This document shows positions 1 to 64,000 of a DNA stretch of 64,000 nt, one piece after another. Each line of letters starts with the position of its first letter. The first letter of the stretch is position 1. Both the position numbers and the translations under genes were made by a program. The stretch comes from a virus: positions 32,001-96,000 of the IMG/VR virus record IMGVR_UViG_3300025121_000776; one strand, written 5' to 3'. The notes under the pieces are model-generated. The model searched no databases, was not told the DNA's origin, and saw only the letters and a list, made by a program, of their open reading frames with translations.

Positions 1-1
1 A

Positions 2-238
2 AAAGGAGAATATTTTCCTCATGGACACATTACTTTTGATGATGTGACAAAGCTTTTAGATATAGCACAGCAAATTTATTCTGATACAATAATTTGTCCT
101 CTTTCAGAAACTCGCATAGAAGAAACTCAAGTAGAAAGAGTTAATAGAATTAAAAAACCAAGACGTAGCATAGTTTCAGCAAGTTTTAAATCATCGAAAC
201 CTAAAAAAATCAATAAAAAAGAAAGAAAAGTTAAATAA
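2..238 (+). CDS. 3' end of a hypothetical protein with a basic C-terminus (starts before the window)
   Basis: Frame is open from position 2 (KGEYFPHGHITFDDVTKLLD...) to TAA at 238; the GTG at 44 is probably internal. Confidence 0.6.
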   Translation, partial: KGEYFPHGHITFDDVTKLLDIAQQIYSDTIICPLSETRIEETQVERVNRIKKPRRSIVSASFKSSKPKKINKKERKVK

Positions 239-298
239 CCGTTTATTTTACTTTAAAAAATAAATATAATTAATTTAAATAACTGAAAAAAATATCAT

Positions 299-1483
299 AT
301 GGAAGAACAAGTGATTGAAAAAACTCAGATAGACCACAATGAATTGGTTGAATCTGTAATTGAAAAAGTAAGAACTAATAAATCAAAGTATTATTTTTAC
401 TGCCCACCTCTTAATACTGCAAGTGGCGGAATTGGAGTACTAATTAAATTAGCTAGAATTTTAAAAACTGAGGGTTATGATTCTAAAATCGTATTTGAGC
501 CCAGACAAGACCAAAAGGCTTCTTATGAGGAATCAAAAAAACACAATAAGCAAGTTGATATTTTTGAAAAGTTTAATCCAACTTGGTTAGATTTCGATTA
601 TTCTGATATCGAATTTCTTCCTTTGGGAGATAAGGCAATTACTTACAATGATGGTACAAAACAAGAATGTGCTGCTTTAAATGTAAACCCAGAAGATTTT
701 TTCATTATTCCAGAAGGGTTTCCAAATGTAATGAAAAAAACTATGCAGGTTGCATGTAAAAAAATCGTTTTAGCACAAAGTTGGTTTTATGTCCTTAACG
801 CCTTAAATACTGGTGAAAACTGGCAAAGTATGGGTGCCTTTGATGTAATTTCTGTTTCGGCTGCAATTACTGAATATTTAAATACTGTTATGCCTGGCTT
901 AAAAATTAAAAACTTTTCGCAAGGAATTAATAGAAAAATATTTAAAGTTCCTGGAAAAAAATCCAACAAATATCCAATGATTGGATTCATGGGAAGTAGA
1001 GGGCAAGAAAATCAAATGAAAACTTTTAATATTATTAAAACTTTTCAAGCTTTTTATCCACACTTAAGATGGGTTAGATTTATTCAATTAGGAGGATTGT
1101 CTAAAAAAGATTTCGCAGAGAGATTATCAAGTTGCGCATTTGTTTTATACACAGATGATATTGCTGGATTTGGGACTCTTCCTTTAGAGGCGATGGCAAC
1201 TGGAACACACGTTGTTGGGTGGAATGCATATGGAGGAAAAGAGTATGTTACCGCAGAAAATGGATTTTGGACTGTGAATGGAGATATTTTTCAGACAGCA
1301 GAAATTTTAGGCATCGCTATTGATAAATGGTTAAATGGAGAATTGGATGCTGAAGAAATTCAAGAATCATATGAAAAAACCTTATCAAAATACACAGAAG
1401 AAGGTGAAAAAGAAAATATTTTACAAATTATTAACCAATATAAAAACGAAAGAATCAATGAACTTGAAGGACTTAAAAAATAG
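299..1483 (+). CDS. glycosyltransferase, GT-B fold (GT4-like)
   Basis: N-terminal PP...SGGIGV loop; C-terminal F..LSSC.FVL....EGFG-like DIAGFGTLPLEAMATGTHVVG motif typical of GT4 donor-binding sites. Confidence 0.8.
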   Translation: MEEQVIEKTQIDHNELVESVIEKVRTNKSKYYFYCPPLNTASGGIGVLIKLARILKTEGYDSKIVFEPRQDQKASYEESKKHNKQVDIFEKFNPTWLDFDYSDIEFLPLGDKAITYNDGTKQECAALNVNPEDFFIIPEGFPNVMKKTMQVACKKIVLAQSWFYVLNALNTGENWQSMGAFDVISVSAAITEYLNTVMPGLKIKNFSQGINRKIFKVPGKKSNKYPMIGFMGSRGQENQMKTFNIIKTFQAFYPHLRWVRFIQLGGLSKKDFAERLSSCAFVLYTDDIAGFGTLPLEAMATGTHVVGWNAYGGKEYVTAENGFWTVNGDIFQTAEILGIAIDKWLNGELDAEEIQESYEKTLSKYTEEGEKENILQIINQYKNERINELEGLKK

Positions 1484-2396
1484 CAATGTACTTGTCGCTA
1501 TATATATAGATGACTTAAGTAATTTAACAACTTTAGAAGAAACTTTTTATAGTATTTCTAAACAAACACACCCAATAGATTTGTTGGTGTTACATCCAGA
1601 ATTTTCAGAAGACCAACTTAATTCTTTAAAAGAAGCGCTAACCAATCCGAAAATTGTTTTGAGAAAACAAAATGAAAAAAGGGAATTTGAAGAAGAAATT
1701 TTAACAACCGATGAAAAAATTAATTATTTTTTATCAGTTTCTACCGCTGAGTCATTTTCTAAAATATTCAATGATGGATTTAATATCGCCTTAGAAAATG
1801 AATATGAATTCTATTCTGTTATAGAAACAAATGATGTAGTCGGGTTAAATTGGTATTCTCATGCAAATATTTATGCAAAAGAAAACGAAAACATTTCTAT
1901 CTTTTTTCCAATCATTAGGAATACCGTAAATGGAGTTTTTAGTAGTTTAATAAACGAAGCTCCGTGGGCTGAAGGAATGGCTGAAGAGGCAGGAAAAGTA
2001 GATTCAAATTTATTGTCAAGATTTAATTGTATTATTCCACTAAGCGCTATATTCAAAATAAGTATCCTTAAAGAGTACAGTGAACAAAAGCATGATGGAA
2101 AATATTACCCATTTAAAGAAAGTTTAAAAATAAGTCATTATTATGAATTTCTTATGAGGATGGTTTATAATGATGTGAAAGCCATGTGTGTTCCAAGAAT
2201 TGGATACGAGTTTAAAGTAAAAAATTCTGAAACCTTCAAACATACAGGTTGCAAAATTCCTCAAAACTTATCACAAATTCCTATTGATAAAGGTGGAATA
2301 ACACCAGCAGAGGGTAGTTTTTGGATGAGCTTAGCTAAAAAAGAATACTTTTTTGACGAAGATAGGAATAAGGTTTATGAAGAAGCTAAACAGTAA
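1458..2396 (+). CDS. glycosyltransferase, GT-A fold (GT2-like)
   Basis: VLVAIYI...LEETFYSISKQT.PIDLLVL start, SKIFNDGFNIA, divergent ETND at the DxD position, YYEFLMRM; ATG 1458 overlaps the upstream stop, so the ORF-track start at 1335 is probably too early. Confidence 0.7.
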   Translation: MNLKDLKNSNVLVAIYIDDLSNLTTLEETFYSISKQTHPIDLLVLHPEFSEDQLNSLKEALTNPKIVLRKQNEKREFEEEILTTDEKINYFLSVSTAESFSKIFNDGFNIALENEYEFYSVIETNDVVGLNWYSHANIYAKENENISIFFPIIRNTVNGVFSSLINEAPWAEGMAEEAGKVDSNLLSRFNCIIPLSAIFKISILKEYSEQKHDGKYYPFKESLKISHYYEFLMRMVYNDVKAMCVPRIGYEFKVKNSETFKHTGCKIPQNLSQIPIDKGGITPAEGSFWMSLAKKEYFFDEDRNKVYEEAKQ

Positions 2397-3423
2397 AAAA
2401 AAGTCAGAGCAAGACTTTGATAAGGTTTGTGAAAAAGATTCTGTACTTTTTTTAAATGAAGGAACTGAAGAAAGAGTTAATTTAGGTGAAGAATTAAAGT
2501 TACATAATGATTTAACAAAAGAGCCATCTAACTCTTTATCTGAAGACCTTGAAGATGAAGAGTTAATTTTAGAATCTGACATTAGAGCTGAGGCAGATGA
2601 GTTAATACTTGACGAAAAAAGCATCAAAACATATTGGACCGATGAAACTGAAGATGGAATTGTTGAGTTTTTATATTTGAATGAGTTTTTTTATGAAAAC
2701 AGAATAAAAGAAGAACACGAAGATGCAGTAAAAGAGAAGCGACCAGTAAATAAATCTTATTGTAGGGATATGGAAATGAAAATGGAGGCAGTCTTGCAAA
2801 TACAAGACCGTTATTCTCAAAGGGAAAAAATATTTAGACAAAAAATAGAAACTCCTCTTAGAAAATTGGTAGAAAACATTCTTTTTAATTATAGGTTGTT
2901 TATCCCAGATTCAGATTCGAAAACTCAGCAAAAAGATTGTTTTACTTTTTTATATCTCAAGTTTTCAAATTTTAATCCCTGGCGAAAAACAAAATCGTTT
3001 TCATATTTTGGCACAATAGCAAAACATTATTTTTTAGGAAATAAAAAAGAATATTCTAAAAATGTAAAGATTCTATATGATTATGATACAAACAAAGAGG
3101 AAGCTGATAATAAAAAAATAGAAGACCCAAAGCCATATGCAAAAGAGGATACGTCATTAGATTTGTTTAATTTCATTATAAACTCCATAGAAACCGAACT
3201 AAACAAAAATTCTTTATCAAAAAATGACCAAAAGGTTGGAGATGCAATCATTCAAATATTTAAAAATCACGAAATTTTGGGGGTTTACAACAAAAATCAG
3301 GTTTATCAACTAATAAAAGAAAACACAGGGCTAGAAACAAAGGATATTACATATTCTTTGCACAGATTCAGAATAGTATATAAAGTATTAAAACAAGAAT
3401 TTGTACAAAAAAAAGAAGATTAA
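2377..3423 (+). CDS. phage RNA polymerase sigma factor (T4 gp55-like late sigma)
   Basis: Region-2-like PLRKLVENILFNY...DCFTFLYLKFSNFNP..KTKSFSYFGTIAKHYF; probable start ATG 2377 overlapping the GT2 stop. Confidence 0.7.
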   Translation: MKKLNSKKKSEQDFDKVCEKDSVLFLNEGTEERVNLGEELKLHNDLTKEPSNSLSEDLEDEELILESDIRAEADELILDEKSIKTYWTDETEDGIVEFLYLNEFFYENRIKEEHEDAVKEKRPVNKSYCRDMEMKMEAVLQIQDRYSQREKIFRQKIETPLRKLVENILFNYRLFIPDSDSKTQQKDCFTFLYLKFSNFNPWRKTKSFSYFGTIAKHYFLGNKKEYSKNVKILYDYDTNKEEADNKKIEDPKPYAKEDTSLDLFNFIINSIETELNKNSLSKNDQKVGDAIIQIFKNHEILGVYNKNQVYQLIKENTGLETKDITYSLHRFRIVYKVLKQEFVQKKED

Positions 3424-3441
3424 TATTTTTTTTTTAGCCAT

Positions 3442-3450
3442 ATATTTATA
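3442..3450 (+). promoter_or_regulatory. putative phage late promoter core ATATTTATA (representative copy)
   Basis: Exact sense-oriented copies shortly upstream of starts at 3442, 8828, 26447, 29517, 40896, 42079, 46524, 53083, 56508, 59514 (+) and 8756, 24276, 31941, 59440 (-). Confidence 0.55.
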
Positions 3451-3464
3451 TAAAAATTAAAACT

Positions 3465-3851
3465 ATGGCTGAAAAATTAGAAATTTCAAAAGATGGCTAC
3501 TTAAATCTAGTAAAAAGAGTTTTCGACAATAAGCTTGAAGAACGAGAACTTGCTTTAGATAGATATAGAAAAGCCGATGACCAAATGGAATCTGCTGAGC
3601 AATTTATGCTAATGGGAAAAAATGCTGTTGCTTTTTTAAACTTAGCATCAATTTCCACAAACGATTTAGCAGCTCTTGCCAAAGAAATAAAAAGCATTGT
3701 TTATAAAAGTGAGGGGGGCGATGATGCTGGCTTTAACTTGTCAGATGAATGGAAAGATGCTATTAGCGAAAAAATAGAGGAAGCTGAAAAGCGAAGTACA
3801 AGAAGAGATGATATTGAAAATGATGAACCACAATCAATCCCTTTAAAATAA
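3465..3851 (+). CDS. hypothetical helical protein
   Basis: 128-aa ORF preceded by ATATTTATA at 3442-3450. Confidence 0.6.
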   Translation: MAEKLEISKDGYLNLVKRVFDNKLEERELALDRYRKADDQMESAEQFMLMGKNAVAFLNLASISTNDLAALAKEIKSIVYKSEGGDDAGFNLSDEWKDAISEKIEEAEKRSTRRDDIENDEPQSIPLK

Positions 3852-5320
3852 TGGCATATACAATTCCTTTAGACCAGCCCCTAAGTGAAACTCAAGCTAA
3901 ATTAATTGCTCAAGTTGGGTCAATGAAAAATCTTGCTGATTTGCCTTTTTTGAAAAAATTTAAAACCTTTTTTAAACAGGGAGATGGCATGTCTTTATTT
4001 GATTATTTAATGAAAGTTTTAAGGTCAATGGGTATTGACTCTCAAATTTTATTATCAGCTTTCCTTAATGATTTATTTAGAACCGAAAAGCTAGTTGAGT
4101 TGATTTTAAGAGCAGTGAGTCAGTTGGCTACGGTTGCAAAAGTTAAATTAAATCAAGACCCAAGTATTATATTTATCATTCCAACTGGAACTATGACAAA
4201 TGATGAAAAAAAAGCATTATCTGATATAAATTACAATTGGTTAAATTCTGGACTTATAAAACAAACTTTGACAACACTTGTAGGTGTTGTCAAAATTAGA
4301 ATTATTCAAGAACTTATGATTCTAATTTTTGGAAAACCGAAAAAAAACGAAGCTGCTTTTGGTAGTGACAACGCATTAACTTATAACCAAACAAGATTCA
4401 GTGAACTTATGGACGAGGCGGTTTGTGGAAGTTCAATCTTTAGTGTATCAAGTTCAGCAAATGTTAGAAATGAAGATTTAGAATATAATAGACTTAAAAA
4501 AATAGAACAAATACAAAATGGAAATCTTTCATTTAAGGTGACTTGCCAAGGCGTTGAAATCACTTTGCCAGATGACCCAATGTATTTATTTAGAGATGCT
4601 CCACCAGGAATTATGGGCTCTCAGCCAGTAACTCCACAAGAAGCAATGACAAATGTATTTAACATTGTCGGAAATCAAATTCAAAAAGGAACATCTGGGG
4701 ATAGCAGCCAATCAAATGCAAGCTCTGGGGCAAAAAGTTTTACTCAAAGTTTTCTTGAAACTTTAGTTACTTCTATAACAACTTTGTTAAAACCAATTTT
4801 TTTAGGAATAACAGCTATGGTACCAGGTTCGCCTGCATCAATGGGGATTACTGGAGATGCCTATGATATGTTAAAAGATGGTTTGTTAATGTTTATATTT
4901 AACAATTCTACACAACCAAACTATGGAGGTCTTGAGACAATAGATTATCACCCATATTCAAGTTGTGATATTTTAAGAAATAAATTAGATAAAAACAACT
5001 TAGATGATACTCAGAAGAAAAAAACAGCTTTAACAACTATATTGTGTAATTTAATTTTAAACATGGTTTTGGGGTTTATTTTAGCATATGTTCTTGAAAA
5101 AGTTAAAAAATTAATTGTAAAATATATAGTTAAAAGAGCACAAGAAAGGATAAAGAGAAAAATTGAAAAAATGAAAGCTAAATTAGACGAAAAAACTGGT
5201 GGAAGGCAAAGAAGAAAAGTGGAAAAATCTGCGAGACAAGTTAAATTAATGAAGAAAGTTATTCCTGTGTTAAGTGTTGCAAAAAATTCAGTTATTAACA
5301 ATATAAATATCAATTCTTAA
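3851..5320 (+). CDS. hypothetical virion-module protein
   Basis: 489-aa ORF translationally coupled to the upstream gene (TAATG), directly upstream of the spike gene. Confidence 0.55.
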   Translation: MAYTIPLDQPLSETQAKLIAQVGSMKNLADLPFLKKFKTFFKQGDGMSLFDYLMKVLRSMGIDSQILLSAFLNDLFRTEKLVELILRAVSQLATVAKVKLNQDPSIIFIIPTGTMTNDEKKALSDINYNWLNSGLIKQTLTTLVGVVKIRIIQELMILIFGKPKKNEAAFGSDNALTYNQTRFSELMDEAVCGSSIFSVSSSANVRNEDLEYNRLKKIEQIQNGNLSFKVTCQGVEITLPDDPMYLFRDAPPGIMGSQPVTPQEAMTNVFNIVGNQIQKGTSGDSSQSNASSGAKSFTQSFLETLVTSITTLLKPIFLGITAMVPGSPASMGITGDAYDMLKDGLLMFIFNNSTQPNYGGLETIDYHPYSSCDILRNKLDKNNLDDTQKKKTALTTILCNLILNMVLGFILAYVLEKVKKLIVKYIVKRAQERIKRKIEKMKAKLDEKTGGRQRRKVEKSARQVKLMKKVIPVLSVAKNSVINNININS

Positions 5321-5323
5321 TTT

Positions 5324-5740
5324 ATGGCATTTATAAATATAGACCCCAGTTTAGATATTGCAGAAGAAATTGCTGATTTATTAATGACTTTCATTAGTGA
5401 TAGTGTTGAATTTAATAGAAATTTGACAGTTTACGAAATATTGGCTCAAAAAATAAGACCAGGTTTAAATTCTGAAATTTTAGCAAACTCAATCGTTTCA
5501 AGATTTAAAGAAATTGGAATACCAACTGGACCTCTTGTTAATGGCGCTACAAATGTTATGGAAGCTTTTGTGGTTATTATATGTGAAGAGATTATTAATA
5601 CTTTACAAGATGATATGAGGGTTGATATTGGTATTTTTCCAGGTGGAACCGTTAATGCAAATGGTGCTAATGCTGGAGGACCAGTTGTTTCTATTGGAAC
5701 AACCATAACTGCACAACAAGGAATTGGAATAGCAAGATAA
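5324..5740 (+). CDS. hypothetical baseplate-associated protein with Gly-rich C-terminus
   Basis: 138-aa ORF with GIPTGPL and PGGTVNANGANAGGPV; adjacent to the spike gene. Confidence 0.5.
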   Translation: MAFINIDPSLDIAEEIADLLMTFISDSVEFNRNLTVYEILAQKIRPGLNSEILANSIVSRFKEIGIPTGPLVNGATNVMEAFVVIICEEIINTLQDDMRVDIGIFPGGTVNANGANAGGPVVSIGTTITAQQGIGIAR

Positions 5741-5741
5741 T

Positions 5742-5969
5742 ATGGATAAAAAAACTAAAGCGGAACTTCTCGAAGAGGTTAGGAATTTAGCAGACAAGCA
5801 TGCTGAATTAAAATCAACAATTACAGAAATGCTTGACGAGGCAGAAAAAAAGAAGCTTGAATATGATAAAATTATTGAATTAAAGTCGATAGTTACAGAA
5901 ATATTAAGCGAGATAGACAAAATAGAATTAGAATATAGCAGAGTTGTTGAGGAAATTAAAAAAAATTAA
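5742..5969 (+). CDS. small coiled-coil protein
   Basis: 75 aa, heptad pattern, tightly packed in the operon. Confidence 0.55.
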   Translation: MDKKTKAELLEEVRNLADKHAELKSTITEMLDEAEKKKLEYDKIIELKSIVTEILSEIDKIELEYSRVVEEIKKN

Positions 5970-5971
5970 TT

Positions 5972-7315
5972 ATGCCAGGAATTGACAGTATATCAAAAAG
6001 CAGCTTACAAAAGAACGGAGTAGGAGATTATAGTGCAAATATTGGAAGCGATAGAGCAATTTATCCAGCTATAGTTGTTCCATATGGCACAAATGATAAT
6101 TCAGAACAAAATAGAATAAGGGCAAGAATTGTTGAAGTGGATGAAAATGGAAAAATAAAAGGAAAAACAGATTCAACTCCTAAAGCTGCAGATGGAATAG
6201 AAAACTATAACAATTATTCTGGCAAAGACAGAGGAATAAATGATGAAAATCTTGTTTTGTGTATTCCGCTTTTGCCAGAATTTTTTCACGTAAGGCCACA
6301 AGTCGGGGAAATGGTTTTTGTTATTTTAGAAAATCCCAAAGATACCGCTGGAGCAAGATATTGGATTGGCCCTATTATATCATCTAAACTTAAATTAGAG
6401 TCTCAATTATATGAAGATGCCGTTAAAATATTTAACAAAACGGATTTTATCTCAAATACTAAAACCAGTAGTTCTATTGAATTAACAAACCTTCTTCCTA
6501 GCGAATCTGACGTAGCATTGCAAGGTAGAAATGATGCGGATTTGATGCTTAAAAACAGAGAGCTATTACTTGTTTCTGGAAAATTTAATAATAGAAAAAG
6601 TGGAAATTTAACTATAAACACAGATTCTCCTTCTTTTCTAAGACTTAAACAATTTGATAATTTAAATATACAAACACCAATTCCTCCACCTTCTGTTATA
6701 ATTTATGGTATTAGCGCCGATGTAATGATAGACACAAATGGTTTATTTATAGGAACAATTGTCGTAACACATTTAACAAGTAACGGAGAATTAAAAAGAG
6801 AAACAAACTCTTATTCAAATAGAAAATTTATTATTGATTGGCTAAAAGAAAAAATTAAAGAGGCAAAAGAAAAATATAAAGGGTGGAAATTTTCTTCTAA
6901 TGCTGATGAATTTAAAACGGAACCAGCAAATGCTAACATAAAACCAACGCCTACTCCAACTACATCGCCACCAACAAGTAATCAGCAATTGTTACAAAAA
7001 TTTTCTCAAGCGACATTATTGTCAACCAATATTAACATTTATTCTCCGAGGGGGAAATTTAGAGGAAATGATTTAAAAAATTTTGAAAAAAATGCAGATT
7101 TAAAATCTTTTGGTGAATTTGCAGACACATTACATCCAGCTATTTTTGGAGACGAAGTAGTTAGATTGTTTGATATTATAATTAAACTGTTATTAACACA
7201 CATTCACACACCTCAAATGCCCCTTTTAACAACTGCATTAGCCGATGAGTTAAAAAAATACACAGTAGACGGATATCTACAGAATCTATTATCTTATCAT
7301 GTTAGAATTAATTAA
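5972..7315 (+). CDS. baseplate central spike / hub (T4 gp5/VgrG-like)
   Basis: N-terminal OB-fold pattern (RIRARI...CIPLLP..FHVRPQVGEMVFV...RYWIGP) and C-terminal HIH metal-binding apex motif (LLTHIHTP). Confidence 0.7.
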   Translation: MPGIDSISKSSLQKNGVGDYSANIGSDRAIYPAIVVPYGTNDNSEQNRIRARIVEVDENGKIKGKTDSTPKAADGIENYNNYSGKDRGINDENLVLCIPLLPEFFHVRPQVGEMVFVILENPKDTAGARYWIGPIISSKLKLESQLYEDAVKIFNKTDFISNTKTSSSIELTNLLPSESDVALQGRNDADLMLKNRELLLVSGKFNNRKSGNLTINTDSPSFLRLKQFDNLNIQTPIPPPSVIIYGISADVMIDTNGLFIGTIVVTHLTSNGELKRETNSYSNRKFIIDWLKEKIKEAKEKYKGWKFSSNADEFKTEPANANIKPTPTPTTSPPTSNQQLLQKFSQATLLSTNINIYSPRGKFRGNDLKNFEKNADLKSFGEFADTLHPAIFGDEVVRLFDIIIKLLLTHIHTPQMPLLTTALADELKKYTVDGYLQNLLSYHVRIN

Positions 7316-8742
7316 AATGGTTTTATAACTCTAAAATCCAATCGCTCTGGCATAACTCTACTGGTACCCATTTCATTAATTTTAAAACTTATTTGATATG
7401 TTTGATTTTGTAAAAACCACGAAGCATCTATATCAAAATAATTCGTTTTACAATCATCTATAACAGCTTGATTAACTTCAGTCCACGGAATTATTTCATT
7501 TAGACTATTCATTATTATTCTATATTGTAATGAATATGATGTTGATGGCTTGTTTGTACTAAAATTCACTCTTAAATCACAGTAAACTCTTATTTTATCG
7601 TCTTGATGAAGAATTGCACCTTGTTCTAACCCATAAGGTTCAAGAACATATTCGTTTATAGTTGGTATATTAGATGTAAAATAATTGTTTTGTATCTGAA
7701 ATGTTTGTGAAATGTTTTGATTATCATAATTGCTAAAACTTACATTATTCCAAACATCTGTATATTTTTGTCCAGCAGTTGCTGCAGACATCCAAACATT
7801 TATATAATAAGTTCCTGTACACAATTGACTTGGAGTTAAACCAGAATATCCAGATACAATTGTGTTTCCTAATTTTATATCAACTGTAACAGCTGTCAGA
7901 TTTGCAATGTTTACAAAATTATGACCGCTAAAAGTATACAAAAATAGATTAGATGGTCTATTGTTGGCAACTTGTTTTCTATCATCTTGAATAACTTGAC
8001 TATAACCAACTTCAATGAATGGTTTAAATGCTGTGTTTGTTTTTTCTGTAAAAAAAGAAGAAATATATCTTGTATCTGTACTGAGTAATTCATAATCTGT
8101 TCTGTAAGCTATACCAAAACCATAATTTTCAGAACCACCACTTAACCAATTTCTCACTATATCTGTAACATCAAAATCTATATCTTCATTACCAAGGTCA
8201 AAGTGTTGAGTAGAATAAAACGTTACTGCAGTTGAGGCTGTGGGATTTGTAAACACACCTGGGTCATCCCAATCACTCGTAGATGTTGCTGATATCCAGT
8301 TGGAAACTCCAGAATACATTGGATTTCCATTTTGCTTAACGATATAATATTCTTGCATTAAATCATAGCCTCTACCTTCTTCCCAATCTTTGTTTATAGG
8401 GAAACAAATTAAATCAAAAGAAGTGGCAATTTTTTTTCTTAAAATATCATGCTCATATTCATCTTCAAGAATAGAATCTTTTGGAATTGAGTTTTCTAAT
8501 TTTAATTTATATGAAGTTATAAAAGATTCGTTTATTTCTTTTATGCTCATTTTTTGTTGTAGATTAGTTAAATCAAATTTAACTAAAAATCTACTTATTG
8601 AATTTCTTTTATCTGGTGCAGTATCAGTTCCTCCGCCACCATACCATAAATCTGTAACAGCATTTTGACCAGAGTTTAATGAACTAAAGCTGCTACTAGC
8701 AATTGTATTGCTTTTTGAAGGGTAAATTCTAAAAATTGACAT
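7312..8742 (-). CDS. virion structural protein with DNRLRE-like beta-sandwich
   Basis: SRFLVKFDL, WEEGRG, FDVTDIVRNWLSG..NYGFGI pattern; convergent with the spike gene; late motif at 8756-8764. Confidence 0.55.
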   Translation of the reverse strand: MSIFRIYPSKSNTIASSSFSSLNSGQNAVTDLWYGGGGTDTAPDKRNSISRFLVKFDLTNLQQKMSIKEINESFITSYKLKLENSIPKDSILEDEYEHDILRKKIATSFDLICFPINKDWEEGRGYDLMQEYYIVKQNGNPMYSGVSNWISATSTSDWDDPGVFTNPTASTAVTFYSTQHFDLGNEDIDFDVTDIVRNWLSGGSENYGFGIAYRTDYELLSTDTRYISSFFTEKTNTAFKPFIEVGYSQVIQDDRKQVANNRPSNLFLYTFSGHNFVNIANLTAVTVDIKLGNTIVSGYSGLTPSQLCTGTYYINVWMSAATAGQKYTDVWNNVSFSNYDNQNISQTFQIQNNYFTSNIPTINEYVLEPYGLEQGAILHQDDKIRVYCDLRVNFSTNKPSTSYSLQYRIIMNSLNEIIPWTEVNQAVIDDCKTNYFDIDASWFLQNQTYQISFKINEMGTSRVMPERLDFRVIKPF

Positions 8743-8855
8743 TTTGTTTTTTTATTATAAATATCTTACTTTATTGTTTTTTTGGCATGCATAATAATAA
8801 ATATAAATGTTTATTTTTTTTTGGATAATATTTATATTAAAATAACAATAAAGCT

Positions 8856-9236
8856 ATGGAATCACTAGGAATAAAATTCCCATTTACTGAAACATATGAC
8901 GGTGGAATAATAGGAGTCACGCAGACTGATATTCAAAAAACAAAATCTGATTTATTAGCGTTTCTTGTACTTAAAAGAGGACAAAGGCCTATGCACAATT
9001 CTTTATATTCCCCTATATATGATTATATAATGGAGGTTTGGGATGAGATGACTGAAACAAGTTTAAATGATGATTTGAGACAGAAACTCAATGATTTTTT
9101 TCCAGAAATAGAGGTTAATAATATTGCTTATAGCTTTGAAGAGGCAGAAAATCTCTTACATATAACTATTTATTATACAATTATTGACTTAAAAGTAAAA
9201 GATAATGTTTCTTTGGACTTAGTTCTTGAATCTTAA
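8856..9236 (+). CDS. baseplate wedge protein, gp25/GPW-like
   Basis: GIKFPF...KSDLLAFLVLKRGQRPMH...FFPEIEVNNI; 126 aa; directly before the gp6-like gene. Confidence 0.8.
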   Translation: MESLGIKFPFTETYDGGIIGVTQTDIQKTKSDLLAFLVLKRGQRPMHNSLYSPIYDYIMEVWDEMTETSLNDDLRQKLNDFFPEIEVNNIAYSFEEAENLLHITIYYTIIDLKVKDNVSLDLVLES

Positions 9237-9249
9237 AAAAAAATAAAAA

Positions 9250-11151
9250 ATGGCAAATTTAAATTTAAACGCACAATTTTCTCAATCTGCAGTTGGAATC
9301 AAACAAGTAAATTACTTAAGTAGAGACTTTCAAACTATTAGAACAGATTTAATTAATTATTTAAAAGCTTTTTTTCCAGAGCAATGGCAAGATTTTAATG
9401 TTGCATCTCCAGGAATGGCACTTTTAGAACTTAATGCTTATGTTGGTGACTTATTGTCTTTTTCTATTGATAAAAAATATAACGAACTTTTCCTTGATGG
9501 AGTGCAACAAAGAAGTGCTGTTTATAGAATGGCAAAAACATTCGGATTTAAAGTTCCTGGAACAAGACCATCTCTTACGATTGTAGATATTACTATAGAG
9601 GTTCCTACAACTGCAAATGGTCCAGATTATAGTTATACTCCACTTCTTAGAGCTGGATTACAAATTAGAGGCGGGGGACAAACATTTGAAACAGTTTATG
9701 ATATAGATTTTGCAAACGATTTTAGTGAAGACGGAAGAACAAATAGAACAATACAACCCGTTCTTAATGGAAATCAAGACCTTATAAAATACAGAATTTT
9801 AAAAAGAGAAGTTGTAAAAGCTGGAGTTACAAAAATTTTAAAAATAGAAGTCGCATCTGGAGACCAAAAGCCTTTTATGCAATTTACATTGCCAGAAACA
9901 AATGTATTAGAAATAACAGATGTAATTATTGAATCTGGGGTTGGACTTAATAGAACTCCATCTTACGAAGATTTCCACGATTCAAGCAAAAGATATTGGG
10001 AAGTTGATTATTTAGCAACAGATAAAATTTTTGTAAATGATGACAATGAGATTACAACTAGTGGAATAAAAATTGGAAAATATTTGGAAATTTCAAAAAG
10101 ATTTATAAAAGAATTTATGTCAGATGGAAGTTGTAAATTAACTTTCGGAGGTGGGTCTGAAAATTATGATTCCTATTCAGATTATTTGCAAAACTTAACA
10201 AATACAAATGGGTGTACAACGATGACAGACCTTAATGTGTCTTCATTACTACTTAATCCATCACTTGGGGAAATGGTGCCAGGAAATTGTACAATATATA
10301 TAAAATATAGAATTGGCGGAGGAATATTAAGTAATATAGGGTCTAATGTTTTACAGTCTGTAAGCAATGTAAATGGTATAATTTTAGGCACTGATGCTTC
10401 ATTAAATCAAGCCGTATTATCTTCAATAAGAGCCAATAACCCAATTCCAGCAATCGGAGGAAGAGGACTTCCAACTGTAAGCGAAATTAAAAACTTCATA
10501 TCTTCAAATTTTGCATCGCAAGATAGATGTGTAACCTTAGAAGATTATATTTCAAGAGCATATCAAATCCCAGGAAAATTTGGCGCCCCATTTAGAGTTC
10601 ATGGCATTGTAGATGACAACAAAGTTATTTTATATATTTTAACAATGGATGCTAATGGAAAACTTAATGCTATTTCTACAGGAGAAATAAAAAGGAATTT
10701 GGTAACCTATATAATTCCATACAGAATGATTAATGATTTTGTAGAAATTAATGATGGAAAATTTATTAATCTTAGTGTTGAAGCTGATTTATTTATTGAT
10801 AAAACATATAACGCAAGTGAAGTAAAATTAAATGCTATACTTAAAATTAAAGAATTTTTTACAACAGATAATTGGCAAATGAACCAACATATTTACGTTT
10901 CACAATTAACAGATATTTTAAGAGAAGTGCCTGGTGTTATAAATGTAGTTGATGTGAGATTTTTTAATTTAGAGGGTGGTCCATACTCCACAGTATTGTG
11001 CTCTCAAGCAACAGGCGGAAGAACTCAAGATGTTAATTTAGGAGTTTATAGCACACAAATAGAATATGTTGATAATGCTATATACAGTACACCTCTTTCT
11101 ATGTTTGAAATTCGATATAGTGAAAAGGATATAAAAGTTCGTGCAAGTTAA
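9250..11151 (+). CDS. baseplate wedge protein, T4 gp6 / baseplate J-like
   Basis: YLSRDFQTIRTDLINYLK, PGMALLELNAYVGDLLSF, SQDRCVTLEDY motifs. Confidence 0.85.
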   Translation: MANLNLNAQFSQSAVGIKQVNYLSRDFQTIRTDLINYLKAFFPEQWQDFNVASPGMALLELNAYVGDLLSFSIDKKYNELFLDGVQQRSAVYRMAKTFGFKVPGTRPSLTIVDITIEVPTTANGPDYSYTPLLRAGLQIRGGGQTFETVYDIDFANDFSEDGRTNRTIQPVLNGNQDLIKYRILKREVVKAGVTKILKIEVASGDQKPFMQFTLPETNVLEITDVIIESGVGLNRTPSYEDFHDSSKRYWEVDYLATDKIFVNDDNEITTSGIKIGKYLEISKRFIKEFMSDGSCKLTFGGGSENYDSYSDYLQNLTNTNGCTTMTDLNVSSLLLNPSLGEMVPGNCTIYIKYRIGGGILSNIGSNVLQSVSNVNGIILGTDASLNQAVLSSIRANNPIPAIGGRGLPTVSEIKNFISSNFASQDRCVTLEDYISRAYQIPGKFGAPFRVHGIVDDNKVILYILTMDANGKLNAISTGEIKRNLVTYIIPYRMINDFVEINDGKFINLSVEADLFIDKTYNASEVKLNAILKIKEFFTTDNWQMNQHIYVSQLTDILREVPGVINVVDVRFFNLEGGPYSTVLCSQATGGRTQDVNLGVYSTQIEYVDNAIYSTPLSMFEIRYSEKDIKVRAS

Positions 11152-11171
11152 TGGTTATAATAAAATTGTAA

Positions 11172-14100
11172 ATGCAAGAAGAAATTTTAATAAATAAAAG
11201 CCGATTAGGCACAACTATTCATTTTTTTAATACGGATATTAATGAAAACAACTATTCTGTTTCCACAATACCCGCTATTGTTAAAATAAATAGCAATTTA
11301 GATGTGCCAATAGAATTAAATGCTTACGATGGCGTTTTTTTAACTGGAACTAATTCAACTGTTTTGTGGAAAAGAAATGCTGAGCAAAACTTTGAATTTG
11401 ACACCTTTTTGCCTAATTTAAATTACATCACTGGTAGAACTTTTTCACAAGTCTCTGAAATTGTATTATCTAATTCTAAAAAGGATTTAATGAGAAATAA
11501 ATTTATAAACTCAATGAATTCTCTTTTTACTGCAGGTACTACAACATATGTTTTCTTTGAAGATATAGAAATTGACGATTTGTTTGTAAATATTAAATTA
11601 GAAAGAACCTTTGACGTGCTTAATACATTGAACATTTATAATAAAGTTGACGGTGAACTTACTAAAAGAGAATCTCCTATAGGAGTTGTTTTTGGAAAAC
11701 TAGAAGCTATACAAAAGCTTTCAGATGCAAATGGAAATAAATTAAGAATTCCTTTAAGAAATGTTCCAATAGGAGTTTTTGTGCCATCAGACGATTACCC
11801 AGACCCAAACACAATGGATGATGATGGCAACAGATTAAGATTAAATTATAAAACTTTTCCTGTGACTAAATCCGAACAGTATTTTAACCCAGAATCTTTT
11901 GATATTGATAATAAATTTTTGATTGACATTCCTTTAAATGGGATTAGTCCTCACCCAACATTTCAAAATGTTGTGTATACTAATCAAAATGGAGAATTTA
12001 TTTTGCATGATGTTGAAATTGGGGGGCAGATTTTGTTTTTCGAAGTTGATTTATTAAAACAAGGTTTAACAAAGGATGAAGTTGCACTAAATTTCTTTCC
12101 ATATCCACCTTCTTTTGAAAATGTTTCTATTGATACAATTCCTCATTATTTTTATAGAGCAATTCCCATTGACGTTGTTCCAAGCTGGGGAGTATCTTTT
12201 CAAACTGGATACACTGAAGTTGATGTTGCTGTAAATTTGGACTTGAGAAAATGGACTACATATATTATTCCTCCAGTTACATATAATAATTTTCCAATAG
12301 ATTCTGCAGAATATCAAGAAATATCAAGAGCTCCTCTTACTGTAAAAATTAGAGATATGAGTAGATTCAATGCGTTAAATGCTGTTTCTACCGATATTAA
12401 TTTAAAATCAGAAACATATCCATCGAAACAAATTCAAATGGTGGAAATTGAAAATATAATTGACAAAAACGCTGACCAGCAATGGGAGTGGGCAAATGAA
12501 TTTTCTCAAATAAAAGATAAGGCATTATTTTACACATATGGATATCATGCTATAAAATTACCAGCTAATATTTATGATGATGAAAATTATAAAACCGATT
12601 TATCTGGAAATCCCAAAATAAATGAATATTCACAAGGAGTTTGGTTGTGTGGTTATCAACTTAAAGTATATTTAACCGCAGAAAACACATATTACAGAAC
12701 AACGGGGATGGAAGTTGGATACCATCAAGTTTCACCAAATCCTTGGTTTGATAGAGACCACTTTCATTGTTGTTTAAATGATAATATTAACGCTTATTCT
12801 AATAGTACCATTGATAATGGATTTGGAGTTATGGGAGTTGGAATTGGAACATTTCCATATGAAAAGGTTTGGTCAAAAAATTATCCAACAAAATATTCAA
12901 TCCCCAAAAAACCATTAATCGCAAATTTTACCAATCCATATACAGGAAGAACGTATATAGAAACTCCCGTGTGGAAAGATGGAGACTTAATACTTGGAAA
13001 TTCATATGAAGTCGCTAATGGGTTTGGACTAGGTTGGAACGATAATGTAATCCAATATACAGATTTTGCTACAGATGTTATAGGGGCAGCTGGAAATGCT
13101 GATATGTACAAATATGAGCCAGTAGGAAATGATATTGCTGGGTGTTATGTAAATGGATATACCCCAGATTTCGATTGGGCTGGACTTGGAGCTACATCAA
13201 ATGTCATAAATGCAGAAAAATATCAAAGAACAGAAGCTGGATATGGATATTTTTTATACCCATCAAGTTTACCAAGAATAATAACATATCCATGGTATTA
13301 CGATGGTCTTCATATTAACGAAACAGATTATGTACTTCACAATGGAAGTAATACAACACATGATGATGCTGTAAATTTAGGATATAATAATATTTCTGCA
13401 TGGGCTCATCACTATCATTCTTTTAGTGTATTAAACAAAGGAAAAAGTATAGCAATGGATTTAAGCAATAAATCTCTTCCAGACGACTTCCCAATAATTA
13501 ACGACAGACTTAATATATATAGAATAATTGATGGGAGACATAGATTGCCATACACTACAAAACAGAAAAGTATTTCAACTTATGCAAGGTTACATTTTGG
13601 GGGATATGCTAATAGATTTTTTTCATTAACAGTTACAAATTTAGGAGAGGGAAATGCATCCCTTAAAAACACTCTTAATTATGGAGGAGTCCCAATAAAG
13701 TTATTTAATCCAAATATGCCAGTAGAAACTCATTATTTTGGAAGCTCTTTTGTTTTAAAACCAAATGGGTATTTTAGTGTGTTTTATGGAGATAACACTA
13801 CTGGAATAGAATTAACTATGGCATTTACTGCAATGGATTTTCCTGGAAATAGCAACTACAGCGATATAGATAATCAATATACAAAAACAAAGTATTTAAT
13901 AGGTATAACCGCAAGTGAACCTCTTGATAGTACTATGTATACATTAGGAGGCCATATAGAAATACCTTGGAATGTACAAGCATTACAAAGTAATGCTATT
14001 CTAAATTGGATGGTTGTCTCAGACACCGAAGGTGGAGACAACGGAAGATTGTATGCTGGAGTTGCTGCGGGAACTGGTTGCCAAGGAGGCGATTGTAAGA

Positions 14101-14180
14101 TATCTACTATATCTATTATACAATATACTGACACCCCTGACCACCCGCTCAATAATAGTCCTTATTATATAAATGATTAA
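11172..14180 (+). CDS. large tail/baseplate structural protein with carboxypeptidase-regulatory-like Ig domain
   Basis: 1002 aa; IPLRNVPIGVF...YTNQNGEFILHDV pattern; G/Y/N-rich C-terminal half. Confidence 0.55.
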   Translation: MQEEILINKSRLGTTIHFFNTDINENNYSVSTIPAIVKINSNLDVPIELNAYDGVFLTGTNSTVLWKRNAEQNFEFDTFLPNLNYITGRTFSQVSEIVLSNSKKDLMRNKFINSMNSLFTAGTTTYVFFEDIEIDDLFVNIKLERTFDVLNTLNIYNKVDGELTKRESPIGVVFGKLEAIQKLSDANGNKLRIPLRNVPIGVFVPSDDYPDPNTMDDDGNRLRLNYKTFPVTKSEQYFNPESFDIDNKFLIDIPLNGISPHPTFQNVVYTNQNGEFILHDVEIGGQILFFEVDLLKQGLTKDEVALNFFPYPPSFENVSIDTIPHYFYRAIPIDVVPSWGVSFQTGYTEVDVAVNLDLRKWTTYIIPPVTYNNFPIDSAEYQEISRAPLTVKIRDMSRFNALNAVSTDINLKSETYPSKQIQMVEIENIIDKNADQQWEWANEFSQIKDKALFYTYGYHAIKLPANIYDDENYKTDLSGNPKINEYSQGVWLCGYQLKVYLTAENTYYRTTGMEVGYHQVSPNPWFDRDHFHCCLNDNINAYSNSTIDNGFGVMGVGIGTFPYEKVWSKNYPTKYSIPKKPLIANFTNPYTGRTYIETPVWKDGDLILGNSYEVANGFGLGWNDNVIQYTDFATDVIGAAGNADMYKYEPVGNDIAGCYVNGYTPDFDWAGLGATSNVINAEKYQRTEAGYGYFLYPSSLPRIITYPWYYDGLHINETDYVLHNGSNTTHDDAVNLGYNNISAWAHHYHSFSVLNKGKSIAMDLSNKSLPDDFPIINDRLNIYRIIDGRHRLPYTTKQKSISTYARLHFGGYANRFFSLTVTNLGEGNASLKNTLNYGGVPIKLFNPNMPVETHYFGSSFVLKPNGYFSVFYGDNTTGIELTMAFTAMDFPGNSNYSDIDNQYTKTKYLIGITASEPLDSTMYTLGGHIEIPWNVQALQSNAILNWMVVSDTEGGDNGRLYAGVAAGTGCQGGDCKISTISIIQYTDTPDHPLNNSPYYIND

Positions 14181-16167
14181 TAAAATGGACGAAAGAAAAA
14201 AAACATTATTAGGAAATAAAGACATATTATCAAGGAAAACACAAGACTTTTATGTTGATGTAAATCTTTCTATAGATAATAGGGAAATTATACCATATAA
14301 GTATGATAATATATTTGATTTAACAAAATTTTACAACAAAGAAAGAAATGAATGCAGAAGTTTTGTTATATATGGGATAATAGATTCTTATGTTTGTGAC
14401 TGTAATAATTTAACTATAAAAATATATGATAGCACATCACTATATTCAAACCTTTTGTCAACTGTACAAACTCAAGATATAGTATCAACTCAAATGCAAT
14501 TTCCAAATATTTATGGTAGACTTAAAGGAAAATATATAATTGATAATATTCCTGTAAACTATACTGGATATTCAGTATTTTTAAAACTTGAATCTACAGA
14601 TAGTTTTATAAATCAACAAATTCAAGACAATGTATTTGAACAGCAATTAATTTTTACAACCTTAACGATGAGTAGTTCTGGAGAAAAAGTAGTTGAAAAA
14701 CTTAATTATGGATTGAATGAGGCTGTTACAGATTGTGATGGAAATGTTTTTGAAATAAATAACGATTTTGATTTTTTTTATAATAAGCATTGGATTAAAA
14801 AGAATTTATCAGTTTCAAATTTAAATAGAATCTGGATTGGTAACGAAGAAACAAAATTTTGTGAAACGCAGCAGAATCCAATATATCATGGGAGAACTGT
14901 ATATGGTGTTTTTAATACTGGATATTTCGCATATGGAGAAGTAATGGAGGTTTACGAAATAAACACATCTTCAACAGGAAATTATGAGCCAAATACAGGA
15001 ACAACTCATTATATTCCCCATGTTCCAAGTAATGGATTGTGTCCAACAACTGATACATATAGTTTTACATTTGAACGTGTATTTTCTGCAGCAACTGGAA
15101 ATCTTATTTGGACAGCATCAATAATATGGCCATATGAAAATGCTGTTAATATTTTCCCTTTAAATCCAAACTCAAATGGGTATCCATATTATGAAACACA
15201 ACTTATGAAAACAGAACCAGTTTCTGGAATTAACATTTATAATAGTTACATTAATACTTATTGGGATTTTTTGTATTTCAGATATCAAAATGGTCAACAA
15301 TTTACTGGAGATACATTTAATTTTAATATAACGCAAAACACAATAATTGAGGGAGTTTATCAAGAAATTTGCCCATTATCTTTATATGTAAATCCTGTTT
15401 TTATAAACCCAAATTATTTTTCAGAACCAGCTGCGCCATATAGCTCTGTAACCTACAATCAAAACTCTGGGCAAAACCATGTTAATAAAAAAACGAAATT
15501 TTCTAATGGAGAACAGGTTCAAGTAATTATATCACAGCCTTATTATTATATAGATGATTTTAATATTACTGGGTCAAGTTTAGTTCAAAACAATTATACT
15601 CCTAGTAACTTTGCGTCTTTTATGATGATGATGACTGAGGATACTTATGTTGATTTATTTTATAAGAAATTTCTTACTCTTGATGTGGTTACTGCAACGA
15701 CTGTATCTAAAACACATTATGGGCACAATCAAGATTTAACAGGCACAGCCACAGGTGGATTGAAACTTGATATATTCACTCCAGTATTACCTTCAACCCA
15801 ACAATCAACCACTGGACAAGTAATGCTTCCATCGGGGTATACGATGTCTCCTCTTAATTTATTTGACCAATCACAAGTTTATATTTCGACACAATCAAAT
15901 TGGTGGCCACAAATAAACCCCAAGGTAGGAGAAATTTATACAGCAAAAACGCAATCGTGGGAAGGAGTTTTTGTACTTAATCAAGGAGGCGGGTCTACTT
16001 TCTATGATATTTATGAAGAAATGCCAGGAACATGGTTTTTTACTGGAACCACAGCAGGCGGGGCAACTATTATTCCTTCTTCTCCAAACTTATTGCATAT
16101 TTATGTTACAGGAAACACAGAGGCTATAATTACTTGGATTTTTACTCCAGCACCACACAATATATAA
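14173..16167 (+). CDS. tail-associated structural protein
   Basis: 664 aa, beta-rich T/N/S composition, coupled to the upstream gene. Confidence 0.5.
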   Translation: MINKMDERKKTLLGNKDILSRKTQDFYVDVNLSIDNREIIPYKYDNIFDLTKFYNKERNECRSFVIYGIIDSYVCDCNNLTIKIYDSTSLYSNLLSTVQTQDIVSTQMQFPNIYGRLKGKYIIDNIPVNYTGYSVFLKLESTDSFINQQIQDNVFEQQLIFTTLTMSSSGEKVVEKLNYGLNEAVTDCDGNVFEINNDFDFFYNKHWIKKNLSVSNLNRIWIGNEETKFCETQQNPIYHGRTVYGVFNTGYFAYGEVMEVYEINTSSTGNYEPNTGTTHYIPHVPSNGLCPTTDTYSFTFERVFSAATGNLIWTASIIWPYENAVNIFPLNPNSNGYPYYETQLMKTEPVSGINIYNSYINTYWDFLYFRYQNGQQFTGDTFNFNITQNTIIEGVYQEICPLSLYVNPVFINPNYFSEPAAPYSSVTYNQNSGQNHVNKKTKFSNGEQVQVIISQPYYYIDDFNITGSSLVQNNYTPSNFASFMMMMTEDTYVDLFYKKFLTLDVVTATTVSKTHYGHNQDLTGTATGGLKLDIFTPVLPSTQQSTTGQVMLPSGYTMSPLNLFDQSQVYISTQSNWWPQINPKVGEIYTAKTQSWEGVFVLNQGGGSTFYDIYEEMPGTWFFTGTTAGGATIIPSSPNLLHIYVTGNTEAIITWIFTPAPHNI

Positions 16168-16178
16168 ATTGATAAATC

Positions 16179-17048
16179 ATGAATCTTAATAAATCATATA
16201 TAAAAAAGAAGTTATACTTAAAACCAGTATTAACCATGTCTTCAAAAGATAAGGACAATGCGTTCTATATTGATGTTTTGTTAACAAAAACATTTGAAAT
16301 AATAGATTACGTTGATACTAAAAAGAATGAGAAAATATATACAATAGAAAGACAACAAATAAATCCGTATTATATCAACTTTGGATTTTTTAATACCACC
16401 AACAGAATAAAAGCAAACAAAGGAAAAGATTTAAATTCAGATATGATAAATTATTTAAGAAAGACCTATTCTCAAGAATATATAGTTGATTCTTACCAAA
16501 TATTATATATTAGAAAATTATCTGAAACTTATACAAATAATAATCCAAATGACCCTCTTAACAATTATTTGCAATTTATTATTGATGTTCCTTCTCGAAA
16601 ATTAGACCTTCCATCTTTAAATGGGCAATTATTGAGAAAATTTAGGTTATCTGGAACATCATATTATGATGGAGTTTATATTTATGATTCTTATTTAAAA
16701 GACCCTGCCCCAGATAATACAATTTCTATACTTATGTGTAAGCCAGATAAACCATTGCAAGGCAATTCGTTTACATATAATAACTGGAATTATGTTGCGG
16801 TAGACCCTAATATAGCAACAATACAAATTATAAATGACAGATTAAATAGTACCACAGAAGAAGCACATTTTGATGACCCCAACTGGGATATTAAAACGTG
16901 GTTTAATGATGTTGGATACAATAAAATGCTTTTAAACAAAGATGTAACAACTGGTGATAATGAAATAGAAAAATTAGAAAAATTAAATCTTGACTCAAGC
17001 AGTATAGTATCTAAAGCTTATTTTTTTCCTATACCTATAAATAAATAA
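16179..17048 (+). CDS. hypothetical tail-module protein
   Basis: 289-aa ORF in the operon. Confidence 0.5.
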   Translation: MNLNKSYIKKKLYLKPVLTMSSKDKDNAFYIDVLLTKTFEIIDYVDTKKNEKIYTIERQQINPYYINFGFFNTTNRIKANKGKDLNSDMINYLRKTYSQEYIVDSYQILYIRKLSETYTNNNPNDPLNNYLQFIIDVPSRKLDLPSLNGQLLRKFRLSGTSYYDGVYIYDSYLKDPAPDNTISILMCKPDKPLQGNSFTYNNWNYVAVDPNIATIQIINDRLNSTTEEAHFDDPNWDIKTWFNDVGYNKMLLNKDVTTGDNEIEKLEKLNLDSSSIVSKAYFFPIPINK

Positions 17049-17050
17049 AG

Positions 17051-18697
17051 ATGGAACAAGTCCACGAAATATTATTAAATAGATTTTTTAGCGCAGAAAC
17101 TGCAACTATAAATATTGATGGAATTTTGCAATATTCTAATGAATATTATTTAAATCCAACTGGAGTAGCAGATGAGGTTGTAGACTTCTCAAATGTAAGA
17201 GGGTTTTTATCTAATGAAAACAACCAAAAGATTGTAAAAGCATATTTTTCTTTTATAACTTCTTCTACGATAATGAATTCTTTAATTCCTCCTGCATTCG
17301 CCCCAACCGCAGCATTTAAAGATATATATTACGATGATGAAAAATTAGCAAATTCTTTTAATAATTTCTATAATTCATCAATTGCGAGAGGACAAGACTC
17401 AAGTTTTTTGGTAAATCCAGATATTACAAAAAACTCTATTTCTAATCAATTATTAGCAGGAGATGGAAAAGAAAATATAACACAAACTGTTTATCATAAT
17501 AATTATTATTGGCAAAGTCCAATTCCAGCCACACCTGCTTATTCTCCAGAAAAACACCCATTTACCGCTGTAACTTTAAGTATAAATGATGGTGATAGAA
17601 ATTTAAATGGAGAAGAAAGATTTGTAGAAAAATCTTTAGGGCAAAATTATTATATAAATGTTTTTTTAGAAAAAAACTATACTCAAATGTCAAAAATAAG
17701 CTTTGAGGTGTGCGAAGACTTTGTTTTTAAAGTAATTAACAATAATTCTACTTTTTCTCAAAACACAATAGATAAAATAAAGCATGATGATTATTTTAAA
17801 TCAACAACTAAGGGGATTGATAACTATGATTTGCAGACAACAGAATCTCATTCATTACATCCAAGTACAAGTGGAGAGATAAATTTAGGTTATGATAATT
17901 ATAATAGTTATGATAGTTATTATTATCAAGGAAATGGTATTGTGGTAAACGGAGTAACTGGAACGCCACTAATTCAATGTTTTGTTGACCCAAATTTTAA
18001 AATAAATGAAAACGAAATATGGTCAGATGATATAAATATTCAAAATGTTGTTATATCTAATTCCGCAAATAAAATAATGAACTTAAATAGTTTAATAAAA
18101 ATTGATGCGTCTTTAATACAAAACAGCGATTTATTACAAACAGATTTTGTTGTTTTAGTTATAAGTACAATTTTATTTAATAATAGTGATTTTAAACTTA
18201 GTGGGTCTCTTGCTTTGAGCAAGCAAGGAACTGTGTATAAAAATTATTTAAAGGATGTTGATTTTTCAGTAACAAATAACAATCAAACGGCATCAATGTC
18301 TATTTCAAGTGATGTTGTAATAGAAAATTTTAACCCGAATAATATGCCAACTCAAGCTGTAAACTTTATAAACTCTATATATTTAGCTGGTTTGCATATC
18401 GAAAAAATAAAAAAAGTATTTATACAAGACCCAGATTATTATGTAAATGTTTTTTCTGTATTTACAAATTTAGCACAATTAGATTTGTTTTTAAAAATAG
18501 AAGAGTTGCCCGCAAATGAATTTAACTACAGGTTGCTTAATTATGATTATATTTTAGAAAAAAAGGTTGATAGAAATTATAAAAAAGATTATGTGGATTT
18601 AGAAAATTTTATTCCATTTTTTGAACCGATATCAATAAGTAAAAATTCTTTAATTAAACCAGATTCAGAATTTGCAACTTCAAACAAGATAATATAA
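17051..18697 (+). CDS. hypothetical tail-module protein
   Basis: 548-aa ORF in the operon. Confidence 0.5.
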   Translation: MEQVHEILLNRFFSAETATINIDGILQYSNEYYLNPTGVADEVVDFSNVRGFLSNENNQKIVKAYFSFITSSTIMNSLIPPAFAPTAAFKDIYYDDEKLANSFNNFYNSSIARGQDSSFLVNPDITKNSISNQLLAGDGKENITQTVYHNNYYWQSPIPATPAYSPEKHPFTAVTLSINDGDRNLNGEERFVEKSLGQNYYINVFLEKNYTQMSKISFEVCEDFVFKVINNNSTFSQNTIDKIKHDDYFKSTTKGIDNYDLQTTESHSLHPSTSGEINLGYDNYNSYDSYYYQGNGIVVNGVTGTPLIQCFVDPNFKINENEIWSDDINIQNVVISNSANKIMNLNSLIKIDASLIQNSDLLQTDFVVLVISTILFNNSDFKLSGSLALSKQGTVYKNYLKDVDFSVTNNNQTASMSISSDVVIENFNPNNMPTQAVNFINSIYLAGLHIEKIKKVFIQDPDYYVNVFSVFTNLAQLDLFLKIEELPANEFNYRLLNYDYILEKKVDRNYKKDYVDLENFIPFFEPISISKNSLIKPDSEFATSNKII

Positions 18698-18729
18698 AAA
18701 TTTTAAATTATTTATAAAAAAATAAAATT

Positions 18730-19608
18730 ATGGCAGTAGGAATTTACGGAACGAAGAAATTGGCAGACATAGATTATAATGACTTAGACATTCTATATGC
18801 ATTTGCCCCAAACAGAGAAACAGTAACGGATAATCAATTAAATCCATTATTTTCCACTATATCAAGTAGTGATTTTGCAAAAATGTTCGGTGCAGATGGC
18901 GCCTATAAATTAAAACTTCCAGCAACTACATTTAATAAATTGGGATTTTATGTGGTTTTAATAAAACCCAAGACTTTTGAGACTAATATAATAGATTGTT
19001 CTTTTATAGTGACTGAGACAAACGAAGACATACAAATTTCAAGAAAAGGTATAGTTATTCCAAAATTACAATTTCAGGGCACTGGAAGCTTAATAGGTTA
19101 TCAAATTGAGTACTTTGATGATAATGGAATTAAAATTAAAAACTTTCATAAAATTATAACTGGAAGTGACTCTGTAAGTCCTGCTCAAAACACAAATCAA
19201 CAAATGGCAGGTTCAACAACAAGTTATTCATTAAATGACAGCGGAGATTCTTTGTTTCTTACTTTAACTCCAGACGAAATTAGTCTTATATCAAATACAG
19301 CAAGGGCTGACCTTGGAAAAGCTGGCCAAAAAATTCTTATCTCAAATACATTTTTTGACCCAACAATGTTGGAAATAGAAATGGTTGACCAAACAATAAA
19401 AACGTTGAGCTACGGTATTTTTGGAAACTCTACAAAAGATATGGAAACTGGATTATTCTCCATATTTGATGAAAACAATAATCTTTATAAACAATATAAT
19501 TTGTTAACTAGAAAAAAAGTGTTCTCAAATGGTAACGTTGACTATAAAGAAGGTAGAACAATTATTAACTATAATCAAACCTTTAATGATTTGTCACAAA
19601 ATCAATAA
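18730..19608 (+). CDS. hypothetical virion-module protein
   Basis: 292-aa ORF preceded by TTATTTATA at 18708-18716. Confidence 0.55.
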   Translation: MAVGIYGTKKLADIDYNDLDILYAFAPNRETVTDNQLNPLFSTISSSDFAKMFGADGAYKLKLPATTFNKLGFYVVLIKPKTFETNIIDCSFIVTETNEDIQISRKGIVIPKLQFQGTGSLIGYQIEYFDDNGIKIKNFHKIITGSDSVSPAQNTNQQMAGSTTSYSLNDSGDSLFLTLTPDEISLISNTARADLGKAGQKILISNTFFDPTMLEIEMVDQTIKTLSYGIFGNSTKDMETGLFSIFDENNNLYKQYNLLTRKKVFSNGNVDYKEGRTIINYNQTFNDLSQNQ

Positions 19609-19634
19609 AAAGCCCCAAATTCTGGGTCAGTTCA

Positions 19635-20024
19635 CTATGTGTAGTTATATCCAGCAGTCCAATAAAATGTTCCTGTTCCTCCTCGATAAATAAATGAAAG
19701 GACGTCTTGAACTCCTATTCCAGTAGTGAATAAAATTGTTCCAGCGCCACCATTTACAACTTTACTTGTAGCAGGTAAAGTTAGTGAATAATTTCCTGCC
19801 CCCCCTTGTTCAACAATTATGTTTCCATAATCTCCGTCAGAAACATTTGTTATTGATAAAATTCTTGTTGCCGCAAGAGTTATTTCTGCATTTTTTCCTA
19901 AAGAATAATCCCATATTATCGTTGCGGCATCTGTAAGTGTTTGGAAGGTTTGTGAACTAAAGGCATTGTTTATAGCAATTCTTCCTTGGTCATAAGTATA
20001 TCCAGTTTGTATTAATTCAGCCAT
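19635..20024 (-). CDS. short fibre / receptor-binding-tip-like protein
   Basis: R.AINNAF N-terminus and C-terminal WDYSLG.NAEITL...EQGG.G...DVLSFIY beta-sandwich pattern seen in phage fibre tips. Confidence 0.45.
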   Translation of the reverse strand: MAELIQTGYTYDQGRIAINNAFSSQTFQTLTDAATIIWDYSLGKNAEITLAATRILSITNVSDGDYGNIIVEQGGAGNYSLTLPATSKVVNGGAGTILFTTGIGVQDVLSFIYRGGTGTFYWTAGYNYT

Positions 20025-20091
20025 TTTTCTTTTTTTTATAAATAGTTAGAATATTTTATTTAAAGTAGTAATTACCTAATGTGTCAAAAAA

Positions 20092-21801
20092 TTAAACAAA
20101 ATAGTTTTCATTAGCCATTTTATCCCATGTGTCAACATTATTGCTCCACAACAATTTTAATCTAAATGACAAAGATGTATCTCCAGTTATACTTATTACC
20201 CTACTATCTTGCTGATATCCTCTGTAATATGTATTAAGAGCGTATGTTCCAGCCTCTAAGCTATCAAATAAATAATTTCCCAAAGAATCTGTTGATTGAG
20301 TTACATAACTTGTGTTTGGATAAATTAACTGTATAGTTGCTCCAGTAACCGTACTTCCAGAAACAGTACCACTTAAAATAAAACTATCAAGAGTTGTTAT
20401 ACCATAATCTAAATAATCTGGATATTCTAATTTTGGTAAAGCATCTACATACGGACTATCAGATTCAACTGAAATATAAGTGTTAAACGCATTATAAGAG
20501 GTTGTGGCACTGTTTATATCAGAAAAGGTAACAACTCTTTGTTTAACTCCAAATAAGTTTATAAGTTCTTTAACATTGCCTATTCTATATAGAAATGTTT
20601 TTCCAGGTGACAAAGACACAGACATTTTTCTTATTACGTCTGTTGTTTTTTGTGTTATTGACCAAGGTTCTACATCTGTTCCCAGCATTTCATTAGTGCT
20701 CAATCGAGTATCTTCTTTGGAAATTGGATATGAGTATACCGTTCCACTAAACGTTGTATCTCCAGTATTATAAACAACCTGTAATACAAAATTATCTCCG
20801 TCATCTGTTTCAGACCATCTCCATGTTGGAGAAAAAGTAGTTAACTGCCCAGAAACCAAAGGTGATTCCCATTTTGGCTTATTAGGAATTAAAAAATATG
20901 TAAAAAAATTTCCCACAACACTTACTCCAGAGAATGTACCTGCAGTTATAGTGTGTGCTCTATTTAAAGTAGTTTCTGTAAAATCCTTTTGATAATCTAT
21001 TAGAATAAGATTTTTGTTTGAATCTATTTGATAAAACTCTGTATAATCAGCTCCCTGCTCTCTTTGAAAGTTAAATTGAGTTGTAATAAAATATTGTGCA
21101 TAATCTTGGAATAATTGGAATTTATAATCACCTTTTTTCTTTTGATATTCATCTAAAAATAAATTATAGACATCAGTCGTAATACCAGTTGTGGTAGCTG
21201 TAATGGTTAAAATTGGATTTTCCAACAAACTTCTTATTGGCGCTAATTTATCATTATTATCAGTACTACTAATTTTTGAGGGGAAAAGTTTTGGCGCTGA
21301 TTTTTGAGTTGTATTTGTTTTTGATGTTGTTCTACTGGTAGATGTTGTTTTTATGCTGCCACTTTCATCAGTAAAAGTTTCTTTAATTTCCTCTGTCGAA
21401 CTATCTTCAATTTCTTCTATGCTTTTTCTTATTATTTCAGATGCATATTTAGAAAATTCATCATATGGAATTCTATAAATGTTATGCTTGATAGTTGTAC
21501 CAGTTCCAAAACTTATTGTGTTTGCAGTAAATACAAAACGAATAAAAGGTCTTGATATATTAGTGAAAATTGAATAAATATCTTGATTATAATAATTTGG
21601 TGTACCACCCATTGTATAATATAACGGAGTATCAAAAGTAAAATATGAAGCACCATATTGACTAACATCAATAAATTTATTAATATAAAAACTTTCTGCA
21701 GAGCTAATAGTTGTGCTATTTCCAAATGGAGAATTGCCAGAATGTTTCTGAATTTCTTTCTTAAGAAAAGTTTGAAGAGTTGTATTGTATATTAATGGCA
21801 T
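20092..21801 (-). CDS. structural protein with Fn3-like and carboxypeptidase-regulatory-like Ig domains
   Basis: PNKPKW...FSPTWRWSE (Fn3-like); C-terminal LSGTVSG...GATIQL...TDSLGNYLFDSLEAGTYALN. Confidence 0.55.
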   Translation of the reverse strand: MPLIYNTTLQTFLKKEIQKHSGNSPFGNSTTISSAESFYINKFIDVSQYGASYFTFDTPLYYTMGGTPNYYNQDIYSIFTNISRPFIRFVFTANTISFGTGTTIKHNIYRIPYDEFSKYASEIIRKSIEEIEDSSTEEIKETFTDESGSIKTTSTSRTTSKTNTTQKSAPKLFPSKISSTDNNDKLAPIRSLLENPILTITATTTGITTDVYNLFLDEYQKKKGDYKFQLFQDYAQYFITTQFNFQREQGADYTEFYQIDSNKNLILIDYQKDFTETTLNRAHTITAGTFSGVSVVGNFFTYFLIPNKPKWESPLVSGQLTTFSPTWRWSETDDGDNFVLQVVYNTGDTTFSGTVYSYPISKEDTRLSTNEMLGTDVEPWSITQKTTDVIRKMSVSLSPGKTFLYRIGNVKELINLFGVKQRVVTFSDINSATTSYNAFNTYISVESDSPYVDALPKLEYPDYLDYGITTLDSFILSGTVSGSTVTGATIQLIYPNTSYVTQSTDSLGNYLFDSLEAGTYALNTYYRGYQQDSRVISITGDTSLSFRLKLLWSNNVDTWDKMANENYFV

Positions 21802-21812
21802 TTTTTAAATTT

Positions 21813-24260
21813 TTAATTGGTAATTACTTGCTCGTTTACAAAATTTTCAGATGTCTCACTTATAGAAATATTTGTTATAGTTACAGCAGGAACATTAGTG
21901 TTTATATAATTTTCATTAACAAAACAATTTATAGAACATATACTTAAATTTGCACTATGTGTGTTTATAATATTTACACCAATATCTGCTATATTTATTG
22001 AATTGCTCAAAGTGTCTATATATCCAATATTAATTGATATAGGAGATTTACTAACAGCAATTGTTGGTGTAAATATAAAATTAATATTTACAGGAGCTAA
22101 TTGTGGATTTAAATCATCTGGAAAACCCTTTCGAAACATAGACCCTCTATCAATTCCTTCTCTATAAACAAATCTTTGTCTATGGAAAACGGGGTTTTTA
22201 TATGTAGTTGAAACGCCTTCGTCAAAAATTGTTGTTGCTGGAACTAATTGCAATACATAATCTCCCAATTGAACTTCTAATAATTCTAAATATGCTTCTA
22301 ATCTACCAATTGTTAAATGACTATTTGCTGGATAAGTCGCATAATAATAGGCTAAATAAATGTTTTCTAATTCTGGATAACTCCAGGTTGTATGTACTTG
22401 AGAATTTGTTTTTCTCGTTGTCGGGTCAATTGAATTTGTATAAACATAATCTATATACTGACTTAGAGTCATAGCTGTCACATTAATTGGAGAAACATCA
22501 TCGCAAGTAAATGTTAAATATTCAAATGGTACAGTTAGCGAACTAAAAGATGGACATCCGCTGCCCCAACTCCAACAACTACATGGTTCTTGATAAAACT
22601 CAAAAACATCACATTCAACAGCAAGTGATGGCTCAAATCTAATTGTAGCCTCTTTTGTGTTTACAACGTTTCTTGTTCCATAGATTGTATCTCCAGTTTG
22701 TGTTTTAATATTATCTATTCTTGCTATTGGATTAAATTCTGGCATCCATTGAGTAATGTATTTATCTCCATCGCCCCTACCAAACCCCCCTTCTTGAAAT
22801 ACATAGGTACTAGCATCATATTTAATATACCCGTCACTATCTATTTTATCATTTAAATCTGGAATTTGTTGTGTAATATCATAAACAAACTCATTGAAAT
22901 TAATTAAACAATCTGGGGCACCCAATAATTTAAAAATAAACATAATTGCATCCCTGGTTCCTTTTTTCTTATACAGCCAAACTAGATTTACTAAAATTCT
23001 TCTCCAAATTTCCACATTGAAATATGAGAAAGAATTTGATTGCGAATCTAAATCTGATGTTAAATAATCAAGTAAATCCAACTCACTAAATCCATCAGCA
23101 AGTTTCCATCCCAAAAGTTGACTTAATTTAAGCATGAATTTTTGAGGAACAGTTTCTTCGTTGTTATATTCTACACTATGTGCATAAGCTATAGCATCTA
23201 TGTAGTTTTTAAGTTTATCAAACTCATATGCATAAGTTTGAACTATTGTTCTATATATTTGTCCATCAGAATCTAATTCTAAATAATTTTCTGGAATAAC
23301 AGTTTTTATAAAAATATCAGTTTTTTCATCATCAACTTTTTCAGCGGCAAGCAATAAATTATCTCTAAAAGTTTCAAATTCAGCTCCATACGAATTTGGA
23401 GCAAACCCATCAATAGTTCTTGGCCACAAAAAGCTTTGGTTAAATGAATCATCTTGAGGAGTTTCTATTGCTGGAATTAAAAATGTACATCCACTTACTC
23501 CGCCCATTAACAATTGAGTTTCTAAAGATGTGATTGACTTATTGTAATCATACACTCTTTCTTTTGTGGGCCTTATATAAACAGCATTATCATAAGTTGT
23601 AATACTATTTCCATCCATTAACCACTCTTTTACCTCAAAATACATATATGTTCCAGAAAGAGAGTAGTTGCTTATAGAAAAAACATCTGTTCCCCCGCTT
23701 AATTGTATACAAAATTTGCCATAATCATAAGGCAAGCTTAAATTATTTTCTGTTACAGCAGATGTTAATGCGATTTCTCCTTGATTTGTTATTCCAGAAA
23801 TTGGAATTTTAAATATAGAAGTTTTTTCAAGTGTAATTCCATTGTAATTTTCTACGTAATCATAAATATTATTAGTTCCACCACTACACAAAATAGCATA
23901 AGGAAAGTTTTCAATTATTCTATTAATCGCAGTTGCAACATTAGTATAAAAAGAAGAAAAATAAGAATAGCTTTTTGGATTATTTTTAGGTAAATTTAAT
24001 TCATTATGCTGTACAAACGAGCTTGTTGCGTTATTTGTAAAATTTACAGCATTTAAAGTTTCTAAGTTATCAAATGTTCCAAATTGAGAATGTTGCGTAT
24101 TAGCGGTAAGCGTATTTAACGTATAATCTCTCTCAATAGTAAAATCACCAAAACTAAATATAGCCTCAGATTTTGAAGCTACCAGTCTTTTTTCTTGTCC
24201 TGGTCTATAATTTATAGACAGCGTTGTAGCTGAATTTGGTATTGTGCTAAAAATAGGCAT
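21813..24260 (-). CDS. baseplate wedge protein with P2 gpI / T4 gp7-like segment
   Basis: KLSQLLGW...WRRILVNLVWLYKKKGTRDAIMFIFKLLG motif. Confidence 0.65.
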   Translation of the reverse strand: MPIFSTIPNSATTLSINYRPGQEKRLVASKSEAIFSFGDFTIERDYTLNTLTANTQHSQFGTFDNLETLNAVNFTNNATSSFVQHNELNLPKNNPKSYSYFSSFYTNVATAINRIIENFPYAILCSGGTNNIYDYVENYNGITLEKTSIFKIPISGITNQGEIALTSAVTENNLSLPYDYGKFCIQLSGGTDVFSISNYSLSGTYMYFEVKEWLMDGNSITTYDNAVYIRPTKERVYDYNKSITSLETQLLMGGVSGCTFLIPAIETPQDDSFNQSFLWPRTIDGFAPNSYGAEFETFRDNLLLAAEKVDDEKTDIFIKTVIPENYLELDSDGQIYRTIVQTYAYEFDKLKNYIDAIAYAHSVEYNNEETVPQKFMLKLSQLLGWKLADGFSELDLLDYLTSDLDSQSNSFSYFNVEIWRRILVNLVWLYKKKGTRDAIMFIFKLLGAPDCLINFNEFVYDITQQIPDLNDKIDSDGYIKYDASTYVFQEGGFGRGDGDKYITQWMPEFNPIARIDNIKTQTGDTIYGTRNVVNTKEATIRFEPSLAVECDVFEFYQEPCSCWSWGSGCPSFSSLTVPFEYLTFTCDDVSPINVTAMTLSQYIDYVYTNSIDPTTRKTNSQVHTTWSYPELENIYLAYYYATYPANSHLTIGRLEAYLELLEVQLGDYVLQLVPATTIFDEGVSTTYKNPVFHRQRFVYREGIDRGSMFRKGFPDDLNPQLAPVNINFIFTPTIAVSKSPISINIGYIDTLSNSINIADIGVNIINTHSANLSICSINCFVNENYINTNVPAVTITNISISETSENFVNEQVITN

Positions 24261-24398
24261 TTAATTTTTATTTTTTATAAATATTAGCAAAAAAGATTTA
24301 AAAATAAACTATAACAGTTTTTCATTGCATTAACTATTTATTTTAAAAAAAAGTTTGAATATTTTTTATTTGATTATTTATAAGAAAAAATTAATAAA

Positions 24399-26432
24399 AT
24401 GAGTTATTTAGTTCAAGAACCATCAAATTTCATAAACATCAAACTCACCGACACTGGAAGAAGGTTGTTGTCTTTGGGAGCATTAACTTTCAACAAAATA
24501 ATTCTTTCTGATAGAGAAATCAACTATAGTATGGGAAGAAGCGGTTATGACCTTTGTCACAATAGAGTTTTATCTCCAAAAGATGACCAACCGAAATTTA
24601 ATTTTAATTTTGACGCATCAACCCCAGCTACAATAAATGGACAAAACTTAACAAGTGCCAGACAAATTGTAACAGCCATGACAAATTCTATTGGGTTTTT
24701 TTCTGGTGGTTCTGGCGGCTTTTTTATAAAAACAACCGCTTCAGAAGGACAAGGAGAACCTTTAGGGGTAGCTGAAATAGATTATTCTTTAACTATTCCA
24801 AGTGGTGGAACTGAAATTTATTTTACTGCAGGAGGATATTCTGCAAACACAGGAAATTTGGTTTATATTCCTTGGGAACCACCACAATATAGCGGAATAA
24901 CAAATTCTGGAAGTACTATTTTTAGTGGAAGACCAAATGTTTCTCTTTGGTACAGAGTTCAAGGAAGAAGTGGCTTAAAATTAGATTTAGATAGAAGTAC
25001 TCCAAATTTTGGAAATTCATCTATTGCTGGCTCAACACAAAAAATTAAAGCATATTTTTATCCGTTTGGGGAAGTTGAAGATTATTATGGGTCTGGAGTA
25101 ACAACTAATTGTGGAATTTGGAATATGAATATTATAAGAACATCTTCTGAAATAGGCACAACAGTTGCAATGAGTGGATACACAACTTATGGGTCTATAG
25201 ACTTTAATGGAACAAAACAATATCTTGGATTTGATAATGAAACAAAAGCTTTTGGAATAATACATTACACAAACAAATATTCTGGAAACACTTATGCAGA
25301 ACAACTTGTACCTGGTACAGTTAAATTAGAAATTCCAAACATAATGTGGCATAAATATTTTTCTACACAAGTAGGACAAGAAATGAGTTATGGAATCACT
25401 TTATATGATTCTTATGGAAATAATATATTCGATAATGTGGCTCAAACAAGTTATAAAGAATTAAGAGATGGAATTTCAAGCACCTCTAATGTTGTAGGAA
25501 GAGTTTATTATAAATTAAAAATTATCATCATAACCGACCAAGAATTATTAACGGTATTAACATATAAATCAAATAGAAATTATACATTACCAAAAGTTAA
25601 TTTAAATTTAATGCCCTCTAACTCAGTAGCAAATGCAACTGGATTATGTAAAACAGATTATTCTTACTATGTAACATATGTAACTTATAGTAACACTTAT
25701 TTAAGCGGGACAAGTTATGGATATCCACAAAGTCTACCATGCTCATATGTCGAAAGAATAGATGGGCAAACCGATTCTAATGACATGGGTTCTGTTTTAG
25801 CGGTAAGTTTTCCTTCTTTTGCATTTCCTTTTATGAGAAATTCCGCAAACTTAGAAACACTAAGTGGAACTGGTTGGAACGCAAATTCTATACAAATATT
25901 ATTGCAAGAAATCACAACATCTGCAACAACTTTGGTTGGCGACTTACCAACAGGTAATTGGAAATTAATTTCTAATGGAATTGGAAATGGAATTTATACT
26001 GGAGAAACTGGACAAAACACAATTGCCCCACAAAGCTTACAAAGTCATGCGTTTATGATTACTCAACAAGATTATGATTCTGGAACAACTTATTCTTTAA
26101 TTGGGCAATTTTCAGCATTTACGTCAAATATAGATTTTGCAGCATCTAGCGGATTAACTTTTGGAAATGAAACATTTTTCTATGGTAATTTAACAACAGG
26201 AATTCAAGCAAACGTTTTCAAAACTATAATTACAGTATTTGCTAGAAATGATGAATTTAATTCATCTACATACAATTCAACATTTAATTCTTTATATGAT
26301 GAAAATACTTTTATTACAGAGATAGGAATATTAAATGCCAATGACGAATTGGTTGCTGTAGCAAAACCTTCATATCCCATAAAGAAAAATGAATCAAGAT
26401 ATTTAGCATTTCAATTAGAATTAGATTTTTAA
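24399..26432 (+). CDS. tail fibre/baseplate attachment protein (tail-collar fibre-like C-terminus)
   Basis: N-terminal IKLTDTGRRLL and C-terminal ITEIGILNANDELVAVAKPSYPIKK motif. Confidence 0.6.
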   Translation: MSYLVQEPSNFINIKLTDTGRRLLSLGALTFNKIILSDREINYSMGRSGYDLCHNRVLSPKDDQPKFNFNFDASTPATINGQNLTSARQIVTAMTNSIGFFSGGSGGFFIKTTASEGQGEPLGVAEIDYSLTIPSGGTEIYFTAGGYSANTGNLVYIPWEPPQYSGITNSGSTIFSGRPNVSLWYRVQGRSGLKLDLDRSTPNFGNSSIAGSTQKIKAYFYPFGEVEDYYGSGVTTNCGIWNMNIIRTSSEIGTTVAMSGYTTYGSIDFNGTKQYLGFDNETKAFGIIHYTNKYSGNTYAEQLVPGTVKLEIPNIMWHKYFSTQVGQEMSYGITLYDSYGNNIFDNVAQTSYKELRDGISSTSNVVGRVYYKLKIIIITDQELLTVLTYKSNRNYTLPKVNLNLMPSNSVANATGLCKTDYSYYVTYVTYSNTYLSGTSYGYPQSLPCSYVERIDGQTDSNDMGSVLAVSFPSFAFPFMRNSANLETLSGTGWNANSIQILLQEITTSATTLVGDLPTGNWKLISNGIGNGIYTGETGQNTIAPQSLQSHAFMITQQDYDSGTTYSLIGQFSAFTSNIDFAASSGLTFGNETFFYGNLTTGIQANVFKTIITVFARNDEFNSSTYNSTFNSLYDENTFITEIGILNANDELVAVAKPSYPIKKNESRYLAFQLELDF

Positions 26433-26469
26433 AAAAATTTTTTAATATATTTATAAAAAAAAATAAATT

Positions 26470-26910
26470 ATGGGGCAAATATTATCATCAGATACAGTTT
26501 ATGCAGTAGCATACTTAACAGAAAAGGGAAGAAATTATCTTTTTGACCCAATGGGGTCTAATAGATTCGTAGAGCAAATTATAGGTGGAAATACAGTAAC
26601 AATAGATTTATTTAAAATCACTTATTTCTCAATGTCTGACCCAGATACAAATTATAACTTAACATCTGGAGTGCTATTGGAAACTGGCGACATTATAGAT
26701 GTTTCTGGAAAAAATGAAGGATGTATTAAAGGTACTTTAACTGGAGAAGAAATTAATTTAATTTCTTATAACGGAGTAGTTGGAGGGAATATTAATAATG
26801 ACCCAGTTGATATTCCAGCAGACGCACCAGTAGAAATTACAGTAGATTATACAGATGTTCAATTTCCATTGTCTATTGATATCATACCTTCAGCCCCAAC
26901 TGCAAATTAA
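26470..26910 (+). CDS. paralog of the N-terminal domain of 24399..26432
   Basis: AYLTEKGRNYL...FKITYFSMSDPDTNY aligns with IKLTDTGRRLL...FNKIILSDREINY. Confidence 0.55.
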   Translation: MGQILSSDTVYAVAYLTEKGRNYLFDPMGSNRFVEQIIGGNTVTIDLFKITYFSMSDPDTNYNLTSGVLLETGDIIDVSGKNEGCIKGTLTGEEINLISYNGVVGGNINNDPVDIPADAPVEITVDYTDVQFPLSIDIIPSAPTAN

Positions 26911-26927
26911 TTAACAACAAATAAATT

Positions 26928-27611
26928 ATGGCAACAAGTCTAAATACAACTAATTTAAATTCAGTAAGTGCTGTTTTAACAAAAAACGCAATATCTGAAA
27001 GTACAATAAATAGAGATTTGGCATCTCAATTAAGTTCGGCAACAAAAAAACAGTCAAATGGTGACCCTACATCATTGCTTACTTATGCAATGAAGTTCAC
27101 AAGCTATGATATGACTGTTCCAACAAAACAAAAAATTATTCCAGAAACATTTACAATGAATGCTTGCTTTCCTGGATTAAAAAATCTTAGCGTTACTCCT
27201 CCAATTTATGTTTTACAATTTCCAGGAACATCATTTGGACTTATATTTTTCTTTCCCAATAGCAATGACGTAAAATCTTATGATGAGTTTCGTTTTGGCT
27301 TTGGAGAAGTAGATGCTACTTATGATATTGGATGGAGAGTTTATAAAACAAGGGTTTCAGATGTTTATAAACAAGTTTTTACAACTTGGTGTATGACATT
27401 GCCAAATAATGTTTCCGACCTAGCAACTACTCCAGGAGTTTCATCTAAATCAAAAACAATTACATCTGAATTGAGTAAAATGGAAAAAACACTTAACTTT
27501 TCAGTGGCTGGAGCTTCCACTGGCGATAGAGGGGTAAAAAACATCTCAGTTAGATTTAATTATATTCCAGGTTCTGTACCAACAGTTCCACCAGTATCAA
27601 CAATAGCATAA
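26928..27611 (+). CDS. hypothetical S/T-rich structural protein
   Basis: 227-aa ORF between the two half-paralogs. Confidence 0.5.
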   Translation: MATSLNTTNLNSVSAVLTKNAISESTINRDLASQLSSATKKQSNGDPTSLLTYAMKFTSYDMTVPTKQKIIPETFTMNACFPGLKNLSVTPPIYVLQFPGTSFGLIFFFPNSNDVKSYDEFRFGFGEVDATYDIGWRVYKTRVSDVYKQVFTTWCMTLPNNVSDLATTPGVSSKSKTITSELSKMEKTLNFSVAGASTGDRGVKNISVRFNYIPGSVPTVPPVSTIA

Positions 27612-27638
27612 AAACAAGAATAAATAAAAATCAAAAAT

Positions 27639-28841
27639 ATGCCACAAGAAATTAATAAATGCGCAGTAAATAATACAATTTCATTAAGAAAAGAAGTTGC
27701 TTCATCTGTATCGCTTTCCAATTCTCAAATTTCATATACTTTAGCAGATAGAACAGCTGTAAGCGTAAAATATGGGAATTATTTTACTGCATTTAATATT
27801 CCTCATATAGGGAATAATCAAATATTTTATAGTGGAGGAAGTGTTGCTTCCGCAGCAAGAGCCCACCCAGAATTATTTCAACTTAATGTTGATAAAATTG
27901 TAATAATTCCAATTGGAGTAAATCATTTTAATGAATATATTGATGGAAGGTCAATTACGTTAACAGTTCCACAGTGGGGCGGAACTTCTAAAACTGTAAT
28001 ATCAAGTTTTTATTCAGATGAACAAAGAACTTTAAAAAAAGCTGACTCCCCATTACCTCAATACTTTGGTCCAAAAAATGTAGCATTTCTATTTTCAAAT
28101 GATATAAATACTCCATATACAGGAACTTCTAACGCTGGAGCTATAACTCATAATTTAGCAGCATGGAACCCAACAACTGACTATAGAGATAGACCATCTG
28201 CTGTTGCATATTCTCAATTAGAAACATCAGATTTAAACACTGACACAAGAGCTTGGACTGTTGCAAAAAAAGCAGTAGCAGTTAATCAAGCATATCCAAA
28301 ATCACTTCTTGCATCTCAAGACCTTTTAAATGGGTATAATTATGACATTCCAGTTGGATTTGTTTGTTTAGATAAAGGATTTATTATACTTACACATCCA
28401 GAAATTATAAACGATATTCCTTGGACTTCTGGAAGTACAAGTTGTGTTCCTGGTTATGATAATGGAAGTTTAATGACAAATGATGGAGAAAATGTTATAA
28501 TAGGCTCAAATGCTGGCGCAACAAGCGCAACTACAAGTATTGTTTTTACAAGCACAACATCAACTTTAAATTTTGTTGATATGAGCGTAAGATATATGAC
28601 ATCTGTGTTATGTATAGCAATGCCAAAAACATTTTTTATATCAAAAAATCCAACATGGCCATTGCAAAGAAATTTAATAGAGGCAAGTCCTAATGGAAAT
28701 CAAAATTTTGATTCTATTTTTGTCACTCAAATTGGTTTATATAATGCTATGGAAGAATTAATTGCTGTCGCCAAACTTGATAGACCAGTTGAAAAAACAT
28801 ATGATAACATCATGACGTTTAATCTAGAAATTGACGTTTAA
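27639..28841 (+). CDS. paralog of the C-terminal part of 24399..26432
   Basis: C-terminal VTQIGLYNAMEELIAVAKLDRPVEK and FNEYIDGRSITLTVP versus YAEQLVPGTVKLEIP. Confidence 0.6.
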   Translation: MPQEINKCAVNNTISLRKEVASSVSLSNSQISYTLADRTAVSVKYGNYFTAFNIPHIGNNQIFYSGGSVASAARAHPELFQLNVDKIVIIPIGVNHFNEYIDGRSITLTVPQWGGTSKTVISSFYSDEQRTLKKADSPLPQYFGPKNVAFLFSNDINTPYTGTSNAGAITHNLAAWNPTTDYRDRPSAVAYSQLETSDLNTDTRAWTVAKKAVAVNQAYPKSLLASQDLLNGYNYDIPVGFVCLDKGFIILTHPEIINDIPWTSGSTSCVPGYDNGSLMTNDGENVIIGSNAGATSATTSIVFTSTTSTLNFVDMSVRYMTSVLCIAMPKTFFISKNPTWPLQRNLIEASPNGNQNFDSIFVTQIGLYNAMEELIAVAKLDRPVEKTYDNIMTFNLEIDV

Positions 28842-28854
28842 TTATAAAATAAAC

Positions 28855-28887
28855 AAAAAAAGGGAGGACAAAATTCTCCCTTTTTTT
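28855..28887 (+). terminator. intrinsic terminator ending the tail operon
   Basis: AAAAAAAGGGAG-N9-CTCCCTTTTTTT inverted repeat. Confidence 0.75.
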
Positions 28888-28946
28888 GTTTAACCATTGA
28901 TTTTATTTTTTTATTATTTATATTTTTAATTATAAAATTAAAAACA

Positions 28947-29492
28947 ATGTTACTATCCTTAGACATCAGCTCAAGCTGCATCGGTTATTCAGTATTTAAC
29001 GAGAAAAATACTTTAATTGAATTAGATTATGTAAGTTTTGATAGCAAAGCATCTTTATTTCAGAGGTTGGAGTATTTTAAAGAGAAAATATCATATTTGT
29101 TAAAATTTGATATTACAGCAATTGCAATAGAAGAACCTTTGAAAAAATTTAAAGGAAAGTTTTCATCAGCAGAAACAATTGCTTTATTAAATTTCTTTAA
29201 CGGAATGATTAGCTCTTTTTTATATAGTCATTTTAAAATTGAACCCGTTTATTATAATGTAAACAATGCGAGAAAAGTCGTTTTCCCAACTCTTAAAATA
29301 ACAAAAGAGGGAGCATCTACAAAACACCAAATTTGGGAAGAGGTTGTAAAACTTGAACCACAAATAAATTGGAAATATGGTAAAATTAGCAGAAAATTAA
29401 TGGTCGAAAACTATGATATGGCCGATTCATATGTAGTTGGAAAGTGTTACATAAAAATGTTCGAGACACAAAACTCTAAAATATTAAAATAA
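28947..29492 (+). CDS. ruvC: RuvC-like Holliday junction resolvase
   Basis: LSLDISSSCIGY (catalytic D), IAIEEP (E), YDMADS (DxxD) RNase H-fold residues. Confidence 0.8.
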   Translation: MLLSLDISSSCIGYSVFNEKNTLIELDYVSFDSKASLFQRLEYFKEKISYLLKFDITAIAIEEPLKKFKGKFSSAETIALLNFFNGMISSFLYSHFKIEPVYYNVNNARKVVFPTLKITKEGASTKHQIWEEVVKLEPQINWKYGKISRKLMVENYDMADSYVVGKCYIKMFETQNSKILK

Positions 29493-29558
29493 CTTAAGAA
29501 TTTTGTGTTTTTTTTTATATTTATATTCGATTTAAACTTAACTTAAAATTTTTTAAAG

Positions 29559-29735
29559 ATGAAAAAACTATTAGTATTATTCGCAATTTCAGCAATTACA
29601 TTAACTTCATGTAATTCAACAGTGTCAACAGAGTCTGTAGAGGCTTCTATTGACTCGGTAATGGTAGCAGACACAACTTGTCTTAGTATAGACACATGCG
29701 CTGTAAAAGTAGATTCATGTGCTGTTGTAAAATAA
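29559..29735 (+). CDS. 58-aa lipoprotein (missed by the ORF track)
   Basis: MKKLLVLFAISAITLTSC signal peptide II, then NSTVSTESVEASIDSVMVADTTCLSIDTCAVKVDSCAVVK; own late motif (29517-29525) and terminator. Confidence 0.75.
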   Translation: MKKLLVLFAISAITLTSCNSTVSTESVEASIDSVMVADTTCLSIDTCAVKVDSCAVVK

Positions 29736-29756
29736 ATACAAATTTATTTAGCAAAC

Positions 29757-29789
29757 AAAAAACTCCCAAGTTAGACTTGGGAGTTTTTT
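29757..29789 (+). terminator. intrinsic terminator after the lipoprotein gene
   Basis: AAAAAACTCCCAAGT-TAG-ACTTGGGAGTTTTTT perfect inverted repeat. Confidence 0.85.
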
Positions 29790-29843
29790 GTTTTACCACT
29801 TTTTACTTGGAAAATTCAATATTTTACAATACATTTGCAAATT

Positions 29844-30842
29844 ATGGAAGACCAAAAGTTTATTATATTATCAATACTTAAGAATTTTCTAGGAGAGCCA
29901 AAATCATCAAGAGACTTGGAGTCAAGAAAACAATGGGAGTTTAATTGCCCAAATCACTACTGTAGAAATGATAATAATAAATATAATTTAGCTTTTAACA
30001 CAGATGACAATATTTATAAATGCTGGAAATGCAAAGACAGCGGTATTATTCATAAATTAGTGTATAAATATGGGTCAGAAGCGGATAATAAAAAACTTAA
30101 GCTTATAATGCCAACATATACAGGTAGCTTTATAAATATTTTTAGAAAACCGTCAATAAATCACAATTTAATATCTTGTCCTCTTCCCGAAGGGTATACT
30201 CCTTTAACAAATACAATAAGCTCTTTAATGCATAAATTAGCGCTTGACTACGCAATTAATACAAGAAAACTTTCAGTACAGCAAATTGTAGAGCATAAAA
30301 TCGGGTATACAGAAATAGGGAACTATAGGAACAGAATAATAATTCCATCTTTTAATGAATATGGAAACATTAATTATTTCGAAGCCAGAGCGTTTCTAAA
30401 AGGCGCCAAACTTCCATATTATAAACCAGATAAAAAAGCATTTCTAGATAAAAACATTCCAGAAAAATATGATATAATATTTAACGAAAAAAATATAAAC
30501 TGGGATTTGCCAGTGTATTTGGTAGAGGGAGTGTTTGATATGTTCAGAATTCCGAATTCAATTCCTATGTTAGGAAAAACTCCATCATGGTTATTGCTTT
30601 CAAAACTTATTGAACATAATGCTACAATTATAATCTGCCTTGATGAAGATGCTTTTAGGGATAGTTTAGAAATTTATGAGAAACTTTCTTCTTTAGATTT
30701 GGATGTTTATTTTGTAGATTTAAAGGGGTTTTCTGATATTTCTTTCTGTTATGAAAACTTCGGGCAAAAAGCAGTTATAAATCTTTTAAAAACCAGAACA
30801 AAAATAGACTTTATGTATAAAATATCAAAAATATTAAATTAA
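29844..30842 (+). CDS. dnaG: DnaG-type DNA primase
   Basis: N-terminal Zn finger (FNCP...YKCWKC), RIIIPSF...NYF.AR, TOPRIM LVEGVFD and CLDEDA; likely start ATG 29844. Confidence 0.85.
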   Translation: MEDQKFIILSILKNFLGEPKSSRDLESRKQWEFNCPNHYCRNDNNKYNLAFNTDDNIYKCWKCKDSGIIHKLVYKYGSEADNKKLKLIMPTYTGSFINIFRKPSINHNLISCPLPEGYTPLTNTISSLMHKLALDYAINTRKLSVQQIVEHKIGYTEIGNYRNRIIIPSFNEYGNINYFEARAFLKGAKLPYYKPDKKAFLDKNIPEKYDIIFNEKNINWDLPVYLVEGVFDMFRIPNSIPMLGKTPSWLLLSKLIEHNATIIICLDEDAFRDSLEIYEKLSSLDLDVYFVDLKGFSDISFCYENFGQKAVINLLKTRTKIDFMYKISKILN

Positions 30843-31723
30843 GCTTTTGTTTTTATAAACAATTTGCTTCTGGAATTTAGTTCGGCAAGCCTAAAATGCT
30901 CTTTGATTTCTAAAAACTTTTTATATTTTCTTTGCAATCCAATGTTATCCAATTCTATTGTTTTATAAATATACTCACCAAAGCTTAGTAATGATTTTTT
31001 GTTCGTAAATCTTAAACAAGATGATTTGTTGCCGTTTTTATTTATTGTCTTTTTTATTGTATAATTACAACCCTTCATCCCCATCAAATTTTCAAAATCT
31101 ACCCAACTCTGCTCATAAGAACCAGATATGGCATATTGCTTACAAAATCCATTTGGATTTGTATAAAAGCAACCATCTCCATCTGAAAATCCAAGAAAAA
31201 AATAACTTTTTAATTCATCTGGAACTTTACTTAAAATTTTTGTTGGAGAAACCAATGACTTTTTATCATAATCATTTTCTAATAAAAAATCATATATAAA
31301 TGGGTTTGTAGTTGATATTATTGTTGTTTCTTTCCATGATTCTTTTCGTTTACATTTATAATATTTCCATGTTCCAATAGAATTAAACAAATCTTTTATT
31401 TACTCCATATCTTCGCTTACTATTTTTAAAACTGTAATACAAGAATTGTATCTTTTATCATGACCAATGTGCCCATCTGCCCACAAAAATCCCAATATGT
31501 AAGCAACTTCTGGACATTCTACTTTTATAATTTTATTATGATTTATATTAAATTTATCATTTTTTATATAAGATAAATTTAATTTTTGTACCATCCACTT
31601 AATATTACACTTAGTTCTTTTTAAAAAATCCATGCAATATTTAGTTTTCTTTTCCTTATAATTCTCTTTTAAAAAATTTATATCACTTTCTGTCCATTTC
31701 TCAGATTTAATGTGCTCTTTCAT
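30839..31723 (-). pseudogene. free-standing double-motif LAGLIDADG homing endonuclease with one in-frame TAA
   Basis: Motifs YILGFLWADGHI and FFLGFSDGDGCF; ORF-track pieces 31400..31723 and 30839..31390 are in the same frame, separated by a single TAA (SEDME*IKDLFNS). Confidence 0.8.
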
Positions 31724-31731
31724 AATTATCC

Positions 31732-31911
31732 TTATTGATTATTTAGCATTTGTTCCATAGATTCTCTTACAAATTCAGATATTTTAATAATTTTTCCTCG
31801 TTGAACGCTTTGTTCAATTGTTTTTTTAACACATCTTTGATATAAATCATCGCTTAATCTAAATGTTAATGTTCTAAATTCTATCAATTTGCCTTCATTT
31901 TTGTTTTTCAT
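31732..31911 (-). CDS. 59-aa ribbon-helix-helix DNA-binding protein (missed by the ORF track)
   Basis: MKNKNEGKLIEFRTLTFRLSDDLYQRCVKKTIEQSVQRGKIIKISEFVRESMEQMLNNQ: beta-strand TLTFRL, helix, ISEFVRES helix; late motif at 31941-31949. Confidence 0.7.
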   Translation of the reverse strand: MKNKNEGKLIEFRTLTFRLSDDLYQRCVKKTIEQSVQRGKIIKISEFVRESMEQMLNNQ

Positions 31912-32042
31912 AAAAATTGTTTTTAAATTATTTTGTCTTATATAAATATATTAAAAAAATTATAGAATATAAATATTTAAAGCAATTCTTTTAAAAATAA
32001 AATAAATGTTATATATTTGCAGAAATACTAAATTAAAACCAT

Positions 32043-35000
32043 ATGAAGATAGCCCAGGTTTCTGATATACATGTTCGTTTTGCGTCTAGACATCAGGAAT
32101 ACCGAGAAGTTTTTGAAAGATTATATAATGACTTAAGAAAACAGAAACCAGACAGAATAGTTATTACAGGAGATTTGAATCACTTAAAAGTAAATATGTC
32201 TCCAGGGTCTATTGGATTATTAACTGAGTTTTTGGTTAACTTGGTAAAAATTGCCCCCGTAGATATAATAATTGGGAATCATGACTTAAATTTACAACAG
32301 AAAGAGCAGGGAGATACAATAACTCCAATATTTGACGTTGCCAATAAGTTCTCAGAATTATTTACAGAATCTGTAAAGAAAAACTCTAAAAAATCTTTTG
32401 TAATTACAAGTGAAAATGCCAACTCTGTGGATTTTTCCAAAAAGGCAATTTATCTTTTTCCAGATAGCGATTTTTATAAAATATCAGACACATTGGTTTA
32501 TGGAGTATATTCTTGTAAAGACAATAAAATATTAACCCTTACCAAAAAAGAACCTGGAATAAAATATATTGCTTTATATCATGGGCAATTACAAGGCGCA
32601 AGGGGAGATAATGGTTATACATTAGCTGGAGATAATCTATATAACATAAACACCTTCAATAATTTTGATATAGTTATGTTGGGAGATATCCACGAACATC
32701 AAGCGTTTAGAGATGATGAGAGTGTGGCTTATGCAGGGTCTCTCATTCAGCAGGATTATGGAGAATCAATAGATAAGGGTTATTTAATGTGGGATTTAGA
32801 AACGAACTCTTTTCAAAAAAAACATGTTCTTAATGATTATGGATTTGCTAAAATAACAATTGCAAGAGGAGAGCTTATAGAGGAAAGGGTTGAAAATATT
32901 AAATTTTCAAATGACAAAAAAAAGACAAAAGTTTATATTGTTTGGACAGATTATGAGCAAAACTATTCTATTGAAAAAGAAACTCAAATAGCTAAACTGG
33001 TCAAAGAAAAACACGGATGTGATGTTGTAAGAGTAGAATTTTCAGAAATTAAAAAAACTAAACTTGATAACGAAGATGTCGCCGACTCATTAAATCAAGA
33101 AACATTTGCTCAACAAATTGTAAATTATCTTAAAGAAACAAATCCAGAAGAAGATGATGTAATTATTCAAGAGGTTTTAAAGCTTGCTGAATTTATTGAT
33201 AGAGAGCTAGAAATAGTAGACAAAACTCAAGATATCAAACTTTGGGATGTTGATAGTATAGAAATTTCAAATATTTTTTCATTTCCAGAAAACCCAATCA
33301 TAATTAATCTTGGGCAATTAAGAGGGGTCACTGGTATTTTTGGAAAAAACTATACTGGTAAATCCAACATTGTGAAAGCCATCGTCTGGGGGTTATATCA
33401 ACATATTCTTGGAGGCAACTCAACAAGCTCAAAAAAACTTGTAAACATTTATACTTCATCAAACAAAGGATATGTAAAAATACATCTAACAATAGATGGA
33501 GAAAAATATTATATCAAAAGAGAGGTTATTACTAAAGTTGATAAATACGGAGAATCTTCTAATTCTTATCCCATAGAATTTAGAAAATTGATTATTGATG
33601 ATGATGGAAAAGAAAAATGGGTTCCCGAAATTTCTGATAAAAAGGCTAACACAAAAATAGAAGTTAAAACTATTGTTTTGGAAGCTATTAGTACCGTAGA
33701 AAATTTCACAAAAATTTGTTTACAGACACAAGGTGGCAAAGAAGATTATGTTAACCAAGACCAGCAACCTAAAAACGATTTAGTCAACAGCTTTATCGGT
33801 TTAGAGCAATTTAGAAATAGATATGATTATGGAAATAAGGAATTTAATGAAGTAAAGAAAAAACAAAAGGAGTTAGGGGATATAGTAACACTCCAGGCAA
33901 CTGTTTTAGAAATAGAAGAAAGAACTGGAAAGCTACAAACTGAATACAACGCTTTAGTTTTTGAAAAAGCTAATTCTGAAAAACTTAAAGATGAAAAAGA
34001 TAACAAAATTTTAGAATTATCAAAAAAATTAAAAAACTATGCTCCACTAATAGGAAATGAAATTGATAATGAGACAGATATATTACAAAGTATAAAATTA
34101 CTTGAAGTTCAGATAAAAGAAAACGAAGTATTATACCAAGAGTTACTTAACTGGATTTCGATAAACTTTAAAAAAGAACTTTCATTTGATGAAAATGACA
34201 CCGTTGAAAAACTTGATGGAGACTTTGCAAGAGAAGATTTTGAGTATAAAAAAGAAACCAAACAATATTATGAATTACGTGATTGGCTAAAACTCAACCC
34301 ATTAAGACAACTATCTAATATTGACGGATATGAATTAATTATTCAAAATTTAAATATTCAAATTGCTGCATTAAATGCAAAATTACTAACATATAATGGA
34401 GAGCAATGTCCTACATGTGGGCATATTACATTACAGCCAGATGTTCAAATGTATAATGAATGTTTAGATAACATAAATATACAGACTGGAATTCTAAATG
34501 GCCACATTACTACTGTTGGAAAATATCGTGAAGATTTAGCTCACAACAATAGTTTTGAGATAAAAAACTCAAATTTTCAAAGATTATATGCAACATTAAC
34601 AGCTCGAAAAGAAAAAAAAGAAGCTATACTGAAAAAAAGAGAAATAGTTATACAATCACAAGGAATTTTAGTACATAATCAAACTGTTGAAGAAAAAAAT
34701 AAGTTGGCACAAAACACAAAAAACACAATTGACATTAAAAACAAATTGATAGAAAATCTTAAAACAAATCTAGAAAAAGTAAAAGAGATAGAAAATTGTA
34801 AAAAGCATAATTTATCTACAGAACAGCAAATTGAAAAACTACAAGAAGAAAGTAAAGCATATAAATTTTCCATTTATGGTCTTTCACAGCAAATAACAAA
34901 TAAAAATGGAGATATCAGAGTAGAAAAAAACAACTTAGAAAATTTCCAAAGCAAACTCGAAGAAGTAAAAACTGCTGAAAAAACATATAAAAAATATTCT

Positions 35001-35519
35001 TTATATTTACAATCCGTTCACAGAGATGGAATTCCAGCTAAAATTATTAGAAGAAAGCTTCCCATTATAAACAATAAAATTAACAGTATTTTAAGTACAA
35101 TTGTTAACTTTAAAATAGAAATGAGCGTAACCCCCAAAGGAGATGTTGTAGAGGGGTTCTACTATAGCAGTGATAAATCTGATATGCTACCATTATGTTC
35201 TGCTTCTGGAGCTCAGAAATTCATCTCTAGTGTGGTTATAAAAGACGCATTACACTACATGAGTAATTTAATCAAACCATCTTTAAATATCATTGACGAA
35301 GGTTTCGGAACTCTTGATGATGATTTAATTTCTGGAATCGTTACAGTTATTCAATATTTGAAAAATAAATACAAAAACGTTCTTGTAATCACCCACAGAA
35401 ATGAAATAAAAGATAGTGTGAATAATATAATAGAAGTGTATAAAACAACTGAAAATATTCCACAGGAAGTTTTAGATGTAAATGAACATGCAGGTATAAC
35501 GCAAATAAACATTTCTTAG
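32043..35519 (+). CDS. fused Mre11/SbcD nuclease - Rad50/SbcC ATPase (gp47-gp46-like)
   Basis: Phosphoesterase motifs DIH, GDLNH, GNHD, HGQ, GDIH; Walker A GKNYTGKS; long coiled coil with CPTCG Zn hook; signature ASGAQK; Walker B/D-loop IIDEGFGTLD; H-loop ITH. Confidence 0.9.
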   Translation: MKIAQVSDIHVRFASRHQEYREVFERLYNDLRKQKPDRIVITGDLNHLKVNMSPGSIGLLTEFLVNLVKIAPVDIIIGNHDLNLQQKEQGDTITPIFDVANKFSELFTESVKKNSKKSFVITSENANSVDFSKKAIYLFPDSDFYKISDTLVYGVYSCKDNKILTLTKKEPGIKYIALYHGQLQGARGDNGYTLAGDNLYNINTFNNFDIVMLGDIHEHQAFRDDESVAYAGSLIQQDYGESIDKGYLMWDLETNSFQKKHVLNDYGFAKITIARGELIEERVENIKFSNDKKKTKVYIVWTDYEQNYSIEKETQIAKLVKEKHGCDVVRVEFSEIKKTKLDNEDVADSLNQETFAQQIVNYLKETNPEEDDVIIQEVLKLAEFIDRELEIVDKTQDIKLWDVDSIEISNIFSFPENPIIINLGQLRGVTGIFGKNYTGKSNIVKAIVWGLYQHILGGNSTSSKKLVNIYTSSNKGYVKIHLTIDGEKYYIKREVITKVDKYGESSNSYPIEFRKLIIDDDGKEKWVPEISDKKANTKIEVKTIVLEAISTVENFTKICLQTQGGKEDYVNQDQQPKNDLVNSFIGLEQFRNRYDYGNKEFNEVKKKQKELGDIVTLQATVLEIEERTGKLQTEYNALVFEKANSEKLKDEKDNKILELSKKLKNYAPLIGNEIDNETDILQSIKLLEVQIKENEVLYQELLNWISINFKKELSFDENDTVEKLDGDFAREDFEYKKETKQYYELRDWLKLNPLRQLSNIDGYELIIQNLNIQIAALNAKLLTYNGEQCPTCGHITLQPDVQMYNECLDNINIQTGILNGHITTVGKYREDLAHNNSFEIKNSNFQRLYATLTARKEKKEAILKKREIVIQSQGILVHNQTVEEKNKLAQNTKNTIDIKNKLIENLKTNLEKVKEIENCKKHNLSTEQQIEKLQEESKAYKFSIYGLSQQITNKNGDIRVEKNNLENFQSKLEEVKTAEKTYKKYSLYLQSVHRDGIPAKIIRRKLPIINNKINSILSTIVNFKIEMSVTPKGDVVEGFYYSSDKSDMLPLCSASGAQKFISSVVIKDALHYMSNLIKPSLNIIDEGFGTLDDDLISGIVTVIQYLKNKYKNVLVITHRNEIKDSVNNIIEVYKTTENIPQEVLDVNEHAGITQINIS

Positions 35520-35531
35520 TTATTTATAATT

Positions 35532-35912
35532 ATGGACAGCAAAGAAAGACAAAAATTAGATGAAGCTACTTCTCTTGAATATCAAAAAAGAAGACAAAAA
35601 ACTAAGTTAGAAAAAAGTAAAGCGGTTGCAGCTCATCAAAAAATCTTATTACAACCCAATATTAAGAAAAATTTAATTACTTGGATAGATAAATTTAAAA
35701 ACGGAACCGTTTATGAAGGTACATTTGGAAAAGAAAAATGCTTTGAAATCAAAAGAGGTATTTTGACTTTTTCTTTAAAAACTATTCATAAAGAATTAAA
35801 AGTTAATATAAAAAGCAATTCCTCTACTGAGCTTATTAAATTACAAGAAAAGGCAAATAAGGTGCTTTGGAATAATCCAGAATTTTTATTAAAATTTAAA
35901 CCCGTCTCTTAA
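35532..35912 (+). CDS. hypothetical protein
   Basis: 126-aa ORF preceded by TTATTTATA at 35520-35528. Confidence 0.55.
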   Translation: MDSKERQKLDEATSLEYQKRRQKTKLEKSKAVAAHQKILLQPNIKKNLITWIDKFKNGTVYEGTFGKEKCFEIKRGILTFSLKTIHKELKVNIKSNSSTELIKLQEKANKVLWNNPEFLLKFKPVS

Positions 35913-37025
35913 AAATTTGTTCCAAGGTTTTTTCAAATACAAGGCGTGTCTTTCTCTTTCAGTTATTGGTTGCTCCACATTTGCTTCTGGCGTTTGAGTT
36001 TCTGGTGCTTTGGTTTCTGGAGTTTGGGTTTCTGCATTTTCTGGTGCTTCAGATGGAACTTGTCCTGTTGGTTTTATTCCAGTTAAATCTATTGGTTCGC
36101 CTTGCTTTTCCCCTCTACCTTCTCTTGTGTCTCTTTCAATTTCTGCAGTATTTATATCATATTGTGAAAAAATATTCGCAAATCTTTTATCACCCTTTTT
36201 ATATCCAGGAGGATACTCATAAAAGAACTTATCTGATAACCACATGCTTTTAAAACTTTTTGGGTCTAAATCGAATAATCTCCAAACACTTTGTGGTTCT
36301 GCACTTCGTTTCCCAGTCTGTTGAGCAGCTCTTTCAGATTGTCCTGCTAAATGAAAAGCGCTTAGTTTTAACGGAACTCCACTTTTTGTTTTGTAATTTC
36401 CCACAGTTACTGGTAAAATAACCCTAAATTTAGTTACTGGCATATCTGTACTTTTATAAGAAATTCCAATCGCTCTCCCTTCTCTGATAGCCTGTTTAAT
36501 CAACCCCAAATCAAATCCTTGTGTTCTCTGCCAGCTTTTGTCATATGCTTTAGTTAGGTCATTTCGGTTGAATTCAATTGTTTCGTTGATAGCGGGAGTG
36601 TTTAAGACCATTAAAACCCCATCATCGCCATCATCAGATTCTGGAATTATAATTCCTTCACTTTCAGTAAAAGCAAAAGGCTCAATATTTGCATCCATTC
36701 CTAAATCTTGTCTTAATATATTTTCCACTTCTTTATCAGATTTAGCATTCATTAATTCATCATAACTATTTGCAAAAGTCATATATGATTGAGCTTTCAC
36801 TTTATTTGGAGTAACCCAAATTACTTCAGAGTCATCTTTAATTTTATATTTTTTCTTCCACTTATTAACGTCTCTTAAATTATAATTTTCTCTTTCTTCT
36901 ACTTCTGTTTCAATAAATTGATAAAATGGTATAGAATTTCCATGAGAATTGTAATATACTTTCTTGGGTATAATTCCAGCTAATTCCAATATTCTATTTT
37001 TGTATGACTCTGATAAAAATCCCAT
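35889..37025 (-). CDS. multidomain protein with WYL-like C-terminal domain
   Basis: IKQAIREGRAIGISYK...FRVILPVTVG...AF...WRLFDLD matches the WYL/Sm-like barrel pattern; N-terminal LSE...RILELAG. Confidence 0.5.
   Translation of the reverse strand: MGFLSESYKNRILELAGIIPKKVYYNSHGNSIPFYQFIETEVEERENYNLRDVNKWKKKYKIKDDSEVIWVTPNKVKAQSYMTFANSYDELMNAKSDKEVENILRQDLGMDANIEPFAFTESEGIIIPESDDGDDGVLMVLNTPAINETIEFNRNDLTKAYDKSWQRTQGFDLGLIKQAIREGRAIGISYKSTDMPVTKFRVILPVTVGNYKTKSGVPLKLSAFHLAGQSERAAQQTGKRSAEPQSVWRLFDLDPKSFKSMWLSDKFFYEYPPGYKKGDKRFANIFSQYDINTAEIERDTREGRGEKQGEPIDLTGIKPTGQVPSEAPENAETQTPETKAPETQTPEANVEQPITERERHALYLKKPWNKFLRDGFKF
35981..36050 (-). repeat. degenerate 15-nt tandem repeats encoding PE(T/N)x pentapeptides
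   Basis: APENAETQTPETKAPETQTPEA in the translated product. Confidence 0.6.
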
Positions 37026-37091
37026 ATCTAATAAATATAGAAATAAACTTAATTTTCAAATTTTTTTTTCGTATATTTGCAAAAAGGCGAT

Positions 37092-38032
37092 TTATGGTTA
37101 TAAATGACAAATTAAACAAAAATGAACAACACACAACGTTAGTAAATGAAAATAACGTTCATATTAGTTTTAGTGAATTTTCTCTCTATAATGAATGTGG
37201 GCAAAAACATTTAGTTTTTAAATATTTGACATTAGACGTACAAGAGCAATCTATACATTTATTTTTTGGAAACGCAATACATGAAGCTATAGAAATGGGG
37301 GTAAAACATAAATTAACCCCAGATGAAAGAGCTAAGCATTTTGCCGACAAATTCAAGAAGGATATGATGGATAATATGCTTCATGATAAGCAATTTAAAG
37401 ATGTTGATGATTTCATAGACCAAGGGAAAAATATTTTAAAAATTCTTGACACAGAAGTTCTTTTAAAAGGATATCAAATACACAGCGTAGAAGAACCTTT
37501 GTACGAGCAAATATATAAGAAATTTTACTTTAAAGGATTTATAGACTTGGTTGCATATAATCCGATAACTGGAATGTTTTTAATTATAGATTGGAAAACT
37601 TCGGGAGAAGAATGGAATGTTGATAAAAAGAAAAAAGATGAAATTTTCTTGTGTCAAATGAGATTTTATAAATATTTCTGGGGAAGAAAAAATAAAATTC
37701 CTTTAGATAAAATTGATTGTAAGTATGTAGTTTTAAATAGACTTAAAGATAAAAAAAATACATCTAAAGGGTTTGGACAAATACAATCAGTTGATATTAA
37801 TTCTAATGAAAATGAAATTTTAGAATCATTAACTAAACTTGGAGCAACATTATGTAACATTCATGTTTTAAAAGTTTTCCCCAAAGTTAAATTTACTGGC
37901 AACGAAAAATATCATTGTATGTTTTGTAAATACAAAGGAGGAATTCATCCCCTATGTAATTCCAAGTACAATCAATATGTAGAATTATTAAAGGAAAATG
38001 AGCAAAAAAGTTTATTGAAAATACTTAAATAA
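37092..38032 (+). CDS. PD-(D/E)XK exonuclease, Cas4/RecB-like, with Fe-S cluster cysteines
   Basis: SFSEFSLYNECG, FGNAIH, KGFIDLV...IIDWKT, QMRFY, C-terminal CMFC...C; probable start ATG 37092 after TATATTTG promoter. Confidence 0.85.
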
Positions 38033-38042
38033 AAACAAAATT

Positions 38043-38447
38043 ATGGCATATTACAGCAAAGAAGATGTAAAGACATACATCAATGAAAGCAATCAAAAGA
38101 TTGAAAACAAAGGACATAAATCAGTAACTCCTATTGAAGAGCCGTTTTCTCAATTAGACAAAGAAGAAGATGTTGTAGGTTTTTTTTGGGTTGATATTAA
38201 TGAAGAAAGTGGAACTGGAGCAAAGATAAAAATGGAAGGTAAAACTTTTATTAGAATTGATTTTAATCTTTATACAGATGATAGATTCGCAGCCGACCTA
38301 TATCAATCACAAATAGAGTCAATAACCGTTTCTCAAGTCATAAAAAATCGAATGATAGACCAAGAAAGAGCAAAAAAATCTGTTCAAAACAATAAGGAAG
38401 ATTTGGAAAATAGTATTATAGAAAAAATGACAAAAAAAGAAGAATAA
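38043..38447 (+). CDS. hypothetical protein
   Basis: 134-aa ORF in the operon. Confidence 0.55.
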   Translation: MAYYSKEDVKTYINESNQKIENKGHKSVTPIEEPFSQLDKEEDVVGFFWVDINEESGTGAKIKMEGKTFIRIDFNLYTDDRFAADLYQSQIESITVSQVIKNRMIDQERAKKSVQNNKEDLENSIIEKMTKKEE

Positions 38448-38782
38448 TGGAATTGAGTGAACTTCGCAAATTTGTTGATTTTAACGAACTTGATTTGCTT
38501 TATGAATTGATAAAAATTTCTGAATCTAACAAAAAAGATGTAGAAAAAATTCTTAAAGGGAAAAAGGAGCCAGGGATACGTGTGAGAGAATCTCTGCAAA
38601 ATGTTAAATTGTTATGTGAAATAATAAGAGACAAAATACAGATAAGAAAAAAAGCATCCTGGGGCGATAAAAGAGTTTCTGCTTTAGACAAGGCAATAGC
38701 TGAAGCTCAAAAAAAAGCAATCAAAGAAATGCAAATGACAGAAAGAAAAAGACAAGAAAGGATTGCGAGATTAAGAAGGTAA
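38447..38782 (+). CDS. histone H1-like (Hc1-family-like) nucleoid protein
   Basis: DVEKILKGKKEPGIRVRESLQNVKLLCEIIRDKI resembles the Hc1 core D.EKF.KGNKAAG.R.RK.L.E.K; basic C-terminus. Confidence 0.5.
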   Translation: MELSELRKFVDFNELDLLYELIKISESNKKDVEKILKGKKEPGIRVRESLQNVKLLCEIIRDKIQIRKKASWGDKRVSALDKAIAEAQKKAIKEMQMTERKRQERIARLRR

Positions 38783-38784
38783 AC

Positions 38785-40737
38785 ATGGCAAAAAGGGAAA
38801 AAATAAAAAAAGAAGCAGAAGCTCAAGCAACTGATTATGTTAAAATAAGAAAACTAAGAGTAAATTTCGAATTAAGATACAATTACTCGAAAATACTTAC
38901 GGAATATATTAAGCGATTGCCCAAAGAACATAGAGCCGTTAGAAAAGATAGCGTCATTGGAATGGATGGATTACCTAAAGATGACTGGGTAAGAACTATT
39001 AGTGAAGTTAAAATGGGCGAAATTTTATCTTTTCTGATTGATAATAAAATAAGATTCGTTTTCGAAAATATTACTCCAGACGTATTAGAAAGACTCAGAA
39101 ATGAATATATAGAAAGGCAAAGAAAAATTGCGGAAATCTTAAGGTTAAAAGCTGAACAACTCGATGTCTCTGGAGAAGACTATTCCTTCATGAAAATAGA
39201 ACCTTATGAATATCAAAAAAAGGCTATAAAATTTTTCGAAATTAACGATGGAATTTCTATATTAGGGGACCAGCCTGGTGTTGGAAAAAGTTGTCCTGCA
39301 ATGAGTTACGCAGTAAAATACAAATTTAAAACCTTGATTGTTTGTCCTGCCACTTTAAAGCATATGTGGAGAAATGAAATTATAAAATTCACAAATGAAA
39401 AAGCATTCATTTATAAATTTAAACCAAAAAAGAAAAGTAAAACTATCGCATTTACAAAAGAAGAATCGCTTTTTCACATCACAAACTATGATTCGATAGA
39501 AACTTACATTAAACTTGAATATCGCCATAAATGTAGTGGAAACATACTTCAAGCCAAAGGGGGAATGGGAAAGTGCGCTTGGGAACAAACAGACTTGATA
39601 AAAAATTATAAAAAATGTCCTATTTGTGAAAATACAGGCTCAGTTAAATCAAGAATTACAGGGGTTGTATATTTTGATGACAAATTTGACCACGAAATAA
39701 ATCCAGAAGATTATGATTTAATCATCATTGATGAATGTCATAGAATGAAGGAAATGAAAACAACGTGGACAAAGATAATTCATAAAGCATTTGCGAAAAT
39801 TCCAAAAAAAATATTGTTATCTGGAACTGTAATTAAAAGTAGACCCTTTGAATTTTTTTCAACTTTAAGTTTTATAGACCCAGAAGAATGGAAAAACTCT
39901 CACGAATTCGGAGTCCGCTACTGCGCAGGATTTCAAGATAATTTCGGCTGGGATTACGGCGGAGCATCAAATCTTGAAGAATTGTTTACCAGAGTTTCTC
40001 GTTATTTTTTAAGAAGACTGAAAAAAGATGTTTTAACAGAACTTCCTCCTAAAACATATCTTGATATTCCAATTGAACTTGACGACAAAGAATATTCCGA
40101 ATATCTGAAATTAGAAAATGATATAAAAAAAGAGATTGTTGATGGAAAGGAAATTGAGAAAAAGGATTCTTATTTAGCTAAAATACACAAACTTAAAATG
40201 TTTACTGGAAGGATTAAAGTTCAACGAGTAAAAGAAATGATTCAAGATATTGTTGATAGCGGAGAAAAAGTCGTTGTTGTTTCTGATTATATTGAAATGG
40301 CCGAAGAAATTGCCAAAGAATTTGGGGATGCAGCAGTTTTACACACTGGAAATATGAATGACGTAGAAAAGCAAGAGTCGGTTGATAAATTTCAAGAGAT
40401 TGCTGGCATAAAAGTATTTGCTGGGATGATTATAGCTTCGGGGGTTGGTATTACTTTGACCGCAGCTAGTAAATTAATAGTAATAGGATTTCCTTGGACA
40501 CCAGGGGAATTAGAACAAATACACGATAGGATTCACAGAGCTGGTGCTACATCAGATAATATAGAAATATTAACGCTAATATGTCGAGACACCATTGATG
40601 AAGATATTGTAGATTTATTAAATGATAAATCATTCATAATTTCAAAAACATTAGATAATGTAGAGTTCAAAAGAGAAAGTAAAATAGTAGAGGAAAGCAT
40701 TTTTAAAGAATTGCTTAAAAGAATAAAAGGAAAATAG
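38785..40737 (+). CDS. SNF2-family (SMARCAL1/HARP-like) helicase/annealase
   Basis: PYEYQ Q-motif, GDQPGVGKS, VCPATLK..W..EI.KF, IIDECH, LLSGT, RRLKKDVL.ELPPK, SGVGITLT, Q..DRIHR.G. Confidence 0.9.
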   Translation: MAKREKIKKEAEAQATDYVKIRKLRVNFELRYNYSKILTEYIKRLPKEHRAVRKDSVIGMDGLPKDDWVRTISEVKMGEILSFLIDNKIRFVFENITPDVLERLRNEYIERQRKIAEILRLKAEQLDVSGEDYSFMKIEPYEYQKKAIKFFEINDGISILGDQPGVGKSCPAMSYAVKYKFKTLIVCPATLKHMWRNEIIKFTNEKAFIYKFKPKKKSKTIAFTKEESLFHITNYDSIETYIKLEYRHKCSGNILQAKGGMGKCAWEQTDLIKNYKKCPICENTGSVKSRITGVVYFDDKFDHEINPEDYDLIIIDECHRMKEMKTTWTKIIHKAFAKIPKKILLSGTVIKSRPFEFFSTLSFIDPEEWKNSHEFGVRYCAGFQDNFGWDYGGASNLEELFTRVSRYFLRRLKKDVLTELPPKTYLDIPIELDDKEYSEYLKLENDIKKEIVDGKEIEKKDSYLAKIHKLKMFTGRIKVQRVKEMIQDIVDSGEKVVVVSDYIEMAEEIAKEFGDAAVLHTGNMNDVEKQESVDKFQEIAGIKVFAGMIIASGVGITLTAASKLIVIGFPWTPGELEQIHDRIHRAGATSDNIEILTLICRDTIDEDIVDLLNDKSFIISKTLDNVEFKRESKIVEESIFKELLKRIKGK

Positions 40738-40924
40738 TATGACATAACTTCATTAGATTAATGGTAAAATATTTGTTTATAATAGAAATACGACTATTTT
40801 TATGAGATGAAACGGCTTTAATATTTTTAAATTTATTAAATTATACGAAAAATATATAAAAAAGTTGCAGTTATTCATAATATCGTTTTTTTTTAATATT
40901 TATAGAAAATAAAAATCTATTGCT

Positions 40925-41482
40925 ATGAAAATTAAAAAATCTTTAGTAGAACAAATAATTAAAGAAGAGGCTATAAAAATTAAAAAGCTTATTGTCCTTA
41001 AAGAAGAAAAAGAAAATATTCTTAAACAACTTAATGAGTTGTATGAAGAAAATCTTAGTGAAGAGACGCTTGACGAGTGGAATCCATTTGCAAAAGCAGA
41101 CCCAGCAGCAGTTGCGGTACAAGCTCAACCTTTAATAGATGCCTTAAAAAGTCAAACTGCAAAATCTTTTTTTACTCAACTACTTAAAGTGGACCCAAGT
41201 TCAGTTGTAAATCTTATAAAAATTTTTAAAGAAAGAGTTGCATCTAGTCAAGCAAAATTAGCAAAACTTCAAGAAGCTATGCAAGTTAGTTTTGAAAGAG
41301 CTCTTGCTTATATGAAAGCAGTGGCAGCAGCTCCAATAACTACAAATCTTCAATGGGATGAAACAAAACAAAAATATACCGATTTAGCACCCGCTCTTGG
41401 AAATGCAGCTGGAGCTGTAGGTGGTTATTCACAAACTAAGATAACTCCACCACAAGCTAATCCAACCCCACCACAAGCTTAA
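40925..41482 (+). CDS. candidate head-associated/internal protein
   Basis: MKIKKSLVEQIIKEE start with several L/I-x-E sites; late motif at 40896-40904. Confidence 0.45.
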   Translation: MKIKKSLVEQIIKEEAIKIKKLIVLKEEKENILKQLNELYEENLSEETLDEWNPFAKADPAAVAVQAQPLIDALKSQTAKSFFTQLLKVDPSSVVNLIKIFKERVASSQAKLAKLQEAMQVSFERALAYMKAVAAAPITTNLQWDETKQKYTDLAPALGNAAGAVGGYSQTKITPPQANPTPPQA

Positions 41483-41490
41483 TTAAAACA

Positions 41491-41519
41491 AAAAAAGAAG
41501 GAAATGTCCTTCTTTTTTT
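41491..41519. terminator. bidirectional intrinsic terminator
   Basis: AAAAAAGAAGGA-AATG-TCCTTCTTTTTT between convergent genes. Confidence 0.75.
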
Positions 41520-41534
41520 GTTTTATATTGTCAG

Positions 41535-41951
41535 TTATTCTTCAGAACAAATTTTTAGACATTTGTCAATATTTTCTAAAAATTCTTTTTCACTTCCTTT
41601 TTCTGAAAATATTGTGATATACCCAGCATACATAATATTGTAAACATGTTTTTGTAAAGAAAAGGTTGCGTAAAATTTCATTATTAATACGGCACTTACA
41701 GTTGTTATTAAAGCTATTGTGGCAACTAATGTTATTCCAATAAAATTATCAATTCCAAACTTTGAAAAAGAAAAAATTGCTAGCGTTACAAATAGAGATG
41801 TTACACATATTGAGTGGCGTAAATTACTTGTAGCCTTTTTTAGTTTTTTTGAAGCTTCGCATAATGCATTAAAAACATTTCTTTTGTCACTTGCGAATTC
41901 TACTGCATTAACATCTTTTCCAAAAGTCAAATTGCCTGTAATCTGTTCCAT
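41535..41951 (-). CDS. membrane protein with two transmembrane helices
   Basis: Hydrophobic stretches ICVTSLFVTLAIFSF and FIGITLVATIALITTVSAVLIM. Confidence 0.6.
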   Translation of the reverse strand: MEQITGNLTFGKDVNAVEFASDKRNVFNALCEASKKLKKATSNLRHSICVTSLFVTLAIFSFSKFGIDNFIGITLVATIALITTVSAVLIMKFYATFSLQKHVYNIMYAGYITIFSEKGSEKEFLENIDKCLKICSEE

Positions 41952-42102
41952 AACTTTTTTGTTTAATTTGTTTCTATATAAGTATACGAGAAAATTCTAT
42001 AAAAGTTACAGAATTATTAAATTTTATTTTGTAATGTCATTTTTTTTTATGTAGGAATAAAATATTAATAAAAAATACATATTTATAAAGAAAATAATTT
42101 AT

Positions 42103-43002
42103 ATGGTAAAATTTGGAGATAGGGGAGCGGAAGTTTCGGAAGTACAAAAGCTGTTATCATTATTAGGTTATGATTTAATAGTTGATAATACTTTTGGAAA
42201 TAAAACTCTTAGGTCGATTAAAGCCTTTCAAAAAAAATACGGACTACTTCAAGATGGAGTTGTTGGAGATAAAACTTTAACAGCATTAAAAGCTGCACAA
42301 AAAAGAACCGCAAAAGAAGATGTTGTTTCAGTGACTCCTGTAGATTATGGCGACTTAGAAATAAGCACTGAATATATAATGCCCGATAATCAATATATAA
42401 AACAAGTTACACCTAAAAGTCAAATTTTCATCCACTTTACAGCAGGTGGTCCAAGTGCAAAAAACACAATTAACTATTGGGAAGGAGATGAAACAAGAGT
42501 CGCAACATCATTTGTAGTAGACGGTAATTCTGGAATAGCATATGAAGCTTATAATCCAGATTATTGGGGGTTTCATTTGGGAATTAAAGGAACAAATGGA
42601 AAACTTGATAAAGCCTCTGTTGGCATAGAGATATGTGCTTATGGCCCTTTGATTAAAAAAGGAGATGAATATTTTGCTTGGCCAAACAACTACACGACAA
42701 AAGTTTCCTCAGAGAATGTTTATACATTAGATGTGCCATTTAGGGGATATAAATATTATTATAAATATACCGACAAACAACTTGAAAATTTGGAACATCT
42801 TTTATTGTTTTTAGTTAAAAAATACAACATAAAAGTTCAAGACAATTTTAACGCATCATGGTTGGACTACAATCAAGAGCTTATTGATAAATGTTTGCCT
42901 GGAATATGGTCTCACACAAATGTAAGAAAAGATAAATTTGATTCATATCCAGACGAGAGATTGTTTGAAATACTTAATAAAATTTCTAAAGAAGTAAATT
43001 AA
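42103..43002 (+). CDS. endolysin: peptidoglycan-binding domain + N-acetylmuramoyl-L-alanine amidase (Amidase_2)
   Basis: N-terminal GDRGAEV..VQKLL...FG.KT...IKAFQ...DGVVG.KT; IHFTAG, SVGIEIC, IWSH..VR.DK.D amidase motifs. Confidence 0.9.
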   Translation: MVKFGDRGAEVSEVQKLLSLLGYDLIVDNTFGNKTLRSIKAFQKKYGLLQDGVVGDKTLTALKAAQKRTAKEDVVSVTPVDYGDLEISTEYIMPDNQYIKQVTPKSQIFIHFTAGGPSAKNTINYWEGDETRVATSFVVDGNSGIAYEAYNPDYWGFHLGIKGTNGKLDKASVGIEICAYGPLIKKGDEYFAWPNNYTTKVSSENVYTLDVPFRGYKYYYKYTDKQLENLEHLLLFLVKKYNIKVQDNFNASWLDYNQELIDKCLPGIWSHTNVRKDKFDSYPDERLFEILNKISKEVN

Positions 43003-43003
43003 A

Positions 43004-43297
43004 ATGACAAGAGAAGATGAAATAAAAGTTCGAGAAATGATAAAAAGCGCCCTCGACAAAGAAATAAAAAAAGAACGTGAAGACGCTGAAAGAAATCTAT
43101 CTAAACTTTTTAAAGATAGTGAAAAAGCTCAGAAGGATGAATTTTTATCATCTCTCAAAAAAGAACTCAATTCAATAGATAAAAAATTCTTAACCAAACA
43201 GGAAATAAAAGACTTATTATCTAAAGCATTTATGAAACAGCATAAGTTTATGTGGGAAAAATCAAAATTTATAACGACATATTTTAACGATTTATAA
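43004..43297 (+). CDS. hypothetical helical protein
   Basis: 97 aa, VREMIKS..DKEIKKE N-terminus. Confidence 0.55.
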   Translation: MTREDEIKVREMIKSALDKEIKKEREDAERNLSKLFKDSEKAQKDEFLSSLKKELNSIDKKFLTKQEIKDLLSKAFMKQHKFMWEKSKFITTYFNDL

Positions 43298-43299
43298 TT

Positions 43300-43983
43300 A
43301 TGGATGAAAATACAAGAAAAAAAGTAATAGAAATAATCAGAGAAACTATAGATGAAGTAGTTTATGATGAAATGAGACAAATGCCAAAGAAATTGCAGGC
43401 AAAACAAGAAGAAATGAGTAAAACTAAAGCTCAAAGGGCTCAAGATGCTCATGATGCATTATTTGGAAAAAAAGAGGAAGAACATAATTATAAATTGCAA
43501 CTTCATGAAAACGAAGAAAAACCTAAAGTCTTAGCAAATGAACTTAGTCAATTTGAAAAAGAGTTTAAAAGCCATTTTCCAGGAATTTCATTTGATAAAC
43601 AAAGTGGTAATGGGCAAATAGTTGATTTTCCAATAAAAGATGGAAAAACAGATGCTATAACATCTGGAACAATAACAGTTGGACAAGATAAAATCGGATT
43701 TTCAATGTCTTTAACAAATGGGCTTAAAATTGAAAGCGTTGCCGATAATGGAATGCCAAAAGAATTTGAAATAAATAAAGATACAAAAGATGTATTTGGT
43801 AAATTATTAAATTTGTACGAAGAGGTATTCAAGAAAAAATTTAATGAAATTATAAATCCGCAAGAAGAAGGTGGAACTGGAGAAGAAGCAGGTGAAACAA
43901 TGACAGCAGCATCTGTTGCACATCCAGCTATGCCAGGAACACCTCCAGCAGGAACGCCTCCAGCAGGAACGCCTCCAGTATAA
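43300..43983 (+). CDS. candidate head-associated protein with Pro-rich tail
   Basis: VIEIIRETIDE N-terminus; GTPPA repeats at the C-terminus. Confidence 0.5.
   Translation: MDENTRKKVIEIIRETIDEVVYDEMRQMPKKLQAKQEEMSKTKAQRAQDAHDALFGKKEEEHNYKLQLHENEEKPKVLANELSQFEKEFKSHFPGISFDKQSGNGQIVDFPIKDGKTDAITSGTITVGQDKIGFSMSLTNGLKIESVADNGMPKEFEINKDTKDVFGKLLNLYEEVFKKKFNEIINPQEEGGTGEEAGETMTAASVAHPAMPGTPPAGTPPAGTPPV
43936..43980 (+). repeat. 3 x 15-nt tandem repeat encoding GTPPA/GTPPV
   Basis: GGAACACCTCCAGCA GGAACGCCTCCAGCA GGAACGCCTCCAGTA. Confidence 0.9.
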
Positions 43984-44040
43984 TACAAATTTAAAAATAA
44001 CTATTTAATTTTTCTTTTTTAAGGTTTATATTTTTGTTAT

Positions 44041-44331
44041 ATGCACTCAATTCAACAAATAATAGAAAATCAAACTAAGTTTAAAGAAGATATACTTTCT
44101 TTTTTTTCGAAAGAAAATGCCGAAGCAAAAAAAATGCTTAATGACATAAAATCGGAAGATGAATTTATTATTAAAGAAAAAAACAAATTAAAAAACAGAT
44201 TCAAAAAAATCAAAGAAGAGAATCATTTTAATCGTTTGTTTTTTTTACATTCTAATAGAAATACAAGTATATATGTTTGGTGGGATGAAAACGAAAAAGA
44301 AGCTAAAATTTTAAAATATGACAAAAGATAG
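44041..44331 (+). CDS. hypothetical protein
   Basis: 96-aa ORF. Confidence 0.5.
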   Translation: MHSIQQIIENQTKFKEDILSFFSKENAEAKKMLNDIKSEDEFIIKEKNKLKNRFKKIKEENHFNRLFFLHSNRNTSIYVWWDENEKEAKILKYDKR

Positions 44332-44647
44332 AAAAAACACTCAAGTTTATTTAATTGATATTAAATATAAGTTTCCAATGAATTGTTTTGAGGAATATTA
44401 TGGGGATAGCGTTAGTTATTCTTATATAGAACAAGAAAGCTATATAGATTTAAAAAAAATGATTTCAGAACTTATTTGCGATAAAATTAAATTTAGAAAG
44501 CATGAAAGAAATAAAATGGTTTTAACACTCAAAGTTGAAATGTTAGAAGATGAATTAGAAAAATTAAGATATTTATTAAAAGAAAATAAACTTAAGTTTC
44601 TTCACGATTATGAAATAAGTGATATAAAAAATTTTAAAAAAGAATAG
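44318..44647 (+). CDS. hypothetical protein
   Basis: 109-aa ORF overlapping the upstream stop. Confidence 0.5.
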   Translation: MTKDRKNTQVYLIDIKYKFPMNCFEEYYGDSVSYSYIEQESYIDLKKMISELICDKIKFRKHERNKMVLTLKVEMLEDELEKLRYLLKENKLKFLHDYEISDIKNFKKE

Positions 44648-44649
44648 TT

Positions 44650-45729
44650 ATGGAACAGTCACAATTAACGCCAGCTCAAATAGAAGTGATAAGACAACAA
44701 AGAACACAGCGTTTTAAAAGCATGGGTTTACCAGCCACAGCTGGTCAGCTTGCAGATATGCCAATTGAAAACATGCCAACTCAAAGAGTTGCTGTAGCAC
44801 CAACACCTGTTGTCGAAGAACAAGTTCGCCCACAGCAATATGTTCAATCAAAATATGCTCAACAACAAGTTCAACAACCACAATATGCTCAGCAGGAACA
44901 AAAAGTTGCAGGCATAGAAATGGAAAATGGGGCTAATATTGCCCAACAAATACAAATTCAATTAGCAGAAGAAAAACAACAAAGTCAAGCCGCTATGTAC
45001 ACTGCTCCAAGAGATAGATATAGTGCATTGGAAGCAATTAAGAGGGGGGCAAAAAAACAAGAGATTGGCGTTTTTATTAAAGCAGAAACAAAAGGAGTAA
45101 AAGGAGAACAGTTGCCAGAACCTAAAGTTGGAAAAAGAAAGCCAGTAAGACCTGGGCAACCACAAGAAAAGCCAAAGGTGTCAATAGCATTAGAGGGGAC
45201 AAGGGCCTCAAGAAATGCAGAGGCAGACGCACTTGAAAATATGTTTACAGACAAAGCTTCTGGAATCAGCATGCGCTCAACTTCTGGAGTGCCACAAGGC
45301 AATTTAATTACTGAAGATTATTCAAGTATAGGACCCACTTTTGACCCAGTAGCTCACTTAAAAAAGAAAGCCGCAGATAAAGGCGTAATGTTAGATTTGC
45401 CGTCACAAAGACAACAGCCACAGCAAAATCAAGTATTTCAACAAGCAAGTAATAATGATTTTATGTTAAATCAAATGATGCTGATGATGGAGACAATGAT
45501 GAAAAACAACCAAAAAAGTGGTAGTTATGATTTAGAGTCTTTGAAACCGATGATAGAAGCTACAGCAAAAAAAGTTGCTGAAGATACAATAAGAAGAGTT
45601 TTAAAAGAGTATGCTGACAATCAAAAGAAAAAAAATGTTTATGAAGTCGTAAATCAAGAAAAAAAAGTCGTAAGAATAGGGGATAAACTTTACAAACTAA
45701 CTCCAGTGACAATTAAATCTCAACTGTGA
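44650..45729 (+). CDS. Gln/Pro-rich, largely disordered hypothetical protein
   Basis: 359 aa with QQYVQ/QQQVQQPQ tracts and a short C-terminal beta-domain (RIGDKLYKL). Confidence 0.6.
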   Translation: MEQSQLTPAQIEVIRQQRTQRFKSMGLPATAGQLADMPIENMPTQRVAVAPTPVVEEQVRPQQYVQSKYAQQQVQQPQYAQQEQKVAGIEMENGANIAQQIQIQLAEEKQQSQAAMYTAPRDRYSALEAIKRGAKKQEIGVFIKAETKGVKGEQLPEPKVGKRKPVRPGQPQEKPKVSIALEGTRASRNAEADALENMFTDKASGISMRSTSGVPQGNLITEDYSSIGPTFDPVAHLKKKAADKGVMLDLPSQRQQPQQNQVFQQASNNDFMLNQMMLMMETMMKNNQKSGSYDLESLKPMIEATAKKVAEDTIRRVLKEYADNQKKKNVYEVVNQEKKVVRIGDKLYKLTPVTIKSQL

Positions 45730-45788
45730 ACAAATAATTAGCAAAGCCAATTAAATTTCCACGTTGCAAGCACAACCTATTGGTTCAC
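45726..45788 (-). ncRNA. candidate small structured RNA (three-way junction)
   Basis: Three compatible stems on the minus strand, starting about 7 nt downstream of an ATATTTATA motif (45796-45804), with no ORF; speculative. Confidence 0.3.
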
Positions 45789-45884
45789 TTTTAATTATAA
45801 ATATGCAAAAAATTTATAAAATCGAATTTATTTGTAACTATTTTAAAAAAATTTTGTATAATTGTAAAAACAACAGCAATTCAT

Positions 45885-45916
45885 CCAAGTCACACTTCGT
45901 TATGACTTGGTTTTTT
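45885..45916 (+). terminator. intrinsic terminator
   Basis: CCAAGTCA-N10-TGACTTGG followed by a T-run. Confidence 0.7.
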
Positions 45917-45926
45917 GCTGAAAATC

Positions 45927-46439
45927 TTACAAATCATCAATAGAAAAGTTATTTGTAAAAATAACTTTTAATGTAGGTGTAAATTTAACCTCTCCAGCAT
46001 ACCATTCTTTAAGAAATTGTTGGGGAGTTTTCTTTAATTCTACCACTCCTCTTTGGGCGACAACTCCATATATTTGACCATTCCTGCATAATCTAATCAA
46101 ATTACTTTGACTATATATTGAATTAACAAATACAACCCATTTGTTTTTTATTGCACTTTCTATATGTTGTGTAGTGTGACAAGATTTACACAAAGTTACT
46201 CCCTTTGTTAATTCTGGTTGAGTTTTATTAACCTCATATATGTGAAAAAATAAACAATCTTTTTTTCTGTGGTCTGGAGGAGTGTGTCCGCACCCAGAGC
46301 AACGACCTTTATCTATTGCAAAAGCCTCGCCGCTTAATTTATCAAACAATTCTTGCCCATAATCTTTAATAAATGCCTTTTCTGGATAATTGTTTGACAC
46401 AGATAAGGCAAACTGTCTTACTAATTCTTCTTCTCTCAT
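45927..46439 (-). CDS. HNH-fold Zn-binding protein (IcmJ/DotN-like), probably nuclease-dead
   Basis: CSGCG...FHI...TLCKSCHTTQH; lacks the canonical HH and N residues. Confidence 0.45.
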   Translation of the reverse strand: MREEELVRQFALSVSNNYPEKAFIKDYGQELFDKLSGEAFAIDKGRCSGCGHTPPDHRKKDCLFFHIYEVNKTQPELTKGVTLCKSCHTTQHIESAIKNKWVVFVNSIYSQSNLIRLCRNGQIYGVVAQRGVVELKKTPQQFLKEWYAGEVKFTPTLKVIFTNNFSIDDL

Positions 46440-46549
46440 AAGGCAAATATATAACTTTTTTTTTACATTTTGAATAATTTTTAAAAAAAGTTTATTGGTT
46501 TTTTGATTTTTATCTTTTATTGTATATTTATATAAAAAATTAATTAATT

Positions 46550-47275
46550 ATGAGTACTATTAAATTCAAAACCAAAGAAGAGTTTGCAAATTATATTAAA
46601 ACACAAGCAAACGAAATTCTTCAAGAAGAAAAAAAAATTGAAAATCTTGGTAACCCTATTGATTTGAAAATGAACAAGAACGATGGCTCAAAAGATTCAA
46701 CTGGAGCACAAGTTGACACAAAAGGGAAAATGAAAACTGCGGCTCCAACTAATATTCCAAAAGAATTTAAAACTACAGAAGACCCAACTGAAGTAAAAAT
46801 GGAAGAAAGAGCTGAGGGTTGGGATGAAAAAATTGCTACGGCAGCAAAAATAGAAGGAACAAAGTCAGAAAAATCTGGAACTGAAACAAATCCATTTGTT
46901 CAAGGACAACCAAAAGCAAAAGTTGACAGTAAAACTACTCAGCCAAATGTTTCCATAGAAGCTGACCCAACAAAAGAAGGTGGAATTCCTGGAAAAAAAG
47001 ACAATTCTGCAGAAATGAACAAAGAAGACAAAGAAGATAAATCCGAAAATCCAATGACGCAAGTGTTGGGAAAAGGTGAGATATCTAAAGATGGTTTCTC
47101 AAAAGGGCAAACAGGAAAAGAAGTTAACAAAGAAGCAAAAAACGAAAAAGATGAATATGAACAAAAACTTAGAGATTCTATTAAAACCATTCAACTACCA
47201 GAAGGATTTAAAAACAAAAAAGAAATGTTAGAATTTATAAGAAAAGAAGCAATTAAATTAACAAAAATTATCTAA
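46550..47275 (+). CDS. candidate prohead core/scaffold-like protein
   Basis: Highly charged, disordered, with helical N- and C-termini (EFANYIK...; EMLEFIRKEA); late motif at 46524-46532. Confidence 0.4.
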   Translation: MSTIKFKTKEEFANYIKTQANEILQEEKKIENLGNPIDLKMNKNDGSKDSTGAQVDTKGKMKTAAPTNIPKEFKTTEDPTEVKMEERAEGWDEKIATAAKIEGTKSEKSGTETNPFVQGQPKAKVDSKTTQPNVSIEADPTKEGGIPGKKDNSAEMNKEDKEDKSENPMTQVLGKGEISKDGFSKGQTGKEVNKEAKNEKDEYEQKLRDSIKTIQLPEGFKNKKEMLEFIRKEAIKLTKII

Positions 47276-47295
47276 TACAATATAAATTTTATTTT

Positions 47296-47329
47296 AAAAG
47301 TCAAGGCAAAAAGTCTTGACTTTTTTTTT
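47296..47329 (+). terminator. intrinsic terminator
   Basis: AAAAGTCAAG-N9-CTTGACTTTT followed by a T-run. Confidence 0.8.
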
Positions 47330-47359
47330 GTTTTTGTTATATTTAGACAAAAACATCAT

Positions 47360-49378
47360 ATGCAAGTTTTAAACTTAGAGGAAATTAAAAGCGAATATTC
47401 TTTTTTATTTGAAGATAGTGAAGAAAACAAAGAAATTTATTTCTGCAATTGTGGCGAAATAACAGAAAGAAATAAAAAAATTGAAAAACATGTAAATTAT
47501 CTTTTTCCAGAAACACAAACGACTGTTTCAGAAACGCCTATAACAAATTTAATGTCGACAAAAGATGAGGATGATGATTATTTTGATTTATACAAAAGCA
47601 TTCAATTATCTCAAGATGATGATGGTTTTAAGTGCAGTGGATGTGATAAAAACTTTGCAACACTGGAAAATCAAAATAGATTAATTGTTAATAATTCTTT
47701 TTTTGTTTCTGGATATAATATTTTAGATAATGAAAGCGAATTATTTTTGTATTATGGCAAATTAAGGGCAAATATAATAAAAAACACAGACGGGAAATAT
47801 GTTCTTGCTTTTGATGAAAAAATAAAATACATAAAATACGATAAATTAACAAAAAAAACATTCTTTCAAGATTTTGACTCAAACGAAATAGAATTTGATT
47901 TAGATGGAATTATAAAAATTACAGACAATATCTTTTCTGAAGAAATAAAAAATATTTATAATTTATATCATATTCAAGTTTATATTGGAAAATTAGCCAA
48001 ATATGTTATTGACATTAACAACACAAATATTATAGAAGAGCTTTTAAGTGAAACAAAAAATAGATTTAATTATGCGGGTCTTGATGTAATTAAAAAAGCT
48101 ATATCTATTTTCTTCGGAATTATAAAATACTCCAACCTATCGACAATCGCTTTAACAAAGGGGTGTAAGTTTCTATATGACTTAATGAAAGAGTGTGACA
48201 TTCCTAGTGTAAAAAAACTCACAGAAAGCGGTCTAACATCCCCAATACCAATATTTAATCATTTAGTAAGTAATTATATTAAAAAAGTCAACGAAGAGGT
48301 TAATGAAGACAACAAGGAGATTCATGAGTTTCTATTTAAATCAAGTCAAATGATTAAAATGGACATTGATGAGTCTGATAAAAAACAAGAAGCCAAAAAT
48401 TTTGAAATAATAGACGGTGAGGAGAAAGAAATGAAAATTGTTTACAAAGAGAATAAAGATTATAAAACAAAAGTTACACATAATGCTGATGTAAACAAAT
48501 TCCACGTAATGGAAATATCAAATGATGCCAACGCTTCAAAGTTTATATATAAAAACATTAAAAACTTCTCAGACTATAAACAATTGCTAAAATATTTTAA
48601 ATTCTATGATAAACACCAAATAATTACATTGTTACAAAAATATGAAATAGATTTATTAACAAGAGTTATAGACTTAGTTTACTTTAGAGATTCAGTTGAT
48701 ATCAAAGAATTTGAGAGAATTATAACAATAATCAAAGATTTTATAACTCAAGAAACCTTAGCAATAAAACCAACTCTCAATATGGAAAACTTTAAACCAG
48801 ATTATTCTTTTGTAAGCAAGTTTGAGTTTATATATTACGATGATAGTATAATGATGATGGAAGTTCTTGGGTTTGACCCCAGAAGAGAGTTCAATAAAAT
48901 AAAAACGCACAAAGAGTTAATGGATTATCATAATAATTTAGTTAAATATTTTAATGTCGTATCAGATAAAGAAAAAAATGCTAAATTTAAAAGTTTCGTG
49001 GCAAGATTTAAGTTTTTAGAAGATAGAGGAGATTATGTTGGACCGCTTGAACTTAAATTAATAGAAACTCCAGCAATGCTTATAGCAGAAGGGGTTCAAA
49101 TGAAACATAGTGCTGGTTCATATTCCAAAAAAGTAATAACAGAATCTTATATTATAGGACAAATATTTGATAGAACGCCAGGACTTCCAGCAGAAGATTT
49201 GAATAGATTCACAATTGGATTTACGTTTGACAGTGTGAATGGATTAGAATTTCATCAAGTAAAGGGAATTATGAATAAACCAGGAACCGATAGGTTTAAA
49301 AAATTATTAATGGAATATCTTACAGAGAAAGATATTTCTTTCAGACCAATAATGGATTTAAAACTACGAAACGAATAA
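47360..49378 (+). CDS. PcfJ-like domain protein with N-terminal Zn ribbon
   Basis: CNCG/CSGC N-terminus; C-terminal LMDYHNNL...LIAEGVQMKHSAGSY...QVKG..N pattern of PcfJ-like proteins. Confidence 0.6.
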   Translation: MQVLNLEEIKSEYSFLFEDSEENKEIYFCNCGEITERNKKIEKHVNYLFPETQTTVSETPITNLMSTKDEDDDYFDLYKSIQLSQDDDGFKCSGCDKNFATLENQNRLIVNNSFFVSGYNILDNESELFLYYGKLRANIIKNTDGKYVLAFDEKIKYIKYDKLTKKTFFQDFDSNEIEFDLDGIIKITDNIFSEEIKNIYNLYHIQVYIGKLAKYVIDINNTNIIEELLSETKNRFNYAGLDVIKKAISIFFGIIKYSNLSTIALTKGCKFLYDLMKECDIPSVKKLTESGLTSPIPIFNHLVSNYIKKVNEEVNEDNKEIHEFLFKSSQMIKMDIDESDKKQEAKNFEIIDGEEKEMKIVYKENKDYKTKVTHNADVNKFHVMEISNDANASKFIYKNIKNFSDYKQLLKYFKFYDKHQIITLLQKYEIDLLTRVIDLVYFRDSVDIKEFERIITIIKDFITQETLAIKPTLNMENFKPDYSFVSKFEFIYYDDSIMMMEVLGFDPRREFNKIKTHKELMDYHNNLVKYFNVVSDKEKNAKFKSFVARFKFLEDRGDYVGPLELKLIETPAMLIAEGVQMKHSAGSYSKKVITESYIIGQIFDRTPGLPAEDLNRFTIGFTFDSVNGLEFHQVKGIMNKPGTDRFKKLLMEYLTEKDISFRPIMDLKLRNE

Positions 49379-49471
49379 TAATATTTTAAATAGTTGCAAA
49401 CAAATTCAATTTTATAAAATTTCATGATTGATTGTTTTTTAAAAATTTATATATTTATTAAAAACACTTCT

Positions 49472-49944
49472 ATGAAAAATAGCATAAAAAATTTCTTATT
49501 AGAATCCGTAAGTGAAAAAGATGACAATTTCATCCATATCAAAGGTGATACTATTGCAAAAGTACTTGATGTGGATTTTGATAACAAAGATGATTATGTA
49601 AAAATAGACTTTTTAACCACTTAAAATATTCTTTTGTAGCTAAGTTCACAGATTTCAAAAAATGGTTAACTATCAATATTAAAAAAGGAGAAAATTCTTC
49701 TTTATTTAAAAAGTATCTTTCTGATTATTTCGATAGTGCAAAAGAGGTTGACATAAAACAAATAAATGAAATAATTGATGATACAAATGAAATTATGCCA
49801 GACCAGGATATTTCCTCTAATGCAACAGGAAGAATGGTTGGGGCGGGACATACAATGGATTTGGAAAAAATATTTAAAAGGTCAATGACTCCATCAGTAA
49901 GAAATTATTCTGGAAACTTAGGCTTGGGAACTGTAGTTTGGTAA
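49472..49944 (+). pseudogene. frameshifted hypothetical gene (break near 49620)
   Basis: First frame ends IDFLTT* at 49624; the -1 frame continues KYSFVAKFTDFKKWL...GLGTVVW* to 49944 and ends just before the next gene. Confidence 0.6.
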
Positions 49945-49963
49945 TATACAAAAATTAGATAAA

Positions 49964-50419
49964 ATGAAAAAAGATAAAAGAATGATTGAAATTATGACTT
50001 CTCTTGAAGAGTCTCATGAAGTTTACAAAGACAATTCAAAAGAGCCAGATGCTGAAAAAATCTTAGCAGAAAATAAAAGATTAAGAACTCTTATTTCTAG
50101 AAGCACAAATTCCGACTTCAAAAGTGAGAATTACTATATAGCTGGTAAGTTTGGTACTGGCGGTAGAGGAAAAACAGTTAATTCTTTTTTAGATGATTAT
50201 AAAGAAAATCCAGCTGTAAAAACCCCTAAAGTAGCACCATCAAATCTTAAACCAGATGAAGCACTAGAAATTTGTATTAAAAGAGTTTTGAAATCTGGAA
50301 CTCCAATTAATAACATTTCATTTTATGATGAAGTAAATTGGAATTTAATGAACTTAGGATTTCCTGCAGTTAATGAAATTGATATAAAAACTACAATTCT
50401 TTCAATGATTGGAGAATAA
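49964..50419 (+). CDS. hypothetical protein
   Basis: 151-aa ORF in the operon. Confidence 0.55.
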   Translation: MKKDKRMIEIMTSLEESHEVYKDNSKEPDAEKILAENKRLRTLISRSTNSDFKSENYYIAGKFGTGGRGKTVNSFLDDYKENPAVKTPKVAPSNLKPDEALEICIKRVLKSGTPINNISFYDEVNWNLMNLGFPAVNEIDIKTTILSMIGE

Positions 50420-50421
50420 TT

Positions 50422-50991
50422 ATGAAAAATGTTCTCAGAAAAATAATCAGAGAGCAAATTGATTTATTATTCGAATCTTATGAAATGAATAATGACAATA
50501 AAAGCTATGTTCCACCACAAAAAGTAGCTGAAACAGCACAAGCGGCATTGAGTGCCATAGGCAAAGCACAACAAAATGGAATTCAACCAACGAGTATAGA
50601 TGCCAACCAAAATCAAGGAAGTGGGAGAATGAAGGCAAAAAAACTTGCTCAAAAAGTCCCACAAAGCTTCACTGAAATGAAAAGACTTAAAGCTTTTTTT
50701 GAGGCTAATACTGCAAAAGTAACAGAAGAAAGAAAAAAATTAGGCATTATTCAACAAAGAATAGGTACAGTAGACGAAATGGGCAAATCTAATCTTTTAT
50801 TGGTTTGGAATTTACATGGAGGAGATGCTTGTAAAAAATGGGTAACAGAGAAATTATCAAACTCGCATGATGATGAGTTAAAAACAAAAGAAAGATTTAG
50901 ATTTGCTGGCGGACACGATAAAAACGACAATAAAGGGTTTGGGGCTTTGGGATTCTTGCACGACCCCTCACAACAAAGAATTCGTAGATAA
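50422..50991 (+). CDS. candidate head-morphogenesis-associated protein
   Basis: LRKIIREQI start; VPPQKVAE.A...G..KAKKLA...MKRLKAFF...WNLHGGDA.KKW domain. Confidence 0.45.
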   Translation: MKNVLRKIIREQIDLLFESYEMNNDNKSYVPPQKVAETAQAALSAIGKAQQNGIQPTSIDANQNQGSGRMKAKKLAQKVPQSFTEMKRLKAFFEANTAKVTEERKKLGIIQQRIGTVDEMGKSNLLLVWNLHGGDACKKWVTEKLSNSHDDELKTKERFRFAGGHDKNDNKGFGALGFLHDPSQQRIRR

Positions 50992-51053
50992 TTTTGTTTT
51001 CTATATTTTTTTACGTACATTTGTGATTATTAATTTAAATAAAATATAATCAC

Positions 51054-51629
51054 ATGAAACAATTGAATTATTTATCGCTTAAAGATGTTGTTACACCAGA
51101 AATTTTGGTTGAAACTTTAGAAAAAACTGTTGTTTTCGCTGGCGGTGGACAGCACATGGATGCAGATGATGAGTTACTTGCTTTATCAAAATTCATTCAA
51201 GAAAACACTGACCATAATTCAGACATCAACCCAGCAAGAATTAAATATCTTTACACAACACTTGTAAAGAAAGATGGGGGAAAATATGTTTTAGGGGGAC
51301 TAAAACCACGTGCAGAAGAAGAAAGAATGATTAATGATGATTATGATTACATCCTTTTTATTCACTATAAATCATGGAAAGAATTGGATATTGAGAATAA
51401 AATCATTTTGCTTGATAAAATTCTTTGCGGTGTTGAAATTGATGTTAACGACAAGGTTAAAAAACAACCTGTGGACATTAAAGAATACGATAGTAATCTT
51501 AAGTGTTTTGGAGTAGAAAAGGCATTAAATAGCTCTGAAATTATCTCTATGGCTATTGATAGAATTGTTACCCAAGAAAAAGAAGAAAGAAAAGAAAAAA
51601 AGAGAAAAGAAAAAGACGGTAACGAATAG
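51054..51629 (+). CDS. phage metallopeptidase-like protein with degenerate Zn motif
   Basis: ARIKYLY...GKYVLG...DYILFI...W.EL....KIILLDKILCG; HELxH is replaced by KILCG. Confidence 0.55.
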   Translation: MKQLNYLSLKDVVTPEILVETLEKTVVFAGGGQHMDADDELLALSKFIQENTDHNSDINPARIKYLYTTLVKKDGGKYVLGGLKPRAEEERMINDDYDYILFIHYKSWKELDIENKIILLDKILCGVEIDVNDKVKKQPVDIKEYDSNLKCFGVEKALNSSEIISMAIDRIVTQEKEERKEKKRKEKDGNE

Positions 51630-51637
51630 TAATATTA

Positions 51638-51903
51638 TGGAAAATACAAGAAAAAAAATGATATTGGCAGTTTTATCTCAATGCGTAGCAGAAAGAGATA
51701 AGTCCACCTTTGCCATTAATGGCCTTTTAGACAAAGGGTTTTCTCATGATGACGATAATATTTCAGCTCTTAAAAAAGAATTTGAAAAGATTTCTCAATC
51801 AGAACTTAGTATAGAATCCATTCAAATATTTTATGCCAAAAATTTTACCACAGAACCAATAGTTGAACCAAAAAAAGAAGAATCAAATGATAATAATCCT
51901 TAA
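51638..51903 (+). CDS. hypothetical protein
   Basis: Probable start ATG 51638 (MENTRKKMIL...). Confidence 0.5.
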
Positions 51904-52120
51904 AATCATATTAACACTATTTATTGCTTTTGGTTGGTTTATAGGAAAAACCTTATACCAAGACCTTAAGCAAACAGAAAAAACCCCAGAGTACGAAGAA
52001 AGCACTGTGGCAGACAAAATTAAAATAAAGTCAATGCTTTATTTCTCTCTCATTACAATCATTGCATTTTGCTTGCTTCTTTTATATTTTGTGGTTTCAC
52101 CAATGCAAATAACATGGTAA
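51887..52120 (+). CDS. small two-TM membrane protein (holin-like topology)
   Basis: IIILKIILTLFIAFGWFIG and MLYFSLITIIAFCLLLLYFVV hydrophobic helices. Confidence 0.5.
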   Translation: MIIILKIILTLFIAFGWFIGKTLYQDLKQTEKTPEYEESTVADKIKIKSMLYFSLITIIAFCLLLLYFVVSPMQITW

Positions 52121-52121
52121 T

Positions 52122-52712
52122 ATGGAAGCAACGGAATTATTAAAATTAATAAGAGAATTTATTGATTCTCACGCAGAAATAGGGGAAACATCTCATATAA
52201 TGTATGACCCAGATAAACTTGAAAAAGAAGTTTCTTTTGCAATTCTTGAAAAAAATGAAGAGGGAAACTCTTTTAAAAGATTCTCTGTAACAATTAAAGA
52301 TTGCTTGACAGAAGTGTGGGTGCCCATAGCTGGAATAGAATCTCGCTATGCAAACAAAATAGTTAACAACAAATTCTATGGAACCGTTACAATTGATGGA
52401 TTAAATGAAAATAAAATATTATCTACGGAAGACTTTGTGAGTGGAGAACCTGGGTATATTTACGCACCATTCATTTGCAAAGAACACACAGAAGAATCTT
52501 TAAAAGATTACCATGAGTTCATGACCAAATACAAAAAAGAGCATGCAATATGCCCTAAATGCGGTGCTACAGAACATTCAACCACATTAATGGGATATGT
52601 TCTATATTCTGATAAACGAGATGAATATAAAGATTTGAATACTTGTGTTTGTTCTGAATGTGGTGATATACACACAACTCACAAAAGAGTTCCAAACCCA
52701 TTCAAAAAATAA
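52122..52712 (+). CDS. hypothetical protein with C-terminal Zn finger
   Basis: CPKCG...CVCSECG; internal EVWVPIAGIESRY. Confidence 0.55.
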   Translation: MEATELLKLIREFIDSHAEIGETSHIMYDPDKLEKEVSFAILEKNEEGNSFKRFSVTIKDCLTEVWVPIAGIESRYANKIVNNKFYGTVTIDGLNENKILSTEDFVSGEPGYIYAPFICKEHTEESLKDYHEFMTKYKKEHAICPKCGATEHSTTLMGYVLYSDKRDEYKDLNTCVCSECGDIHTTHKRVPNPFKK

Positions 52713-52722
52713 TTCTCTATTT

Positions 52723-53025
52723 ATGAAGTTGTTTAAAAACATATGGAAGCATTCAAGGCTAAGGTTTTACATTTTAAACGCCAGATGGAATTATAGATTT
52801 TGGCTGTTTGCAAAGAAAATGTATAAAAACATTTCTTATCAAGTAGAAGATGGTGAATACGACATGAATTATGATTATACAATAAAAAGAAAAAAGAAAA
52901 CTGTTTATAAAAAAAGATTTATCGGATATTTTTTTGAAAACAATATTTATTTAGATAATCCAGGCTTTAAAATTGATGATAGAGAAACGTGGGAAGCATG
53001 GAAAAAGAACGGTTTAGTTAAATAA
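52723..53025 (+). CDS. hypothetical aromatic/basic protein
   Basis: Probable start ATG 52723 (MKLFKNIWKH...). Confidence 0.45.
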   Translation: MKLFKNIWKHSRLRFYILNARWNYRFWLFAKKMYKNISYQVEDGEYDMNYDYTIKRKKKTVYKKRFIGYFFENNIYLDNPGFKIDDRETWEAWKKNGLVK

Positions 53026-53050
53026 AAGCTGTAGAGATACAGCTTTTTTT
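53024..53050 (+). terminator. intrinsic terminator
   Basis: AAAAGCTGTA-GAGA-TACAGCTTTT followed by a T-run. Confidence 0.8.
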
Positions 53051-53108
53051 ATTTTAAATAAGTGCAAATTGCTTTTTTTTTAATATTTATAAAAAAATCT
53101 ATTTAAAA

Positions 53109-54812
53109 ATGGAAAACGAAGAAATTTATCCAAAAGGCACAAAGCAAGAAACAGATGATTTTGCACTCCGTCAAAAAATTAAAAAAATTGTTGGGGACGA
53201 AACTGAAGCTATTTTAAAGGAAGAAACCTTTAAAGCTTTTAAAAAATTGGGCTATGAAGAAAAAGAAGGTTATATGTTTATGGCTGCTGCTGGAGAAGAT
53301 GGAAAAGAAAAAGAAGTTGGCAAAGGAGTTCAAGAAGGAAAATTAAATGTTACTATATCTAAACCCAAAATGCTTAATATGGGAGCTGTAAGACCAGTTT
53401 CTTATATGCAAAAAGTAACTACATTTGGGGGGAAAAGAATTATTAGTGAACTTTATTTAGAAATTATTGACGATACTGTAAATATATCTTATAAAAACAC
53501 AGAGGCCTCTGGTTTTCACCAATCATCAAATAAAGATACATATGCTCCAAGAAAATTAGATAAAAATGCAACTATTCCAGGAGTTACAGATACTAAATCT
53601 TTTAAAAGTAAATTAAAAGAATTTTTTACTGAAATAGCAGAAGCTGAAGCAGAATATTTAACTGGAACTAAAATAGGAAACAGTGATAAAAATCCAAAAG
53701 ATATGAATGATTCAATTGTAAAAGAAAATAAATATAATATGAAATTAACAGACCTTTTTTCTAGCTCTTTTGAAGATGCTGGAAATAAAATAGATAATCT
53801 TGTAAAAGAATCTCTTAAAATAACTGAAGAGAAAAAAAAAGAATGTAGTACTGGTACGCCAAAAACTCCATCTGGAAAACCAACTGACAAAAAACTTGTT
53901 ATTGGTGACGAAGAAGAAAAAATAGAAGAAAATACTTTAGATGAAATTTCAGCAGCGCCTGCAGCTCCAGCTGGAGCAGGAATTGATGGTGCAACAGAGA
54001 CAAAACCAAATTCGGTTGGAGGCGCATATGCGACCCCATATGGTTTTTCAAAAGATGGAAAAACTCCAAATTTAAAAGCGAACAAAGATTTTGAACAAGT
54101 GAATGAGGCTATAAAAAATACAACTTACGGAATTATGAGAACAACTAGACCTCACTTGACTAGACAAGATAATGGTTCATATGCATTAATAACTGAAACT
54201 CAAAAACCAAAAACTCCTTATCAAGACGTAGTTAAAATGGGAGAAAATGGATTGTGGCCACCTGCAGGAATGGAAAAAAATCACACTGTTGGAGATATGC
54301 TTGGAGCTGATGTTAACAGCAAAGAAGAATTGAAAAAAACTGGGCACGGAGGTCTAAGTGAATTAGAAAAAGTTGAAGAAACATACAAGAAAAAGCTTGA
54401 GTTAACAAAAAGAAAATTCTCTTCTTTAGCAGAAAACGAAGAAAAAGGAATTAACAAAAGATATATTATAACAGAAAAACTTACCAAAGAAGAACAATCA
54501 AAAAGGTGGAAACAACTTTTTGAAAATGATTGTTTTTGTGATGTAAAAGACCAAAAAGATACTATATCTGGTCATGATTATGATAAAATAGTAAGTAAAG
54601 AATTTGCAGCAAACAACCCATCTTTAGAGTCAAATTTATGTAACACCCCATTTTCTGGAAAAGAACAGGGTTTTATAGATATTCCAAAATCAACAGGAAG
54701 CATGATTCTTTTTAGATTATCGGAATCTGATATAAGACAAAATAAAACATATATTATTGACCACTTCACAAAAAAACTTGTCCTAAATCCTTTATTTAAA
54801 TCAAAAGAATAA
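53109..54812 (+). CDS. candidate head-internal protein with multiple L/I-x-E sites
   Basis: 567 aa; ILKEE, IVKE, LVKES, TLDEISAAPAAPAGAG...GGAYATPYGF; late motif at 53083-53091. Confidence 0.45.
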   Translation: MENEEIYPKGTKQETDDFALRQKIKKIVGDETEAILKEETFKAFKKLGYEEKEGYMFMAAAGEDGKEKEVGKGVQEGKLNVTISKPKMLNMGAVRPVSYMQKVTTFGGKRIISELYLEIIDDTVNISYKNTEASGFHQSSNKDTYAPRKLDKNATIPGVTDTKSFKSKLKEFFTEIAEAEAEYLTGTKIGNSDKNPKDMNDSIVKENKYNMKLTDLFSSSFEDAGNKIDNLVKESLKITEEKKKECSTGTPKTPSGKPTDKKLVIGDEEEKIEENTLDEISAAPAAPAGAGIDGATETKPNSVGGAYATPYGFSKDGKTPNLKANKDFEQVNEAIKNTTYGIMRTTRPHLTRQDNGSYALITETQKPKTPYQDVVKMGENGLWPPAGMEKNHTVGDMLGADVNSKEELKKTGHGGLSELEKVEETYKKKLELTKRKFSSLAENEEKGINKRYIITEKLTKEEQSKRWKQLFENDCFCDVKDQKDTISGHDYDKIVSKEFAANNPSLESNLCNTPFSGKEQGFIDIPKSTGSMILFRLSESDIRQNKTYIIDHFTKKLVLNPLFKSKE

Positions 54813-54834
54813 TAAAAAAATATATTTAAATTAT

Positions 54835-54862
54835 AAAAATCCATCAACTCGATGGATTTTTT
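54835..54862 (+). terminator. intrinsic terminator
   Basis: AAAAATCCATC-AACTC-GATGGATTTTT. Confidence 0.75.
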
Positions 54863-54907
54863 ATTGATTTTATTTTTTATTATTATTATATTTAAATTAA
54901 AAAATAT

Positions 54908-55459
54908 ATGAATTCAAACAAAGACATTAAAGTTACTTTTTTAAGTACCATTAAACATGGTGGTTCAGAGAAGATTAGAGTTTTCTTCAAGGATATTTTT
55001 AACAATGATGTACAAATTGATTTGAGGCCTGGAGAAACAGTTTATTCTCAAACAAATCACCTTTCTAATTCACTAAAGATATATTCAAAAAAAGGCATTA
55101 TAGGAATTGAAGAAGTTACAAAGCCAGAATATTTACAATATTATACTGGATACAAAGAAGAAGAATTGGATAATAAACATTTTTTGCACAGCCTACAAAG
55201 GTCTTTAAAAGATAAAGAAAATCCAAAGCCAGTGATTAATGATATTAACGATATTGTAAACTCTGTTAGTAAAACACTTAAAGTAGCCCCTAAAGTAAAT
55301 TTAGTTGAAGATGTTACAACAATTGTTGATAAGGCCATAAAAGAGGTAAAAGAATATTCAGAAGTTAAAAAGAAAAGACCAAGGAGAAAAAAAGGTCCAG
55401 GAAGACCGAAAAAAAGAGGTCCAAAAAAAGGGTCTAAAAGAAAAAAAGCGGAGAAATAG
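54908..55459 (+). CDS. hypothetical protein with basic AT-hook-like tail
   Basis: C-terminus KKKRPRRKKGPGRPKKRGPKKGSKRKK. Confidence 0.55.
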   Translation: MNSNKDIKVTFLSTIKHGGSEKIRVFFKDIFNNDVQIDLRPGETVYSQTNHLSNSLKIYSKKGIIGIEEVTKPEYLQYYTGYKEEELDNKHFLHSLQRSLKDKENPKPVINDINDIVNSVSKTLKVAPKVNLVEDVTTIVDKAIKEVKEYSEVKKKRPRRKKGPGRPKKRGPKKGSKRKKAEK

Positions 55460-55462
55460 TAT

Positions 55463-55723
55463 ATGGTTACTAGAAACTTTCAAATTAAAAAGAGAGATTT
55501 TGATAGAAAACCCATTACTATATTTCAGCACAAATTGAGAGCTTTAATGAAATGTTATACAATAAGAGACATTTTGCTTGATGAAATAAATTATACCATC
55601 ACTTTCAAAAAAAGCCACAAAATAAACGGCATAAAAATGAAAGACCCCAAAGAGTATGTCGTAAGATATGAAGTTTTGGAAGCAGAAAATGAAAAAGAAA
55701 TCATACTTAAATTAATAATATAA
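55463..55723 (+). CDS. hypothetical protein
   Basis: 86-aa ORF coupled to the next gene. Confidence 0.5.
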   Translation: MVTRNFQIKKRDFDRKPITIFQHKLRALMKCYTIRDILLDEINYTITFKKSHKINGIKMKDPKEYVVRYEVLEAENEKEIILKLII

Positions 55724-56499
55724 TGAGTTCCCTTGATTTAACAAAAAGAGAACTATACATTAAATCAATCTTTCTTCCCGAAAATAAAAGCCAAAAAAAA
55801 GATTACTTACCAGAGAAAGAAGTTGATGAAATTGTTAAAGCTATATCTGGTATAGGAGAAAGATATGGTTTTGTTGGAGATAAAGAAAGCGAAGATATAG
55901 AAAAATCATCAAAAAGAAAGCATAAATATGATGTGTGGATTGCAAAAGAAATTAAAAAAAATGCCAACCTTTTAGATGAATTCAATAAGATTAGATTTGT
56001 TTTAGATTGGACTATAGAAACAAAAGCCAATATCTTTTCTTATTCGTTTGATGATGCTTTTATCGCACAAAGTCAATGGCACAAAGAAATGTTTGAAAAA
56101 TATGACATTGAGGATTTAAAAATTAAAGAAGTTGACAATGAAAGAGTTTTGTTCAGATGCTCAAATAAAAATTTTTTTATATATTTACTGGAGCCAAAAG
56201 ATTTGCCCTATGAGGGGAAAATGATGGGTATGTGTGTGGGAGGAGACTCATATAAAAGCAGTGTGAAAAATGGAAGGTCAATTATTATTTCTTTAAGAGA
56301 TGAAAAAAACGAGCCTCACGTTACGACAGAAATCAATGTAAAGAGTGGAAATATTGTGCAACAATATGGAAAGGGAAATACCCCCCCGTTGCCAGAATAC
56401 AAAAAAATGATGTTAGAATTTGTTCTTTTTGCAACTAATTACAATAAATTAGAAAATGCTGAAACGTTAAGATTATTAAATTTAAATCAAACTCTATAA
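55723..56499 (+). CDS. PcfJ-like domain protein
   Basis: AFIAQSQWHKEM, DLPYEGKMMGMCVG, ISLRDEKNEPHVTTEI, QQYGKGN. Confidence 0.7.
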   Translation: MSSLDLTKRELYIKSIFLPENKSQKKDYLPEKEVDEIVKAISGIGERYGFVGDKESEDIEKSSKRKHKYDVWIAKEIKKNANLLDEFNKIRFVLDWTIETKANIFSYSFDDAFIAQSQWHKEMFEKYDIEDLKIKEVDNERVLFRCSNKNFFIYLLEPKDLPYEGKMMGMCVGGDSYKSSVKNGRSIIISLRDEKNEPHVTTEINVKSGNIVQQYGKGNTPPLPEYKKMMLEFVLFATNYNKLENAETLRLLNLNQTL

Positions 56500-56533
56500 T
56501 TTATTAGATATTTATAATTAAAAAACAACTATT

Positions 56534-57325
56534 ATGTTAAAAAAGATTTTAGACAACATCCAAACAATTTTAGTTATTGCCGCTGTTTTAGTATTACTTC
56601 TTTTCTTAAATCAATGTAATACAACGAGAAAACTAAAAAAAGAAATGCAACGCCAAGAACAAATTTCCAAGCAAAATATAGCGACTTTAAGTGATTCACT
56701 TAAAGTTTACAAAAACAATGCTGGGGAAATATCTTATAGCAAACCAATTGCTCAAATGTCCCCAGAAGAAATTAAAAAACATTTCCCAGATTTATATAAA
56801 AGCATGGATGCTGCTTTGGGAGAAGTTAAAATTTTATGGAAAACTCATGTTGAGTATACAGACACTGGTTCAGTAAAAAACGGCATAGTTCAGCTTGATA
56901 GTAATAAATTTGTTTTAGGATATGAATATTATTCCACAGACAGCTCACTACACATTAAATCAACTAATACATTTTTTGCTGACCCAATATTGGTTGACAA
57001 GGAAAAAAATAAATATAAAGTAGTTACAGCCCCTGGTATCTCTACAATAAACGATTTAAGTTTAAAAATGGGATTTACTACTGGAATCTCAAAAGAAGGC
57101 GATTTATACAAAATTTTCATTACCCCCGACAATAAAAAGGTCGTTGTAGGTGATATTATAGGAGCTGACGTGTCCAGTATGATTAACCCACCTCAACCTC
57201 CATCCAAAAATAAAAGATGGTCTATAGGGCTTTATATTGGCTTTGGAATGAATTTTAGTAAAGGAACCTATCAAATAGGACCAGGTGTGGGGGCAAGTTT
57301 ACAATATTCAATACTTAAGTTTTAA
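56534..57325 (+). CDS. envelope protein, spanin candidate
   Basis: N-terminal TM ending LFLNQC, coiled coil, C-terminal amphipathic strands ending LQYSILKF; late motif at 56508-56516. Confidence 0.5.
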   Translation: MLKKILDNIQTILVIAAVLVLLLFLNQCNTTRKLKKEMQRQEQISKQNIATLSDSLKVYKNNAGEISYSKPIAQMSPEEIKKHFPDLYKSMDAALGEVKILWKTHVEYTDTGSVKNGIVQLDSNKFVLGYEYYSTDSSLHIKSTNTFFADPILVDKEKNKYKVVTAPGISTINDLSLKMGFTTGISKEGDLYKIFITPDNKKVVVGDIIGADVSSMINPPQPPSKNKRWSIGLYIGFGMNFSKGTYQIGPGVGASLQYSILKF

Positions 57326-57361
57326 AAAAATTTTACAATATTTATTATAAATTCAATTGTT

Positions 57362-57949
57362 ATGGAAGCAAGCAAAAAAGCAAAAGGCTATGCTGAGAAA
57401 TTAGTTATACTATTAGCCAAAAAAATAGACGTTGATATTTCAAAATACAGTATGGATGAATTGGTGCAAGGAATGTTTGTGGAATTAGAACACGGAAGCC
57501 AAGGTCAAGAGAAAAATACAAATATCACTAATGATGACCCAATAGCAACTCTTCAAATAGCATTGGCACATTTAAATGAAATTCCAGATTATTATACCAG
57601 ACTTAAAAAAATGGAAGATGAAGCTGATTCTGTTAAGACAGAAGATTTAGAAGAAAACTCAGAAGAAGAAGAAACCGAAGAAAACTCAAACAAAAAAGAA
57701 TTGACCATGGAAAATATTTCTAAAAGATTTAAAGAACTTTGCGGTATTGTAGAAAACGAAGACAAAAGACAGTTAAAAAACATTATATATCAAGATAAAT
57801 CAAAAAAAAGCCTTCTAAAAGAAGAAATAGACCCAGAAAAATTTAGTATAGCTAAATTTAGCAATGATGGAATTGGAAAAGAAAAATCAGAAGAGGAAAT
57901 TGATTTATATAAAATGTTAAAAAAAGATAACAAAGAAAAATTAAGTTAA
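57362..57949 (+). CDS. DUF5661-like protein
   Basis: ELVQGMFVELEHG...TNDDP..TLQIALAHLNEIPDYYTRLKKME. Confidence 0.65.
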   Translation: MEASKKAKGYAEKLVILLAKKIDVDISKYSMDELVQGMFVELEHGSQGQEKNTNITNDDPIATLQIALAHLNEIPDYYTRLKKMEDEADSVKTEDLEENSEEEETEENSNKKELTMENISKRFKELCGIVENEDKRQLKNIIYQDKSKKSLLKEEIDPEKFSIAKFSNDGIGKEKSEEEIDLYKMLKKDNKEKLS

Positions 57950-58218
57950 ATTTTGTTTTTGCTAAAAATCTTGCTTAGCACCCCTCTTTTTTCAAGCTTA
58001 GGCTCACCAGGAATTATTTTTTCTTTGGTTTTAACTCCATCTAATTGGCTAAAAGCACTAGATATTATATCAGAAACTATGTCATGAGATAAAACCTTCA
58101 ACATGATAGCTTTTTCATCTGTTGTGGAGTCTTGGTTATTCCATAGGGCAATTTTATTATGAACCCTTATTATTAATTTATCCATATCAATTGCAAGCTC
58201 TCTTTTGTTTGATTCCAT
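57946..58218 (-). CDS. hypothetical protein
   Basis: 90-aa ORF convergent with the DUF5661-like gene. Confidence 0.5.
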   Translation of the reverse strand: MESNKRELAIDMDKLIIRVHNKIALWNNQDSTTDEKAIMLKVLSHDIVSDIISSAFSQLDGVKTKEKIIPGEPKLEKRGVLSKIFSKNKI

Positions 58219-58269
58219 ATTGATTTTATAATTTTAATTATATATTTTTAAGTACATAAAGTAAATATA

Positions 58270-59160
58270 ATGAAAAAAAATGAAAAAACAAATATTGTAA
58301 TACAATCTTTTTTAGTTAAGATAATTTCTGATGAATGGGAAAGTTTAAACAATAGTGAGACGTTTCATTTATGCCAATATGCTGATTTTGATAAAATTTC
58401 AGATAGAATTATAGCAGATAACGAAGAAATATATTCTATAATTCCCTGGGAAAGAGTAGATAGAATGAAAATTGTAAGAGTAATTGCTAGAAATATAAAA
58501 ATTGCAGACTTAGTTGATTTATCAAAGTTTAATTATACAATCAGAGAAACAAAAAACATGCTTAGAATTCACCCAAGTTTAATCCATAAAATAAAAACTG
58601 ACTTAAACACACTAAAACACGAAGATGCTTTTGCTTTGCTAACTATTGGAGTTGAAGAGCTATCTAAAAAAATAGATGTAAAAAACTATAATTTTTCTCC
58701 TAAAGAAGTATATGATATTATAGAATATAATAACTTTGAAAGGCGTATTATACTTGAAATTAACTTAAAAAACTTAAAAGACTATCACATCTGCGATATT
58801 ATCAAAAATACGGGAGATGAATTTTTTAACTTATTAGATTTAAATAAACTAACAGCAAGAAAATGGGTTGAAATACTATCGGTTCAATCACAATTACTTT
58901 GTTGTTGTAATTTAAATAAATTTAAAGAAAGCGACATATACAACAGCGTAGAGCTTATTTCTTTATTTCCACGTCAAGATTTAGATTTTTTAATTAAAGA
59001 CCGAAATTATAAAGAGGAACTTTCGGCATTAGGTTGGGAAAAATTGATTATAACTCGTCCAAATGAGTATATAGATGAGTGTTGTAGTAATAAATTAAAC
59101 GAAACCAATTGGAAAAACATTCTTAATTACCATCCACACTTAATATCATACAAACCATAA
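58270..59160 (+). CDS. helical-repeat hypothetical protein
   Basis: Recurrent ~22-24-aa units L..L....W..IL..QP.L. Confidence 0.5.
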   Translation: MKKNEKTNIVIQSFLVKIISDEWESLNNSETFHLCQYADFDKISDRIIADNEEIYSIIPWERVDRMKIVRVIARNIKIADLVDLSKFNYTIRETKNMLRIHPSLIHKIKTDLNTLKHEDAFALLTIGVEELSKKIDVKNYNFSPKEVYDIIEYNNFERRIILEINLKNLKDYHICDIIKNTGDEFFNLLDLNKLTARKWVEILSVQSQLLCCCNLNKFKESDIYNSVELISLFPRQDLDFLIKDRNYKEELSALGWEKLIITRPNEYIDECCSNKLNETNWKNILNYHPHLISYKP

Positions 59161-59421
59161 TTACAATTGATTTCCAAGCGTGGTTTTTAACTTTTTAAGA
59201 GAGGTAATAAGACCATCAATTTGATTTATAGTGCCTTCCTTATCTGGATTTTCTTTTTTAGCCTCAAATTGATTTTTCAAATCAACGAGTTTATCATAAG
59301 CATCTTTTTTCAACTCATCAAACCCACTTCTTTTTGTCAATGTAGAATCGGTTATTCCATCTGCGTTTAAAAGTATTTCTCTTATTTGATTTCTTAATTT
59401 TTTTATTTCATCAATTTCCAT
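59161..59421 (-). CDS. hypothetical helical protein
   Basis: KKLRNQIREIL start; late motif at 59440-59448. Confidence 0.55.
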   Translation of the reverse strand: MEIDEIKKLRNQIREILLNADGITDSTLTKRSGFDELKKDAYDKLVDLKNQFEAKKENPDKEGTINQIDGLITSLKKLKTTLGNQL

Positions 59422-59534
59422 ATAATTCCTTTTATTTTATATAAATATTAACAAAAACTGTTTTTTTTAAAAATTGTTTTTATTATATTTTTTAAAAGAG
59501 TTAAAAATAAATAATATTTATATAAATAATACAA

Positions 59535-60629
59535 ATGGTGATGGACTATATAAATTTAGATTTTTGTATAATTGAAAATCCCCTGGATAAAAACAAAAGA
59601 CCAATTATTTTTGTTACTAGAAAGGGTAGACAATATTTAGATGAAACTATAATTGATGAAGATGATTACGAAAAAGCTATATATATTATCAAAAACATAG
59701 GATATATCGAATCTGATATATTAACATTTGAGTTTTCTCAAGACCCAGGATTTCCAAGTATTGAAATTAAGGATATTAAAAAAACTTTAGAAAACGAGGG
59801 AATGAAATATAGCGAAGAGTTGGAAAAAACTATAAAAACTGAATTTGAGTTGTTTAATTTAAGGGGCGCTAAACAACTTTTGCAAGACTTAAATAGTGCT
59901 CAACCAATTTTAACTCCAGAAATATTATTCACACAAAAAAAAGGCAACTCATACAAAATACCAGAAATTGGAGAAAAGTTAACATTATATTTTTATTTAT
60001 TTATTGAATGTAAATTTTTTGGAGATAAATGTTATTTAAATTTAAATGGAGATTTTATATCTAATAAAAGTGATGCTTTAAGAAATTATATTACTCCGTT
60101 TAAATGTGATTTTATTAGAATAAATAATATATATAATCCAAATAAAATAATTTTAAAAAGCTGTCAAAAGAATTCAGATATATTAAAAAAACTCCCCATG
60201 GACTTTAATGGAGCTTTTAATCTAAAAATAAAAGAAGGAAATAAAATTTTAGATAAATTGTTTGTTTATTATTTAATGGAAGTAAAAGGCAATTTTCCGC
60301 AAGAAAATAGAATTACTATAGAAATAGACAGTTCAATTAATTTTGACAAAATGATTTTAATGTCCAAAGGGATAAAAAAAGATTACGGAGCTTTATTTCA
60401 TTTAAAACATAGTATTAATACAATAGTTCCAATTTTTGAAGATATGATAATTAAGGCATTAACTCCTAGAATGCTCGCTCATGCAGAGAAAGATGAATTT
60501 GAGAAAGCATCAATGATTAAAAAAGATATCTCTTATATAGAAAAAAAACTGATTCTTCTTAAAGAAGAAATAATCAACAAAGGCGAATTAAATTATTATC
60601 AATACATTAGTAAATTTCATGTAAATTAA
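59535..60629 (+). CDS. hypothetical protein with C-terminal UVR (UvrB/C) motif
   Basis: MLAHAEKDEFEKASMIKKDI. Confidence 0.55.
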   Translation: MVMDYINLDFCIIENPLDKNKRPIIFVTRKGRQYLDETIIDEDDYEKAIYIIKNIGYIESDILTFEFSQDPGFPSIEIKDIKKTLENEGMKYSEELEKTIKTEFELFNLRGAKQLLQDLNSAQPILTPEILFTQKKGNSYKIPEIGEKLTLYFYLFIECKFFGDKCYLNLNGDFISNKSDALRNYITPFKCDFIRINNIYNPNKIILKSCQKNSDILKKLPMDFNGAFNLKIKEGNKILDKLFVYYLMEVKGNFPQENRITIEIDSSINFDKMILMSKGIKKDYGALFHLKHSINTIVPIFEDMIIKALTPRMLAHAEKDEFEKASMIKKDISYIEKKLILLKEEIINKGELNYYQYISKFHVN

Positions 60630-60653
60630 CTTGTTTAATAAAAATTTTTTTAT

Positions 60654-60661
60654 TACCTTTG
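60654..60661 (+). promoter_or_regulatory. Bacteroidota-type -7 promoter element TAnnTTTG (representative copy, upstream of dut)
   Basis: TACCTTTG with TTG about 20 nt upstream; also at 29830, 32012, 37072, 51016 (+) and 46444 (-). Confidence 0.65.
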
Positions 60662-60684
60662 TTTTTTAATTTAAAAAATAAAAT

Positions 60685-61449
60685 ATGAAATTTGTAAGAA
60701 TTGTGAACAAATCAAAAAATTTACTTCCAGATTATGCAACAGCATTCTCTGCGGGAATAGATTTAAGGGCAAGTTTAGAAAATGAAACCCCAGTATCAAT
60801 TAGACCACTTGAAAGGAAATTAATTAAAACAGACTTGTTTATTGAACTTCCTATTGGTTACGAAGCAACTATTCGTCCTCGGAGTGGTTTAGCTTTAAAA
60901 AACGGGATTACTGTGTTAAATAGCCCAGGAACGATAAACTAAAAAAAATTCTATCGTACTTTGTCGGTTTAAAAATTTTTAAACTTGACATGTATAGAAC
61001 AATCTGTCGTTTTAAAACAGGGTGAATTGCTGGAAAATCTTGTATAAATTCACAAGACAATCAGCAGCCAAGCTTTGGAAGAAATTCCTTAGAAGGTTCA
61101 ACGACTAATTTCCAAGTCTTAGCAAGTAAAGTTGAAGACGGTAACGAAAACAAGAGCGCCCTGCAACATTATAAATGTTGATGATATAGTCTGACCTGCA
61201 TGTATAAATAAAGATGCAGAAATCAAAGATAAAGAGCTTTGGTGATAACAAAAGCGAGATGCTGATTATAGAGGTAATATTGGTGTAATTCTTATTAATT
61301 TATCAGAAGAAGAATTTGTCATAAATCAAGGTGATAGAATAGCTCAAATGGTTATTGCAAAACACGAAAGAGTTGAGTTGGAGTCTGTACTAATCTTAAA
61401 CGATACAAAACGTGGTTCTGAGGGATTCGGTCACACAGGTAAAATATAA
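60685..61449 (+). CDS. dut: trimeric dUTPase split by a group I intron (exon 1 60685-60935, exon 2 61257-61449; 147 aa spliced)
   Basis: Exon 1: [19 protein letters not shown]. Exon 2 (missed by the ORF track): [26 protein letters not shown]. Joining gives ACG AT|A GAT = T-I-D in frame. Confidence 0.95.
60936..61256 (+). ncRNA. self-splicing group I intron (IA-like), 321 nt, no internal ORF
   Basis: 5' exon ends in U and the intron ends in G; P AATTGCTGGAAA (61025), Q AATCAGCAG (61059), R GTTCAACGACTA (61096), S GATATAGTCTG (61183); P3 CAGGGTG (61018)/CGCCCTG (61157); P7 GACTA/TAGTC. Confidence 0.93.
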
Positions 61450-61452
61450 ATA

Positions 61453-61689
61453 ATGGAAAACATAGAAACTGGCTACTCACAACCATTCGGAGCAAAAGCA
61501 AAAGATTATAAGTGTCCTACATGTGGTAAAATGCCATCTGATGAATACATCATAGATGGAGTAATGTTTCCTATATACCTTAATGAATCAATTGGGTCAG
61601 ATATGGATGGTTCTTATCACAACTGGGATGAAACTCATAAATGTACAGAATGCGGTACTAATTTTTGGTTTAGAAATGGAGCATATTAA
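61453..61689 (+). CDS. small Zn-ribbon protein
   Basis: CPTCG...HKCTECG. Confidence 0.6.
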   Translation: MENIETGYSQPFGAKAKDYKCPTCGKMPSDEYIIDGVMFPIYLNESIGSDMDGSYHNWDETHKCTECGTNFWFRNGAY

Positions 61690-61701
61690 AAATAAAATAA
61701 A

Positions 61702-62967
61702 ATGAAACAATTTATTGAATTAATTACAACCATCCTCAAAGATGGTAGAGTAAATACAGACCGCACTGGAGTGGGCACAGTATCTACATTTGGACATCAA
61801 TCTGTATTCTATATGAAAGATGGGTTTCCTTTGCTAACATTAAAAAAAACGTTTTACAAAGGAATTATTCATGAGCTTCTTTGGTTTCTTAATGCGGTGC
61901 CAGAAGAATATAAAAAGTTTGGCAACACAAACATTAAATATTTGGTTGATAATAACGTTCATATTTGGGATGAGTGGGCGTATGTAAAATACAAAAAACA
62001 CACAAGTACCATAGAAGAGCCAGATATGTCAGTTCTTATAGATGACCCTCAACGAAATAATAGCGTTAGAGAAATGACTCAAAAAGAATTTGCAGATGCA
62101 ATTAAAAACGATGATGAATTTGCTATGAAATGGGGAGACCTTGGTCCAGTTTACGGAAAACAATGGACTGATTGGGGTGGCTACACTAAAAAATATCAAG
62201 AACAAAGAAGTTATGGTGGAAGCTTTGGTGGCGAAACAAGCATTGTTTATGGCGATTGGAAAGAAGAAAAAATCCCAGGCATTAATCAAATTGATGTTCT
62301 TATTAATACTCTAAAAAATAGGCCAGACGATAGGGGAATTATGGTTTCAGCATGGGATGTAGCAGAATTGGGAAAAATGGCACTTAGGCCTTGCCATACC
62401 ATATTCCAATTTAAAGCAGAGCCACTTACCATTGATGAAAGAATAGATTTATTTATAAAAGATGGTGGTGACGTATTGGATTTGGGAATTGGGGGGAATG
62501 ACGAACAAGTAAGTTCCATTTTAACAACATTGGAAATCCCCAAATTTAGGCTTTCTTTACAGCTTTATCAACGCAGCGCAGATACTTTTTTAGGCGTAAG
62601 TTATAATATTGCAGGGTATTCTTTACTTTTGCATATGGTTGCTCAAATTGTCAATATGGTGCCATATAAGTTTGTTCATACCTTTGGAGACTTACACTTA
62701 TATCTTAATCATAAAGACCAGGTAAATGAGTTATTAAACAGAACTTATAACGAAGGGGAAGGAATAGACCCCAAAGATGAAATAGATTACTGGGATAACA
62801 TTAGAGAAACTTTATCAGATAATTGTGTGGGACATTATCGTGGACCAGAACTTCCAACATTAAAATTAAATCCAGCTATAAAAAATATTTCTGATTTTAG
62901 AATTGAAGATATAGAAGTTTTAAATTATAATCCACTACCAGCAATAAGTGCACCAGTAGCAGTATAG
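61702..62967 (+). CDS. thyA: thymidylate synthase ThyA with insertions
   Basis: DRTGVGT, IIHELLWFL, IWDEW, DLGPVYGKQW, ALRPCH (catalytic C), YQRSAD.FLG...NI, GDLHLY.NH, I.APVAV. Confidence 0.95.
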   Translation: MKQFIELITTILKDGRVNTDRTGVGTVSTFGHQSVFYMKDGFPLLTLKKTFYKGIIHELLWFLNAVPEEYKKFGNTNIKYLVDNNVHIWDEWAYVKYKKHTSTIEEPDMSVLIDDPQRNNSVREMTQKEFADAIKNDDEFAMKWGDLGPVYGKQWTDWGGYTKKYQEQRSYGGSFGGETSIVYGDWKEEKIPGINQIDVLINTLKNRPDDRGIMVSAWDVAELGKMALRPCHTIFQFKAEPLTIDERIDLFIKDGGDVLDLGIGGNDEQVSSILTTLEIPKFRLSLQLYQRSADTFLGVSYNIAGYSLLLHMVAQIVNMVPYKFVHTFGDLHLYLNHKDQVNELLNRTYNEGEGIDPKDEIDYWDNIRETLSDNCVGHYRGPELPTLKLNPAIKNISDFRIEDIEVLNYNPLPAISAPVAV

Positions 62968-62980
62968 CAAAAGAATAAAA

Positions 62981-63010
62981 AAAAGCCAGGCAATCCTGGC
63001 TTTTGTTTTT
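62981..63010. terminator. bidirectional intrinsic terminator
   Basis: AAAAGCCAGG-CAAT-CCTGGCTTTT between convergent genes. Confidence 0.8.
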
Positions 63011-63386
63011 ATTGTGGGGGTTTATTCTTATCTGAATTTGTTATTGTTGAGTTTGGTCTTATCCCCGAAGTTCTATCAAGAATCACTTTAACGTCTCCCT
63101 TTATTTCTTCTATTTGTTTTATGAATTGTTCATCTTTTATCTGGAAAGAGCCAAGTTTTTCATCCAATTTTTCTTCTACTGTTTGAATAAATTCACTTTT
63201 ATCTTTTTCCATTTGCGATTTATAATCACTAACATCCGCCTTAACATCAAAATATGCAAGTGTAAAAGCAGAAGAAAATAATGTTATTAAGCCACCAACA
63301 ACCCATATAGCAACTTTTACTGATAATGTGATTTTAGTGTTTTCACCAATTGTTTGTACTCCAACCTTTGCTTCAATATCTCCCAT
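63009..63386 (-). CDS. single-pass membrane protein with coiled coil
   Basis: VAIWVVGGLITLFSSAFTLAYF followed by heptad repeats. Confidence 0.55.
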   Translation of the reverse strand: MGDIEAKVGVQTIGENTKITLSVKVAIWVVGGLITLFSSAFTLAYFDVKADVSDYKSQMEKDKSEFIQTVEEKLDEKLGSFQIKDEQFIKQIEEIKGDVKVILDRTSGIRPNSTITNSDKNKPPQ

Positions 63387-63418
63387 GTCTTTTTTTTTTA
63401 ATAAATATTACAAATTTT

Positions 63419-63913
63419 CTAATAAACCACGGAATTTTGCCAAGTTATCAAAATAATGTCATCTGAATTTAAAGATTGAAACATTATTACGAGGTTAACT
63501 CCATCAAAGCTACCGCTTTTAGGGTTAATTAAAAAATATTCTAAATATTTAACATTTTGTAAAACTCCTAAAATATTTGACTTAGAAATGCTAACTCCTT
63601 TCAAATATGTTCCTGCTAAATATCCATAAGAATTATAACTATTACTATAAAAATATACATAATAAGTATATAATCCATTAATTGCATAAGTTGTTCTCAT
63701 TACTTTCGTGTAAAAACATGGGCAGCCAGCGCAAACAGTGCCAAACATTCCCCAATCATAAACTCTTCCGTTTTTATCAACCAATATTTGATACATATTT
63801 GCTTCCGTATTATATCCAGCATCTGATTTATAAGAATAATACTGATTGTGATTTTGAGCTACTCCAAGCAGCCATGTTATTGATAATACAAGTAATAATA
63901 CAAATGTTTTCAT
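63419..63913 (-). CDS. secreted/periplasmic protein with signal peptide
   Basis: MKTFVLLLVLSITWLLGVA|Q Sec signal; CAGCPC motif. Confidence 0.55.
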   Translation of the reverse strand: MKTFVLLLVLSITWLLGVAQNHNQYYSYKSDAGYNTEANMYQILVDKNGRVYDWGMFGTVCAGCPCFYTKVMRTTYAINGLYTYYVYFYSNSYNSYGYLAGTYLKGVSISKSNILGVLQNVKYLEYFLINPKSGSFDGVNLVIMFQSLNSDDIILITWQNSVVY

Positions 63914-64000
63914 AATTATAGGTCATAAATTATTTCAAATCCAAAATTCATTGCAAAGTCTTTAATCATAATTCCAGCCTTAGCATTGGCTTCATCTTCT

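Follow-up and report, generated by a model that had tools for sequence, protein, structure and literature searches.

The dUTPase gene (dut) of an uncultured groundwater phage is very probably interrupted in codon 84 by a group I intron of subgroup-IA-like build (60936-61256), which is a deletion derivative of an HNH endonuclease-bearing element and whose splicing we infer from sequence. Coordinates refer to the window, that is, the whole 64,000-nucleotide stretch of the phage record that was analyzed. The gene and its intron are laid out as follows.

60685..60935, + strand: dut exon 1 (PF00692), 83 codons plus two nucleotides of the Ile84 codon (phase 2)
60936..61256, + strand: group I intron (RF00028) of 321 nt without an ORF, beginning after U60935 and ending with omega-G61256
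61257..61449, + strand: dut exon 2, which completes the Ile84 codon with its third base and runs from Asp85 to the stop codon; motifs III-V

A dUTPase gene split within motif III

The split is directly visible in the gene. An 85-residue ORF on the + strand (60685-60942) ends with NSPGTIN and a stop codon; exon 1 matches positions 5-64 of the Pfam dUTPase model PF00692 (E 6e-9), and the frame from 61258 in exon 2 matches positions 69-129 of the same model (E 2e-17). Removal of 60936-61256, joining 60935 to 61257, gives ACG AUA GAU GCU GAU and a 147-residue dUTPase of the trimeric type, in which motif III (GTIDADYRG) is restored. The intron thus interrupts codon Ile84 in phase 2, one base 5' of the codon for the catalytic Asp of motif III. 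Intron-less homologues from IMG/VR align without a break to residues 1-144 of the joined protein, with identities of up to 73.6% (L009), and the closest of them share its motif III residues exactly. The preliminary description of this DNA had proposed both the split and the joined protein and had suggested a search for intron-less dut alleles; the collinear Pfam halves and the unbroken homologues bear the proposal out.

The adjoining thymidylate synthase gene (61702-62967) reads as a single uninterrupted ORF of 421 residues. Residues 2-350 of its product extend no further than positions 1-227 of the Pfam model (266 positions); the protein thus carries large insertions.

The same allele, with the intron, recurs in assembled DNA contigs from several groundwater runs and is therefore not the artefact of one assembly; some of these runs may themselves have supplied the window sequence. 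No intron-less allele was found among four DNA runs, nor did any contig join across the intron. All eight runs with the locus were groundwater or soil DNA and none was RNA; exact spliced-junction patterns gave 0 matches in metagenome contigs and 0 in viral contigs. Separately, a comparison with window positions 61014-61252 revealed one 9,940-nt contig (runs X7/X8, contig record 9) on which the P4-P6 core of the intron family occurs in three or more separate copies; this contig comes from another groundwater or soil sample and is probably a phage region with several introns.

Assignment to group I

We used the Rfam covariance model RF00028 to classify the intervening sequence. A search of 901 nt returned a match at 60961-61213 (+ strand) that spans the full model length (1-253) and scores 79.8 bits (E 1.7e-20), well above the gathering score of 50 bits, in agreement with the group I assignment made earlier from the letters alone. 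The same match was missed when the Rfam library was run on the whole 64-kb window at gathering thresholds with default filters. The 901-nt search shows that this null result is a filter artefact, and negative whole-window Rfam results in such AT-rich genomes are unreliable; counting a missing covariance-model hit against the intron, as the preliminary description had suggested, would therefore have meant a false negative under default filters. For annotation, the 85-residue "truncated dUTPase" and the orphan C-terminal half become one 147-residue gene, which standard pipelines miss because default Rfam filters find nothing in the 64-kb window.

An RF00028 search of the entire 186,855-bp virus record reproduced the window match and found no second copy of the intron. 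The whole intron folds with -72.1 kcal/mol (z = -3.3), and minimum-energy folds recover P1, P3-P6, P8, P9 and P9.1. The omega-G at the 3' end is present in all dut introns compared, and the junctions of the window intron are fixed by the P1/P10 covariation described below together with the collinearity with intron-less homologues.

Covariation supports the P3-P9.1 core

To evaluate the core, 13 dut introns were aligned from the guide to exon 2 (alignment A2) and a hand-drawn structure was laid over them, comprising 59 pairs in 12 helices from P3 to P9.1, including the P7 pseudoknot. The window carries the following elements.

61018-61024 with 61157-61163, + strand: P3, 98.8% paired, 4 compensatory pairs
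61028-61033 with 61061-61066, + strand: P4, 100% paired, 4 compensatory pairs
61038-61042 with 61053-61057, + strand: P5, enclosed by P3
61067-61097, + strand: P6 with GAAA-capped P6a/b, enclosed by P3
61103-61107 (GACUA) with 61187-61191 (UAGUC), + strand: P7 pseudoknot, the guanosine-binding helix, 100% paired
61109-61112 with 61146-61149, + strand: P7.1, 100% paired, 4 of 4 pairs compensatory
61116-61120 with 61135-61139, + strand: P7.2, 67% paired
61164-61169 with 61175-61180, + strand: P8, enclosed by P7
61196-61201 with 61214-61219, + strand: P9, recovered in the minimum-energy folds
61222-61228 with 61237-61243, + strand: P9.1, 91% paired, 6 of 7 pairs compensatory

Across the 12 helices and 13 introns, 87% of cells were paired, compared with 30-42% when the partners were slid, and 39 of the 59 pairs showed compensatory changes; the observed values were reached by none of 500 shuffles. 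In P7, for example, GACUA/UAGUC of the window is replaced by GCAUA/UAUGC and GCGUA/UACGC in relatives. RNAalifold independently predicts P3, P4, P5, P7.1 and a 3' hairpin. The two helices between the 5' strand of P7 and the 3' strand of P3 (P7.1 and P7.2) constitute an IA-like build. Together, these data agree with the preliminary description, which had listed P3, P5, P7, P8, P9 and extra sequence between P7 and P3' as marks of such an intron: these helices, and those between P7 and P3', are all present, and they covary.

P9.1 combines a variable stem with a near-invariant loop, AUAAA(G/A)AG, and is followed by the invariant GAUAACA (61244-61250). The invariance of loop and tail suggests a conserved tertiary contact. 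The loop with its closing G-C pair and the GAUAACA tail (window 61229-61250) is common to phage group I introns on more than 113 IMG/VR contigs, in many host genes (L171-L282). Neither the general P3-P5 pattern nor that of P9.1 is specific to dut, since each matches over 110 contigs of IMG/VR, for the most part in genes other than dut.

The internal guide and the splice sites

The elements that would define the splice sites lie upstream of P3 and are not separated from it by a P2.

61006..61011, + strand: internal guide GUCGUU (3' strand of P1), pairing with AACGAU at 60930-60935, with a U60935-G61006 wobble at the splice site
61002..61005, + strand: P10 guide AUCU, pairing with the first four nucleotides of exon 2 (AGAU, 61257-61260)
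60937..61001, + strand: L1, the extended loop of P1, a long imperfect hairpin capped by 60967-60984 in the minimum-energy fold

In 19 of 19 distinct dut introns the six-nucleotide guide is fully complementary to the last six exon bases and places a G opposite the splice-site U, a match with a chance of about 4e-4 per random 6-mer; the guide itself keeps a constant position, 16-18 nt upstream of the P4 motif. Seven exon/guide combinations were observed: AACGAU/GUCGUU (window), CACGAU/GUCGUG, AACCAU/GUGGUU, AACGGU/GCCGUU, GACUAU/GUAGUC, GACUCU/GGAGUC and GACGCU/GGCGUC. P10 can be formed in 18 of these 19 introns by 2-7 contiguous pairs of differing sequence (4 bp in the window), L283 having none. 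In the minimum-energy fold of 60920-61015, 60928-60936 pairs with 61005-61013, so that P1 closes L1, and the intervening 65 nt form one long hairpin in which GUCG at 60963 is paired internally. The covariation of the distal guide and this fold therefore place the guide at 61006-61011. The preliminary description had nominated GUCG at 60963 instead; that motif does exist at this position, but the conserved guide lies elsewhere.

A version of the same group I intron in which P1 forms through the proximal UUUGUCG (60960-60966), paired with CGAU and AAA on the two sides of the splice site, and 60967-60984 serves as P2, strikes us as improbable. By eye, one can draw 7 bp that include a U-G wobble, and in crAssphage, too, a proximal copy (GUAGUU) lies 58 nt into the intron. 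However, such a copy is absent from L283, L290, L296 and most other dut introns, whereas the distal guide is found in all of them at a fixed distance from P4, and the minimum-energy fold, which pairs 60963-60966 inside the L1 hairpin, builds P1 from the distal guide.

Some features count against the favored reading: P10 has only 4 bp, a P2 is missing between the guide and P3, and L1 is long. With the guide at 61006-61011, the 65-nt L1 still contains two alternative exon-complementary stretches, GUCG (60963) and UAUCGU (60953-60958), which could compete with P1. A second exon-complementary stretch of this kind, about 20-60 nt from the 5' splice site, recurs in several dut introns: UAUCGU and UUUGUCG in the window (60953-60966), AUCGUUCC in L285/L294 (intron nt ~30-40), AUUGUGCC in L011 (1717-1727) and UUUGUAGUU in crAssphage (L001, ~1809-1817). 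These stretches covary with the exon end, and an alternative hairpin built from them could hold the 5' splice site or mask it.

Applied to the mapped helices, standard group I chemistry would proceed as follows. P1 would form in the pre-mRNA between GUCGUU at 61006-61011 and AACGAU, the 3'-terminal six bases of exon 1, with the U-G wobble at the splice site, and a free guanosine bound in P7 would attack after U60935. AUCU at 61002-61005 would hold AGAU of the 3' exon in P10; omega-G61256 would then enter the G site, and the exons would be ligated as ...ACG AUA GAU... to encode the 147-residue enzyme, with GGAACGAU joined directly to AGAUGCUG at the predicted junction. Unspliced RNA would yield only the 85-residue fragment, which lacks motifs III-V, consistent with the earlier view that full-length dUTPase depends on splicing between AU and AGAU.

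Loss of the HNH endonuclease gene

We compared the window intron with its closest relatives, L307 (Ga0172381_10055633) and L311 (Ga0316608_1015781), whose introns of 913 and 926 nt occupy the same site and use the same guide. Their ribozymes are 84-85% identical to that of the window, and in a maximum-likelihood tree of the introns, from which the guide was excluded, the window groups with these two at 98/97 support. In both, L1 contains a 217-residue ORF with a match to HNH_3 (PF13392, E ~3e-9). In alignment A3, the window follows the 5' leader of L307/L311 up to 60971, passes through a gap of ~609 columns, and resumes the match from 60972.

60971..60972, + strand: deletion joint (alignment A3), with ~609 nt of L307/L311 missing
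60973..61047, + strand: remnant of the HNH ORF, its last ~24 codons (alignment A3, ORF tails of L307/L311)

The deleted segment comprised the ribosome-binding site, the ATG and ~195 codons of the HNH gene, and the remnant overlaps the guide, P3, P4 and P5. The deletion is read directly from the alignment, and the window intron is, on these sequence comparisons, best described as a deletion derivative of an HNH-bearing mobile intron. With only ~24 C-terminal codons left, homing unaided would no longer be possible; the intron had already been described as lacking a homing endonuclease of its own, and indeed no ORF of at least 30 residues is present on its + strand. Among the genes from 53 to 64 kb of the window, Pfam detects no free-standing endonuclease.

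The ORF-less state is not confined to the window. Other dut introns without an ORF are L283 (300 nt), L290 (260 nt) and L296 (238 nt). The core of L290 shares 99.5% identity with that of L284, whose 923-nt intron could hold an ORF. The intron of L289 (11909-13160), which occupies the same site as that of the window, carries a 347-residue LAGLIDADG_3 endonuclease gene in place of HNH, which indicates that the same ribozyme lineage and the same site host different endonuclease cargo.

It could be argued that splicing was lost after the endonuclease and that the intron is a dead relic within a dut pseudogene, a reading with which the deletion of the mobility gene is compatible and which we consider quite unlikely. 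None of the core helices is disrupted, and where the intron departs from L307/L311 the changes are compensatory. The reading frames of the two exons remain open and retain each motif residue found in the intron-less homologues, and the match between guide and exon is still perfect. Still further from plausible, to the point that we discount it, is the absence of any intron, with the two dUTPase halves made as separate polypeptides or the spacer being an unrelated insertion: the physical split alone would allow this, but exon 2 has neither a start codon nor a ribosome-binding site at its 5' end, its first Met would give only 33 residues, and the spacer matches the group I model over its full length.

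Two insertion sites within motif III

The window intron belongs to a lineage that occupies two sites in motif III of dut. Site A interrupts the sequence after GGN ACN RU, with A GAU following the intron (G-T-I, after the second base of the Ile codon, then D), and is used in the window, L283, L285, L289, L294 and L305-L312. Site B, 7 nt downstream, lies between G-T-I-D-x and x-Y-R-G and is used in crAssphage, L247, L284, L286, L287, L290, L296 and others. Similarity of the core does not track the site: identity to the window intron reaches 73% in crAssphage (site B) but only 60-62% in L285 and L289 (site A). On the tree, the site label requires 4 changes, of which well-supported branches force at least 2, and placing all site-A introns in one clade is rejected by the AU test (p = 0.017). 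Repeated retargeting between the sites is the likely explanation suggested by these sequences, while recombination between introns could also be a source of the two-site pattern.

By extension, a broader scenario can be drawn, which we regard as evenly balanced between right and wrong: the lineage would have moved repeatedly between sites A and B, with guide and P10 guide rewritten and HNH or LAGLIDADG genes swapped or lost, and the window would represent the stage of the homing cycle that follows endonuclease loss. The exon-complementary stretches in L1 of the window might then be the remains of a device for holding the 5' splice site during transcription of a long ORF.

Relation to known phage introns

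The window intron adds one more mobile intron inside an active-site motif of a nucleotide-metabolism gene. Group I introns at conserved catalytic sites of such genes are established in phage T4 (td, nrdB and nrdD (sunY), subgroup IA2). Additional helices likewise lie between P7 and P3' in the T4 introns, certain variants of which have lost the endonuclease; their endonuclease genes are known from loops other than L1. At E 1e-5, the window intron has no detectable DNA similarity to them.

Within dut, more than 30 introns of the window's lineage were found in IMG/VR and JGI metagenomes. A pattern combining the intron 3' end with the YRG codons retrieved 23 IMG/VR contigs, every one of which (23/23) continues into dut exon 2, and a guide-plus-P3 pattern retrieved 8 more from JGI metagenomes, again all (8/8) in split dut genes. 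A diverged subtype (L011, also L290, L296 and L284) is distinguished by P4 AACGGG/UCCCGU and P7 GCGUA/UACGC. The L011 intron (IMGVR_UViG_3300045988_103280, 1691-2498) has the layout of the window's with a more diverged core, and gave no Rfam match at E <=0.01. In papers on Basilisk-like, Moonbeam, jumbo-phage and S. aureus prophage genomes, introns and dUTPase are both mentioned, and none places an intron in dut.

The closest counterparts, L307 and L311, for which we found no published description, lie between GGAACGAU and AGAUGCUGAU, the window's site, and share its guide GUCGUU; they keep the complete 217-residue HNH_3 gene, whereas the window intron lacks ~609 nt of it. These introns and that of the window form a clean pair, with and without the gene, for studying endonuclease loss.

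The best match among GenBank phage DNA is the prototype crAssphage (Carjivirus communis, BK010471.1), where gp34 is annotated as "putative Dut dUTPase, contains intron insertion" and gp35 as "putative intron-encoded HNH endonuclease", and where the dUTPase has been described as split by an intron-encoded HNH endonuclease (PMC7551546). These records, with the metagenomic dut introns, overturn the earlier suggestion that dut might be a new insertion site. The window intron is an unremarkable selfish element; its kind is already annotated in crAssphage dut and is widespread. Because dut introns are annotated in crAssphage and common in metagenomes, it opens no new question, and the documented endonuclease deletion and the two-site pattern are modest extras.

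The comparison with crAssphage is close. The host gene and motif (dut, motif III) and the intron lineage are the same, the cores are 71-73% identical over their whole length, and the crAssphage ribozyme scores 65.9 bits with RF00028. The layout is shared as well: no P2, the guide directly before P3, the helices P7.1 and P7.2, AUAAAGAG as the loop of P9.1, and a GAUAACA tail. On the tree, crAssphage and the window clade are sisters (81/83 support). The two differ in position and cargo. By our own reading, the crAssphage intron lies 7 nt further downstream (between GTLDY and GYRGE, guide GUAGUC), and it extends over 1016 nt with a 284-residue HNH gene in the P1 loop, whereas the window intron has 321 nt and retains only the remnant of such a gene.
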